Shown: positions 1-64,000 of the stretch, piece by piece | Position numbering within the stretch: the stretch's first letter is position 1 | How the letters are laid out: every line of letters begins with the position of its first letter | Assembly: GCF_023055435.1 (NCBI RefSeq) | Contig: NW_025964372.1 | Location: 33,170,001 to 33,234,000, forward strand | DNA from: Haliotis rufescens | Lineage: Eukaryota | Direction of reading: 5' to 3' | DNA: 64,000 nucleotides | The notes under the pieces: model-generated | The model's input: only the letters and a program-made list of their open reading frames with translations | Databases searched by the model: none | What the model was told of the DNA's origin: nothing | Program-made: the position numbers and the translations under genes

Positions 1-644
1 TGATTATGACGTGCTTAAACCTTGATAGGGTGAACGAGTTGTAGTTCTTCAGACATGTTTTGGTATCGATTAATAGCCAAATATGGACGTCTTAGCAAGG
101 TTGTATGCACGCCAAGCTTATGTCTGTACCAGAAGATAATGTAATTTTAAAGAGACAACTCCTCAGTTCAGATGTTTCACATTCTCATGGCACTTACAAG
201 AAGGAATATATTTTGGGATTCATTTTGCTTTTAGTTGTATCAAAATTTACCCCAAAACGTAAACTTTGAGGTGTTAGTAAAACAGCTTTTTCAAATCCAG
301 ATTTGTTTGCACCTGCTGGATGAATAACTTCTGCTGTAGTTGTATGAATCAGAAGGAAATGTTATGTTGAAGTAGCCACTGACATTACACTCAGTCTATC
401 AAACTGTTATTGATTTTATCATTGAACCTATGAGGAAGTGTTTGAGAAATAATTAGCTTGAAAGATGTATAGCCTAAATGACTAAAGATAAGGTCTTTAT
501 ATGAAAAGGCATAGGGATATCAACCGGAATCAATACATTTTGCATCAACTCCATGTATGGTGGCATTCTTTTCACTGAAATAAATGTTTACCTTACATAA
601 TAGATAAAAACTTGTCTCTTTTTTACCTCACTATGGTACAGTAG

Positions 645-708
645 ACACCCACCCACCCGCTCACTCTCACTCACTCACTCACACAGCCACTCAGCCACAC
701 ACACACAC
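645..708. repeat. Compound microsatellite (CACC/CACT/CA)
   Basis: Directly visible short tandem repeats. Confidence 0.8.
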
Positions 709-799
709 CGCTGAAGATAACATTGTCTTCAAGACATAAACCTTACAACCCCCAGTGACCAAATGGAACACCCCACTTCACACGAGACTGTTTCAGGTG

Positions 800-1075
800 A
801 CATGTTTTCACTTGCGGATGTCCGACCACACTTGAACTGGCCATGCCAGTGTTTAACAACGTCATATGATGGGGCATCTTCCCCATAAGTTGCTTTCATT
901 TCATCGAAAGTTTCTCTTGGTGTGCGACCTTTCAAATATAAAAACCTAATCACTGCTCGGTATTCTACTGGCTCAATTGTCACACCCTACTCGATCATAA
1001 CACCTGTAAAAGTGGTAAGATTAATAGTTCGGTGCTGCAAATTCAGATATAAGCCATAGATACATGTATCATTAC
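800..1075 (-). mobile_element. Truncated mariner (Mos1-like) transposase 5' fragment
   Basis: ORF 729-983(-) starts EYRAVIRFLYLKGRTPRETFDEMKATYGEDAPSYDVVKHWHGQFKCGRTS, typical of the first HTH of mariner transposases. Similarity ends after GRTS; no DDD domain. Boundaries approximate. Confidence 0.8.
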
Positions 1076-1205
1076 ACATAGTACATAGAGACGTTCGCTT
1101 GGTACTTGCGTGAACCAATCATCAATCTCGTGTGTGCGACAGATGTTGTTAGTGACATGGTGTTATTATTGATAACACTCAAGCATTTACGTTTCATATA
1201 GGAAC

Positions 1206-4200
1206 ATGAACGGACAAAGGACTGTCACGGTCGCTGCTACAGTATTCGTTTATGTTGTCACCACGCTATTTCTTCTGGAAATACTGTCGAGCTTGGTTTA
1301 TCATGACCGAAATGATTATGGCACTCGCAGGAAAAGGATCGTTAAGCAATGGGACATGTGAGTACCATGTCGCTTTATTGATTGGTCCTCATGTTGACAG
1401 ATGCAATTGTATCAAAATATACTCACATGCATAAGAACAGATACTTCTGAGATTAAACGTAATATCCCGAGTGAATGTTTGTTTGTTTGTTTGTTTGTTT
1501 GTTGTTTAACGCCGCACTCAGCAATATTCCAGCTTTATGACGGCAGTCTGTAAATAATCGAGTCTGGACCAGACAATCCTGTGATTAATATCATGAGCAT
1601 CGATTCACGCAATTGGGATCGATGACAGGCATCAACCAAGTCACCGAGCCTGGCCATCCGAGCCCTTTAGTCGGCACCCGAGCCCGTTAGTCGCCTCCTA
1701 CGCCAAGCATAGTCGCCTTTTATGGCAAGCATGGGTTTCTGAAGACCTATTCTACCCCGGATCTTCAGGGTCCTGTATCCTTATTGGACCAGGCTTTATC
1801 TAGTAAATAGTCAAGTCTGGACCAGGCTAACCAATACATCGAGTGCACACACGGGTAAAATAATGCAGTGCTTCCAACATACACTGCATTTGCACTTAGG
1901 CACTTTCCAAGCAGATTATTATTAATATTACCATTTTCCATGTTCTGTAACAAGCAGAATCTGAAAATAAATTTTAAAATGCATGTTTCCATCTAACATT
2001 TCTTTTTTAGGCAATCCAAACCAAGACAAAAAGCAGATATTCCATACCTCAATACCAACCAGCCACTCAAGTATGACAGTGAAAAATCATACATACTTGA
2101 CTCACTGTTACAAAAACTTTTGAAAACCCACGACAGACCAGGAGATGACTACTACGGTTTTAATTTGACGAGAAGTGACGAGATCTTAGTCACACGAGAC
2201 GTGATAGATGAAAGATCAGATGAATGCAAAAACCGGAATTTCAACTACGCTTCTCTGCCTACACTATCAGTCGTCTCTCCATTCCACAACGAGGCTCTGA
2301 CGCCATTTTTACGTCATGTTCACGCCTTGTTGGCCCGAACTCCGCCACAGCTCCTGATGGAGGTAATTCTAGTGGATGATAACAGCACCTTTTCATATCT
2401 AGGTGAAGACCTACAAGAATATTTCAGAATCTTGGATTCACGAATTCGAATAATACGTAACAAAGAGCGAAAGGGTTTGATACTTTCAAGACTGCAAGGG
2501 GAAGAAGAAGCACGTGGAGAAGTCGTGGTTTTCCTTGATGCCCATATGGAGGTTTGTAAGGGTTGGGCAGAACCACTGCTGGAGAGGATTAAGAATCGGC
2601 CAGCCAGTGTGGTCCAAGCGTACATAACTCCAATAGATGTCAATACACTGGCTCTGAAAACGGATGACAACGTCAAGTACAGGGGCGGATTTGGATGGGA
2701 TATGAGGTAAAGGATAAAAACGATATAGTTTCAGTACCCTTTACTTATGTATTGTTATTCAACAGTCAACCCAATCTTCATACAACTACATGTCATTTTC
2801 ATGTTTTGTTTTATTTTCTGATTGTACAGATTTATCCCTTTGCAAGTGTATATGATAGTCGCAAATAGTTATATCTTTCTTATAATGTGTAGTATTCAAA
2901 ATAGTTTCTTTACTTTGAATAGGTACTAAGTATAAATTCAAGTATTATTAATGTTCTCGTCACGATATGGCTGAAATATTGCCGATGTGACTTTAATTTT
3001 AACTCAATTACCGTTTGTAATGATATAATCGTGTTGCGATTGTTGCAACGATCCGGGGGAAATGTTCTTGTTAGAAAACGAGCTGGTCTGAACCGATTGA
3101 TGTTGGTTCTTCAACGAAACAAGTGGCACGACGACGATCTTTTTCGTTGTTCCAAGCAAGAATATCCACATCAGTTGTTTCTTATTAGCCAAGGTGCTTA
3201 CCGTTCAGTATTAAGAAAGACGCACTGAACAACATTCACTCACCTATTTTTCTGTCAACAGGTACATGTGGTTTCCTCAGCCTTTGTATGTCAACCAGTT
3301 TCTCGAAAACGATTGGGAACCGTTCCCTACCCCGATATTACAAGGATCCTGTATCGCCGTCAGAAAGTCCTACTTTAATGCAGTCGGACGTTTCGATCCA
3401 GGCCTTCAGATCTGGGGAGGTGAACAATTCGATCTTTCCTTTAATGTCTGGATGACAGGAGGGAAAATTGAAACAGTTCCCTGTTCAAAGGTTGGGCACA
3501 TATTTAAAGACAATAAGTACAGTTTTGGTTCAGAAGACAAGATATATACGATAACCAAAAATAGACTCCGCGTAGCTGAGATATGGATGGACGGGTTTAA
3601 AGACATCGTCCGATCAGCAGTGATCGGAACTCATTTTCCAGGGCGTAGCGAAGCTGACTTCAGATCCCATTTTCCATTCTTTACCGAAGCAGAATTGAAA
3701 TCCATGCAGGATAGGAAAGCTTTACGAAAGAGGCACAACAGTAAGTCGTTTGCTTGGTTCTTAAAGACTCTCATGCCTGAACATAAAATACCATCGAGGG
3801 AGGATGTGAATTCAGGCGAAATAAGAAACGTAAGGACCAAACACTCGTTTTTCATCTTTGAAGACGGTTACATAGGCACAAAAGGAAATGAGGGTGGCGA
3901 GGCTATTCTTGTTCCAGACAATACTTTCGCTCTGGATAAGTATGGGAGGCTGAAATATGAAGACAGATGTGTTGGATATGGTGAGTGGAATCTTCTGGTG
4001 ATCAAAGAGTGTCCATCTAAGGTTGGCGAGAAAGGATTTATGCCATGGACTTATGACAATAATCAGTTGATCACTTTCCATCAGTCAATGTATCTTTGTG
4101 CTACTCAAGCTAAATCAAGGATTCCTATCCACACAGGACAGGCAGTGGTACAGTTGCAGATGTGTGATGAACAAAACGACGATCAAAGGTGGACGTTTAT

Positions 4201-4216
4201 GTTTACATACGGATGA
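1206..4216 (+). CDS. Polypeptide N-acetylgalactosaminyltransferase (GT27), about 600 aa, 3 coding exons
   Basis: Exons 1206-1357, 2011-2706 and 3262-4216 join in frame through GT-AG introns (1803 nt). N-terminal hydrophobic type II anchor, GT-A motifs (EVILVDD, FLDAHME = DxH, RGGFGW), Gal/GalNAc-T motifs (WGGEQFDLSF, VPCSKVGHIF) and a C-terminal Cys/QxW ricin-B lectin-like region. Paralog not assignable. Confidence 0.93.
1477..1770 (-). mobile_element. SINE-like non-autonomous retroposon, family A (RTE-type GTCGTAAGAGGCGACTAA head, (AAAC)n tail)
   Basis: About 280-bp unit recurring at roughly 4915-5153, 5896-6048, 7384-7608, 22880-23138, 26555-26767, 27452-27617, 33790-34035, 38130-38305, 40395-40592, 43550-43767, 47758-47960, 55708-55955 and 63570-63762. 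Shared tail GCTGGAATATTGCTGAGTGCGGCGTTAAACAAC. Confidence 0.85.
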
Positions 4217-5294
4217 CTTAACACCATGAGCAATTCAAACAATGCTTCTCATCAATTTGTATTCACTTTTAAATCCTTTGCTTAAATTTTAACAGAAAAC
4301 CATTGCGGATTTGAATCAGTGACTAAAAATATCCTGTCTCTAACAAAAAAAGCCCACATCCCTCGAGAGTATTAAATGTGCGTCCCTCATGCAGATACTT
4401 CGTTTGTTTGTTGTTTAACGCCGCACTCAGCAACATTCCAGTTGTATGACGGCGATCTGTCAATAATCGAGTCTGAACCAGACAATCCAGTGATCAAATG
4501 AGGATAGCTCGGGTGCCTCAGTTGTCTTAGGCGCTGCGATTCGCTGTGCAGATTTGCATCCCTTTGGGACGCCAGAAACCTATGATTGTGGGTTAAAATA
4601 CCGATTCGCCCCGATTATGTTTCTAGGATTGTCAGCACCATACCCGTGCTCGTGGGTTTCACCAAAGTGGTAATCGTCTGAGACCTGCATCACTTCAGGC
4701 TTTCCTTCCACATTACGATTCCACGTCGTGACATATCTGGAATAGTGTTAAAAGCGGCATTAAACCCAACTTTCTCACTCACTCTTGAGAAACAAATCAA
4801 CCTTTGAAAATTTTTACTTTTTAATTACCTGTACGTAATCAATCTTAACAAAATCTGTATTATTTCAACAAAATATAATGGCAACAAAACAAGAAACATA
4901 CTGTTTTCTTTCGTTCTTTGTTGTTAAACGCCGCATTCAGCAATATTCAAGTTATATGATCGAGTCTGGACAAGACAATTCAGTGATTGAAATCATGAGT
5001 ATCAATCCAGGCAACAGGGACACGATGACATGTATAAACCAAGTCAGCGAGCCCGATCACCCGGTCTCGTTAGTCGCCTCTTACCTCAAGTAAAGTCGTC
5101 TCTCAGGCCAAGCATGGGTTGCTGAAGACCAATTCTAATCCGGATCTTCACGGGTTTCTCAATTACTTACTATACTTATTTCAATACTTAACAAAATAAA
5201 CAAATACATATTACATTCTCATTTCTATTTTTTTTTGTTACCCAAAATACACCTTGTACGAAAGTGTTAGTTCCATGCAGACCACGTGCCGTAA

Positions 5295-5462
5295 GAGTGA
5301 GTGAGTGAGTATGATTTTACGCCGCTTTTAGCAATATTCCAGCAATATCACGGCGGGGGACACCAGAAATGGGCTTCACACATTGTACCCATGACGGGAA
5401 TCGAACCCGGGTCTTCGGCGTGACGAGTGAACGCTTTAACCACTGGGCTACCCGACCGCCCC
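5295..5462 (-). mobile_element. tRNA-derived SINE, family B, with TSD
   Basis: Minus strand has A/B boxes (TAGCCCAGTGG, GGTTCGATTCC) and a (CACT)n tail, flanked by direct repeat GTGCCGTAA (5286-5294 / 5463-5471). Related copies near 21513-21612, 28005-28180, 29055-29175 and 30890-31047. Confidence 0.88.
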
Positions 5463-5652
5463 GTGCCGTAATACTCGAAGCAATATGCGGCCAAGGTAAT
5501 GTTTGGATGTGTTAATGCAAAGAGATCTGGAAATTGTGTGAGGATACAAGCTTAAATAGTTCCGTTAAAAAACGATTGTTGTAGTACCACAACTGTAGCG
5601 GTAAATAGTGTTTTAACTATAGTGTTTCAAATATTTTCACATTATTCAAGTA

Positions 5653-5828
5653 CAGTAAACTACGGTTATAACGAACACGCTTATAACGAACTAATGGATA
5701 AAACGAACTAACTTTTGAGTCCCGACTATATGCTGTAGTTAAGCTGTACATATGCTTATAACGAATTACGGTTATAACGAACTAAAATTAGTGGTCCCTT
5801 TGAGTTCGTTATAACCGTAGTTTACTGT
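5653..5828. mobile_element. Tc1/mariner-type MITE
   Basis: TIRs CAGTAAACTACGGTTATAACGAAC / TTCGTTATAACCGTAGTTTTACTG flanked by TA on both sides. Confidence 0.85.
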
Positions 5829-8800
5829 ATTACCTTGAACTAAATCAAGGGTGTGTTTTATTGATGTAATACCAGAGAATGTGCTTTATGTGCATGTTGT
5901 TGTTTTACGCCGCACTCACCAATGGTCCAGCTATATGACGGCGGCCTGTAAATAATCGAGTTTTGACCAGACAATCCAGTGATTGATATCATGAGCATCG
6001 ATCCACGCAATTCGGATCGATGACATGCTTCAACCAAGTCAGCGAGGCTCAATATGTAAAATAACTAAAATATTTAGGCGTTTTGTAACTTGTCTAAGTG
6101 AAATGTTCGTCATGGACTATGACTAATATATGAAAATAAAATCATGCAGTTAAATCTCAAGGATTGGGCACACCATTCAAAGTTGTGATAAACGAGCAAC
6201 ACCATAGAGTCATCTTTTCAGGCAATTGATTCTTAACAAACGTATGCAGCCGTTGTGGCCAGTCAGTGTCAGACGCGTTTTACCTTTGAGATATATGGAA
6301 CATAGAGTCCCCTTCAGGCTAACTAAAGAATGATAAATGTGCTGTCTTTAAAACCTGCTAAAAGGTCGCGCTACCTGTAACGCATTGCACTTAAATGTAT
6401 GAATTTAGAATAAAACATTAAAGCCTAACGACGAGTACTTTGCAGTGATGTATTGATACTTCGACAGTTAGTCATTATAAGGGCACCTGCTTTCCTGTGT
6501 GACCAACACATGGAACGTGTTCTTGTTTGTGCTATCAGATTGTGAGTGATTGCGATCGACCAGTCATGTCATGGAAACTTGTTACTTATAGGGTGTAAAA
6601 CTCTTTTTAGATCTATTAATGAGTATCAGATGCCAGGAAATGCCAAAAGCAGAGCCGATTGTAAGATTCCCGATATCATGAGCATGTGTTTATGAATCAC
6701 TATCAAATAATGACGTTCCAGGTGTTCGGAATAAGGTGAGCATAGCCTGAGACGTCGGTAGCACCCGTCACAAACACATGCAAAGGACACGAAACAGATA
6801 AAATGCAGGAGTGATTGAGTGAGTGAGTTCAAACTGATAGTCCCATCGGCAGTATGTCAGCCATATCCTGACTTGAAATGCTATATATTAATAATAACAT
6901 ATTAAAACCTGTCAACGATGGACAGATCAATAAGTTGAAAAATAGCACGTTTATGTTATGAACACACAATGCCATTTAGAAAAAGGTAAAATGTAACAAA
7001 TGTTATATTTGGGATAACACTTTCATAGTAAATTACAGATTCTCGTACTTTTGGGGTTGAATCCCGTCCGGGATTAGAACCCACACTGCCAGAGTGAGGC
7101 ACCTTATCGCCAGCACACAAAGTAAGCGATCTGAGCGAGGCCACCAAAGGCCATGGGGTACACGATACCCAAGCAGGAGGGTTTATACCATCCCTTTAGG
7201 GGAGAGTTGGAAAGCCAAAACAATTGCGGTAGCCAAAATAGGGTTGTAAAGGGCATTTATTATTGATAGCCTCTCTATAACACTCACTGGCCCAAAACTA
7301 ATTTCAAACAAACGTGACCGATCTTTTCTCATATTTGTAAACAAAGCACTCCTACCAGAGCAGTCCGTGTCAATTGTCGTTATTTGTTTGTCGTTTAGCC
7401 CCACACCTAGCAATATTCCAGCTACACGGCGACGGTCTGTAAATAATCGAGGCTGGACCAGACAATTCTGTGATTGACATCATGAGCATCGAGCCACGCA
7501 ATTGGGATATGATGACAACCAAGTCAGCGAGCCTGACCATCCCGTAAGTCGCCTCTTGCGACAAGAATAGTTACCTTTTACGGCAAGCATGGGTTGCTGA
7601 TGACCTATTATTGTTATTTAACGCCGCTCTCAGCAATATTCCATCTGTATGACGGCGGCCTTATATAACCAGTCTGGAACAGATCAACAGTGATTGATAT
7701 TGTGATCAACGATCCACGCCGTGTGGATGATGACGCGTAATCCAAGTTACGGTAGGTTTCACCGCATAACAAATGAAACAATTAGTCGAAATATGAAACT
7801 GAATACTTGTCAACTTAACGTGCCTCTGTCCATATATTGACATCTCACTAGCGATGAGGAATGAGTGAGTGAGTATTGTTTTACGACGCTTTTAGCAATA
7901 TTCCAGCAATATCACACCGGGAATGCCAGCGAGGATGTTATTTCTTTTATGCATGATGTATGATAATATAACGTACTGTAGGTGTCCCCGGCGTCATATA
8001 GAAACGTTGATGATAGTGAGTGAGTGAGTTAAAATTTAACATCGCATCGGCATTATTTCAGTTATATAGCGACGAGACCAAGTTAATATATTCACAATTT
8101 ATTTATTTATATATTTAAAAACAATTTATGAAACATATTTGAGCCAACTTTATTTAAAAACAATTTATGAAAAATATTTGAGCATAACAATATTATGGAT
8201 ACAGTCTTAAAACACGGACATTACGCCATCAGTAACCAAAGCTAGGCTGGGGATCGTGGGGACTTACAGTACCTTGGCTTCTTCCTGCATGATACCCCAG
8301 CAGGATTTACGTCATCACTTTAGCTAATGGGTGGTTGTGCACAATACTAGCCAATATTAAAAAATACTCAGCGATGAGTTGGCTTAAAAACACTGTTGAA
8401 CCACATACATTCATGTATAACACAAATATTAAATTGCAAGTGATTCCACATCATTTTGTTTGGCTAACCGTGCACTTTTAGCGTCAGTGTTTCTATATAC
8501 CTTAATTAACTTAGACCACGCCCACTGTCGGACTACTTTCGTACTTTTGAGACATGCTCGTCATTCCCCGTGTCGAACCCGTGGCACGCAAAGGCACCGG
8601 TTCACATATATCCGGGTCTTCAACAACCCATGCTTGCAGTAAAAGGCGTTTTGCTTGGCGTAAGAGGCGACTAACTTGTCCTGCAGAAAGGGGAAATCTT
8701 TCACATGTGGATACAAGCAGCAAAATTGGCACAAATACTCTCTTGATAAAACCCGTTAGCCACTGAAACAATTCAAGATGGCGGCCACTTTCAAGATGGC

Positions 8801-10280
8801 CGCCATCATATCATTTTTTGCAATAAAATCACCCAGTCTTGTCCTATTTGAATTATCTTGATGTCGAATCATACATTTGTAGCCGCGTAGAAGTTGAATT
8901 CAGAACTCTGGAATCACACAGAAGCCTCCTTGTACTATATCTAAGCCATGCAATAAACAAAACTGCTTATAGATCGCTAGGTAGGCTAACATGCATGGTG
9001 GTGGAAGTGGTGGAGGTATTTGGGGTGTAGGGGTGTAGCAGTAGAGGTAGTACTTTTGTTTTAGATGCCAGCCACATCCTCTCGATGGACTTCTGACACT
9101 AGTCCTCACTGCTTACCTAACTTTTACCTATGGCTCCTAGGAGTCACGTGATATATTGTTTAATGACACAAATTATCTAGAACTCTATGGTTACACTACA
9201 AGTCACTAATGTTCGCATTTCTGTCTGACTATACACCCATTCCTTCTGATTTTTCATATGTGTGAATAAAGATATAACTTAAATCAAATTCAGTGTATGA
9301 ATGACCAGATTGTTTAATACGTGTATCTAAATACGTTTGCCAGGATTATGCTAAAACTGTTCCCAATCGGACATTTTGAGACATCTCCTGAGACCTACAG
9401 TGGGTACCCGGGTAGGGACAGGTAATAGAGGGGTGGGTACCCGGGTAGTAAATGTGGACTCGTCCCAGCCCTAGGCCAACGCGTTACAAGCAGAATGGCG
9501 CATCGTTCCGCAGGACAAGAATTCGTACACTTATCCAGTCAGTTCCGAAGAGATGCAGAGCCGTGATTACTGCCCTTGGCGGTCACACGAGATACTAAGT
9601 TCAGCGCAACCTTGTGGCCTTATGTGACATGACAATGAAAGGTTTTCATTGCCTTTGTACAACGACAACATGTGACTATCGAGCTCCACAATTCCATATT
9701 TCAAGTTACAACAAATTTACTAAAAATCTACCTGTGCGTTTCTTTTTTTGAAGAGTGTATATGGTTTCTGTCTACACTAACCCTCGGATCCATTCCCGTG
9801 GTTCTCGCGATCTCAAATTACCCGCCTTTGCTATGTATGCTCACTCAGTATTCACTCGATGAAGGTGCAAAAAAGCGAAACGTGGTTACAAAGAATAAAA
9901 TAAGTTGTTTTCCATAAATAAAGAGACACGTATTCTTATGAAGAATATTGTACAAATGTATAGAATGAGTGGTGATCTCCAATAATCCCATTCCTCTGTA
10001 GTTTGTTACAGAAACTGTAACCGACAATATTAACCAAATAGACTCGCTTCAGAGAGTTCTCGAATCGCCATTCCGGGACAAGCCGAACCATTCGTGACGA
10101 ATGAAGCCGAACGTCGGTTACGGAAATATACGAGTGGTGACGAATGTAGCGGAATAAACCGAGCGGATCCGAGTGTTTTTGTGAGGGAATACCGGAAGTA
10201 AACCATAGTGGGGAATCCCACGTGAGGTCAGACAGCGAGGAATATTCAACTGCATAAACTTCTGCTTACATTCCGCAACC

Positions 10281-13200
10281 ATGGCGTCGATAGAAGAGGT
10301 GAGCTGTGTTATAGATTGATTAAAATTGTTTTATTACTCTGGATTATCTCCAGTTTATGTTGGTGCGAATTAAACCACGATGTAGAGTACAGTTTACTTT
10401 CAGTATCGAACATGCATGGTCCTGAGAATATTCTAGAGCTTGTTCATTGTGTCTATAATCAATGCTAATATTGTCATTGGAAACTTACAAATTAACGCGA
10501 AATGTTCGTAAGCCACGTGATCGAGCAGTCGGACACATTTTCTAGCCCTGATTAACACGACCACGACTGATCATCCGTATTGACTCGCGAAATAAAACGA
10601 ATAGTGATTAACTGGCCATATAAACAGTTAATGAACAACTTTAGCAATAACTCACAGGCCCCTGAAGCAGGATAGTGATATAACTGAAACACTGGACCCA
10701 TATATATAAATAGTCTATTTATATATATGGGTCCACTGTTTCAGTTATATCACTATACTGCTTCAGGGGCCTGTGCAATAACTATATGGGAACTGTCAGT
10801 CTCGGACATTCTTGTATATCAGACATAAGTTTAGACTAAGGTTTGTATGGAATTCGCGAAATGCAATGGGTCCGTGCCAGCATTAGAAATTTCCCAAATT
10901 GGCAGAAGTCCTATAGTAATTGCCAAACTGCCTAATAGTTCAGGTATCATAAGAACCTGTAGCAATTTGCCATTATTAAGAGTTTTGCTAGATCTATATG
11001 TTATCATCATAAGCACTAGTGGACTAAAACAGTTACTTTCTAACGCTGGGTCCCACAGTCCACACAGGACTGTACTATGGCAGGGTATGAAACTCCCAAA
11101 GATTTCAGCCAGACCACAGGACTGGCTAGCTGAAATACTTGCCAGCCCTGACCAAAACCTGCCTGCCCACTATAATCATATGTTTCTCAGGATAATTTAA
11201 CTAAAAATATGAAAACTGTTTGCTTGTAGCATAAGCACATCGCTAAATGTTAGGTTGTCTAAAAGCTAATGGGGTTTCTTTTTGGTTACATTTTATCATT
11301 CATCTTTACATGTGAAATATTTAGAATATTTTCACATATGAAATATAACCCGACCGTCGGGCAGGGGGATTTGAAAATCTGGCAGCCCGAGTTGAAATCA
11401 ACCCGTCTCGGACGGTCGGGCAGGCAGGTATTTCGAACGCTGAAAATGGCTGGGACAGGTAGCTCGGGTTGGGTGGTTCCTTAGTAGGATCCAGGTACCC
11501 ACAGGACTACCCGGACCCGTGGTTAGTCACGTGATATATTGTTTAATGACAACAACTCACTAAAGCTCAGTGGTTACACTTCAAGACTTTTTTTTTTTTT
11601 AGCCTCAGACCTATGAGGTCTATTTCATTAAAAAGTAAGCTGTATGTATTATGTCATAAACATTGTCATGCCTTAATTTGATTTCAGACTTGCATTTATT
11701 TTCCATTAACTACATATTACTAAAGCCACTTACAGCAGAAACAGTTGCAGATCCTTATAGAACATGACAGCTTGGTTATAGTAACCATTAAATACGTTGA
11801 GAGGACATGGTAGGAATCTGCCTATATGTTGCAGCTCAAGAAGGACATCGAGGAACTGAGGAAGTTTGAGAATGATTCGACACGACCGCGCGTCCAGAAG
11901 GCACTGTCCGTGGAGATTCGTAAGATCGAGTCGATGATTTCTCTGCAAGAAAACCCTACCCCAGTCAACACAGTTGCTCCGCAGTCCAGTGTCCGACAAG
12001 AGGTCAGCATTTACACTGAGCCGATCAAAAAGTACGGTGAGTTTATGGTGTATCATGGGATGGTAGGGTAGCTTATTGGTGAAAATTGGACGCAACTCTG
12101 CATAGCAAATCATGGCGCCTTAGACGACTGGGTTGTCCGTGCCCTCGGTAAAGAAATGAAGTCAAACTGTTTTAGAAAGTTGATATTTCTGATTGGCTCG
12201 AGAACCAACGTTAGAAATTAGCACTAGTCCTGTTGTCTTTGCCAAGCTGCCCAATAGTTAAGGTATCATAAGGACTAGTCGAAATTTGTCCTTATCATTA
12301 TAAGGACTAGTGGACTAAAACTGTTAGTTTCTGAGAACCCTGGCATTCTTCATTCAGACAGGGTTGTCAAAGGTCGCTCAGGGTTCACATGACACGACCA
12401 CCTGTGGAGGTGGCTTCAGGTCTTCTTGCAAAGAGGTTTCAGATTAAGAGATATGATTTATGAGATTGCTTCATACATCTTTGTAATGATGAATAACACA
12501 GTCAATACTTCACACCATTAGCCGACCGCAACTGTGGTGTCTTGGATAGAGTCTCTGCCTAGAGAGCTGAAGGTCATTGGTGCGATCCCCGTCCTCATAA
12601 TACCAAAAAATAATATTAAAAGATGGTACTTTTTGTTACCCTGCCTGACATTCACTTGTCAGCATGGAGTCAGTATACTGTGTTAGAGTAGGTTATCTAT
12701 GTTAAAACCTGCTACAAGTCATAATTACTTCTGACTTTTATATGTTTGAGTGAAGACAAAGCTTCTAGGTTTGTCAGCACCATACCCGTGCTCATGGGTT
12801 TCACGGAAGTGGTAAACGTCTGAGACCTGCATTTCTTCGGGTTTTCCTAGTACACTTAAACTTGGACTGAAGTCCCTGGTTCCAATATGAATTTGAAAAA
12901 TACTCTTAAAGAACTGAGGTGTATTGTTTTCCTCAGCTCTTGTGTGGTCAGAATGCAATACTATTGCAATAGTGTTGGCTACTATTTGAACTATGGTTGG
13001 GTTTGGTAACTCAGGTACTCGGGTCGGGTATGTACTGAGTAGGACCCGATTACCCACAGGACTACCCGGACCCGTGGTTAGTCACATGATATATTGTTTA
13101 ATGACAAACACTCACAGTGGCTATACCACAGGTGGCTGATGTTCGCAATTCTTTCTGACGATGCTCACATTCCTTGGATATGTTTGGTTAAAGTTATAGC

Positions 13201-16200
13201 TTCAGTCAACTTCAGTGTACTCATGATCAGATCGTTTGATGCATGTATCTACATTGTAAATAGTTTTTTGCCAGGGCTGCGGTAAAACAATTCCCAATTA
13301 GACATTTTTTGCCCAACTTTTGAGACCTACAGTGGGTAGGGTTTGGAGATGGGGTGTCGGGTATCCAGGTAGTAAATTTGAACTCGTCCGAGCCCTAATT
13401 ATAACACAATCACAATAGTGAAAATAGCCCCAATGGTCGACCCTAGTGACTTGTGATGTTTTCCACCGACAGCATGGGACCAGTCCGACAAGTTTATGAA
13501 GCTGTACGTAACACTGGATGGCGTACAGGGTATTCCTGCTGAGAACGTTACCTCCACCTTTACAAACAGGTAAGACACAGACCAAACCACACTCCCGCCC
13601 TCATATTAATCATGTTAATGTGAGTATTACTAAAAGTGGCGTAAAACCATACTAACTCACTCACCCTATGGCTATGTCGAACATTGGAACTTTGTAATCC
13701 CAATGATATATTGACCCAGTGTGTACATTCAGATGACCAGGGTTTGGAAATATTTTTCCGCAATTATCGTGATAACTCTTTTGAGCATGTTGAGGAACTT
13801 TACAGAGTTCAGAAAATAATACAAAAACCATTGGAAACACCCAACGGAGAACTCCTGTCTTCAAGTACATGCTTTGTGCAATGTATATCGGATTGTCTAA
13901 CCCATCTGACCGTGTTGTCAGGTCAGTGAAGCTCGTCGTGAAGGGCCTCAACAAGAAGAACCATGAACTGTTCATTGCTCGGCTCTGTGAAGAGATCACC
14001 CCAGAAACCAGTTACCATAAGGTTAGTCTTAGAACTGTCCCAGGCGCCAGCTACATTTTGGTTACTCTACGTCAATGTAACCTGCTAATATGATGTTACG
14101 CCAGGTTTCTCCTGATTGCAAGACATCATCACTTCGCTGTCTGTAACCAGTTACAATATGTTTAGACATAGAACTGTCCCTGCCTCCAGTTACCATAAAT
14201 GTAGACATAGAACTGTCCCTGGCAACTGTTACCTTAAGTTTAGTCTTAGAACTCTCCCTGGCACCAGTTACCATAAGTTCACTCTTAGAACTGTCCCTGG
14301 CACCAGTTACCATAAGTTTAGACTTAGAACTGTCCCTGCCTCCAGTTATCATAAGTTCACTCTTAGAACTGGCACCAGCTACATTTTGGTTACTCTAAGT
14401 CCCTGTAACTTGCTAATATGATGTAATGCCAGGTTTCTCCTGATTGCAAGACATCATCACTTTGTGACTGCCACCACACTCAGAAATGACCTGTGGAACA
14501 CCTGTGGTGTTGTCGTTTCTGCTAAGTGCATAATTGTCTCTGTTTGACCTTGAATTTGCTGTCATGATTATTGGTCACATGTTGTATGTTGGCATTGTGT
14601 GGCACATGACAGCAGACTGTTGTTCATTAAACATGTCTTCAGGCAATATTGTCTTTGGCTGTTGAACACAATTTGATGTATTGCCTTTTGAAGTGGTGAT
14701 CCTTAGCAAACTTGGAATAGTATATACAGTGAACTACATTTATAATGAACACCCTTATAATTAACTGACCGATATAACAAACTTATTTATTAGTCTCGGC
14801 CATTTGTTGTATATATGCTGATTACAGTCAAGTCTCGTTAATCCGACACAAATGATAGGAACCAATTAAATCAGTGCTATTTAGACCCTTTAATCCTTTA
14901 ATTACGCTCCAACTCCGACACACCTAATTTGCAACCAATTGCTGAAATCACTCATTAATCCGTGTTTTCATGCGAGATGAGTCGGCGAGTAGCTGCACAT
15001 TTCAACGGCTGCAGAGATAAACTTGCTTAACAATAAACTATTAATTCTTTAAATTAACAAAACAGGATTAATCACATGCCTAGATTACCTCAATCTCATT
15101 AAAATCAGATACAAGTTCTCGTTACCGCTGAGGACATCCCATTACAGGTCACGTCAGAACGACCTTTCACAAACAACCAATGAAATTACTGACAGGAAGT
15201 CGACATTAGCCACTAAGAAAGCAGCTTTCTTAAGCATTGCGGCACTAGTTTCAAATTGATGACTTCCACTCTAGACTATGCTTTAAAAAGTATTTTGAAT
15301 CAGTCATACAGTCCGTAACAGTAGTTTTGTGTTAAACTTCAGGTTGCATGATTAGAAAACATATTCCGCTAACAATGTAACACAACAATATGATTATTTC
15401 CTTTTTTTATTATGTGTTTAAATCGTTATCTATCCTGTAGTTGTCCAATTTTCGATCACGAACGTTTATACTACCTAATTTCATTTATCCGACATACTCG
15501 TTAATCAAGCATAATCATATGCAACCAACAATGTCGGATTAACGGGACTTGACTATATGCTTATAACGAAGTACAGTTATTACAAACTAACATTAGTGAT
15601 CTCTTTGAGTTTGTTAAAACCATAGTTGACTGTGTGTGTGTATTGTAAGATGCCTCCCCTCTGTACCAGGTGAAGACTGACTGTGTTCTGCTGATGATGA
15701 AGAAAGCCTCATCCACCACCTGGGCCTTCGTCACGGAGGCAGAGAGGAAAGCCAAAGAAACAAAAAAGTTAGTTTGACATTCACACATCTTTGTGCCAGA
15801 CATGTTTCATATCTTGTGGGTTTTTTATTATTTTTGTTAATATGCCAAATTGAAGGCAGAAAAAAAACCCAACATATTGTCGGGGTTTATTCGAGATTCA
15901 TATCCTCAAACCTCTGAAATAAACCTTTGAAAAACACACATTTAGAAAGACAAAAAACATGTGTGTGAGTTCATATTATCTTGAAGAATGACGGGGGTGA
16001 CTTCCCACTTCAATGGAAATGGATTCTGCTGTTCACCGAGTAGTGAATGGGTACCCGGTAGTAAGAGATGGACTTATTATTATTATTATTATATTATAAT
16101 ATATTATCATCCTAAAAGTTGCTGTTCACACAGTGTGATGTTAGCAGTCGACATTTTGAGTCAGTGTCAGCTTACATGGCTAAGCTGTTTATGAAAATTA

Positions 16201-19200
16201 TCGTGTTTGATTTTATTTTTTTCAAGTTTATTAGTCACCATGCACATGGTTATTGATTTGCCCAAAGTAGTAAACATTGACAGCTTTCTTCACATAAGCT
16301 TCCCCTGATACACCAAGCTATGGCCAGTCAGGTAGGCCTCTTGTTTATGTGGCTTTTCAAAGGGTGAATTTCCACAGCTCTATGTTGGAATTCAATTAGA
16401 GCATTTCAGACCTGATTTTACACTTTTATGCCCTCTTTTTTATCAAAGATGTGTAAACTCACATTAAACAAGACATAAATAGTTATATATGTATTCATTG
16501 TAATTGAATTAATTTCATTTGGAAAAAAAGTAATCTTGACTTAGGGAGGGGAAATGTTGTAAAAATGTTATGTAATGTTGGGTCGTTTCATCTGCCAACT
16601 TAGTGCTAAGATCGTTTTGTTGAACAAGATTAGGAAGCCAGTCAGTTTCATCTGCCAACTTAGTGCTAAGATCGTTTTGTGGAACAAGATTAGGAAGCCA
16701 GTCAGTTGCATGTGCCAACTTAGTGCTAAGATCGTTTTGTGGAACAAGATTAGGAAGCCAGTCAGTTGCATGTGTCAACTTAGTGCTCAGATCGTTTTGT
16801 GGAACAAGATTAGGAAGCCAGTCAGTTTCATCTGCAAACTTAGTGCTAAGATCGTTTTGTAGAACAAGATTAGGAAGCCAGTCAGTTTCATCTGCCAACT
16901 TAGTGCTAAGATCGTTTTGTGGAACAAGATTATGAAGCCTGTCAGTTTCATGTGCCAACTTAGTGCTAAGATTGTTTTGTGGAACAAGATTAGGAGCGTT
17001 GCAGTTTCATGTGCCAACTTAGTGCTAAGATCGTTTTGTGGAACAAGATTAGGAAGCCAGTCAGTTGCATGTGCCAACTTAGTGCTAAGATCGTTTTGTG
17101 GAACAAGATTAGGAAGCCTGTCAGTTTCATCTGCAAACTTAGTGCTGAGATCGTTTTGTAGAACAAGATTATGAAGCCAGTCAGTTTCATCTGCCAGCTT
17201 AGTGCTAAGATCGTTTTGTGGAACAAGATTAGGAAGCCTGTCAGTTTCATGTGCCAACTTAGTGCTAAGATTGTTTTGTGGAACAAGATTAAGAAGCCAG
17301 TCAGTTTCATCTGCCAGCTTAGTGCTAAGATTGTTTTGTGGAACAAGATTAGGAAGCCAGTCAGTTGCATGTGCCAACTTAGTGCTAAGATCGTTTTGTG
17401 GAACAAGATTAGGAAGCCTGTCAGTTTCATGTGCCAACTTAGTGCTAAGATCGTTTTGTGGAACAAGATTAGGAAGCCAGTCAGTTGCATGTGCCAACTT
17501 AGTGCTAAGATTGTTTTGTGGAACAAGATTAGGAAGCCAGTCAGTTGCATGTGCCAACTTAGTGCTAAGATCGTTTTGTGGAACAAGATTAGGAAGCCAG
17601 TCAGTTGCATGTGTCAACTTAGTGCTAAGATCGTTTTGTGGAACAAGATTAGGAAGCCAGTCAGTTTCATCTGTAAACTTAGTGCTAAGATCGTTTTATA
17701 GAATAAAATTAGGAAGCCAGTCAGTTTCATCTGCCAACTTAGTGCTAAGATCGTTTTGTGGAACAAGATTAGGAAGCCAGTCAGTTGCATGTGCCAACTT
17801 AGTGCTAAGATCGTTTTGTGGAACAAGATTAGGAAGCCAGTCAGTTGCATGTGCCAACTTAGTGCTAAGATTGTTTTGTGGAACAAGATTAGGAGCGTTG
17901 CAGTTTCATGTGCCAACTTAGTGCTAAGATCGTTTTGTGGAACAAGATTAGGAAGCCAGTCAGTTGCATGTGCCAACTTAGTGCTAAGATTGTTTTGTGG
18001 AACAAGATTAGGAAGCCTGTCAGTTTCATCTGCAAACTTACTGCTACGATCGTTTTGTAGAACAAGATTATGAAGCCAGTCAGTTTCATCTGCCAGCTTA
18101 GTGCTAAGATCGTTTTGTGGAACAAGATTATGAAGCCTGTCAGTTTCATGTGCCAACTTAGTGCTAAGATTGTTTTGTGGAACAAGATTAGGAAGCCAGT
18201 CAGTTTCATCTGCCAGCTTAGTGCTAAGATTGTTTTGTGGAACAAGATTAGGAAGCCAGTCAGTTGCATGTGCCAACTTAGTGCTAAGATCGTTTTGTGG
18301 AACAAGATTAAGAAGCCAGTCAGTTGCATGTGCCAACTTAGTGCTAAGATCGTTTTGTGGAACAAGATTAGGAAGCCTGTCAGTTTCATGTGCCAACTTA
18401 GTGCTAAGATCGTTTTGTGGAACAAGATTAGGAAGCCAGTCAGTTGCATGTGCCAACTTAGTGCTAAGATCGTTTTGTGGAACAAGATTAGGAAGCCTGT
18501 CAGTTTCATCTGCAAACTTAGTGCTAAGATCGTTTTGAAGAACAAGATTAGGAAGCCAGTCAGTTTCATCTGCCAGCTTAGTGCTAAGATCGTTTTGTGG
18601 AACAAGATGAGGAAGCCTGTCAGTTTCATGTGCCAACTTAGTGCTAAGATTGTTTTGTAGAACAAGATTAGGAGCGTGGCAGTTTCATGTGCCAACTTAT
18701 TGCTAAGATCGTTTTGTGGAACAAGATTAGGAAGCCAGTCAGTTTCATCTGCCAACTTAGTGCTAAAATCGTTTTGTGGAACAAGATTAGGAGCGTGGCA
18801 GTTTCATGTGCCAACTTAGTGCTTAGATCGTTTTGTGGAACAAGATTAGGAAGCCAGTCAGTTTCATCTGCCAACTTAGTGCTAAGATCGTTTTGTGGAA
18901 CAAGATTATGAAGCCTGTCAGTTTCATGTGCCAACTTATTGCTAAGATCGTTTTGTGGAACAAGATTAGGAAGCCAGTCAGTTTCATCTGCCAACTTAGT
19001 GCTAAGATCGTTTTGTGGAACAAGATTATGAAGCCTGTCAGTTTCATGTGCCAACTTAGTGCTAAGATTGTTTTGTGGAACAAGATTAGGAGCGTGGCAG
19101 TTTCATGTGCCAACTTAGTGCTTAGATTGTTTTGTGGAACAAGATTAGGAAGCCAGTCAGTTTCATCTGCCAACTTAGTGCTAAGATTGTTTTGTGGAAC

Positions 19201-19520
19201 AAGATTACGAAGCCAGTCAGTTTCATCTGCCAGCTAAGTGCTAAGATCATTTTGTGGAACAAGATTATGAAGCCTGTCGGTTTCATCAGCATCCTGATCA
19301 GGTTACATTTATTCTTGTTATACAAAGAATTGTGTGGCGTAGTTTGCTAATAAACAAGTTGCCATGGTAACCTTTCAGACCATCAGTCAGTGACAAGGAA
19401 GACCCCAATGCAAGTCTGATGAAGATGATGCAGAACATGTATGAGGATGGGGATGATGACATGAAGAGGACGATCGCCAAGGCATGGACAGAAGGGCGGG
19501 ACAAGACACCCACGGAGTGA
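10281..19520 (+). CDS. CACYBP: Calcyclin-binding protein / Siah-interacting protein, about 218 aa, 6 coding exons
   Basis: Exons 10281-10298, 11835-12036, 13473-13569, 13922-14021, 15670-15767 and 19379-19520 (657 nt, phases consistent). N-terminal helical region ([11 protein letters not shown]...[16 protein letters not shown]), CS domain ([16 protein letters not shown]) and SGS domain ([29 protein letters not shown]). Confidence 0.95.
10653..10775. mobile_element. Fold-back MITE with 8-bp TSD (P-element-like termini)
   Basis: 123-bp near-perfect palindrome CACAGGCCCC...GGGGCCTGTG flanked by CAATAACT (10645-10652 / 10776-10783). Confidence 0.88.
10880..11048. mobile_element. Small MITE (CAGCRTTAGAAA...TTTCTAACGCTG)
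   Basis: Short TIRs; related copies near 12205-12340 and 44440-44593. Confidence 0.7.
12995..13396 (+). mobile_element. hAT-like MITE (ends ...CTCGTCCCAGCCCTA)
   Basis: About 400-bp sequence shared with 9130-9472, 11448-11585 (partial) and 19765-20110 (inverted). Superfamily inferred from TAGGG termini. Confidence 0.7.
14007..14463 (+). repeat. Local duplication plus 39-bp tandem repeat derived from the CACYBP exon 4/intron junction
   Basis: Unit ACCAGTTACCATAAG(G/T)TTAGWCTTAGAACTGTCCCTGGC: one copy at the junction and about 6 copies at 14146-14372. The ~90-bp tail 14046-14133 is repeated at 14374-14462. Confidence 0.88.
14727..15632. mobile_element. Nested Tc1/mariner-type MITEs
   Basis: Outer element resembles 5653-5828 and is split by an inner element at about 14825-15555 (TIR CAGTCAAGTCTCGTTAATCCGACA), which recurs at 23299-23898 and 41497-42171. 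Confidence 0.8.
16585..19288. repeat. 60-bp minisatellite, about 45 units, CACYBP intron 5
   Basis: Unit GTCAGTTTCATCTGCCAACTTAGTGCTAAGATCGTTTTGTGGAACAAGATTAGGAAGCCA, with occasional 59-bp variants. Confidence 0.97.
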
Positions 19521-20609
19521 GGCAACGTAGGGGATGGGGTGGGCGTGGCAACTGGTGGGTGGGGGGCGTTTTTACCACCGACACATAAGTATGACTGTAA
19601 TAAAGCCATTCTGTTAGACTTTTTTCAGAAATTGTTTTTGTTGAAAGAACTCATTCTACCATTGTCTGGTTGTATTTTCACCCATGTTTTGATGTGAATG
19701 TGGCTACAGATATCATGATATCAAGCTTCAATATTGTTTTCAGTCACTTTAAATTTATCTTGAGCATGCCAAATTTACTACCCAGGTACCCACCCCGCTA
19801 TTACCCGACCCTACCCGGGTACCCACTGTAGGTCTCAAGAGATAGGTACAAAATGTCCGATTGGAAATAGTATGACCTTAGCCCTGGACAAAATGTATTT
19901 ACACACATGTATTAAACGATTTGGTCATGCATACACTGAAGTTGACTGAAGTTTTATCTTTATTCAAACATATAAGTCAGAAGGGTGCATAGTCAGAAAG
20001 AAATGCGAACATTAGTGACTTGGGGTGTAGCCATATAGTGTAACCACGGGTCCGGGTAGTCCTTTGTGTACCCACCCGACCAGTGTACCCGAGTTACCCA
20101 TCCCAGCCCTAGCAAGTTTTGTGACTGAGTTTTGGGACGTTGTATCAGCATGATCAGTGAATGGCTGGCCCTGGAGAGTGAGAGAGGGTGGAACTCCTGC
20201 GACATTCCTATGTGTTATATACTAATAAAAAAATGTTATGGACACCCAAATCTTTCATATTATTATATTTAATCTGTCATACCACGACAGATTTACTATA
20301 GCAATATGAAAGAATCAGGTGGTCCTTAACTTTTTTTGATTAGTATAAATGTGAGCTGGTCTCTCTTGGCGGGCAGATCCAGCATTGCAGTGAAAACCTG
20401 GCAGCGTGAATCACCCAGGAATATCGTTGGCTGTTTTAGCAGGATATATATTTTCAAGTTCATGGTCATTTTGTGTTAATAGGTATGCAGCGATAAACTG
20501 CTCCCATGTACAACATACCAATGTTTCACAGTCATGCCCCAGAAATAGGAATTAAATAGTTTTTCTCCATCATCTAGTTTGTGCCCTCGTATTTAAGTAT
20601 TACGTACAT

Positions 20610-21143
20610 AGAGGATTCATCACGAGTGTTTTTTAATATGGGAAATATCAACCGAGTCTTAGTTAATCAGTATTTGCCGAGCCTTCGATATTTCCCATAT
20701 TAAAAAACACGAGTGATGAATTCTATTTATCATTTTCACATTTTTGCTTCCCAATTAAGGAATAATTGCATTAAACATTAACATCAGCAACTTGTCGAAA
20801 TCTTACGTATAGATCGTGCGTAGTGATACATGTTTTCCATAGCCGTGTAAACCAAAATAAACAACCTCTTAACTCCTTTATGACATATTCCTTCGCTGAG
20901 AAAAAAAGTTCCTCGGATTATTTTAAACAAAATACTTGAACAGACTTTTGCAGAATAATTGAAATAATGTCTCCAACATCAAAGGTATCCATGTTGTTTG
21001 TAAACACCTACTCACGTGCACCGGCAAAAAAGTCCCACTTCCGGTTATCTAATTTGCATACTTATGTCATTGGGGTATGACATACATGTTTTTATGTCAT
21101 AAGCTTATGTCATGGATAAATGCTTTAGTTAAATGATAAAATA
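20610..21143. mobile_element. Non-autonomous element with terminal hairpin and subterminal inverted repeats (Crypton-like, tentative)
   Basis: About 40-bp inverted arms 20610-20649 / 20687-20725; short IR TATTTATCATTT (about 20724) versus AAATGATAAAATA (about 21131). Confidence 0.5.
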
Positions 21144-22879
21144 CTTTTATCATCTTGTGTGGGTTCAAATCCTGGTGTCCCTGATTATGTTTCTAGGTTT
21201 GTGAGCACCATACACATGCTCGTGGGTTCGCGAAAGTTGTAAATGTCCGAAACAGGGATCACTTCAGGCTTTCCTCCCACATTAATCTGACATCCGGTAT
21301 ACAGCTGGAATACTGTTAAAAGTTTCTTCTGTGTGACTGACAGACTACAGGGGTCTTCGAGTTGGAATCATTTAGGGCCATTTATGTCAGGCCCGACCAA
21401 TTCCTTTTCTTTGTCAGGGTTGATTTCCAAATATTAATTCCAGAACTTTCAAGAATACGAAAATAAAATATGTTCAATTCCATTCAAACTTGTCAGCCCC
21501 ATTCACATCATGGGGCTGTAGGGAAGCCTAGTGGTTAAAGCGTTCGCTCGTCATGCCAAGGACCTGGGTTCAATTCCTCACATGGGTACATTTCTGGTGT
21601 TCTCTGTCGTGATACATGCATCTCAGTCTCTGTAAAATTGTCTGTGTTGTACGTAGACATTACGTGGTTGGGGTGTGAAGTCTCAGGTCATGAACTCCAA
21701 AAAATAAATGAAGGATATGATATTGAAAACCTATAACCTTAAATTATTTTAGGGCACTGTGGTTAAGAATCACTTCAATTACATACTGATCTTTTGTCTT
21801 TTTGACAATATTGATGAGAAATTTGTTCGTGTCATAAATTTGCCTTCAACATACAGTAAGTTTCTTTGAATTATTCCTTTATGGATCAACTTAATAATTT
21901 ACTTACAGTAAGCAAAAACATTTGTCCACCCTGCTACGCATCATTAACGCCATGACCCATAGTCCATCTCCAGACATTTGAGAGTCACAATCAGTAAAAC
22001 AAATTTTGGGGAAACTGCAGTCAAAATGGTCGTTCATGGATTTCCTTTCTGTAAATATTGATGATATTTGACGAGGACCTGACTTATCATGCTTATTATC
22101 TCCCTAACATGCTTCAGTGGCGGATCCATAGGGATGCAGTGGGTGCACATCCCCCTTGCAGGTTAACTGTACCCTCTGTCAAGTCAATTTGGGACTTAGG
22201 TATTATGTTCTTTTCAAAATCCTTGGTCCGCCTCTGTGCCTCATACGAAAATAAAATTGTTCTCAATCATTTTACATTCTTGAGTTTCTTTTGTGATTCG
22301 TTGTATTTTGCAATGAACACCTTGTTGACTGTTCGTACGCTCACATCGACCCTCATTATATAGATGTTCGTACGCTCACATCGACCCTCATTATATAGAA
22401 CCGAAGGGCCAATAAAGGCTTAGTGGATCAATACGGAATTTGAGTGGGCCAAAACAGTTTTTGCGCGCGACTCAGTTCCATACATTGCAATCGCAACAAG
22501 ACGACAAACTGCTGTCATCACACTTCGTTAGAGCGTGAATCATACAGTTGAGGTAGTAATTTCATTAATATATAATTAAATGGGTGTTTCATATTGGCCT
22601 TGTCAATATGTCCTCAGTCGGTCATATTGGCCCTTACCAGGCTATATTGGCCTTCAGTGTTGCCTTGGGCGTATGTGGCAGACCTTGGACCTGTAACAAG
22701 GCCAATATGAAAAAACACCAATGTAATAACAATAATAGTACAACAGTTGAAGAAATATTTATTATTATTTCCATGAGAAGTGTCCAGTTCACACACTTGT
22801 CAGGCAACTAAGACAGGATCAGGCAGCTGCTTTGACTTTCGGTCTGTGTTTCCATCCCCGGTACCAGTACACATCTTGA

Positions 22880-23138
22880 GACCCGTGAAGATCCGAGGTA
22901 GAATAGATCTTCAGCAACCCATGCTTGCAGAAAAGGCAATTATGCTTGTCGTAAGAGGTGACTAACGGGATCGGGTGGTCAGGCTAGCTGACTTGGTTGA
23001 TGCATGTCATCGTATCCAAATTGCGTGGATGGATGCTCATGATGTCAATCACTAGATTGTCTGGTCCAGACTCGATTATTTACAGACCGCCGTCATATAG
23101 CTGGAATATTGCCGAGTGCGGCGTAAACAACAAACAAG
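22880..23138 (+). mobile_element. SINE-like family A, near full-length copy
   Basis: ACCCGTGAAGATCC...GTCGTAAGAGGTGACTAA...GCTGGAATATTGCCGAGTGCGGCGTAAACAACAAAC; reverse complement of the 1477-1770 copy. Confidence 0.85.
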
Positions 23139-23298
23139 TAAACTTTATTGGTCATGTTATCTGTAAAAATACAAGTCACCTCTATGAAGCCATAATATTA
23201 TGAACATAAATTGGGAAATTTTGTATTCCAATTTGGGCATATTTACTGACATTTGCTGCAGACTTGGTGTCGAATATCCGAGTGAGCAGGTCTAGATA

Positions 23299-23898
23299 CA
23301 GTCAAGTCTCGTTAATCCGACATCGTTGGTTGCACATGATTGTGTCGGATTAACGAGTATGTCGGATTAACGAAATTAAGTGATTTGTGATCGAAAATCG
23401 GACGTCTTCACGATAGATTATAACCGTGTGTACCTTGTAATAAAATCATTAAAAACGAAATATTAATATTGTTATGTTGTTTATTCATTCATTCCTTAAT
23501 TTATAATTAATGACTATGCAAAAATAATAATTTTCCCATTTATACATAACAATAGAGACATTACTCACTGAATTTATCACATGATCAACGACACACGTTT
23601 CCTCGTGTAAATGCAGTGCTACTGTCTTAACAACTTGCTTCATCTACTTAAAATAGTCTGTCAGTGTGTGTCAAAACACGGGGTTGTGTACTCGCGGTCA
23701 GATGACCACGGAGTACGCTGATCACTGTGTCGGATTAACGAGACTGATTAATGAGTGATTTCGGCAATTCGTTGCAAATTAGGTGTGTTGGAGTCGGGGT
23801 GCGAGAATGTCGGATTAACGGGACTAAATAGCACTGAATCAATCGGTTCCCATCATTTGTGTCGGATTAACGAGTGTCGGATTAACGAGACTTGACTG
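23299..23898. mobile_element. Tc1/mariner-type MITE
   Basis: TA-flanked TIRs CAGTCAAGTCTCGTTAATCCGACA / TGTCGGATTAACGAGACTTGACTG, with internal GTCGGATTAACG subrepeats. Confidence 0.88.
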
Positions 23899-24574
23899 TA
23901 TATCCCTGGACAAAGTTCTACCTGTTCTACAACAATATTGATGATATTTAGTGAGGACCAGACTCGATGCTTTGTTCCTAATGGGCCTCAAATATACTCT
24001 TTGCAATCCTTTACATTCATATGTCTGACCCACACCTCATTTGCAACTCCAAAGGAGTTGACCTGATTTTCTGCATCATCAAAGGAATTGTTGATTCCGT
24101 AACAGTAACAGTTGACTCAGTATTTGGAAGCAATATTTATTATGTTCTTGAGGAGAGGTCACCAGTACCACAGGAAACTAAAACAGGACCAGTCGGCCAC
24201 TTCACTTCTGTATTTACTTCCATGACATTTTGCCAACTAAAGGACCTGCACATTCGACTTCCAGTTTCAGACCATATCTATGTTCTACCATCCGATAGTC
24301 TCAATTATTTTCTACAGTTTTTCATAAATATTTAGACTATTAGAAGAAAGATTTTCTCAAACAGTCAAAATAATATCTTGGACATTTCCATCCCATAAAT
24401 ATTGACTTTCTGCCTCAAGCTTTGAAGAAAACGAGATACAATTAACTTGGATCAGTAATACAAACCTGTTTAGGGAAATAGAATTTGTCAAGTCTGATCC
24501 TATGTCATCAAGCTTAACACACAGCACGATTATTCTGATTGTCCATCCACAACACATTTCTCCAAGATATTGTA

Positions 24575-27500
24575 TCACTTGTTATTTTTCTCAGACGCTG
24601 GAATTCGACCTATCAAATAAAACTCGGGGTTTGGTTTCACACGCAGGAAGTGAGCTAGTCTGTTGGACATGCTCAGAAAGGATGCCAGTGCCCCAATGTC
24701 CCAGGCATCATCGTGGTTCATTCCGTTCTCGTACAGCCGCTCAAACTGCTCGTCTGCCGGTGAGTGACATGCGGCAACGGTTGTTGCAAAGTCCAGGATC
24801 GCCTTCTGTCGTATGTCCAGATCTGCCATTCTCCAGTTGGTGGACAGCTGGTAGAAAGGGGAACATTAAAAAAAAATGCTGACAGTGGTTACCATGGTAA
24901 CAACATAATAACATTCAAGAACACTAGTTAATCTCTTTTTACCCTAAGAATCGTAAACACTACTACTCTAATCTGTTTTCATTGTAGACCATGATAGGTC
25001 GAGTGAGTAGGTTGGTTGGGTTTAACGCCGCTTTTAACAGTATTCCAGTTATATTGTGGCGTGTCAGCTTTTAATGTGGGAAGAAAGCCCAAAGTGATGC
25101 AGGTCTCAGACGTTTACCACTTCGGTGAAACCCATGACCATGGGTATTGTGCTGAAAAACGAAGAAATATAATCGGGGAGAACCGGGATTCGAACCCAGT
25201 TAGGTCGGCAGAGCATGTACTGTTCTGCTAGTCATCTAACCCAATGACTCCATCTCGGTTAAACTGCTGATTGTCTATAACGTCCAGGAAAGTCTCACAC
25301 CATAGGGATATAAAGATAAGCAATGAACCAAGTCACTGAGCCAGACCACAACCAGATGTCATAAGTAAACTTTGTCTCAACCTCAGGCTCAACCTCTCAA
25401 CATGCTCACATCAAATTTTATTGTTGTGTTTAGACAAATATTGAAAACTATTTACTCCAGGGCCCCGTTACACAAAACGATTTGTAGGACTGAGATAGTT
25501 ACTCCCATAACATAGACTTACGACCCTCATAGGGCTAAGATAGTCGTAACTCCCATACTTTAACATAGACTTACGACAGTCATAGCGCTAAGATGATTGT
25601 AACTCTCATACTTTAACATAGACTAACAACAGTCTTAGTGCTAAGATGGTCGTAACTCCCATACTTTAACATTGACTTACGACAGTCAAAGCGCTAAGAT
25701 GATCGTAACTTCCATACATTAACATTGACTTACGACAGTCATAACACTAAGATGGTCGTAACTCCCATACTTTAACACAGACTTACGACGGTCTTAGCAC
25801 CTTGATCACTTTTTGGGATGGGCCCCTGGTGCCATAGTTCTCAATATTTGTTAAAAATGTACCATGTATGACCACTCTTGGCATCCCCCGCCATGATTTG
25901 GTGGAAATATTGCAAACCAACTCCCCAACAACAAAGACATTTAGCTCACCTGGTCTGCCAGAATAGGGTTGCGCGAGTGTAGCCTGTAGAGTGCACTGTG
26001 AGTAGCCACACAATACAGACACTGATTGTCCGCACTCACAACCACGGCGATCATCTCCTTGTCTGCTTTTGTCACATTACCTGGGTATAGAGAAGTCAAA
26101 CAAATACCGGTAAGTATCACTGAGGGATAACTTTAGTAATTACAACTTGTTTCATGTGAGGGTTTGTTTGGAGTTCAGCATAAGTTATAGGCATCACTGG
26201 GGTGTGCAGGGTCCCAAGGAGGCAGACTTCTTTTAGCTCACCTGGCCAGGTGATAAACTTTTTTCCTTTTTCGACTTGTCCAAAATTCAGGATAGATTTC
26301 CGCTGTCTTACCCTGGATCTTCATGGGTTTATGTTCTACTGAAAGTGGTCGATGAAAATGCAAGTATCCACACTTAAACTGGTTGATGAAGATGCTAGTA
26401 TCTGCATACAGATTTTTTCTCACAGTTTCTTTGTATTGAAGTGTAATTGTCAGTATAAACAGGTCACCAGCCAGGGATTATTGTTTCTCACAAAGAAAAC
26501 AACAGAAAGTTCCCCATGAAATAAAATAGATGGGAATCAAAATGAATGTAATGTTCGTTTGTTGTTTAACGCCGCACTCAGCAATATTCCAGCTATATGA
26601 CGGCGGACCAGATAATCCAGTGATGCAATTGGGATATGATGACATGCATCAACCAAGTCAGTGAGCCTAACGACCCGAGCCCGAGTTGCCTCTTACGACA
26701 AGCACAGTCGCCTTTTACGGCAAGCATGGGTTGCTGAAGACCTATTCTACCCCAGATCTTCACGGGTCGTTGGCATGACATACAAATGGACATTGACTAG
26801 TTCATATTTTGATCCCAACTAGAAGTTTCTTTTATTCATGATCCTACATGCTGATCTGATAATGGTTGATGAATTCAAAGATGCTGACAGGCAGCAAACA
26901 AGTTTTATTACCAGTTGAACAGATGTTTTACATTTGCACTGAAGCATTGCTGAAGAAGACAAGTTGTCACCAAGTAGTACTTTTGACTCCATACAGGTCA
27001 AGTACGACTACTTACTACTGTCTCGCATCAGCACTTCATGGTAGTTGATAAATGCTCGCAGTTCGTCAGGTCGATACGACAGAGCCCCAAAAACATTTGG
27101 TAGAAATTTGGACTGGAAAATGGCAAACAAGGAAATTATCAAAACTGAGACCACACAACCTGTTGAGTGTTGTGACCTAATTACAGTGAACACATGTGTC
27201 AGAATCAAGTGGAATTCACCAAATAAAACAAATTTTCACCCTCTGATCATCCACAATGATAAAGTGCAACCATGGTAACACATCACAATTGTATTATGAT
27301 CTATACCTTGGACCCATTCAGGAAGTCATGTCGACAGCTCCATCTCTCTTAGTCTTATCACTAGCCTGGCACAGAATTTCTCTTGCTTGTGCAATCATCA
27401 ATAAATTAAAATGTCTCTTCTGAATGCGAGTTTGACATTGATCTACATTCTAAAGATTCGGGTTAGAATTGGTCTTCAGCAACCCATGCTTGCCATAAGA

Positions 27501-29412
27501 GGCGCTTACAGGATCGGGTGGTCAGGCTTGCTTTCTTGGTTGATGCATATCATCGTATCCCAATTGTGGGATCGATGTTCATGATATATTGCTGAGTGGA
27601 GCATTAAACAACAAATAAACTAAGATCTACACTGGAAATGACTGCCTCGCCCAAGCAAGTCCGCAGTACATTTAACTGCATTAGAAGACTGTTATAAAAG
27701 TATGAACAAGTAATATGACATGAGAGGGAAGCTGTTATGCTACAAAATGTTCTAGTTGTATTTGCGACTAGTACTGGTGATATTGCCACTTGTGTTAATC
27801 ATGAAACAACAGTGTAATCTGGATGTCTATTTAAAACCCGTCTCAAAATATAGGTATATTCGTAAACGGGTCCAGGACATTTATCAGTACAGAATGGAGA
27901 TATAATAAACGAGGTTGCCCTCAGATACCCCGAGCTCTCTGGATTTTATATATATTACATATAGCCAGAATGCTGCTGACTGCAACAACAAAAATATTTA
28001 CTCACTCACCTTGTGGTTAAATAGATTGTTAGTGACGACAAGGACCTGGCTTCAATTCCCCACATGGGTACAATGTGTCGATCTCATTTCTGGTGTACCC
28101 TGCCGTGATATTGCTGGAATATTGCTAAAAACGGCATAAATCCATACTCACTCACTCACTCACTCACTCACTCACTCACTCTAACAACATGAATGGCATA
28201 TGAAACAATGAAGAGCTTAAAAATAAATTATCACAAAATGTATAGATCTCTTTAAGTAAATGTCTGTAACAGTAAACTTATGTAACGTATACATTAATTA
28301 ATATTTATTTTCTCTCATATTGATGGGGGGGGGCACAAGTGGCCCAGTCATCTGAGGCACTGCATCGTGGGTTCAAATCCTGGTTTCTAGGTTTGTAAGC
28401 ACTATACCCATGCTCATGGGTTTTACCAAAGTGGTAAACATCTGGGACCTGCATCACGTCAGGCTTTTCTCTCACATTAAACTGACATGCAGTGATATAA
28501 CTGGAATTCATTCTATTCAAAGCGGCGCTAAACCCAACTCAATCACTCATATTATCTGACCTTGCCAAACTTTTCCTTGAGGTCGTCTGGCAACTCCTGG
28601 ACATCCGGTACCGGGAATCGGCTGATGGGAGCATCATGTGACTCATCATGAGCCAGTCTCACACCTGATGTTGCAATACTTCTTCTGCTTAAATTTGTCT
28701 GAAATTAAAATATTGACATAATTCATTAATCAGTAACTGATTTGGTCAGTGCTTACATTAAAATATGGGTACTGTTGAAATGTTACAACTTCCCCATAAA
28801 CTTACTGAAACCTGCAAAATCTATCTTACATTTTCTTGGTTTGTTAAATCCTGTTTTGTTCATTGTATGATCTAGATCTAACTACTTTGTTTTATAACCT
28901 TCTGTATTTCAATTTGTTATGCACTAAACCCTAAATTAGTTACAGGGATGAAGGGTTAAAATCGCGAAAATGGTAAATTCTGAAACACAACTCTAAACAT
29001 AATAAAGAGATTAGATATTGTAAAATTAGAAAATTATCAAATCTAAGAGAAGTGAGGAAGTATGTTGTTCACGCCAGAAATGAGCTTCACATGTTGTACC
29101 CATTTGGGGACTTGAACCCAGCCTTCAGCATGACAAGCTATGCAACACCTTAACTACTAGGCTACCCAACCTCCCCTGGAACCCTAAGAAAGTATTACAG
29201 AGGGTCCAAACAATAAGATAGTGAAAGCAAACAATATCACTGAGAATAGAAACGCAGCATCACACTGTAAAGTGTACACTCTTGTCAAATGTAATTAAAA
29301 CAGAAATTGCATGTTAAGTAATAAGTACTATCTCTGTCAGTCCCTGTCATACCTGATTCTTGAAAATTATGCCTATTCTTCTCAAATACTGCAATTTGCT
29401 TCTTAAAAACAT
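24575..29412 (-). CDS. AhpD/CMD-family 'peroxidase-related enzyme' with putative mitochondrial presequence, about 232 aa, 5 coding exons
   Basis: Exons 29412-29353, 28698-28561, 27112-27016, 26080-25950 and 24847-24575 join in frame (699 nt). Protein: MFLRSKLQYLRRIGIIFKNQTNLSRRSIATSGVRL...ISRFPVPDVQELPDDL...FLPNVFGALSYRPDELRAF...KADKEMIAVVVSADNQCLYCVATH...RQKAILDFA...SNRLAHFLRVKPNPEFY. Contains the AhpD core E-x-I...NxCxYCxxxH. First-exon choice is less certain than the rest. Confidence 0.9.
25458..25829. mobile_element. PIF/Harbinger-like MITE with internal 53-bp tandem repeats
   Basis: Imperfect TIRs CAGGGCCCCGTTACACAAAACGAT / ...GGGATGGGCCCCTGG enclose about 6 units of CTTAGYGCTAAGATGGTCGTAACTCCCATACTTTAACATAGACTTACGACAGT. 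Confidence 0.75.
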
Positions 29413-29659
29413 GTTTGAGTATTAATGTATACGGCTTCTCAAAATAAGAAATGTTAGCAGATAATATTAACACTGATTTCTGCACTGGCTAGAAACATTT
29501 ATCTTTCAGCTGGTTGCATGGTTGTGCGAATGGTGTTGAGCCTGGTCCCGTCTCTAAATATCTCTTCAAAGAGACGCCGCACAGAAACCATCGGAAACCA
29601 GTTTAATAGAAGTGTTAGGGACTAGTTGTTTATTGCGATTTTGAGTTAACATTTACTTA

Positions 29660-29839
29660 CTCTAAAATTTAAAAACAAACACTACATCGGCAGGTTACAA
29701 AACAATAATAACTTAATCTTAATATGCAGACTCATAAACTATTCATTTGTCACTAAAACTACGTTTTATTAAATCTATATGAAACTATATACTCTATGCT
29801 CATTTCTGGAAATCCCCTTCTGACGTCACAGATACAATC
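29660..29839. promoter_or_regulatory. Bidirectional promoter AhpD-like / IDH3B with CRE palindrome
   Basis: Divergent ATGs at 29412(-) and 29840(+). TGACGTCA at 29821-29828. Minus-strand donor GTAAGT near 29660 suggests a non-coding first exon of the AhpD-like gene. Confidence 0.6.
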
Positions 29840-32800
29840 ATGGCGACCACGAGGTTATCCACGACTTTGAACATCGGAAAAACATTGGTCTCAAACTTGC
29901 GTTCTCTGTGCACTGTGAGTTTATCCAATAGTTGGTATGATTTATTTGTTAAGTGTCGCTTAAAGTATATCATCATGGGGTATTTTATATATCACTATGG
30001 TATTTGATGAACTTTCTGGCCGAAAAAGCAGACGGACAGTTTGACATTGACATTGTGATCACGTATTTTGACAGTTCATGGGCGTGATCAGAGAACGAGT
30101 TCCCACAGATTAAGTTGTCTTCATGTATTGAACCTTTTGGTGTTTTTACAAGAACGCTTAACCTTAGTACATGTAGTAGAAAACTAAAAATATGTATTAG
30201 CATGTTAATCTTCCGCTTATATCATGGTCAGTTAATTAATCCGAATCAATTTACAGATCACACCTGTCTAAAAATAAAAATGGTATTTAGCAAAACATTG
30301 AAACATATATTATTATTATTATTATTATTATTATCATTTGGTGATTCCGGATTAGAATTGGGCCCTAGCAACCTACATGCTGATCGTAAATAGCTGGAAA
30401 GAGGCGACTTAATGGATTGGATTTTCAGGCTTGGTGACTTGGTTGATGAAGTGTCAACCAACCAGCACGGATTGTTCCTTATAATCAAATATCTATCACT
30501 AAATTGAGCAGACTCAATTATTTACAGACCTCAGTCATATGGCTGCGGCACTCAACAACACACACTCACGTCACACATTATTATTATCATTTATTTCTGT
30601 AACCACCAGCTGGCCACCATTTATGGAGTGATATATGAAATTAATAAAATACCTGCCTTTTTCAATGAATTCATCCATTGATATCCATCCACTGGGGCAA
30701 TTTACCAAGACAAATTGAATATTGCATTGAAAAATGCAACTATATACAGGATATACCTTGCATGAATTCAGTAGCTTTAGCATTGCAAAATTGCTTTTGC
30801 AGAATGGGTTGATTTCTCTTTTGGTGAGTTAGGTCTACATGTTCCAGCAGTCTGGGAAAATCCCTATGTCATGTATATTGTAACATGAAGGGGCAGTGGG
30901 GCAGCCTAGTGGTTAAAGCATTCGCTCGTCAACCCGAAGACCTGGGTTTGATTCCCCACATGGGTACAATGTGTGAAGCCAATTTCTTGTTTCCCTGCCC
31001 TGTTATTGCTGGAATATTGCTAAAAGAGGCGTAAAACTAGACTCACTGTAATATCAAAACTTGATTATCCTGGTTCAAAAGGGATATGTAACAAATTAAG
31101 ACAACAATGAGTTATGTTACAATCAAGGCAGATTACTATATCACCATCAGCCTGTTTAGCCATCATTATGTACACAGTCGTTGTGATGTTGTTATCATGG
31201 TTATGGTGTGATCTTTTATTTTATTTTGTTCTCTGTTGTCCTGTAATGATTTGATTTTGTTGTGTTTTTTTGTTGTCGCAGCCAAGCGTGAGCAAAATTC
31301 CTGCCAGCAATGGCTTCCACACGACTCCTCACAAAACCGCGGTATGTGTTGTCACACCAGTGTCAATATGGTCATGCATGTCCCATAGCTTTGTTCTGTT
31401 GTAACCATGGTAACTAGTGGAACTGCACTGCAGGTTTTACTTGTGTCTTTACTTGTACAAACTGAGAATGAATGTAAATAATTAACATTGTGAGTCCTGG
31501 GAACACTAAAAAAGGGGGTTTGTAAGCCTTGAATTTTAAGGTCCCTCTTGAAAAGCCTTGATTTTTGTGTGTAATCCTTCAAAAGCCTTGTAAATCACCA
31601 AATTAGCTTGAAAAGCCTTGAATTTTTACATTTGCGTACTCAGAGATCGTACTCAGAGGTGTTCCAATTAGCATGAATAGATGTCAATCAAATCAGTTAC
31701 ACAGAAAATTACTTGATCTTAAACGTTCATGTTACATTCCTGAGGCAAGGAAGGAAATACTTCGGAAACACCCTGTGCAACCATGGTAACTGTAACAGAT
31801 TGAGTATCAAAATCAAAATGACGACTTTGGGCTTAGTGTATCACTTTGGCAGGAGTCGAAAAACAGAATGTTCTGATGTAACAATACCTTTGAAATATTT
31901 TTAATTGTCCATTCAACCAATCCAGAAGCTGAAATTTCCACTAACCAAGTAGTACTCCCTACTTAGCATCTTCATTCCCAGTTAAACATGCTTGAATCTT
32001 TTTACATTGTGCCCCGGTGACATCAGCTATCAGTTCATCAAATATATTTAGTTTGTATTACTTAGTGTGCACTTTCACACTTCACCTCCAAGTTATCGAC
32101 TGAATTGTTAATTTTGAATGTCTAGAATATCCCTGAGCCTGTGTCGAAGCCAGCTGGTCGCCATGTTGTGACGATGGTGCCCGGTGATGGCGTCGGCCCA
32201 GAGATGATGGGCGGCGTCATGGATGTGTTCCAAGCTGCCGGCGTTCCTGTCGACTTTGAGGAGATCTTCCTGAGGTATAGCAATAGTTGAAAACACAAGC
32301 ACAGCAGCAGCCATGTTGAAAAAACTACATGTAGCCATACTTAGTCAATTTGTTCAAAATGTCATGAAAGTTGGTAATTGTGTAGTTAGTGGTGGGGCTC
32401 AACGTATGTGTTCGCTTTCTTGCAATGTCATAAATTTTGACCTTGGTTTGACTTTTGCACTTTTACCTTGCTCTTAAATTGTCTCAAAATGCATTTCCTC
32501 AAACTGAAATCTCTTCAGACAAAGCTGGAAGTTTATGTGCTTGTTTTCACCAGTGATAACATCTGAATCTGATTGAGGTTTGAATCTGATTTTCAATGCG
32601 GGGTACCATGAGACAATGTTACCTTAAATAGGAGCGGGGTCAGCAAAATATGATACAAATCCCACCCATTATAAATACTGAGTCCCTAATATTGAAAAAC
32701 AATTCATGGCCACTGCTCAGTCATTTCTGCACTGTAATCATCTTAAATTCTCTCAAAATTCTATCTTCTTTGAAATTGCCAGACTGAGGAAGCTGAACTT

Positions 32801-35800
32801 TGGCTTCTTCTTATGATGACATCTTATTTTGTTCAAATATTTAGGATTTTACTGTTTGTTTGTGAAACAATTGGAAATACTGTATGTCATTAGAAACATT
32901 ATTCTCTTTAGAAGGTTTATGAGGCTTAGTTGAAACTTAGTGTGAAGTGAATATTACTGGTGTGTATTGGGGCACTGTAGACTGATGACTACATATCCAG
33001 GTGAGCTTCAGTGCCGTGGCAGTATTTTCTTGTTTTTCACATGAGCCTACTTTAGTGTTGAGGAAAAAAACTAATTTGTTGGATTGAAAATTTTCTTAGT
33101 TTGAACATCTGTTTTCTGGGTTTTTTTTAATCTTTCAGTACTGACAATACTCTAGATGTACTGTATTCTCCTACAACATTGTAGATTGATTAACCAAATC
33201 TGTTTTACCAGAAAACAAACTGGCATGGCCCAGATGAAAGTGCCAAACATTGCCGCTGAATGTGATTTCTTATAATCTTATATGCAGATTAATTTTTGTG
33301 TTTTCTTTCCCAGTGAAGTTCAACCGGGTCAGAGCGCCAGTTTGTCAACAGCCACTGAGTCATTTCTTAGGAATGGCGTCGGTCTGAAGGGCATTATCAC
33401 AACGCCAACCAGCTTTAAGGGAGGCGTACTGCGTACACTCAACATGAGGCTCAGGTAGAGTTATCTTTCCTTTCTGTGCATTAGTTTCCTGTGTTTCTTA
33501 GGTGTCCCCACAGACAATGGTTGTAAGACAACAACACAGGCTCCGTGTAGCAATGTCACGTTTCATAAGGCCCAAACAAATTGTACATGTTTCAGGTTTT
33601 CTCACTGACCCTCGTCCACAGCTCTTGATCCTAAACCTTTGTTCTCGTTTTTCACCTGAGTTGCTCCAAAGGGTTCTCTTTATTTTATGCCACTGTCTTC
33701 AATTGTCATTTGAACTGCAAGTTACTGGTACCATTTTTTAGAAAAAAATAAAAGTAAAATTCATAATCAGGTCTACCTGCCCTCTTTAGGTAGAATAGGT
33801 CTTCTGCAACCCCCATTCTTGCCATTACAGGGGACTATGCTTGTCATAAGAGGCGACTAACGGGATTGGGTGGTCAGGCTCGCTAACTTGGTTGATCCAT
33901 GTCATCGATCCCAATTGCATGGAATGATGCTCATGATATCAATCACTGGATTGTCTGGTCCAGACTCGATTATTTACAGACTGCTGTCATATAGCTAGAA
34001 TATTGCTGAGTGCGGCGTTAAACAACAAACAAACAAAAACAAAACATTGTCCAGCCTCATTGTGTCCTGGATTTCTTGATCTGTTATCGTGATCTACGTT
34101 GTGACAGACGAGAGTTGGATCTCTTTGCCAACGTGGTGTGGGTAAGGAGCTTGCCGGGCTTCAAGACCCGCCACAACAACCTGGACTTTGTCATCATACG
34201 TGAACAGACCGAGGGGGAATACAGCGCACTGGAGCACGAGGTGGGTGTCACAGAATCTGTCATGTTGCGGGACAGTCCTCCATACATCTTGCTTGTCTCA
34301 CCATGTTGAGCTAAGTAGGTCATTTCTCAAGTTTATTACACCATGGTGAGATAAGTAGGTCGTATCCCAAGTTGGTTTTACCATGTTGAGCTAAGTAGGT
34401 CATTTTTCAAGCTTATTACACGATGGTGAGATAAGTAGGTCATATCCCAAGTTTGTCTCACCATGTTGAGCTAAGTAGGTCATTTCTCAAGCTTATTACA
34501 CCATGGTGAGATAATTAGGTTGTATCCCAAGTTTGCCTCACAATGGTGAGCTGAGTAGGTCATTTTTCAAGCTTATTACACCATGGTGAGATAAGTAGGT
34601 CGTATCCCAAGTTTGTCTCACCATGGTGAGCTGAGTAGGTCATATCTCAAGCTTAATACACCCTGGTGAGTTAAGTAGGTCATATCCCAAGTTTGTCTCA
34701 CCATGTTGAGCTAAGTAGGTCATTTCTCAAGCTTATTACACCATGGTGGGATAATTAGGTTGTATCCCAAGTTTGTCTCACCATGGTGAGCTGAGTAGGT
34801 CATTTCTCAAGCTTATTACACCATGGTGAGATAAGTAGGTCGTATCTCCACCTTTTTCTTAGAATAATGCACTAAGTAGGTCGTATCCCAGACAAAAAAT
34901 TTAAGTTTGGCTCAAGATTACCACTACTTTGAGGCGGGTGTGTGGGAAGCCCAGTGGACAAAGCTGCTGCAACAAACTGTAAAGTTGTGTCCCTTTACTA
35001 GCAGGATCACAAGTTCAAATCCCAGGTTCTTACCATCTCTCATCTTGGTCTGTTGGCACCAATGTAGCCAACATGTACGACAGGCATCACCATTGCCTTC
35101 TTATTGTTTGCTTGTGGTAAAAGCTGTGACATGCTCTTGGTCATACAGACAATGGTTCATGAACTATGGCATCACCATTGCCTTCTTATTGTTTGCTTGT
35201 GGTAAAAGCTGTGACATGCTCTTGGTCATACAGACAATGGCTCATGAACTATGGCATCACCACTGCCTTCTTATTGTTTGCTTGTGGTAAAAGCTGTGAC
35301 ATGCTCTTGGTCATACAGACAATGGTTCATGAACTATGGCATCACCACTGCCTTCTTATTGTTTGCTTGTGGTAAAAGCTGTGACATGCTCTTGGTCATA
35401 CAGACAATGGTTCATGAACTATGGCATCACCATTGCCTTCTTATTGTTTGCTTGTGGTAAAAGCTGTGACATGCTCTTGGTCATACAGACAATGGTTCAT
35501 GAACTATGGCATCACCACTGCCTTCTTATTGTTTGCTTGTGGTAAAAGCTGTGACATGCTCTTGGTCATACAGACAATGGTTCATGAACTATGGCATCAC
35601 CACTGCCTTCTTATTGTTTGCTTGTGGTAAAAGCTGTGACATGCTCTTGGTCATACAGACAATGGTTCATGAACTATGGCATCACCACTGCCTTCTTATT
35701 GTTTGCTTGTGGTAAAAGCTGTGACATGCTCTTGGTCATACATACAATGGTTCATGAACTATGGCATCACCACTGCCTTCTTATTGTTTGCTTGTGGTAA

Positions 35801-38800
35801 AAGCTGTGACATGCTCTTGGTCATACAGACAATGGTTCATGAACTATGGCATCACCATTGCCTTCTTATTGTTTGCTTGTGGTAAAAGCTGTGACATGCT
35901 CTTGGTCATACAGACAATGGTTCATGAACTATGGCATCACCATTGCCTTCTTATTGTTTGCTTGTGGTAAAAGCTGTGACATGCTCTTGGTCATACAGAC
36001 AATGGTTCATGAACTGAACTATGGCATCACCATTGCCTTCTTATTGTTTGCTTGTGGTAAAAGCTGTGACATGCTCTTGGTCATACAGACAATGGTTCAT
36101 GAACTATGGCATCACCATTGCCTTCTTATTGTTTGCTTGTGGTAAAAGCTGTGACATGCTCTTGGTCATACAGACAGTGGTTCATGAACTATGGCATCAC
36201 CATTGCCTTCTTATTGTTTGCTTGTGGTAAAAGCTGTGACATGCTCTTGGTCATACAGACAGTGGTTCATGAACTATGGCATCACCATTGCCTTCTTATT
36301 GTTTGCTTGTGGTAAAAGCTGTGACATGCTCTTGGTCATACATACAATGGTTCATGAACTATGGCATCACCATTGCCTTCTTATTGTTTGCTTGTGGTAA
36401 AAGCTGTGACATGCTCTTGGTCATACAGACAGTGGTTCATGAACTATGGCATCACCATTGCCTTCTTATTGTTTGCTTGTGGTAAAAGCTGTGACATGCT
36501 CTTGGTCATACAGACAATGGTTCATGAACTATGGCATCACCACTGCCTTCTTATTGTTTGCTTGTGGTAAAAGCTGTGACATGCTCTTGGTCATACAGAC
36601 AGTGGTTCATGAACTATGGCATCACCATTGCCTTCTTATTGTTTGCTTGTGGTAAAAGCTGTGACATGCTCTTGGTCATACATACAATGGTTCATGAACT
36701 ATGGCATCACCATTGCCTTCTTATTGTTTGCTTGTGGTAAAAGCTGTGACATGCTCTTGGTCATACAGACAATGGCTCATGAACTATGGCATCACCACTG
36801 CCTTCTTATTGTTTGCTTGTGGTAAAAGCTGTGACATGCTCTTGGTCATACAGACAATGGTTCATGAACTATGGCATCACCACTGCCTTCTTATTGTTTG
36901 CTTGTGGTAAAAGCTGTGACATGCTCTTGGTCATACAGATAATGGTTCATGAACTATGGCATCACCATTGCCTTCTTATTGTTTGCTTGTGGTAAAAGCT
37001 GTGACATGCTCTTGGTCATACAGACAATGGTTCATGAACTATGGCATCACCATTGCCTTCTTATTGTTTGCTTGTGGTAAAAGCTGTGACATGCTCTTGG
37101 TCATACAGACAATGGCTCATGAACTATGGCATCACCACTGCCTTCTTATTGTTTGCTTGTGGTAAAAGCTGTGACATGCTCTTGGTCATACAGACAATGG
37201 CTCATGAACTATGGACACAGAGAAGATGGGTCAGGTTTGAGTAAGATGCTAATCTCCAGTTTGATTGTGTCAATCATGTGTTCAGAGTGTCGAAGGAGTG
37301 ATCGAGTGTCTCAAGATCATCACCCGGGATAACTCCATGAGAATTGCCAAGTTTGCATTTGACTATGCCCTCCGTCACAACAGAGAAAAGGTCACAGCAG
37401 TTCACAAAGCCAACATCATGTAAGTTGTGTTGTGAATCTCAAAGTTTTAAGATATGTAGAGAATCTCTACCGGGCGTCTTTTCGTTTTATCAATGCATGT
37501 TGATTAATCGATATCAAAAGACACAAGGGTTAGCATGGTTAGATTCTATTTATCATCCAAAATCTTACTTCCTATTATTTAGTTCATAAACAGTAATAAC
37601 CAGTGTCTTGAGTGTAAAAAGTACAGCTAACCAGTTTCAGTGGCAGAGGGATTGGTGATGTCATTAGATTGTGATGTCTTTAGATTGTGATGTCATTAGA
37701 TTGTGATGTCATGGTAAACAATAGCATCACAAGCATTGTAGGGATATGTCCTAGGAGATAGTATTTGATCTCACACAAATGATATCTCCTGTGGAAGCCA
37801 GTTTGGGATGATGAATAACTTTATACAGGGTCTTCTTTATTTACTCTGTATGTGCTTAGTTCATATCTTGCCTTCTGCATTGTTTTGACCTTCAAAGTTT
37901 GTACCTAGATTTTAGTTAATTGATCAATGGCTTCAAGATTTTGACTCCCCATATCAGCAGAGTCCTATTTTGTACACTTCAGGAAGCTTGGTGACGGACT
38001 GTTCCTCAAGTGTTGTGAGGAGGTTGCTGCCCTGTACCCCAAGATACAGTTTGAAACTATGATCATCGACAACTGCTGCATGCAAGTATGTGGCCAGCCA
38101 TATTACAGCTGTAATGATAGGTTACATTAGGTCCCCAGCAACCTATGCTTGTTGTAAGAGGCAAGACCAGGTGGTCAGGTGACTTGGTTCATTGCATGTG
38201 ATCGTATGGATTGATGCTCATGATGTCAATCACTGGATTGTCTGGTACAGACGGCCGTCATATAGCTGGAATATTGCTGAGTGCGGCGTTAAACAACAAA
38301 CAAAACAAAACATAATTCACTCCCTCCATGTCTGTAATGTCACCAGATGAGACTAAATTATTTACTTCATCATGATTTTTTACCTGTCATTGGGTCCAGA
38401 TTATGTCTTTCTCTACTTTTCATGGGGGCAGGAGTGGCCCAGTCATCTAAGGTGCTGCAATTCGCTGTGCAGAGTTGCATCCCTTGGACATGTCAGAAAC
38501 TTATGATCATGGGTTCAAATTTATGGTTCGCCCCAATTATGTTTGTGATTGTGATGGAACTGGAATACTGTCTAAAGTGGCGTTAAACCTAACAGACTCA
38601 CTCACACACTTTTATGACTTTGACCCAATCTCATCAAAATCAGACCTTAGTTCTCACTACCGCTAAACAAAGATCTGAACACATCCCATTAGGGGTCACG
38701 TCAGAATGGCCTTTCATCCGACCAATGAGAGTGTCGCTTACCAGATCATGAAAGTGACAGTCGGAATGTGATTTCTAATCATACAACCTCGAAAACTTTA

Positions 38801-41800
38801 ACACAGGGTATTCCGAACGATAGTTACAGGTATAACGACTGAATCCATACAATCTAGACCATCTATTAGCCATTCAAGAATGTTCTTTTGTTTAGGTTTC
38901 AAATTTGTGTTTCGAAGCGTAGTCGCCAATTTGAAATTAGTGCCGTAATGCACAAGAAAGCTGCCTTCTGATTGGTCATTCTATTGGTCGGTCAAAGTTT
39001 GCGCAAGGTCGGTCTGACATGACCCGTAATGGGATGTCCTCAGATCTTTGTTTAGCGGTAGCGAGAACTAAGGTCTGATTTTAATGAGATTTGACTTTGA
39101 CTTTGCTGTGAATTCTGATGATGTTTCTATGTCAAGATACTTTTCAAATCATTGTCAATGACACTTCCAGATGGTGTCGAACCCCCACCAGTTCGATGTG
39201 ATGGTCATGCCTAACCTGTACGGCAACATCCTTGACAACTTGGCAGCAGGGCTGGTCGGCGGTGCCGGTGTTGTACCAGGAGAGAGCTACAGCAAGGATG
39301 TTGCCATCTTTGAGCAGGTATGTCACATTTCAGAGAAAATATTAAGCAAATGAATGTTTTGAGTTCTCCAATAGGGTGGTGGTAGCCTTGCAGCAGTTTC
39401 ACATCGGTTCCTGTCCATGTCATCACCTCCTGTCGGGGTACATTCATGAACGTGGGTTCTAGGATGTGAAGTTGACATGCCGGAATAAAACTGGAATACT
39501 GTTCAAAGAAGTGTTAAACCCAACACGCTCACTCACTCACTTCCTGTCCATGTCATCACCTCCTGTCCATGTCATCACTTCCTGTCCATGTCATCATGTC
39601 CTGTCCATGTCATCACTTCCTGTCCATGACATAATATCCTGTCCATGTCATCACTGCCTGTCCATGTCATCACTTCCTGTCCATGACATCATTTCCTGTC
39701 CATGTCATCACTTCCTGTCCATGTCATCACTTCCTGTCCATGACATCATTTCCTGTCGGTGACATCATTTCCTGTCCATGTCATCACTTCCTGTCCATGT
39801 CATCACCTCCTGTCCATGTCATAACTTCCTGTCCATGTCATCACCTCCTGTCCATGACATAATATCCTGTCCATGTCATCACTGCCTGTCCATGTCATCA
39901 CTTCCTGTCCATGACATCATGTCCTGTCCATGTCATCACTTTCTGTCCATGTCATCACTTCCTGTCCATGACATCATTTCCTGTCCATGTCATCACTTCC
40001 TGTCCATGTCATCACCTCCTGTCCATGTCATCACTTCCTGTCCATGACATCATTTCCTGTCCATGTCATCCCTTCCTGTCCATGTCAACACTTCCTGTCC
40101 ATGACATCATATCCTGTCCATGTCATCACTGCCTGTCCATGTCATCACTTCCTGTCAATGTCATCACTTCCTGTCCATGACATCATTTCCTGTCCATGTC
40201 ATCACTTTATGTTAACAGGGTGCCCGCCATGCTTTTGCTGAGGCTGTAGGGAAGAACATCGCCAACCCAACTGCCGTCCTGCTTAGCGCTTGTAACATGC
40301 TCAAACACATTCACCTGGAGTACCACTCTAAGCTCATCGAGGAGGCTGTCATCCGTGTCATCAAGACTGGCAAGGTCAGTAGATATGAGCATGTTTGTTC
40401 ACTTGTTTAATGCCGCACTCAGCAACCAGTGGTCTGTAAATAAACAAGTCTGGACTGACAATCCAGTGATTGGTATCATGAGAATCAATCCACGCAAGTG
40501 GGAAACACTGACACGTATCAACCAAGTCAGCGAGCCTGACCACCCGATCCTGGGTTGCATGGGTTGTTGAAGACCAATTCTAACCCCGATCTCAATCATG
40601 GAAGTCCCATGACATACGACAGACCATTTCAAATCTGTCTCATCCTATTGGTGTTCATCACCAGTCATGGATTCCTAATTTCTAATTTGGAACCTTCTGA
40701 TTGAATTAATATCATGCAAAGAGTTTGTGATTGATGAGTTATAGTAGAGCAGTGATGCAGCCATTCATTTATTTATTCATTAAAAAATTGACATAGTTGA
40801 AACTAAAGGATTGATAATCCAGTTTATTATATCTTTACTCTATAATGATAGTTACCCTAGACCCATTAGCCATCATCAACTTTCATTTTGAGTCCAATTC
40901 AAAATATTTCACACTAAAAACAGCCATCAGTTCTCAGTCTGTGCCTAAAACTTTGGAGACTAGTAGCATGAAACACAGATCTTAGTGGGGCACGGGTGGC
41001 CCAGTCGTCTAAGGCGCGGCGATTCATGTGCAGAGTTGCGTCCCTTGGGCACGCCAGAAACCTATGATTGTGGATACGAAACCCGGTTCGCCCCGATTAT
41101 GTTTCTAGGTTTGTCAGCACCATACCCATGCTCGTGGGTTTCACCGAAGTGGTAAACGTCTGAGACCTGCATCACTCCGGGCTTTCCTCCCACATTAAGC
41201 TGACACGCCGCGATATAACTGGAATACTGTTAAAAGCGGCTAAAACCCAACTCACTCACTCACAGATCTTAGCATCATTTTCATTAGATTTCAGTGTTAT
41301 TATTTGGACTATTATTTGTTGAGCTTACTAGACGGAACAGACTTTTACTTGATTCAGGGCTTCGTACTAGTGGCTTGTCTGGAAGTCACAGACTGGAAGC
41401 TTTGTGCAAAGCTACTGATAAGATAGATGGAGGCGATGACATCGCTTCCTATAGGAGACTATGGTAGCAGATGGGTCCTGGTTATTTATTCTAATACAGT
41501 CAAGTCCCAATAATCCAACATTGTTGGTTGCATATGATTATATGTCTAAATTTAAGGAGTATGTTGGATAAACGGAATTGAGTAGTATCAACGTTCGTGA
41601 TCGAAAATCAGACAACTACACAAAAGATAACGATACAAACACCAGAGACCGCAAAGCTTAAGAAAGCTGCTCTCTAAGTGGCTAACATTTACCTCCTGTT
41701 AGTCATTTCATTGGTCGGTCATAGTTCACGAAAGGTTGTTCTGACGTGACCTGTGATGGGATGTCCTCGGCGATAGCAAGAACTTGTATCTGATTTTAAT

Positions 41801-42339
41801 GAGATTGGGGTAATCTAAGCATGTGATTAGTCTTGTTTTCTTTATTTAAAGCATTAATTGTTTATTGTTAAGCAAGTTTATCTCTGCAGCAGTTGTAATA
41901 TGCAGCTACCAGCCGGTTAGTCTCGTATCAAAACACGGGCTGTGTACTCACGGGCAGATGACCATGGAGTACGCAGATCACTGTGTCGGATTAACGAGAC
42001 TGATTAATTAGTGATTTCGATAATTTGTTGCAAATTAGGTGTGTCGGAGTCTGAGTGTCAGACTGTCGGATTAACGGGTCTAAATAGCACTGATTTAATC
42101 GGTTCTCATCATTAGTGTCGGATAAAGCCGATGGTCGGATTAACGAGTGTCGGATTAACAAGACTTGACTGTACCGAGTAAATATACTACAACGGATATC
42201 GAGGAGGAAACTGAAGGTATTGACCTATAGCTACAGCTGTTGTATAAACATGTGACTTTCTCCCCAGATACGCACCAAGGACATGGGTGGTTACGGATCC
42301 ACCAGTGACTTCATCAAGGCCGTAGTGCACAGTCTGTAG
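29840..42339 (+). CDS. IDH3B: NAD-dependent isocitrate dehydrogenase subunit beta, mitochondrial, about 389 aa, 10 coding exons
   Basis: Exons 29840-29914, 31282-31341, 32126-32274, 33314-33454, 34108-34240, 37286-37419, 37983-38085, 39171-39317, 40219-40374 and 42268-42339 (1170 nt). Motifs [90 protein letters not shown] match the beta subunit. Confidence 0.95.
34292..34850. repeat. About 40-bp minisatellite with alternating two-unit (about 81-bp) structure, IDH3B intron 5
   Basis: Alternating CACCATGTTGAGCTAAGTAGGTCATTTCTCAAGCTTATTA and CACCATGGTGAGATAAGTAGGTCGTATCCCAAGTTTGTCT. Confidence 0.9.
35083..37213. repeat. 85-bp minisatellite, about 25 units, IDH3B intron 5
   Basis: Highly homogeneous unit GGCATCACCAYTGCCTTCTTATTGTTTGCTTGTGGTAAAAGCTGTGACATGCTCTTGGTCATACAGACAATGGTTCATGAACTAT. 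Confidence 0.97.
38626..39093. mobile_element. MITE with long TIRs and 8-9-bp TSD (AcademH-like, tentative)
   Basis: TIR CAATCTCATCAAAATCAGACCTTAGTTCTC...GAGAACTAAGGTCTGATTTTAATGAGATTTG, flanked by ACTTTGAC on both sides. Confidence 0.75.
39539..40207. repeat. 19-bp minisatellite, about 35 units, IDH3B intron 8
   Basis: Unit CCTGTCCATGTCATCACTT. One or two further units near 39408-39434 are separated by a SINE fragment. Confidence 0.95.
40986..41260 (+). mobile_element. tRNA-derived SINE, family C, with TSD
   Basis: tRNA-like head GGGGCACGGGTGGCCCAGTCGTCTAAGGCG, (CACT)n tail, 12-bp TSD CACAGATCTTAG (40974-40985 / 41261-41272). Related copies near 4510-4785, 21160-21320, 25000-25200, 28330-28548, 38424-38605 and 56340-56500. 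Confidence 0.88.
41497..42171. mobile_element. Tc1/mariner-type MITE (same family as 23299-23898)
   Basis: TA-flanked CAGTCAAGTC...GACTTGACTG. Confidence 0.85.
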
Positions 42340-45300
42340 CTTCCTCCATCAAACTCCTTTAGTCGTTTATTTATTGTTGTTGTCAAATAAACATAAACAC
42401 TTAAATGCCCAGTGTACATTAACAACTTGTAAGGAAATTGTGGTCATAATTCCAGTATTGTTAGCAAGATTCAATGTGTACATCGGAAATTATTAATCTT
42501 GTTTCCTGTGAAAATGCAATGTTGACTGATCAAGATTATTCCGGTCTGTCACAACCATCAGCTGGTGAAGAAACAGGCTGATGTTTAGGGTCAAAGCACT
42601 TGTGGTAAATTGTTGAGAAATAATCACTGATCTAAACTACGTTGTTTTTTAAAGATGCACTCATGTGCAATAGTGTTTTTTTGGTGATGTCAAATTTTGT
42701 TCATGTGTATTTTTGTTTCGGTAAATGAAATGAGGATGAATACTGATGAATCTCACTTTGATATTTCTACGTTTTGTTTTTGAATATTTTAAAGGTACCA
42801 GATTTCTGTAGTTGGCTGATTGATGTCACCTGAAATATTTAACACACATTAATGGAGAAGCTTTTCCCCTGTGTGGCAATGTGCATAGACAGACATTGTG
42901 TAGATGGAACAGTGGGACAATCTATACTGTTCTGCTTTCATAGAAATATTTTCATCTCGCCATGATACACAACACCGACTCTCATAGGTCAAGTGTATAT
43001 TCAAACAGAATATATCTCATTATCCCTATCAAAAGTTGAGTAGTATACATTCAAATGATATAAAGAACTGTTCCTGAAACTATCCTATAAGAATCATTGA
43101 GGAATGGTCTCTGTTCATGTTCTTGTTTTATACTAGAATGGTTTAAAGTAACTTCAGTTTCAGATGCACTTTCAAAGAGTTTACAAATGTACCAGTACGG
43201 GTTTACCATACTGCGATCTTGTGAAATTGAGTAATTTATTATTCATTGAATATTTTCTATTTTCTGCATTTACAGGTTATTAAAGATGTATACTGATATT
43301 TAAGATTGATTTAGATCTATGAAACTGTACATTGTTTGTGTACAGACTGTTATCACATTTATACCCTGTACAGATATACTGAACCAGTGAAAGGCCATGA
43401 TAAGCTCATCATTAGATTTTCATCAAACTTTTAAAAAAATGTGAGGCAGGAGACTGTTTAAAGGATTATCAAATAAACTAACTTTTCAAGGCATCTGTGT
43501 CAATTGTTGATGGATGTGATTTGCACTATGTATATGATGTAGTTCATCAATTGTTTGTTTGTTGTTTAACGCCGCACTCAGCAGTATTACAGCTATATGA
43601 CGGCGGTCTGTAAATAATCGAATCTGGACCAGACAATCCAGTGATTGACATCATGAGCAATTGGGATACAATGACATGCATCAACCAAGTCAGCGAGCCT
43701 GACCACCCGATCCCGTTAGTCGCCTCTTATGACAACCATAGTCACCTTTTGCGTCAAGCATGGGTTGATGAGACACAGTGATTTTGTCTGTATATACGTG
43801 TGTGGAAAATAAGATGTTCAGAATTTGGTAGCTAGGCAAGTGAGAATGAAAATCTAACATGTAACCTATCATGGTCTAACCTAAGATTGTAGATAACACC
43901 ATTTGTTGTCGGTGTATTATCTTTCATTTTGTTTTGTTTTGTTAATAAAACATATACCAAAGCAACAAGATTACATTTTGTTATCCTCATGTTGTCCAGG
44001 AAAGCCACAACAGTCACCAAGTAGAATATGTGAGATTTATTTCAACATATACAGGGAATTGTAAGTGATGCTGTGTCGTCGGTATGTAGAAGTGACAGGA
44101 CGGATCAAGTATACAGATACGGTTCTGGGGATCAGAACGAAATAATTACAAACATGAATTCATTAAAACAAGGGCAAACATCATAAACTGATTTCCTTGA
44201 AAATATATCAGATCTACAGAACAGACACTTCCTACAACTTCATTAAACTGGTTACATATTTATACTGCAGTTGAACAGACATTAGTAACATTCTTGACAC
44301 GTGGACTAAGACAAACACTTTTTATAGTATATCTATCCTAACAATAAATATCTTAATAACTTTCACATGTATATATAGCTTTAGGTACAGGTAAAAAGAG
44401 AACTATGCATTTCGTTTGAAGACATTTTGATATTATTCAGTGATAGAAACTAACTGTTTTAGTCCACTATTCCTTAGAATGATAACATATAGCAAACCCC
44501 TTAATAATGGCAAATTTCTACAAGTCCTTATGATACCTTAACTATTGGCCAGTTTGGCAAGGACTATAGGACTAGTGCCAATTTCTAACGCTGTTATTTG
44601 GCAATAAAATAAACAATTAACATTACAAAATTTCAGTGAAACATTTTTGCTGAACACAGCAGTAATTTATTTAATAACTTCTAGCAACTTTTCAATTTCT
44701 AATCATCATTCAAAAGTGGCTTCCACAGGAGATTCCTCTTGGGTGAGATATCTCTACAAGGAAATTGCATAACAATGCTTTGTGAACCACTGTGATGGCA
44801 TCAGTCAGCATGACATCACACTCAAATGACATCAGTAATCTCTCTGCCACTGATGCTGGCCAGCTGTACTGTTTACTCACAAGCCATAGAGGTGAGATTC
44901 TCCATGTGTTCTCTTATCAGTTTCCATTCCTCATCTTTAGGGAGTCCATTAATATGGTGAAATAATAGGATTTCAACTGGAAACGGGACTTGTGTAGAAT
45001 TGTGACATGAACAAAATAAATTTCTAACAGCACAGGACAATTATTACCTGGACATCTTCAACATTGTGTACTGTCCTACACCTAACATTTCTTGCAAACA
45101 ACTTGCTCCTCGTCCACAATGAGTATTAAATAACAGAGTCATTAGTATTAATCTTGCTCCACAAGAGAGGATCTGTGTCATGCTGTGGCAGCCTCAACAA
45201 CAGACTACTAAAAAATTGATAAGTTCAAAACAGTGCTCAGTGTCTTATCTAGGGGCTTGATTCCTACACACATCAACAGTATGCAGAGGGGATACGAGCC

Positions 45301-47630
45301 ATACTACTCCAGCAGATTTAACTGACACAAAGTTCATAAACTTGAGACATCTATTTAAAACAAAGGTTGAAAAACCTGTATTACATGTAAAAAGAGAGTA
45401 CTCTACAGTTCATTTTCATACCTTGCAACACGCCCTCCTTGTGTCCAGCTGACAAGATACTATTACCCAGGCAGTATGGCACTGAATCGATGCCTGGTGA
45501 CAGATCCCTCCTTAGGAGGGTCCTAATGGCTTTAACGGATTTAACAGGGATAAGAATTCTTTTAAATCTGATGGCTTCCCCCATAAACACCCCCAAATTA
45601 TGGACCACGTTCAATTGTAAAGAAGTTTCAGCTGAAAAGGTAAATATCCATTCTCATCCCCGTGATGAGTAAAAGACAACTCAAACACATCAGATATCCT
45701 AGAGATTCAAAAGAACACAGGCTGAAATAATGCTTTGTATTGAATATAAATGTCTGCTCATCATCATAACTGAATGTTTTAAACTGTGCTGTTGTTGAGA
45801 TGGCATCAGTTGAAGCTGGTTGGTAAAATGCAAATTCCATGAAAAACAACCCTGAAAGACTATTGCTGTGTTCAGCCATTTACTGTCCAAAAATGATTTC
45901 AAAACCAATTCACGTCCATTTTTATAATTGCTACTCCCTTTTACCTGTAGGGTCTAAATCTGGTAGGTATGAACTATAACGCCCATCCACGTCAACAGGA
46001 ACAAGGTGAGCTACACACAATACAGCAGAACATTAAGGCCTATGTTGGTCTAAGTGTTGGGTTAAAATGTCCCAGTCTCAATAATAAATATGGATGCCAG
46101 GATTTCAACACATTGCAGCCCTCATGAGGACTAGGCTATCTAACAGTGTTAAAAAATAAAAGAGTGTCACAGGTCTTTCAGATTATCTTAATCCGAGGTA
46201 CCTATTAGGGTTATGATAAGGAGCCTTGACTTCAATCCATCATTGAACACTGCTTAACATTGCTGATATTGTCAGGAAAGAGAAATGTGCCCAGTTGTCT
46301 CCCTTGATGGATCATCAGGTGAGGATCTATATTATACTATGCAGACATGTGACCTAATCCCCTTCCCTGGGATTCCACAAGGGCGACGTGGCATCCAATG
46401 GATCTAATCGGATTCCCCTGCCGGGAGTGATGGATGGACAGACAGCTGTTGGACACAACTAGTATGTTGGACGGGAACAGCTGGGAGATGCCAGCCAACC
46501 GGTGAGTTAGCGAGTGTGAGAACAGTAAGAGCACTTCAACATGAAGAACATGGACGGATACGAACACAAAGCAGGAATGATATGGGTCAGCTGGACTGTT
46601 TCCATGGCAACCAGTATCACAAATGATAAAATTACTAAAAGAAAAAGAAGATCTGATAACATTCACGCAATGCACCATCACCTTGCACACACCAGTAGCT
46701 CCTATTCAAAGACTGAAGTACAATGTGAATTTATTGACCAACTCTGTGACAATAGGCACTGATCTAAAGCGGGTGCTTTCTGGTAGTTCAAGGAATGATA
46801 GAATCAAATTGCAGAGATGAATAAAATGATGCTCAAATTTGTTTCTGCAACAAACATTATTTACACTGTACGTAGAACCTGCCCCATATTATGCACAGAT
46901 CATGTATGATAACTATCCTTCCTTCCTGTTATCAAGTATAAAACACCCCACCCATTTAGCAGCATCAGCATCTGATATTAGGATGTAACAATAAATATGT
47001 ATCAGATATACAAATACCCATCACTTAAACGGAATGAACGGTAACATGTAACTGATAGTTGAAACTTTGCAAGTAGAGACTGAAATTGGTCCATATGAGT
47101 TTGACATAAAGGTACAATATTTCAACAACCATCTGCTTTGGAGAATGTAAATGACTCATCCATTCTTTAAACCCTCTGCCGAAAATAGTCCTCCCTTTAG
47201 AATGCCAAAGCATTGAATCGACTTCACTGAGGTCATCTGCACATTCAGTAATACACTGTGTGCAATCTCACAAGAAAAGCATGTTCATAAACTAACGTGA
47301 TATTTAACCGTCTTATAGTCATATAAAAAAAGTAAAATATTTTTCTAAAATGCTTATTTATGAGTGAGCGGACGACGGCTTGGACGGTTATGTCTATCGA
47401 TGATACACTGCAATTATAAAAAGCCCTGTCATAGAAGAATCAGCTACAGTCCATGATAACAATTTGATTTTCTTGCAATTTGATATTCATCTTGCCATGT
47501 GTTTTATGACCTTGACATGTCATTGCCAGGGTAACTTAAGATGACTAAAGATGGAAAGACTCCCCCCTCCCCTCAGTTGACCCCAACTGTGTACAGAATA
47601 ATGTATGATTGTCCTAGATGACAGCTGTCT

Positions 47631-54216
<6,586 letters not shown>

Positions 54217-54343
54217 TTTCGATGGTTTATCTTTGTTCGGGGTAACTACGTGTGACGTCAGGACTTTCTGCGTATTCCTTTTTTCGGCCTTTCCATTAGC
54301 AAGAGTTTGGGAAGGGGGATAACTCTCATCTTTGAAGTGAAAC
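54217..54343. promoter_or_regulatory. Bidirectional promoter ARL3 / SFXN2 with CRE palindrome
   Basis: ARL3 ATG at 54216(-). TGACGTCA at 54253-54260. Plus-strand donor GTGAGT at 54344 plausibly ends a non-coding SFXN2 exon spliced to the acceptor at 55435. Confidence 0.6.
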
Positions 54344-54806
54344 GTGAGTGCAGCCAGTAAAATAATAACACTGTCCCTCTTTAACTTAGTTAATGAATTA
54401 CAACGGCAAACACAACAGAAAAAATTTCACCTGTTTGCAAACGTTTATCACATTATTTACTTAGCTGTTTACAATACACGATGCTATATGCGTTTAGCCT
54501 AATCATGGTCTAATGAACATGTGCACTGACGATGTCTCGCTCTTGTGTATATGAAAACATACTTTGCAGATTTTAACTGGATACAGCAGACAGGTGTAGA
54601 TCTTTATATATAAGTGCATAGAACTTAAGTTAGGTGGTGTCACGATGTCTTCAGTAATATAACAGTAACTAGTACGTGTGGTTCGTGACAGCTATAGAGA
54701 TTCCGTGAAGGACACAGAGCCAGAGGCCTAGAGGTGACAGTATATTTATTTAGGTATCTCTAAGGGTGGGTCTCAGATCAGTTCTGTACACCATTGTAAA
54801 CAGGAG

Positions 54807-55204
54807 TGAAGCAGGGCGTGGAGTCATCCTACAGATGACATCCTTACCTTGTCAGCTTGCTGACGGGGTTAACCTCTTTGGTCATGTGGACAAGGCATCC
54901 GACCTCTGCTCAGAAGGTCCGTAGTTTGAACCCCATCACGGGACTCGGAAATTTTATGGCCGCTACATTGGCGCCCAACGTGGGGCTGAGCACGTTCATA
55001 TTAAATTTGAGCAAAATAAGCCTTAGTACCCTACTATGCGGCCCGGGACGTGCCTTCTGTATGTAGCAGGGCGTGGAGTCATCCTACAGATGACATCCTT
55101 ACCTTTACCTCAGCTTGCTGACGGGGTTAACCTCTTTGGTCATGTTGACAAGGCCTCCGACCTCGGATCCAAAGGTCCGTGGTTCGAATCCCATCACTGG
55201 ACTG
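54807..55204 (+). mobile_element. TRIM (miniature LTR retrotransposon) with tRNA-like sequence inside its LTRs (Helenus-like)
   Basis: Direct repeats 54807-54967 and 55062-about 55204 (3'-truncated). LTR termini TG(T/A)AGC...GCTACA. PBS TGGCGCCCAACGTGGGGC (54969-54986) is complementary to the tRNA-Lys 3' end. A/B-box-like TGGTCATGTKG and GGTTCGAATCC lie inside the LTR. Confidence 0.8.
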
Positions 55205-55449
55205 AAGGAGCATAAAATATTTTGGTATCATTTCCAACAATTTGAGTGGCAGATAAGGGAAGCATATATTTCATAATGCAGCTTTCCAATCAGTCCATTA
55301 TCAAGGACAATGAAGGATATTTAAAGTGTTCTAATTATTATTCCCACAAGTTGTAATGATAAATGTCCTTGCGAAGACGATGTGAGGTATGAGAAGGTTA
55401 ACCGTCACATGACCATCTCATCCTTGTCTTTGCAGGATCAGACTCTGCC

Positions 55450-58400
55450 ATGTTGGGGAGAATTGACCTGGATGCTCCACGATGGAATCAGGGGACATTC
55501 CTCGGACGACTTAAGTACTTCTTCTGGGTCACTGACCCACGACTGACCATGCTCCCAACACGCCAGTTTCATGAGGCCAAGACTCTACTAGAGCAGTACA
55601 GGTGAGGCTTGTATCATGTGTACCCGTATGAAAGCACGCCTCAACCTGTATTCCAGATTTTTTAGCATACCTTGTTTTGGGATCACTGCAGATATCACTG
55701 GGACAAAGTTTGTTTGTTTGCTTGTTTGTGGTTTAACGCTGGGCTTAGAAATATTCAAGCTATATGACTGTGGTCTATAAATAATCATGTCTGGAAAAGA
55801 TAGCCCAGTGATTGTGATCATGAGCTTCGATCTTCGCAATTGGGTTTTCATGACATGCATCAACCAAGTTTGCAAGTATGACCACCAGATCCTGTTTGTC
55901 ACCTCTAAGACAAGCATGGGTTGCTGAAGACCAATTGTAACCCGGATCTTAACGGGTGTGGTACATTGTCAGTATACCACAGGTCTTGGTCCAGCTGTCC
56001 AATCATCCTTCCTTTACAAGGAACGTATTGCTCTTTATCTCCTAATCTGCGGACTTTGTATATCATTGTTACAAAACATTTTCCAGGCTACAAAAGTTGT
56101 TTTTTTATTTTGGATGAATAAACATTTTCAACATGGTTGTCGCAACAGAAAAGTTTAGAAAAGAAATTCTGTTCTTGTTATCCAAGATGAGGGCACCACA
56201 ATTTTTTGAGAGAGTTGCCTCCCTTATCTGTGTCAGCATTCGCTGGGCTTGGGTTCAAATCCCAAATTGACCAATATCATGAGGCTGGGTTTGTCATGCT
56301 CTTAGGTCAATGGTGGCCTTTAGACATGCCTGGAACCAGTGAACATGGGTTCTAGTCTTAGATTCAACCTGATTCTGATTCTAGGTTTGTCAGCACCAAA
56401 CCCAAGCTGAGAGTTTTCAACAAAATGGTAGACGTTTGAGACCTGCATCACTCCTGGCTTTCCTGCCACATTAAAAATACTGTCAAAAGAGGTATTAAAG
56501 GGCATGTGAAGTCACTATAGCAACTATGCTACACACGTAACAGATGCTATATTTGGAATAACACTTTCTTAGTAAAGTACAGATTCTCGTACTTTTTTTT
56601 ATACTTGGCATTGTGTATTCATATGCTACACACATTCAACAATGTATGCAATGTGATTATTTTGGTTGGATTAACAGTAATAACTGGAACAGTATACCGT
56701 ATTTGACGTAATAAGTGCCCAAGGCAATATTTGCTAATATATTGGCTAGTGAAAATCCCAGTTAGCACCCCTTCCGATTGATCAATGTACACAAGACTTA
56801 TTTATTCGTGTATAATATGTGTGTTATATGCATCCTTAATTATGGGAAATTAAATTCTGGAAAAAAATATCTGTCGTATATATATAAACATTTCAGGCTG
56901 TCAGCATAAACCACGAAATTTACGATCTTTCAACTCTGTTGTTTTTAACCAAAATAATATTCTATTTCTAATTTTGAGTGTGCCCTGGGCACTTATTATG
57001 TTGAATACTGTATGTATAATGGCTAAGAATCACAAGATAGATAAAAGTGGCAAACATTGATCAGCCAAGGAAAACAGTTGTCACCTCTACACTGGCAGCT
57101 TTACGCCATATCCTCAAATACTTTTTGAGGGGAAGCCGATTACGGAGCGTGTGATTTCAGCACTTTCACTTGGACATTTAAATACTATTTACAAAATTAT
57201 GAATTTTGCTCTCAACGAAATTGACTAGATGTACCTAGGAAATAGTGATATTCACAACAAAATCACAATCATTCTTTTTCATTTTACTTGCCCTTTAAAA
57301 CCATCTCACTCATTCACTAATTATAGAATTGTCTGGGTCTGTTAATAGCAGATTGTCTATTGTATAGCTAGGGAGTTCTGTGATGTATCACTCCACAATT
57401 CTCGCCAGCTCACTTCAATGTTGTCTGTAGGCGGGGTGAGGAACCACCCAACACATCCCCCACCAGCGTCCGCCAAGCCCAGCAGCTGTATCTCTCTGCC
57501 TTCCACCCCGACTCCGGGGACCTGCAGAACGTGATTGGTCGGATGTCCTTCCAAGTCCCGGGTGGCATGATCCTCATCGGAGCCATGATAACCTTCTACA
57601 AGTAGGTGGGATATACACTGGTAACATTCTACAAGTAGGTGGGATATACACCGGTAACATTGTACAAGTAGGTGGGATATACACCGGTAACATTGTACAA
57701 GTAGGTGGGATATACACTGGTAACATTGTACAAGTAGGTGGGATATACACTGGTAACATTCAACAAGTAGGTGGGATATATACTGGTAACATTCTACAAG
57801 TAGGTGGGATATACACTGGTAACATTCTACAAGTAGGTGGGATATATACTGGTAACATTCTACAAGTAGCATGAGTAGGTGGGATATACACTGGTAACAT
57901 TCTACAAGTAGGTGGGATATACACTGGTAACATTCTACAAGTAGGTGGGATATACACTGGTAACATTCTACAAGTAGGTGGGATATACATGGTAACATTC
58001 TACAAGTAGGTGGGATATACACTGGTAACATTCTACAAGTAGGTGGGATATACACTGGTAACATTCTACAAGTAGCATGAGTAGGTGGGATATATACTGG
58101 TAACATTCTACAAGTAGGTGGGATATACACTGGCAGCATTCTACAAGTAGGTGGGATATACACCGGTAACATTGTACAAGTAGGTGGGATATACACCGGT
58201 AACATTCTACAAGTAGGTGGGATATACACCGGTAACATTGTACAAGTAGGTGGGATATACACCAGTAACATTGTACAAGTAGGTGGGATATACACTGGTA
58301 ACATTGTACAAGTAGGTGGGATATACACTGGTAACATTCTACAAGTAGGTGGGATATACACCGGTAACATTGTACAAGTAGGTGGGATATACACTGGTAA

Positions 58401-61400
58401 CATTCTACAAGTAGGTGGGATATACACCGGTAACATTGTACAAGTAGGTGGGATATACACTGGTAACATTCTACAAGTAGGTGGGATATACACTAGTAAC
58501 ATTGTACAAGTAGGTGGGATATACACCGGTAACATTCTACAAGTAGGTGGGATATACACTGGTAACATTGTACAAGTAGGTGGGATATACACTGGTAACA
58601 TTCTACAAGTAGGTGGGATATACACCGGTAACATTGTACAAGTAGGTGGGATATACACTGGTAACATTCTACAAGTAGGTGGGATATACACCGGTAACAT
58701 TGTACAAGTAGGTGGGATATACACTGGTAACATTCTACAAGTAGGTGGGATATACACCGGTAACATTGTACAAGTAGGTGGGATATACACTGGTAACATT
58801 CTACAAGTAGGTGGGATATACACCGGTAACATTGTACAAGTAGGTGGGATATACACCGGTAACATTCTACAAGTAGGTGGGATATACACTGGTAACATTC
58901 TACAAGTAGGTGGGATATATACCGGTAACATTCTACAAGTAGGTGGGATATACACCGGTAACATTCTACAAGTAGGTGGGATATACACCGGTAACATTGT
59001 ACAAGTAGGTGGGATATACACTGGTAACATTCTACAAGTAGGTGGGATATACACTGGTAACATTCTACAAGTAGGTGGGATATACACTGGTAACATTCTA
59101 CAAGTAGGTGGGATATACACCGGTAACATTCTACAAGTAGGTGGGATATACACTGGTAACATTCTACAAGTAGGTGGGATATACACTGGTAACATTCTAC
59201 AAGTAGCATGAGTAGGTGGGATATACACTGGTAACATTCTACAAGTAGGTGGGATATACACTGGTAACATTGTACAAGTAGGTGGGATATACACCGGTAA
59301 CATTCTACAAGTAGGTGGGATATACACTGGTTACATTCTACAAGTAGGTGGGATATACACCGGTAACATTGTACAAGTAGGTGGGATATACACTAGTAAC
59401 ATTCTACAAGTAGGTGGGATATACACCGGTAACATTCTACAAGTAGGTGGGATATACACTGGTAACATTCTACAAGTAGGTGGGATATACACTGGTAACA
59501 TTCTACAAGTAGGTGGTATATACACTGGTAACATTGTACAAGTAGGTGGGATATACACAGGTAACATTCTACAAGTAGGTGGGATATACACTGATAACAT
59601 TCTACAAGTAGGTGGGATATACACCGGTAATATTCTACAAGTAGGAGGGATATACACTGGTAACATTCTACAAGTAGGTGGGATATACACTGGTAACATT
59701 CTACAAGTAGGTGGGCTATACACTGGTAACATTCTACAAGTAGGTGGGATATACACTGGTAACATTCTACAAGTAGGTGGGCTATACACTGGTAACATTC
59801 TACAAGTAGGTGGGATATACACTGGTAACATTCTACAAGTAGGTGGGATATACACTGGTATTATTCTACAAGTAGGTGGGATATACACTGGTAACATTCT
59901 ACAAGTAGGTGGGATATACACTGGTAACATTCTACAAGTAGGTGGGATATACACTGGTAACATTCTACAAGTAGGTGGGATATACACTGGTATTATTCTA
60001 CAAGTAGGTGGGATATACACTGGTAACATTGTACAAGTAGGTGGGTACACACTGGTAACATTCTACGAGTAGATAACTTCCTATCATTCTTGTCCAGGTC
60101 AAACACTGCAGTGGTATTTTGGCAGTGGGCCAACCAGTCCTTCAATGCCCTTGTCAACTACACCAACCGCAACGCCTCGTTCTAATCGTGACAGATTAAT
60201 CACTCGTGTGTAGATTTTTCGGTAACAACCGAACACAGTGGTTAATCCTTTTTCTCCCATAACAATATGCCATAAAAAGTCGAGCTCGTAGTTGAAGATT
60301 TCCCGTGTTTAGTAACCACTTGGGATTCCCCCCAGCCTCGTTTTCGAATATGCTCAGTAAGACAACTGTACCATAAACAGGTAAAAAGGATCTAGCGAAG
60401 ACAACTCACACGAATTTTCCGTGACAGGCAAGCCACTTGTTAGCATTCATGTTATGTTTTTTGTTAACTATTAAAAGCTGATGGGGGTAACGTTTTGAGA
60501 ATTAGTAATGTGATTTGATATTTGTTAATGGTTTTGGATTTCTCGGCCCATAACTTTATTTGCATTCGTCTCGCCGTGACTATCATTCTCAATGCGCAAC
60601 ACTAAATAGGCCCACATTTTTAGTGTTTGTAAATACGTTATTCATTTATTTGTTCGCTAGAAACAAATGTTATAAACCCAATTAAGAGGAAATTAAATAT
60701 TTTCTTATATATTGTGAACTATTGTTAACGAAAAACAAGTGCCCAAAGGAACTGTGAGCAGGATTGATCAGGCAAGATTCTATGATTACCAACTCAGGCA
60801 ACTGATCAGCTGATTACGTCTTCTCAAATCCTTCAATCGATTGTAATATTTTTGGACGAATTTACCTCTTTAATACTAGTTTTACAGTGAATAATTTAAT
60901 GTGTAAAATGATGAATATTTCATGTAATCTTTTTTAAAATTATTTTTGTTCCTGAACATTGTGAGCCCATGTGTTTTTATGATATAAAAAAAACTTTTTC
61001 AGTGGACAGTTTTTCTTTTGAACATAATATTGAACATCATGACACCAAATGTTACAAAATGAGTCATCTAATTTCCCCATATTTGTGAATGACAAGAAAC
61101 AATGTGAATTTGACAAGCACAATAATTTTTTGTGTGTGAAACATAATTACATAGGGTAGTATGTAAACAATAAATTATCATTTCAGTAGTTCTACAAATA
61201 TTGGCATTTTAATACCCTTGTAATTTTACATTGTAATTTTACTGCAACAGTTACCTCCAAACTTTATTCTTTTGTTATTTTATCAGATTAGAAGTTAAGA
61301 CTTACTGATAAGCTAATTTAAAATTAACATGTTCTTAAAAATTGTTTTTATCTTCATGAAAACAAGACATAATAATAAATATGTATTTTAGTGACCTGTT

Positions 61401-63521
61401 CATATGTGATTTTTTTTGGCAAAAAGTATTAAAATTTAAATTAGATATGCTATTGTAAAGAAATGGGGTTTATGGTAAAATGTAATAAGAGGACCTCTTG
61501 TTGGTCATTTCTTCATCACCCATAAATTTCAGTTTTTCTTTACTTACCATGTTCTGAAAATTTACACATTAGAATAATTTAAGGTCTCTGATTAAAATAG
61601 CGACACAACTTTCCACTCCCAGGCAGCCAATTAGATTATGTGAAAAAAATAAACCACTGTAAACCTTGTAATAGGAGAATAATAAATAAAAATACATTTC
61701 TTATTTTGTCATATGACCAGTTTATCATCCCAAGAAATGCTAAATAATTATCATTAAAATTAAGCTAGCTATGCATATTGGGACTCTTTATCTGCTATGA
61801 TAATATAACAATTGCATTTCTAAAGAAGTGGGTTTTTTCAGTAATCATGGAAATAATAAATCTTTGGTTTAAAGAATATACTTGAGACAAACCTAATTCT
61901 ACATGTCTTAATACTCTGTATTGTCTGTAAATTCTGAAAATAATTGACTGTGATATTGAGTTTCTACCTAAAACTAATAATAAGAAATTAATTTTGAGAT
62001 TATTTCATCCTATCTAAAATACACAATATATTTTAAGATGCATAAATGTACATCATTGTTGAAAAAAAAAGAATATTGCTTTTAAAAAAAATACTTGAAA
62101 AGGTTGATTGGTGCCCACCATCTTTATCTTCATCATTTTGTCTGCTCCCTATAATAAATCAAAATAGTTAAGAAAAAATATAAATACATATATTACTTTC
62201 TGGAGTTTTAGATTTAGGTATGACTTAATATATTCAAGTTTTAACAGGGTAATGATCTTTTTTCATAATGAGTTTCTTAATTGTCCTGAGATAGTATGTT
62301 TAAATAATTGAAGTCTTCATGTTTAAAAAATACCAAATAATTATAGGCCAAAATACATTAATTATATTGATCTGGGTAAACTCCACCTGTTGAAAGGGGA
62401 AACAACTGCTGTGGTTGAAAAACATCTTGGTCGTGAGATGTACGGTCCGTCCGGCAAAGATTGATCGTTTCCTGCATTAAAATTGAGTATTGCTCTAGAT
62501 CCAAATTATCTGAGTGTTTATTTTCTTAAAATATGAAATTTAAGTCTCAATTATTTTAATAGATCTAGATCAACACTTTGTTGTAACCTGGCCGAAATTT
62601 ATGTGGTTGACAGTTGTTGTTTTTTAAAAATACCCAACAATATGGTTTGTTTCACTATTTCATCGGTATTTTTACATGAATTAATTAACTGTTTCATGAG
62701 CTTTGTTATTAGCCTTGAAAACGCCCAGTAAAGAATGTACCGAAGTTGCTCCCCTGGTCCCGTGATATCGATGCGGTATCTCGCTTCGGTTACCGTTTTC
62801 TCATTCTGCAACTGAATCTGGTACATTGGGAAGCCGAAATTCTCTGATATATCTCCACATATCACACCCCTTTTTCCCCCACAAACTGTCTCTCCGTCAT
62901 CAACTTTCGGCAATGGAAACATTGTCACTACGGTAATGTTTTGCCAGCTGGGGATTTCCTGTACTAGACGACCTCGGGTATCCCCGATCCGAAAATAGTG
63001 CCGTCAATTATTTTTAGCCAGCCAATCAAAACACGATGACACAACTCTCCACTCTCAGCCAGCCAATCAGATTGGGTGAAAAAAAATAAACCACTGCGAA
63101 TAAACCACTGCTGGCGATTGAAGATCAAGCCCTGTTATGGGAGAAACACTGGTAACATTGTACAAGTAGGTGGGTACACACTGGTAACATTCTACAAGTA
63201 GGTGGGATATACACTGGTAACATTGTACAAGTAGGTGGGATATACACTGGTAACATTGTACAAGTAGGTGGGTACACACTGGTAACATTCTACAAGTAGG
63301 TGGGATATACACTGGTAACATTGTACAAGTAGGTGGGATATACACTGGTAACATTGTACAAGTAGGTGGGTACACACTGGTAACATTCTACGAGTAGATA
63401 ACTTCCTATCATTCTTGTCCAGGTCAAACACTGCAGTGGTATTTTGGCAGTGGGCCAACCAGTCCTTCAACGCCCTTGTCAACTACACCAACCGCAACGC
63501 TGCATCAGACATCTCCACGAA
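55450..63521 (+). CDS. SFXN2: Sideroflexin-2 (5' part; continues beyond the window)
   Basis: Exons 55450-55601, 57431-57601 and 63423-63521: [31 protein letters not shown]...[25 protein letters not shown]...[25 protein letters not shown]. MSFQxPGGM, NRNAAS and adjacency to ARL3 point to SFXN2. Confidence 0.9.
57594..60070. repeat. 30-bp minisatellite, about 82 units, starting inside a SFXN2 exon
   Basis: Unit TT(C/G)TACAAGTAGGTGGGATATACACYGGTAACA; three 39-bp variants containing GTAGCATGA. Confidence 0.97.
60098..60175 (+). pseudogene. Truncated duplicate of SFXN2 coding exon 3
   Basis: Identical acceptor and 78 nt of exon compared with 63423-63500, except one synonymous AAT/AAC difference; lacks the last 21 nt and the donor; in-frame TAA at 60183-60185. 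Confidence 0.8.
60176..63146 (-). mobile_element. 3-kb AT-rich insertion with subterminal inverted repeats (Crypton-like, tentative)
   Basis: Perfect 14-bp IR TTTCTCCCATAACA (60251-60264) / TGTTATGGGAGAAA (63133-63146); CACTCGTG motif shared with the 20610 element; sharp boundaries against the exon copy and the 30-bp array. Confidence 0.6.
63147..63395. repeat. Second block of the 30-bp minisatellite (about 8 units)
   Basis: Same unit as 57594-60070, followed by the same intron tail as 60071-60097. Confidence 0.93.
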
Positions 63522-63762
63522 GTGAGTGAACCATGTTCCCTTTTATCTTTTTACTGGAGGTTGAGTCTGTGGGTCTTCAATACCCATGCTTGCCGTAAAA
63601 AGGCGACTATGCTTGTCATAAGAGGCGACTAACAGGATCAGGTTGATGGTTGATGCATGTCATTGTTTCCAACTGTGTTGATCAATGTTCATGATGTCAA
63701 TCAATGGATTGTCTGGTGCAAACTCAATTATTTACAGACCGCCATCATATGCTGAAATATTG

Positions 63763-63930
63763 NNNNNNNNNNNNNNNNNNNNNNNNNNNNNNNNNNNNNN
63801 NNNNNNNNNNNNNNNNNNNNNNNNNNNNNNNNNNNNNNNNNNNNNNNNNNNNNNNNNNNNNNNNNNNNNNNNNNNNNNNNNNNNNNNNNNNNNNNNNNNN
63901 NNNNNNNNNNNNNNNNNNNNNNNNNNNNNN
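63763..63930. other. Assembly gap
   Basis: Run of N. Confidence 0.99.
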
Positions 63931-64000
63931 NCGGACGAACGAACGAATAAATAAATATACACTTGATATGATGTTGGAAGCACAGTGTTTTTTGACACTA

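What the first reader, a model, noticed from the sequence alone, without database searches (positions are those of the whole stretch)
24575..29412. Spliced animal gene for a bacterial-type AhpD CxxC enzyme with a mitochondrial-type leader
Seen: five in-frame exons, mostly missed by the ORF track, encoding ISRFPVP...PNVF...EMIAVVVS-ADNQCLYCVATH...SNRLA, preceded by about 35 Arg/Ser/Leu-rich residues with no acidic residue. Knowledge: this layout matches the prokaryotic uncharacterised 'peroxidase-related enzyme' subgroup of the AhpD/CMD fold, and in Mycobacterium AhpD relays electrons from lipoylated dehydrogenase components to a peroxiredoxin. Humans have no such stand-alone enzyme that I recognise, although uncharacterised homologues probably exist in some other animals. 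Inference: a mitochondrial, possibly lipoamide/NADH-driven antioxidant route that is uncharacterised in animals, either anciently transferred or patchily retained.
Basis: partly seen in the sequence, partly recalled or inferred. Interest (0 to 1): 0.8.

Follow-up and report, generated by a model that had tools for sequence, protein, structure and literature searches.

The report
Abalone bacterial-type AhpD-like redox gene
This is a real, spliced and expressed abalone gene for a bacterial-type thiol (CxxC) redox enzyme with a probable mitochondrial address tag; it is not an abalone oddity but one member of an old, unstudied animal gene family, found from corals to marsupials.

Summary
Five GT-AG exons on the minus strand (29412..24575) encode 232 aa. 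RNA-derived contigs from three studies join all five exons at the predicted borders. Each exon translation lies exactly in RefSeq XP_046330908.1, "uncharacterized protein LOC124114400 [Haliotis rufescens]", so the model is already annotated but unnamed.

The protein belongs to NCBIfam TIGR01926 ("peroxidase-related enzyme", AhpD/CMD fold). Its closest solved structure is 2PRR. It keeps the full AhpD proton relay (Glu107, Cys119, Tyr121, Cys122, His126). It is not an orthologue of Mycobacterium AhpD.

Homologues with the same basic, acid-poor N-terminal extension occur in cnidarians, molluscs, brachiopods, echinoderms, hemichordates, amphioxus, fishes, amphibians, reptiles, birds and marsupials. 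They form one clade (100/98 support) inside a bacterial radiation. This rules out recent transfer. It fits one ancient origin followed by vertical descent and losses.

Best reading: a mitochondrial CxxC thiol-disulfide oxidoreductase or weak peroxidase. The localisation, the reductant and the substrate are inferred, and nothing here supports the lipoamide relay specifically.

I found no paper on the animal family. The gene is ordinary as a gene and moderately interesting as an unstudied, conserved animal redox protein.

The parts
29413..29573 (-). 5' UTR (minimum extent) with two short out-of-frame uORFs (ATG at 29519, 6 codons; ATG at 29498, 14 codons)
   Evidence: Spliced contigs reach 29573 (X4) and 29541 (X9).
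29353..29412 (-). Exon 1 coding part: Met plus 19 residues, the first part of the basic leader; donor GT at 29352
28561..28698 (-). Exon 2: rest of the leader (first acidic residue is D38) and the start of the conserved domain (ISRFPVP)
27016..27112 (-). Exon 3: PNVF helix region; matches TIGR01926 positions 27-55; ends in phase 1
25950..26080 (-). Exon 4: catalytic helix hairpin with Glu107, Cys119, Tyr121, Cys122, His126 (E-x11-C-x-Y-C-x3-H)
24575..24847 (-). Exon 5 coding part: C-terminal 90 residues plus TGA stop (24575-24577); matches TIGR01926 positions 105-178
24400..24574 (-). 3' UTR, the observed part; the contigs run on for 230-535 nt beyond 24400, outside the stretch that was laid
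   Evidence: table 8 (records 1, 17, 21)
29574..29839 (.). Short divergent intergenic region shared with the IDH3B gene (ATG at 29840 on the + strand). No contig depth at 29608-29793 in any of four runs. Perfect CRE palindrome TGACGTCA at 29821-29828.

Best explanation
A single-copy, expressed nuclear gene (RefSeq LOC124114400) of red abalone encodes a 232-aa member of the TIGR01926 'peroxidase-related' branch of the AhpD/CMD superfamily. The mature all-helical domain (about residues 47-222) carries the complete AhpD-type active site: Cys119 and Cys122 in a CxxC at a helix start, flanked by Glu107, Tyr121 and His126. It most likely cycles between dithiol and disulfide. In that cycle it would act as a small thiol-disulfide oxidoreductase with weak direct hydroperoxidase activity, or as the reductant of a thiol peroxidase. 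The 37-46 residue N-terminal extension is absent from all bacterial relatives and is basic and acid-poor. It is predicted as an N-terminal helix followed by a disordered linker, and most likely imports the protein into the mitochondrial matrix. The gene is the abalone orthologue of an ancient metazoan family (teleost 'si:ch211-175m2.5'). That family arose once, from a bacterial-type ancestor, before cnidarians and bilaterians split. It was then inherited vertically and lost in some lineages. Shown here: the gene model, splicing, expression, family membership, fold, active-site conservation, purifying selection and animal monophyly. Inferred: mitochondrial location, redox chemistry, the physiological reductant and the substrate.
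For: Gene and transcript: GT-AG exons. Spliced contigs in runs from three studies and more than one species label. Exact exon-wise match to XP_046330908.1. Single copy in the 1.33-Gb assembly. Family: collinear TIGR01926 hits of the exons. The H. rubra orthologue P0001 scores 147.7 bits against a cut-off of 81.8 over profile 1-178, and Lingula, frog, coral and possum members score 185-190 bits. Pfam CMD matches exon 4. Structure: exons 4 and 5 match PDB 2PRR at E 6e-11 and 6.5e-20. The AF2 model of P0001 has pLDDT 86.8 and matches 2PRR with TM 0.92, rmsd 1.7 A and 47% identity, then 3C1L, 6K40, 2OYO and 2PFX. Active site: the spacing E-x11-C-x-Y-C-x3-H equals the proton relay described for PA0269 (Glu36, Cys48, Tyr50, Cys51, His55) and M. 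tuberculosis AhpD (PMC3141380). Cys119, Cys122 and His126 are invariant, and Glu107 and Tyr121 are at least 90% conserved, in 40 animal and bacterial sequences. The motif is present in 197 of 198 leader-bearing homologues. Function precedent: the D. radiodurans relative DR1765 (PDB 6K40) protects against H2O2 in a CxxC-dependent way (PMC8945050, citing Zhao 2020), and PA0269 shows weak peroxidase activity (PMC3141380). Selection: 6 of 8 coding differences seen in transcripts of other runs are synonymous, and the other 2 lie in the last three residues. Between H. rufescens and H. rubra the domain differs at 8 of 176 sites and the leader at 13 of 46. Leader: 198 leader-bearing (at least 25 aa) homologues have a median 49-aa extension with 14.7% R+K and 4.3% D+E, against 14.4% D+E in the mature part; 116 bacterial-type ones have a median 7 aa. 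AF2 gives helix 2-25 followed by disorder at 26-38. The gene lies head-to-head with the mitochondrial IDH3B gene. Phylogeny: all named animals plus the leader-bearing transcripts form one clade at 100/98 and SH-aLRT 98. Taxa are listed.
Against: No localisation predictor or experiment was available. The hydrophobic moment of the exon-1 helix (0.71) is reached by 24% of shuffles, and no clean MPP cleavage motif could be established. No enzymatic data exist for any animal member or for the closest bacterial members; 2PRR, 2PFX, 3C1L and 2OYO are structural-genomics entries without assays. Bacterial neighbourhoods give no redox partner. The AhpD/CMD fold also supports other chemistry, for example the Bmp8 debrominase (Foldseek E 3e-5). 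The runs are only guessed to be RNA; the spliced form is what shows it.
Confidence: 0.55

Rival explanations
1. One reading: the protein works like Mycobacterium AhpD. It would take electrons from dihydrolipoamide on E2 subunits, recycled by DLD and NADH, and pass them to a mitochondrial peroxiredoxin.
For: It has the same CxxC proton-relay residues (PMC3141380). In M. tuberculosis and C. glutamicum, AhpD is reduced by lipoylated proteins and reduces AhpC or OsmC/Ohr (PMC8945050). A probable matrix location would place it beside lipoylated dehydrogenases. It shares a divergent promoter with a TCA-cycle gene.
Against: It is not an orthologue of Mtb AhpD: TIGR00777 scores 15 bits against 192, the topology differs, and Foldseek gives E 0.2-0.4 with rmsd 10-12 A. 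In 80 bacterial loci of close relatives, none of the ten recurrent neighbour families scanned with Pfam was Lpd, SucB, AhpC or OsmC. No OsmC/Ohr domain was detected in the abalone genome. There is no biochemical evidence for any TIGR01926 member using lipoamide.
Confidence: 0.15
2. Same enzyme, other compartment. The N-terminal extension is not a mitochondrial presequence, and the protein acts in the cytosol or another organelle.
For: The amphipathicity test was not significant. No predictor was run and there are no localisation data. Two uORFs precede the main ATG in the 5' UTR, although no alternative in-frame start was found.
Against: An extension of 30-65 aa is kept in all animal lineages despite fast sequence turnover. 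It is always basic and acid-poor, which is the usual signature of matrix presequences. It has no hydrophobic core typical of a signal peptide, and no C-terminal PTS1-like tripeptide is seen in the aligned animal sequences.
Confidence: 0.2
3. Different chemistry on the same fold: thiol-dependent detoxification of a small molecule (for example reductive dehalogenation as in Bmp8, or another CMD-type reaction), not peroxide or disulfide reduction.
For: Foldseek finds the Bmp8 debrominase at E 3e-5. The closest bacterial relatives are uncharacterised. Some lie next to a second small CMD protein, a CoA-transferase or an ABC exporter.
Against: The full AhpD proton relay is conserved across about 300 homologues. 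Identity to Bmp8 is only 17-18%, with rmsd 4.6-5 A. No NCBIfam decarboxylase model matched. The one relative that has been studied behaves as an oxidative-stress protein (PMC8945050).
Confidence: 0.08
4. Recent horizontal transfer into abalone, or bacterial contamination of the assembly.
For: Identity to bacterial proteins is about 50%.
Against: The gene has four spliceosomal introns filled with host repeats and is spliced in transcripts. It is flanked by animal genes. Orthologues exist in four Haliotis species and across Metazoa in a single clade whose branching broadly follows animal phylogeny.
Confidence: 0.01

Closest known systems
NCBIfam TIGR01926 'peroxidase-related enzyme'; solved members 2PRR (Ralstonia/Cupriavidus), 2PFX, 3C1L and 2OYO
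   Same: End-to-end profile match above the cut-off. 47% identity and TM 0.92 to 2PRR. Same helices before and after the AhpD core. Same E-x11-C-x-Y-C-x3-H site.
   Different: The animal protein has a 37-46 aa basic N-terminal extension and is encoded by a five-exon nuclear gene. Haliotis and Gigantopelta lack four residues after the 'KFG' segment. None of these bacterial proteins has a published activity.
Deinococcus radiodurans DR1765 AhpD-like protein (PDB 6K40)
   Same: Same subfamily fold (Foldseek E 4e-12, TM 0.89) and the same CxxC. It is the only relative found here with genetic evidence: the mutant is H2O2-sensitive and rescue depends on the CxxC (PMC8945050).
   Different: Only 28% identity. 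It is bacterial and cytosolic, and its reductant is unknown as well.
Mycobacterium tuberculosis AhpD (TIGR00777; PDB 1KNC, 1GU9)
   Same: Same superfamily and the same catalytic hairpin with Glu, Cys, Cys and His. It is the source of the lipoamide-relay idea.
   Different: The topology differs and it is a trimer. It has His instead of Tyr between the cysteines. The profile score is far below the cut-off and the structural match is weak. It is not an orthologue.
Sestrins (PA26, PF04636), the known AhpD-fold proteins of animals
   Same: Distant fold similarity: Foldseek to human Sestrin2 gives E 0.011, and a faint precomputed PF04636 hit is recorded on P0001.
   Different: Sestrins are fused two-domain proteins of about 480 aa that regulate GATOR2/mTORC1. 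This protein is a single-domain 232-aa stand-alone enzyme with an intact CxxC. The Sestrin review PMC11429811 does not mention a stand-alone animal AhpD-like protein in the passages searched.
Vertebrate 'si:ch211-175m2.5', Xenopus 'XB22169562' and 'uncharacterized CMD superfamily protein' gene models
   Same: They are orthologues in the same animal clade, with the same leader-plus-domain architecture and about 45% identity.
   Different: No difference in kind. Many tetrapods and cartilaginous fishes have CPYC where abalone and teleosts have CLYC. None has been characterised.

Membership tests
NCBIfam TIGR01926 peroxidase-related enzyme | Whole-protein score above the curated cut-off (81.8 bits) with full-length profile coverage | tested here: met
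   The exons were scored apart: 20 + 44.7 + 44.3 bits at profile positions 27-55, 61-102 and 105-178. The H. rubra orthologue P0001 (93% identical in exon 5) scores 147.7 bits over profile 1-178. The window's joined model itself was not scored, by instruction.
NCBIfam TIGR01926 peroxidase-related enzyme | CxxC with the AhpD proton-relay residues (Glu, Cys, Tyr/His, Cys, His) | tested here: met
   Glu107, Cys119, Tyr121, Cys122 and His126 are present. They are invariant or at least 90% conserved, and the motif is found in 197 of 198 leader-bearing homologues.
NCBIfam TIGR01926 peroxidase-related enzyme | Fold of the solved members (2PRR, 2OYO, 2PFX, 3C1L) | tested here: met
   The AF2 model of P0001 has pLDDT 86.8. 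Foldseek to 2PRR gives TM 0.92 and rmsd 1.7 A.
NCBIfam TIGR01926 peroxidase-related enzyme | Oligomeric (hexameric ring) assembly reported for solved relatives | not tested
   No multimer prediction was run. PMC3141380 reports hexamers for 2OYO and others.
True AhpD (TIGR00777, M. tuberculosis type) | Profile score above the cut-off (191.95 bits) | tested here: not met
   Exon 4 scores 15.1 bits. There is no hit at E<=0.001 for five full-length animal orthologues.
True AhpD (TIGR00777, M. tuberculosis type) | Same chain topology as 1KNC/1GU9 | tested here: not met
   Foldseek gives E 0.2-0.4, TM 0.37-0.54 and rmsd 10-12 A. PMC3141380 describes the differing topology.
True AhpD (TIGR00777, M. 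tuberculosis type) | Reduced by lipoylated SucB/Lpd and reduces AhpC | not testable with these tools
   This needs biochemistry. Bacterial neighbourhoods gave no such partner.
Pfam CMD (PF02627) | Domain score above the gathering threshold (23 bits) | tested here: met
   Exon 4 alone scores 25.2 bits. It is the only CMD hit in the whole assembly.
gamma-Carboxymuconolactone decarboxylase (PcaC) | Match to a decarboxylase-specific model | tested here: not met
   No decarboxylase model appears among the NCBIfam hits. The active site is of the CxxC AhpD type.
Mitochondrial matrix protein with a cleavable presequence | N-terminal extension absent from prokaryotic homologues; basic, hydroxylated and acid-poor | tested here: met
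   The first 37 residues hold 8 R/K and no D/E. 198 leader-bearing homologues have a median 49-aa leader with 14.7% R+K and 4.3% D+E; bacterial-type ones have a median of 7 aa.
Mitochondrial matrix protein with a cleavable presequence | Amphipathic helix and MPP cleavage motif | tested here: inconclusive
   AF2 predicts helix 2-25 followed by disorder at 26-38. The hydrophobic moment of 0.71 is reached by 477 of 2000 shuffles. R-2/R-3-like sites are only suggestive.
Mitochondrial matrix protein with a cleavable presequence | Experimental localisation or processing | not testable with these tools
   No predictor (TargetP, MitoFates) or proteome data were at hand.
Sestrin (PF04636) | Two fused AhpD-like domains with the DDYDY hinge | tested here: not met
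   The protein is a single 232-aa domain. Foldseek to Sestrin2 gives E 0.011 and covers only part of the target (TMt 0.35).

The most novel reading that the evidence does not exclude
Most animals, from corals to marsupials, keep a bacterial-derived AhpD-like CxxC enzyme in their mitochondria. It was acquired once before the cnidarian-bilaterian split. It forms an extra thiol-based peroxide or disulfide defence, possibly fed by lipoamide/DLD. It would have gone unnoticed because the lineages of the main laboratory models (placental mammals, and apparently flies and nematodes) lost it.
Probability: 0.3. Interest if true: 0.65.

Novelty: new member of a known kind. Interest (0 to 1): 0.45.

Why it matters
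If the localisation and chemistry hold, animal mitochondria outside placental mammals have a thiol redox component that is missing from textbook schemes (Prx3/Prx5, Trx2, Grx2, GPx). The family is highly conserved: 45-70% identity between phyla and up to about 65% to bacterial proteins. It is under purifying selection, and it is directly testable in zebrafish (si:ch211-175m2.5), Xenopus, chicken or oyster. Its loss in some lineages could bear on differences in oxidative-stress handling. For this genome scan, the practical result is that the gene is real, already annotated as 'uncharacterized', and not a lineage-specific transfer.

Tried and rejected
1. Recent HGT or contamination was rejected: the gene has introns, spliced transcripts and animal neighbours, and animals are monophyletic.

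2. Orthology to M. tuberculosis AhpD was rejected.

3. Bacterial gene neighbourhoods were searched for a redox partner. In 80 Burkholderiales loci the most frequent neighbour is an MsbA-like ABC exporter (15 loci). Next come a thioesterase, a CoA-transferase, a small second CMD protein, an SDR and a heptosyltransferase. None of the ten recurrent neighbour families scanned was Lpd, SucB, peroxiredoxin, TrxR or OsmC, so this was not informative.

4. OsmC/Ohr in the abalone genome: no hit. This is weak evidence because the search works exon by exon.

5. Paralogues: none. Exon 5 and the CMD profile hit only this locus.

6. Literature: no paper holds 'ch211-175m2.5'. Searches combining carboxymuconolactone decarboxylase or AhpD with animal terms gave only bacterial, fungal or sestrin papers. 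Two of these searches were badly designed and wasted.

7. The careful mixture-model tree (74 rows) did not finish in two 300-s runs. I report its quick PMSF tree and a finished careful LG+G4 tree of 51 rows, whose bootstrap had not fully settled. Rows left out of the second tree are long branches (P0135, P0063, P0115, P0114, P0083, P0116, Rissa P0178), the BED fusion P0044, and near-duplicates.

8. The amphipathicity test of the leader was not significant.

9. A tRNA scan of the repeat-rich introns found none.

Conservation of the IDH3B neighbourhood in other animals therefore could not be tested.

11. By instruction the spliced model was searched exon by exon and the joined sequence was never built, typed or searched. 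Full-length work used database proteins returned by the tools, mainly the H. rubra orthologue P0001. Identity of the model with RefSeq P0153 was checked by placing each exon translation separately.

Presence or absence in human was not searched.


Full report
**Observation.** The region 24575-29412 holds a five-exon gene on the minus strand.
- I translated each exon apart and fixed the borders from the sequence.
- The exons are: exon 1 29412..29353; exon 2 28698..28561; exon 3 27112..27016; exon 4 26080..25950; exon 5 24847..24575, including the TGA stop.
- All four introns begin with GT and end with AG. The phases fit (exon 3 ends with one base of a split codon), and the sum is 232 codons.
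- The main ATG has A at -3. It is preceded by in-frame stops and by two short out-of-frame uORFs.
The first 37 residues hold eight Arg/Lys and no Asp/Glu.

**Following the instruction on spliced models.** I searched the model exon by exon and left the joined step out. The joined protein was never built, typed or sent to a tool.

**Is the gene real?** Three independent lines say yes.
- Exons 3, 4 and 5 hit one NCBIfam model, TIGR01926 'peroxidase-related enzyme', in collinear order: profile positions 27-55, 61-102 and 105-178, scoring 20, 44.7 and 44.3 bits. Exon 4 alone passes the Pfam CMD threshold.
- Public-run contigs laid on 24400-29950 include a 1283-nt record from run X4. It maps as 24400-24847 | 25950-26076 | 27012-27112 | 28561-28698 | 29353-29573, that is, all five exons joined with the introns removed. 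The 4-nt offset at the exon 3/4 joint is an alignment ambiguity, because GTAA lies on both sides.
- Run X9 (a different study and species label) has a 1539-nt record whose listed pieces cover exons 1, 2, 4 and 5, with a record gap of exon-3 length. Run X1 has a partial one. The runs are only guessed to be RNA, but a spliced form is what RNA gives.
- A whole-library phmmer search with exon 5 returned a 232-aa protein at 93% identity. Its cluster contains XP_046330908.1, 'uncharacterized protein LOC124114400 [Haliotis rufescens]'. Each exon translation sits exactly in it, at residues 1-20, 21-66, 67-98, 100-142 and 143-232.
The gene is single-copy in the 1.33-Gb assembly.

**What the protein is.**
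- Full-length orthologues pass TIGR01926 end to end. H. rubra scores 147.7 bits; Lingula, a frog, a coral and a possum score 185-190 bits; the cut-off is 81.8.
- The nearest solved structure by sequence is 2PRR. Exon 4 aligns to residues 69-110 (E 6e-11) and exon 5 to residues 112-196 (E 6.5e-20).
- An AlphaFold2 model of the H. rubra orthologue has mean pLDDT 86.8. It superposes on 2PRR with TM 0.92, rmsd 1.7 A and 47% identity. The next matches are 3C1L, 6K40, 2OYO and 2PFX.
- Exon 4 carries E-x11-C-x-Y-C-x3-H. This is the spacing of the five proton-relay residues described for P. aeruginosa PA0269 (Glu36, Cys48, Tyr50, Cys51, His55) and M. tuberculosis AhpD (Glu118, Cys130, His132, Cys133, His137) (PMC3141380).
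- In a 40-sequence alignment of animals and bacteria, Cys119, Cys122 and His126 are invariant. Glu107 and Tyr121 are at least 90% conserved. Among 198 leader-bearing homologues, 197 keep the motif.

**It is not Mycobacterium AhpD.**
- The true AhpD model, TIGR00777, scores 15 bits against a cut-off of 192.
- That model does not appear at all among the hits of the full-length orthologues.
- Foldseek to 1KNC/1GU9 is weak: E 0.2-0.4 and rmsd 10-12 A. This agrees with the different topology described in PMC3141380.

**Selection.**
- Transcript contigs of other runs differ from the window at eight coding sites. Six changes are synonymous. The two replacements fall in the last three residues.
- Between H. 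rufescens and H. rubra the domain differs at 8 of 176 positions, and the leader at 13 of 46.
- The catalytic domain is therefore under strong constraint. The leader evolves fast but keeps its composition.

**Distribution and origin.** Named homologues with the same architecture occur in the following groups.
- Four Haliotis species.
- Other gastropods: Gigantopelta, Biomphalaria, Elysia, Bradybaena, Candidula.
- Bivalves: Mytilus, Saccostrea, Mactra, Potamilus, Pecten, Argopecten, Mya, Mercenaria, Sinanodonta.
- A chiton (Liolophura) and the brachiopod Lingula.
- Echinoderms: crinoids, starfish, sea urchins and a sea cucumber.
- Hemichordates (Ptychodera, Saccoglossus, Glandiceps) and amphioxus.
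- Cnidarians: Acropora, Montipora, Porites, Actinia.
- Vertebrates: sharks, rays, chimaera, sturgeon, bichir, bowfin, lungfish and many teleosts (gene name si:ch211-175m2.5); frogs, salamanders and caecilians; crocodilians, turtles and squamates; many birds; and marsupials (Trichosurus, Sarcophilus).
- The only placental entry seen was a 177-aa dolphin model that lacks the CxxC half.
- I did not search human sequence. No arthropod or nematode appeared in the lists. These lists show only the best 120 hits, so absence is not shown.

**Trees.**
- In a finished maximum-likelihood tree (51 rows, LG+G4), all 15 named animals and 6 leader-bearing transcripts form one clade at 100/98. Vertebrates (100/99) separate from invertebrates (98/95). 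Every short, bacterial-type sequence lies on the other side. The bootstrap of this tree had not fully settled.
- The quick PMSF tree of 74 rows gives the same animal clade at SH-aLRT 98.
- The bacterial side is an unresolved polytomy, so no donor can be named.
- This rules out a recent transfer. It fits one origin before the cnidarian-bilaterian split, followed by vertical descent and losses.
- These data cannot say whether that origin was a bacterial transfer into an early animal or older eukaryotic (mitochondrial) heritage. Non-animal eukaryotes were not sampled adequately. One leader-bearing, AT-rich sequence of unknown origin (P0114) falls outside the animal clade on a long branch.

**The leader.**
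- Bacterial-type members start 4-11 residues before the ISRFP motif. All animal members have a 30-65-residue extension.
- Over 198 such proteins the extension is 14.7% Arg+Lys and 4.3% Asp+Glu. The mature part is 14.4% Asp+Glu.
- The model shows helix 2-25, then a disordered stretch at 26-38, then the folded domain.
- There is no hydrophobic signal-peptide core and no PTS1-like C-terminus.
- This is the usual signature of a matrix presequence, but it is compositional evidence only. The hydrophobic-moment test was not significant, and no predictor was available.

**The neighbour.**
- The gene lies head-to-head with an NAD-isocitrate dehydrogenase gene. Its Iso_dh exons lie at window 37310-37426, 39165-39320 and 40243-40377. 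Its best PDB match is the IDH3 beta subunit.
- The stretch 29608-29793 between the two genes has no contig depth in any of four runs.

**Mechanism.**
- Most likely the mature protein is a CxxC thiol-disulfide oxidoreductase of the mitochondrial matrix. It would have weak direct hydroperoxidase activity or a role in reducing a thiol peroxidase.
- The basis is the intact AhpD relay plus two precedents. PA0269 shows weak H2O2 reduction (PMC3141380). D. radiodurans DR1765 (6K40) has a mutant that is H2O2-sensitive and is rescued in a CxxC-dependent way (PMC8945050, citing Zhao et al. 2020).
- The lipoamide/DLD/NADH route is only an analogy to a non-orthologous enzyme. Eighty loci of close bacterial relatives show no conserved redox partner. 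The abalone genome shows no OsmC/Ohr domain.

**Known or new.**
- The gene model and its orthologues are already in public databases as 'uncharacterized' or 'CMD-like domain-containing' proteins. The family (TIGR01926) and the fold are known.
- I found no paper on any animal member. In the passages I searched, a recent review of AhpD-fold proteins in eukaryotes discusses only sestrins (PMC11429811).
- I therefore class it as a new (uncharacterised) member of a known kind. It is ordinary as a gene, and moderately interesting as a conserved, probably mitochondrial redox protein absent from the usual model organisms.

**Limits.**
- The mixture-model careful tree did not finish.

Noticed in passing
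window 24958-25329, 25516-25887, 26446-26817, 27376-27747, 27934-28677: The introns are packed with very high-copy interspersed repeats. Summed contig depth is 10^4-10^5 there, against about 10 on the exons. Joints link 25090 with 28465 on opposite strands, so the same repeat family sits inverted in introns 4 and 2. ARAGORN finds no tRNA in them.
   Followed up: partly
window 28141-28182: A (CTCA)n microsatellite lies in intron 2; reads seemed cut there (read laying skipped 28135-28189).
   Followed up: no
window 29498-29539: Two short out-of-frame uORFs (6 and 14 codons) lie inside the observed 5' UTR of the AhpD-like mRNA and could dampen translation.
   Followed up: no
window 29821-29828: A perfect CRE/ATF palindrome TGACGTCA lies 12 nt upstream of the IDH3B start codon, in the short region shared by the two divergent genes.
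   Followed up: no
window 29840-40377 (+ strand): The neighbouring gene is the NAD-isocitrate dehydrogenase beta subunit (IDH3B). Collinear Iso_dh exons lie at 37310-37426, 39165-39320 and 40243-40377. Its first exon encodes a basic leader.
   Followed up: partly
protein P0044 (Biomphalaria glabrata XP_055893210, 384 aa): This snail paralogue appears to fuse two N-terminal BED-type zinc fingers (C..C...H...H pattern; its B. pfeifferi orthologue is named 'BED-type domain-containing protein') to the AhpD-like domain. The second active-site Cys is replaced by Phe (CKYF). It may be a non-catalytic or redox-sensing DNA-binding derivative.
   Followed up: no
protein P0016 (Delphinus delphis XP_059869360, 177 aa): This is the only placental-mammal entry seen. 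It keeps a well-conserved C-terminal half but has an unrelated N-terminal half without the CxxC, which looks like a relic or a mis-modelled decaying gene.
   Followed up: no
loci L002-L081 (Burkholderiales): In 15 of 80 bacterial loci, the TIGR01926 gene follows an MsbA-like ABC exporter gene on the same strand; in the example locus L002 the stop and start overlap. In 9 loci a small second CMD-family gene lies beside it.
   Followed up: partly
window 28659: The reference base T differs from G in transcript contigs of three runs, including two with the same species label. The change is synonymous (AGA/CGA Arg), so it is probably a polymorphism of the sequenced individual.
   Followed up: partly
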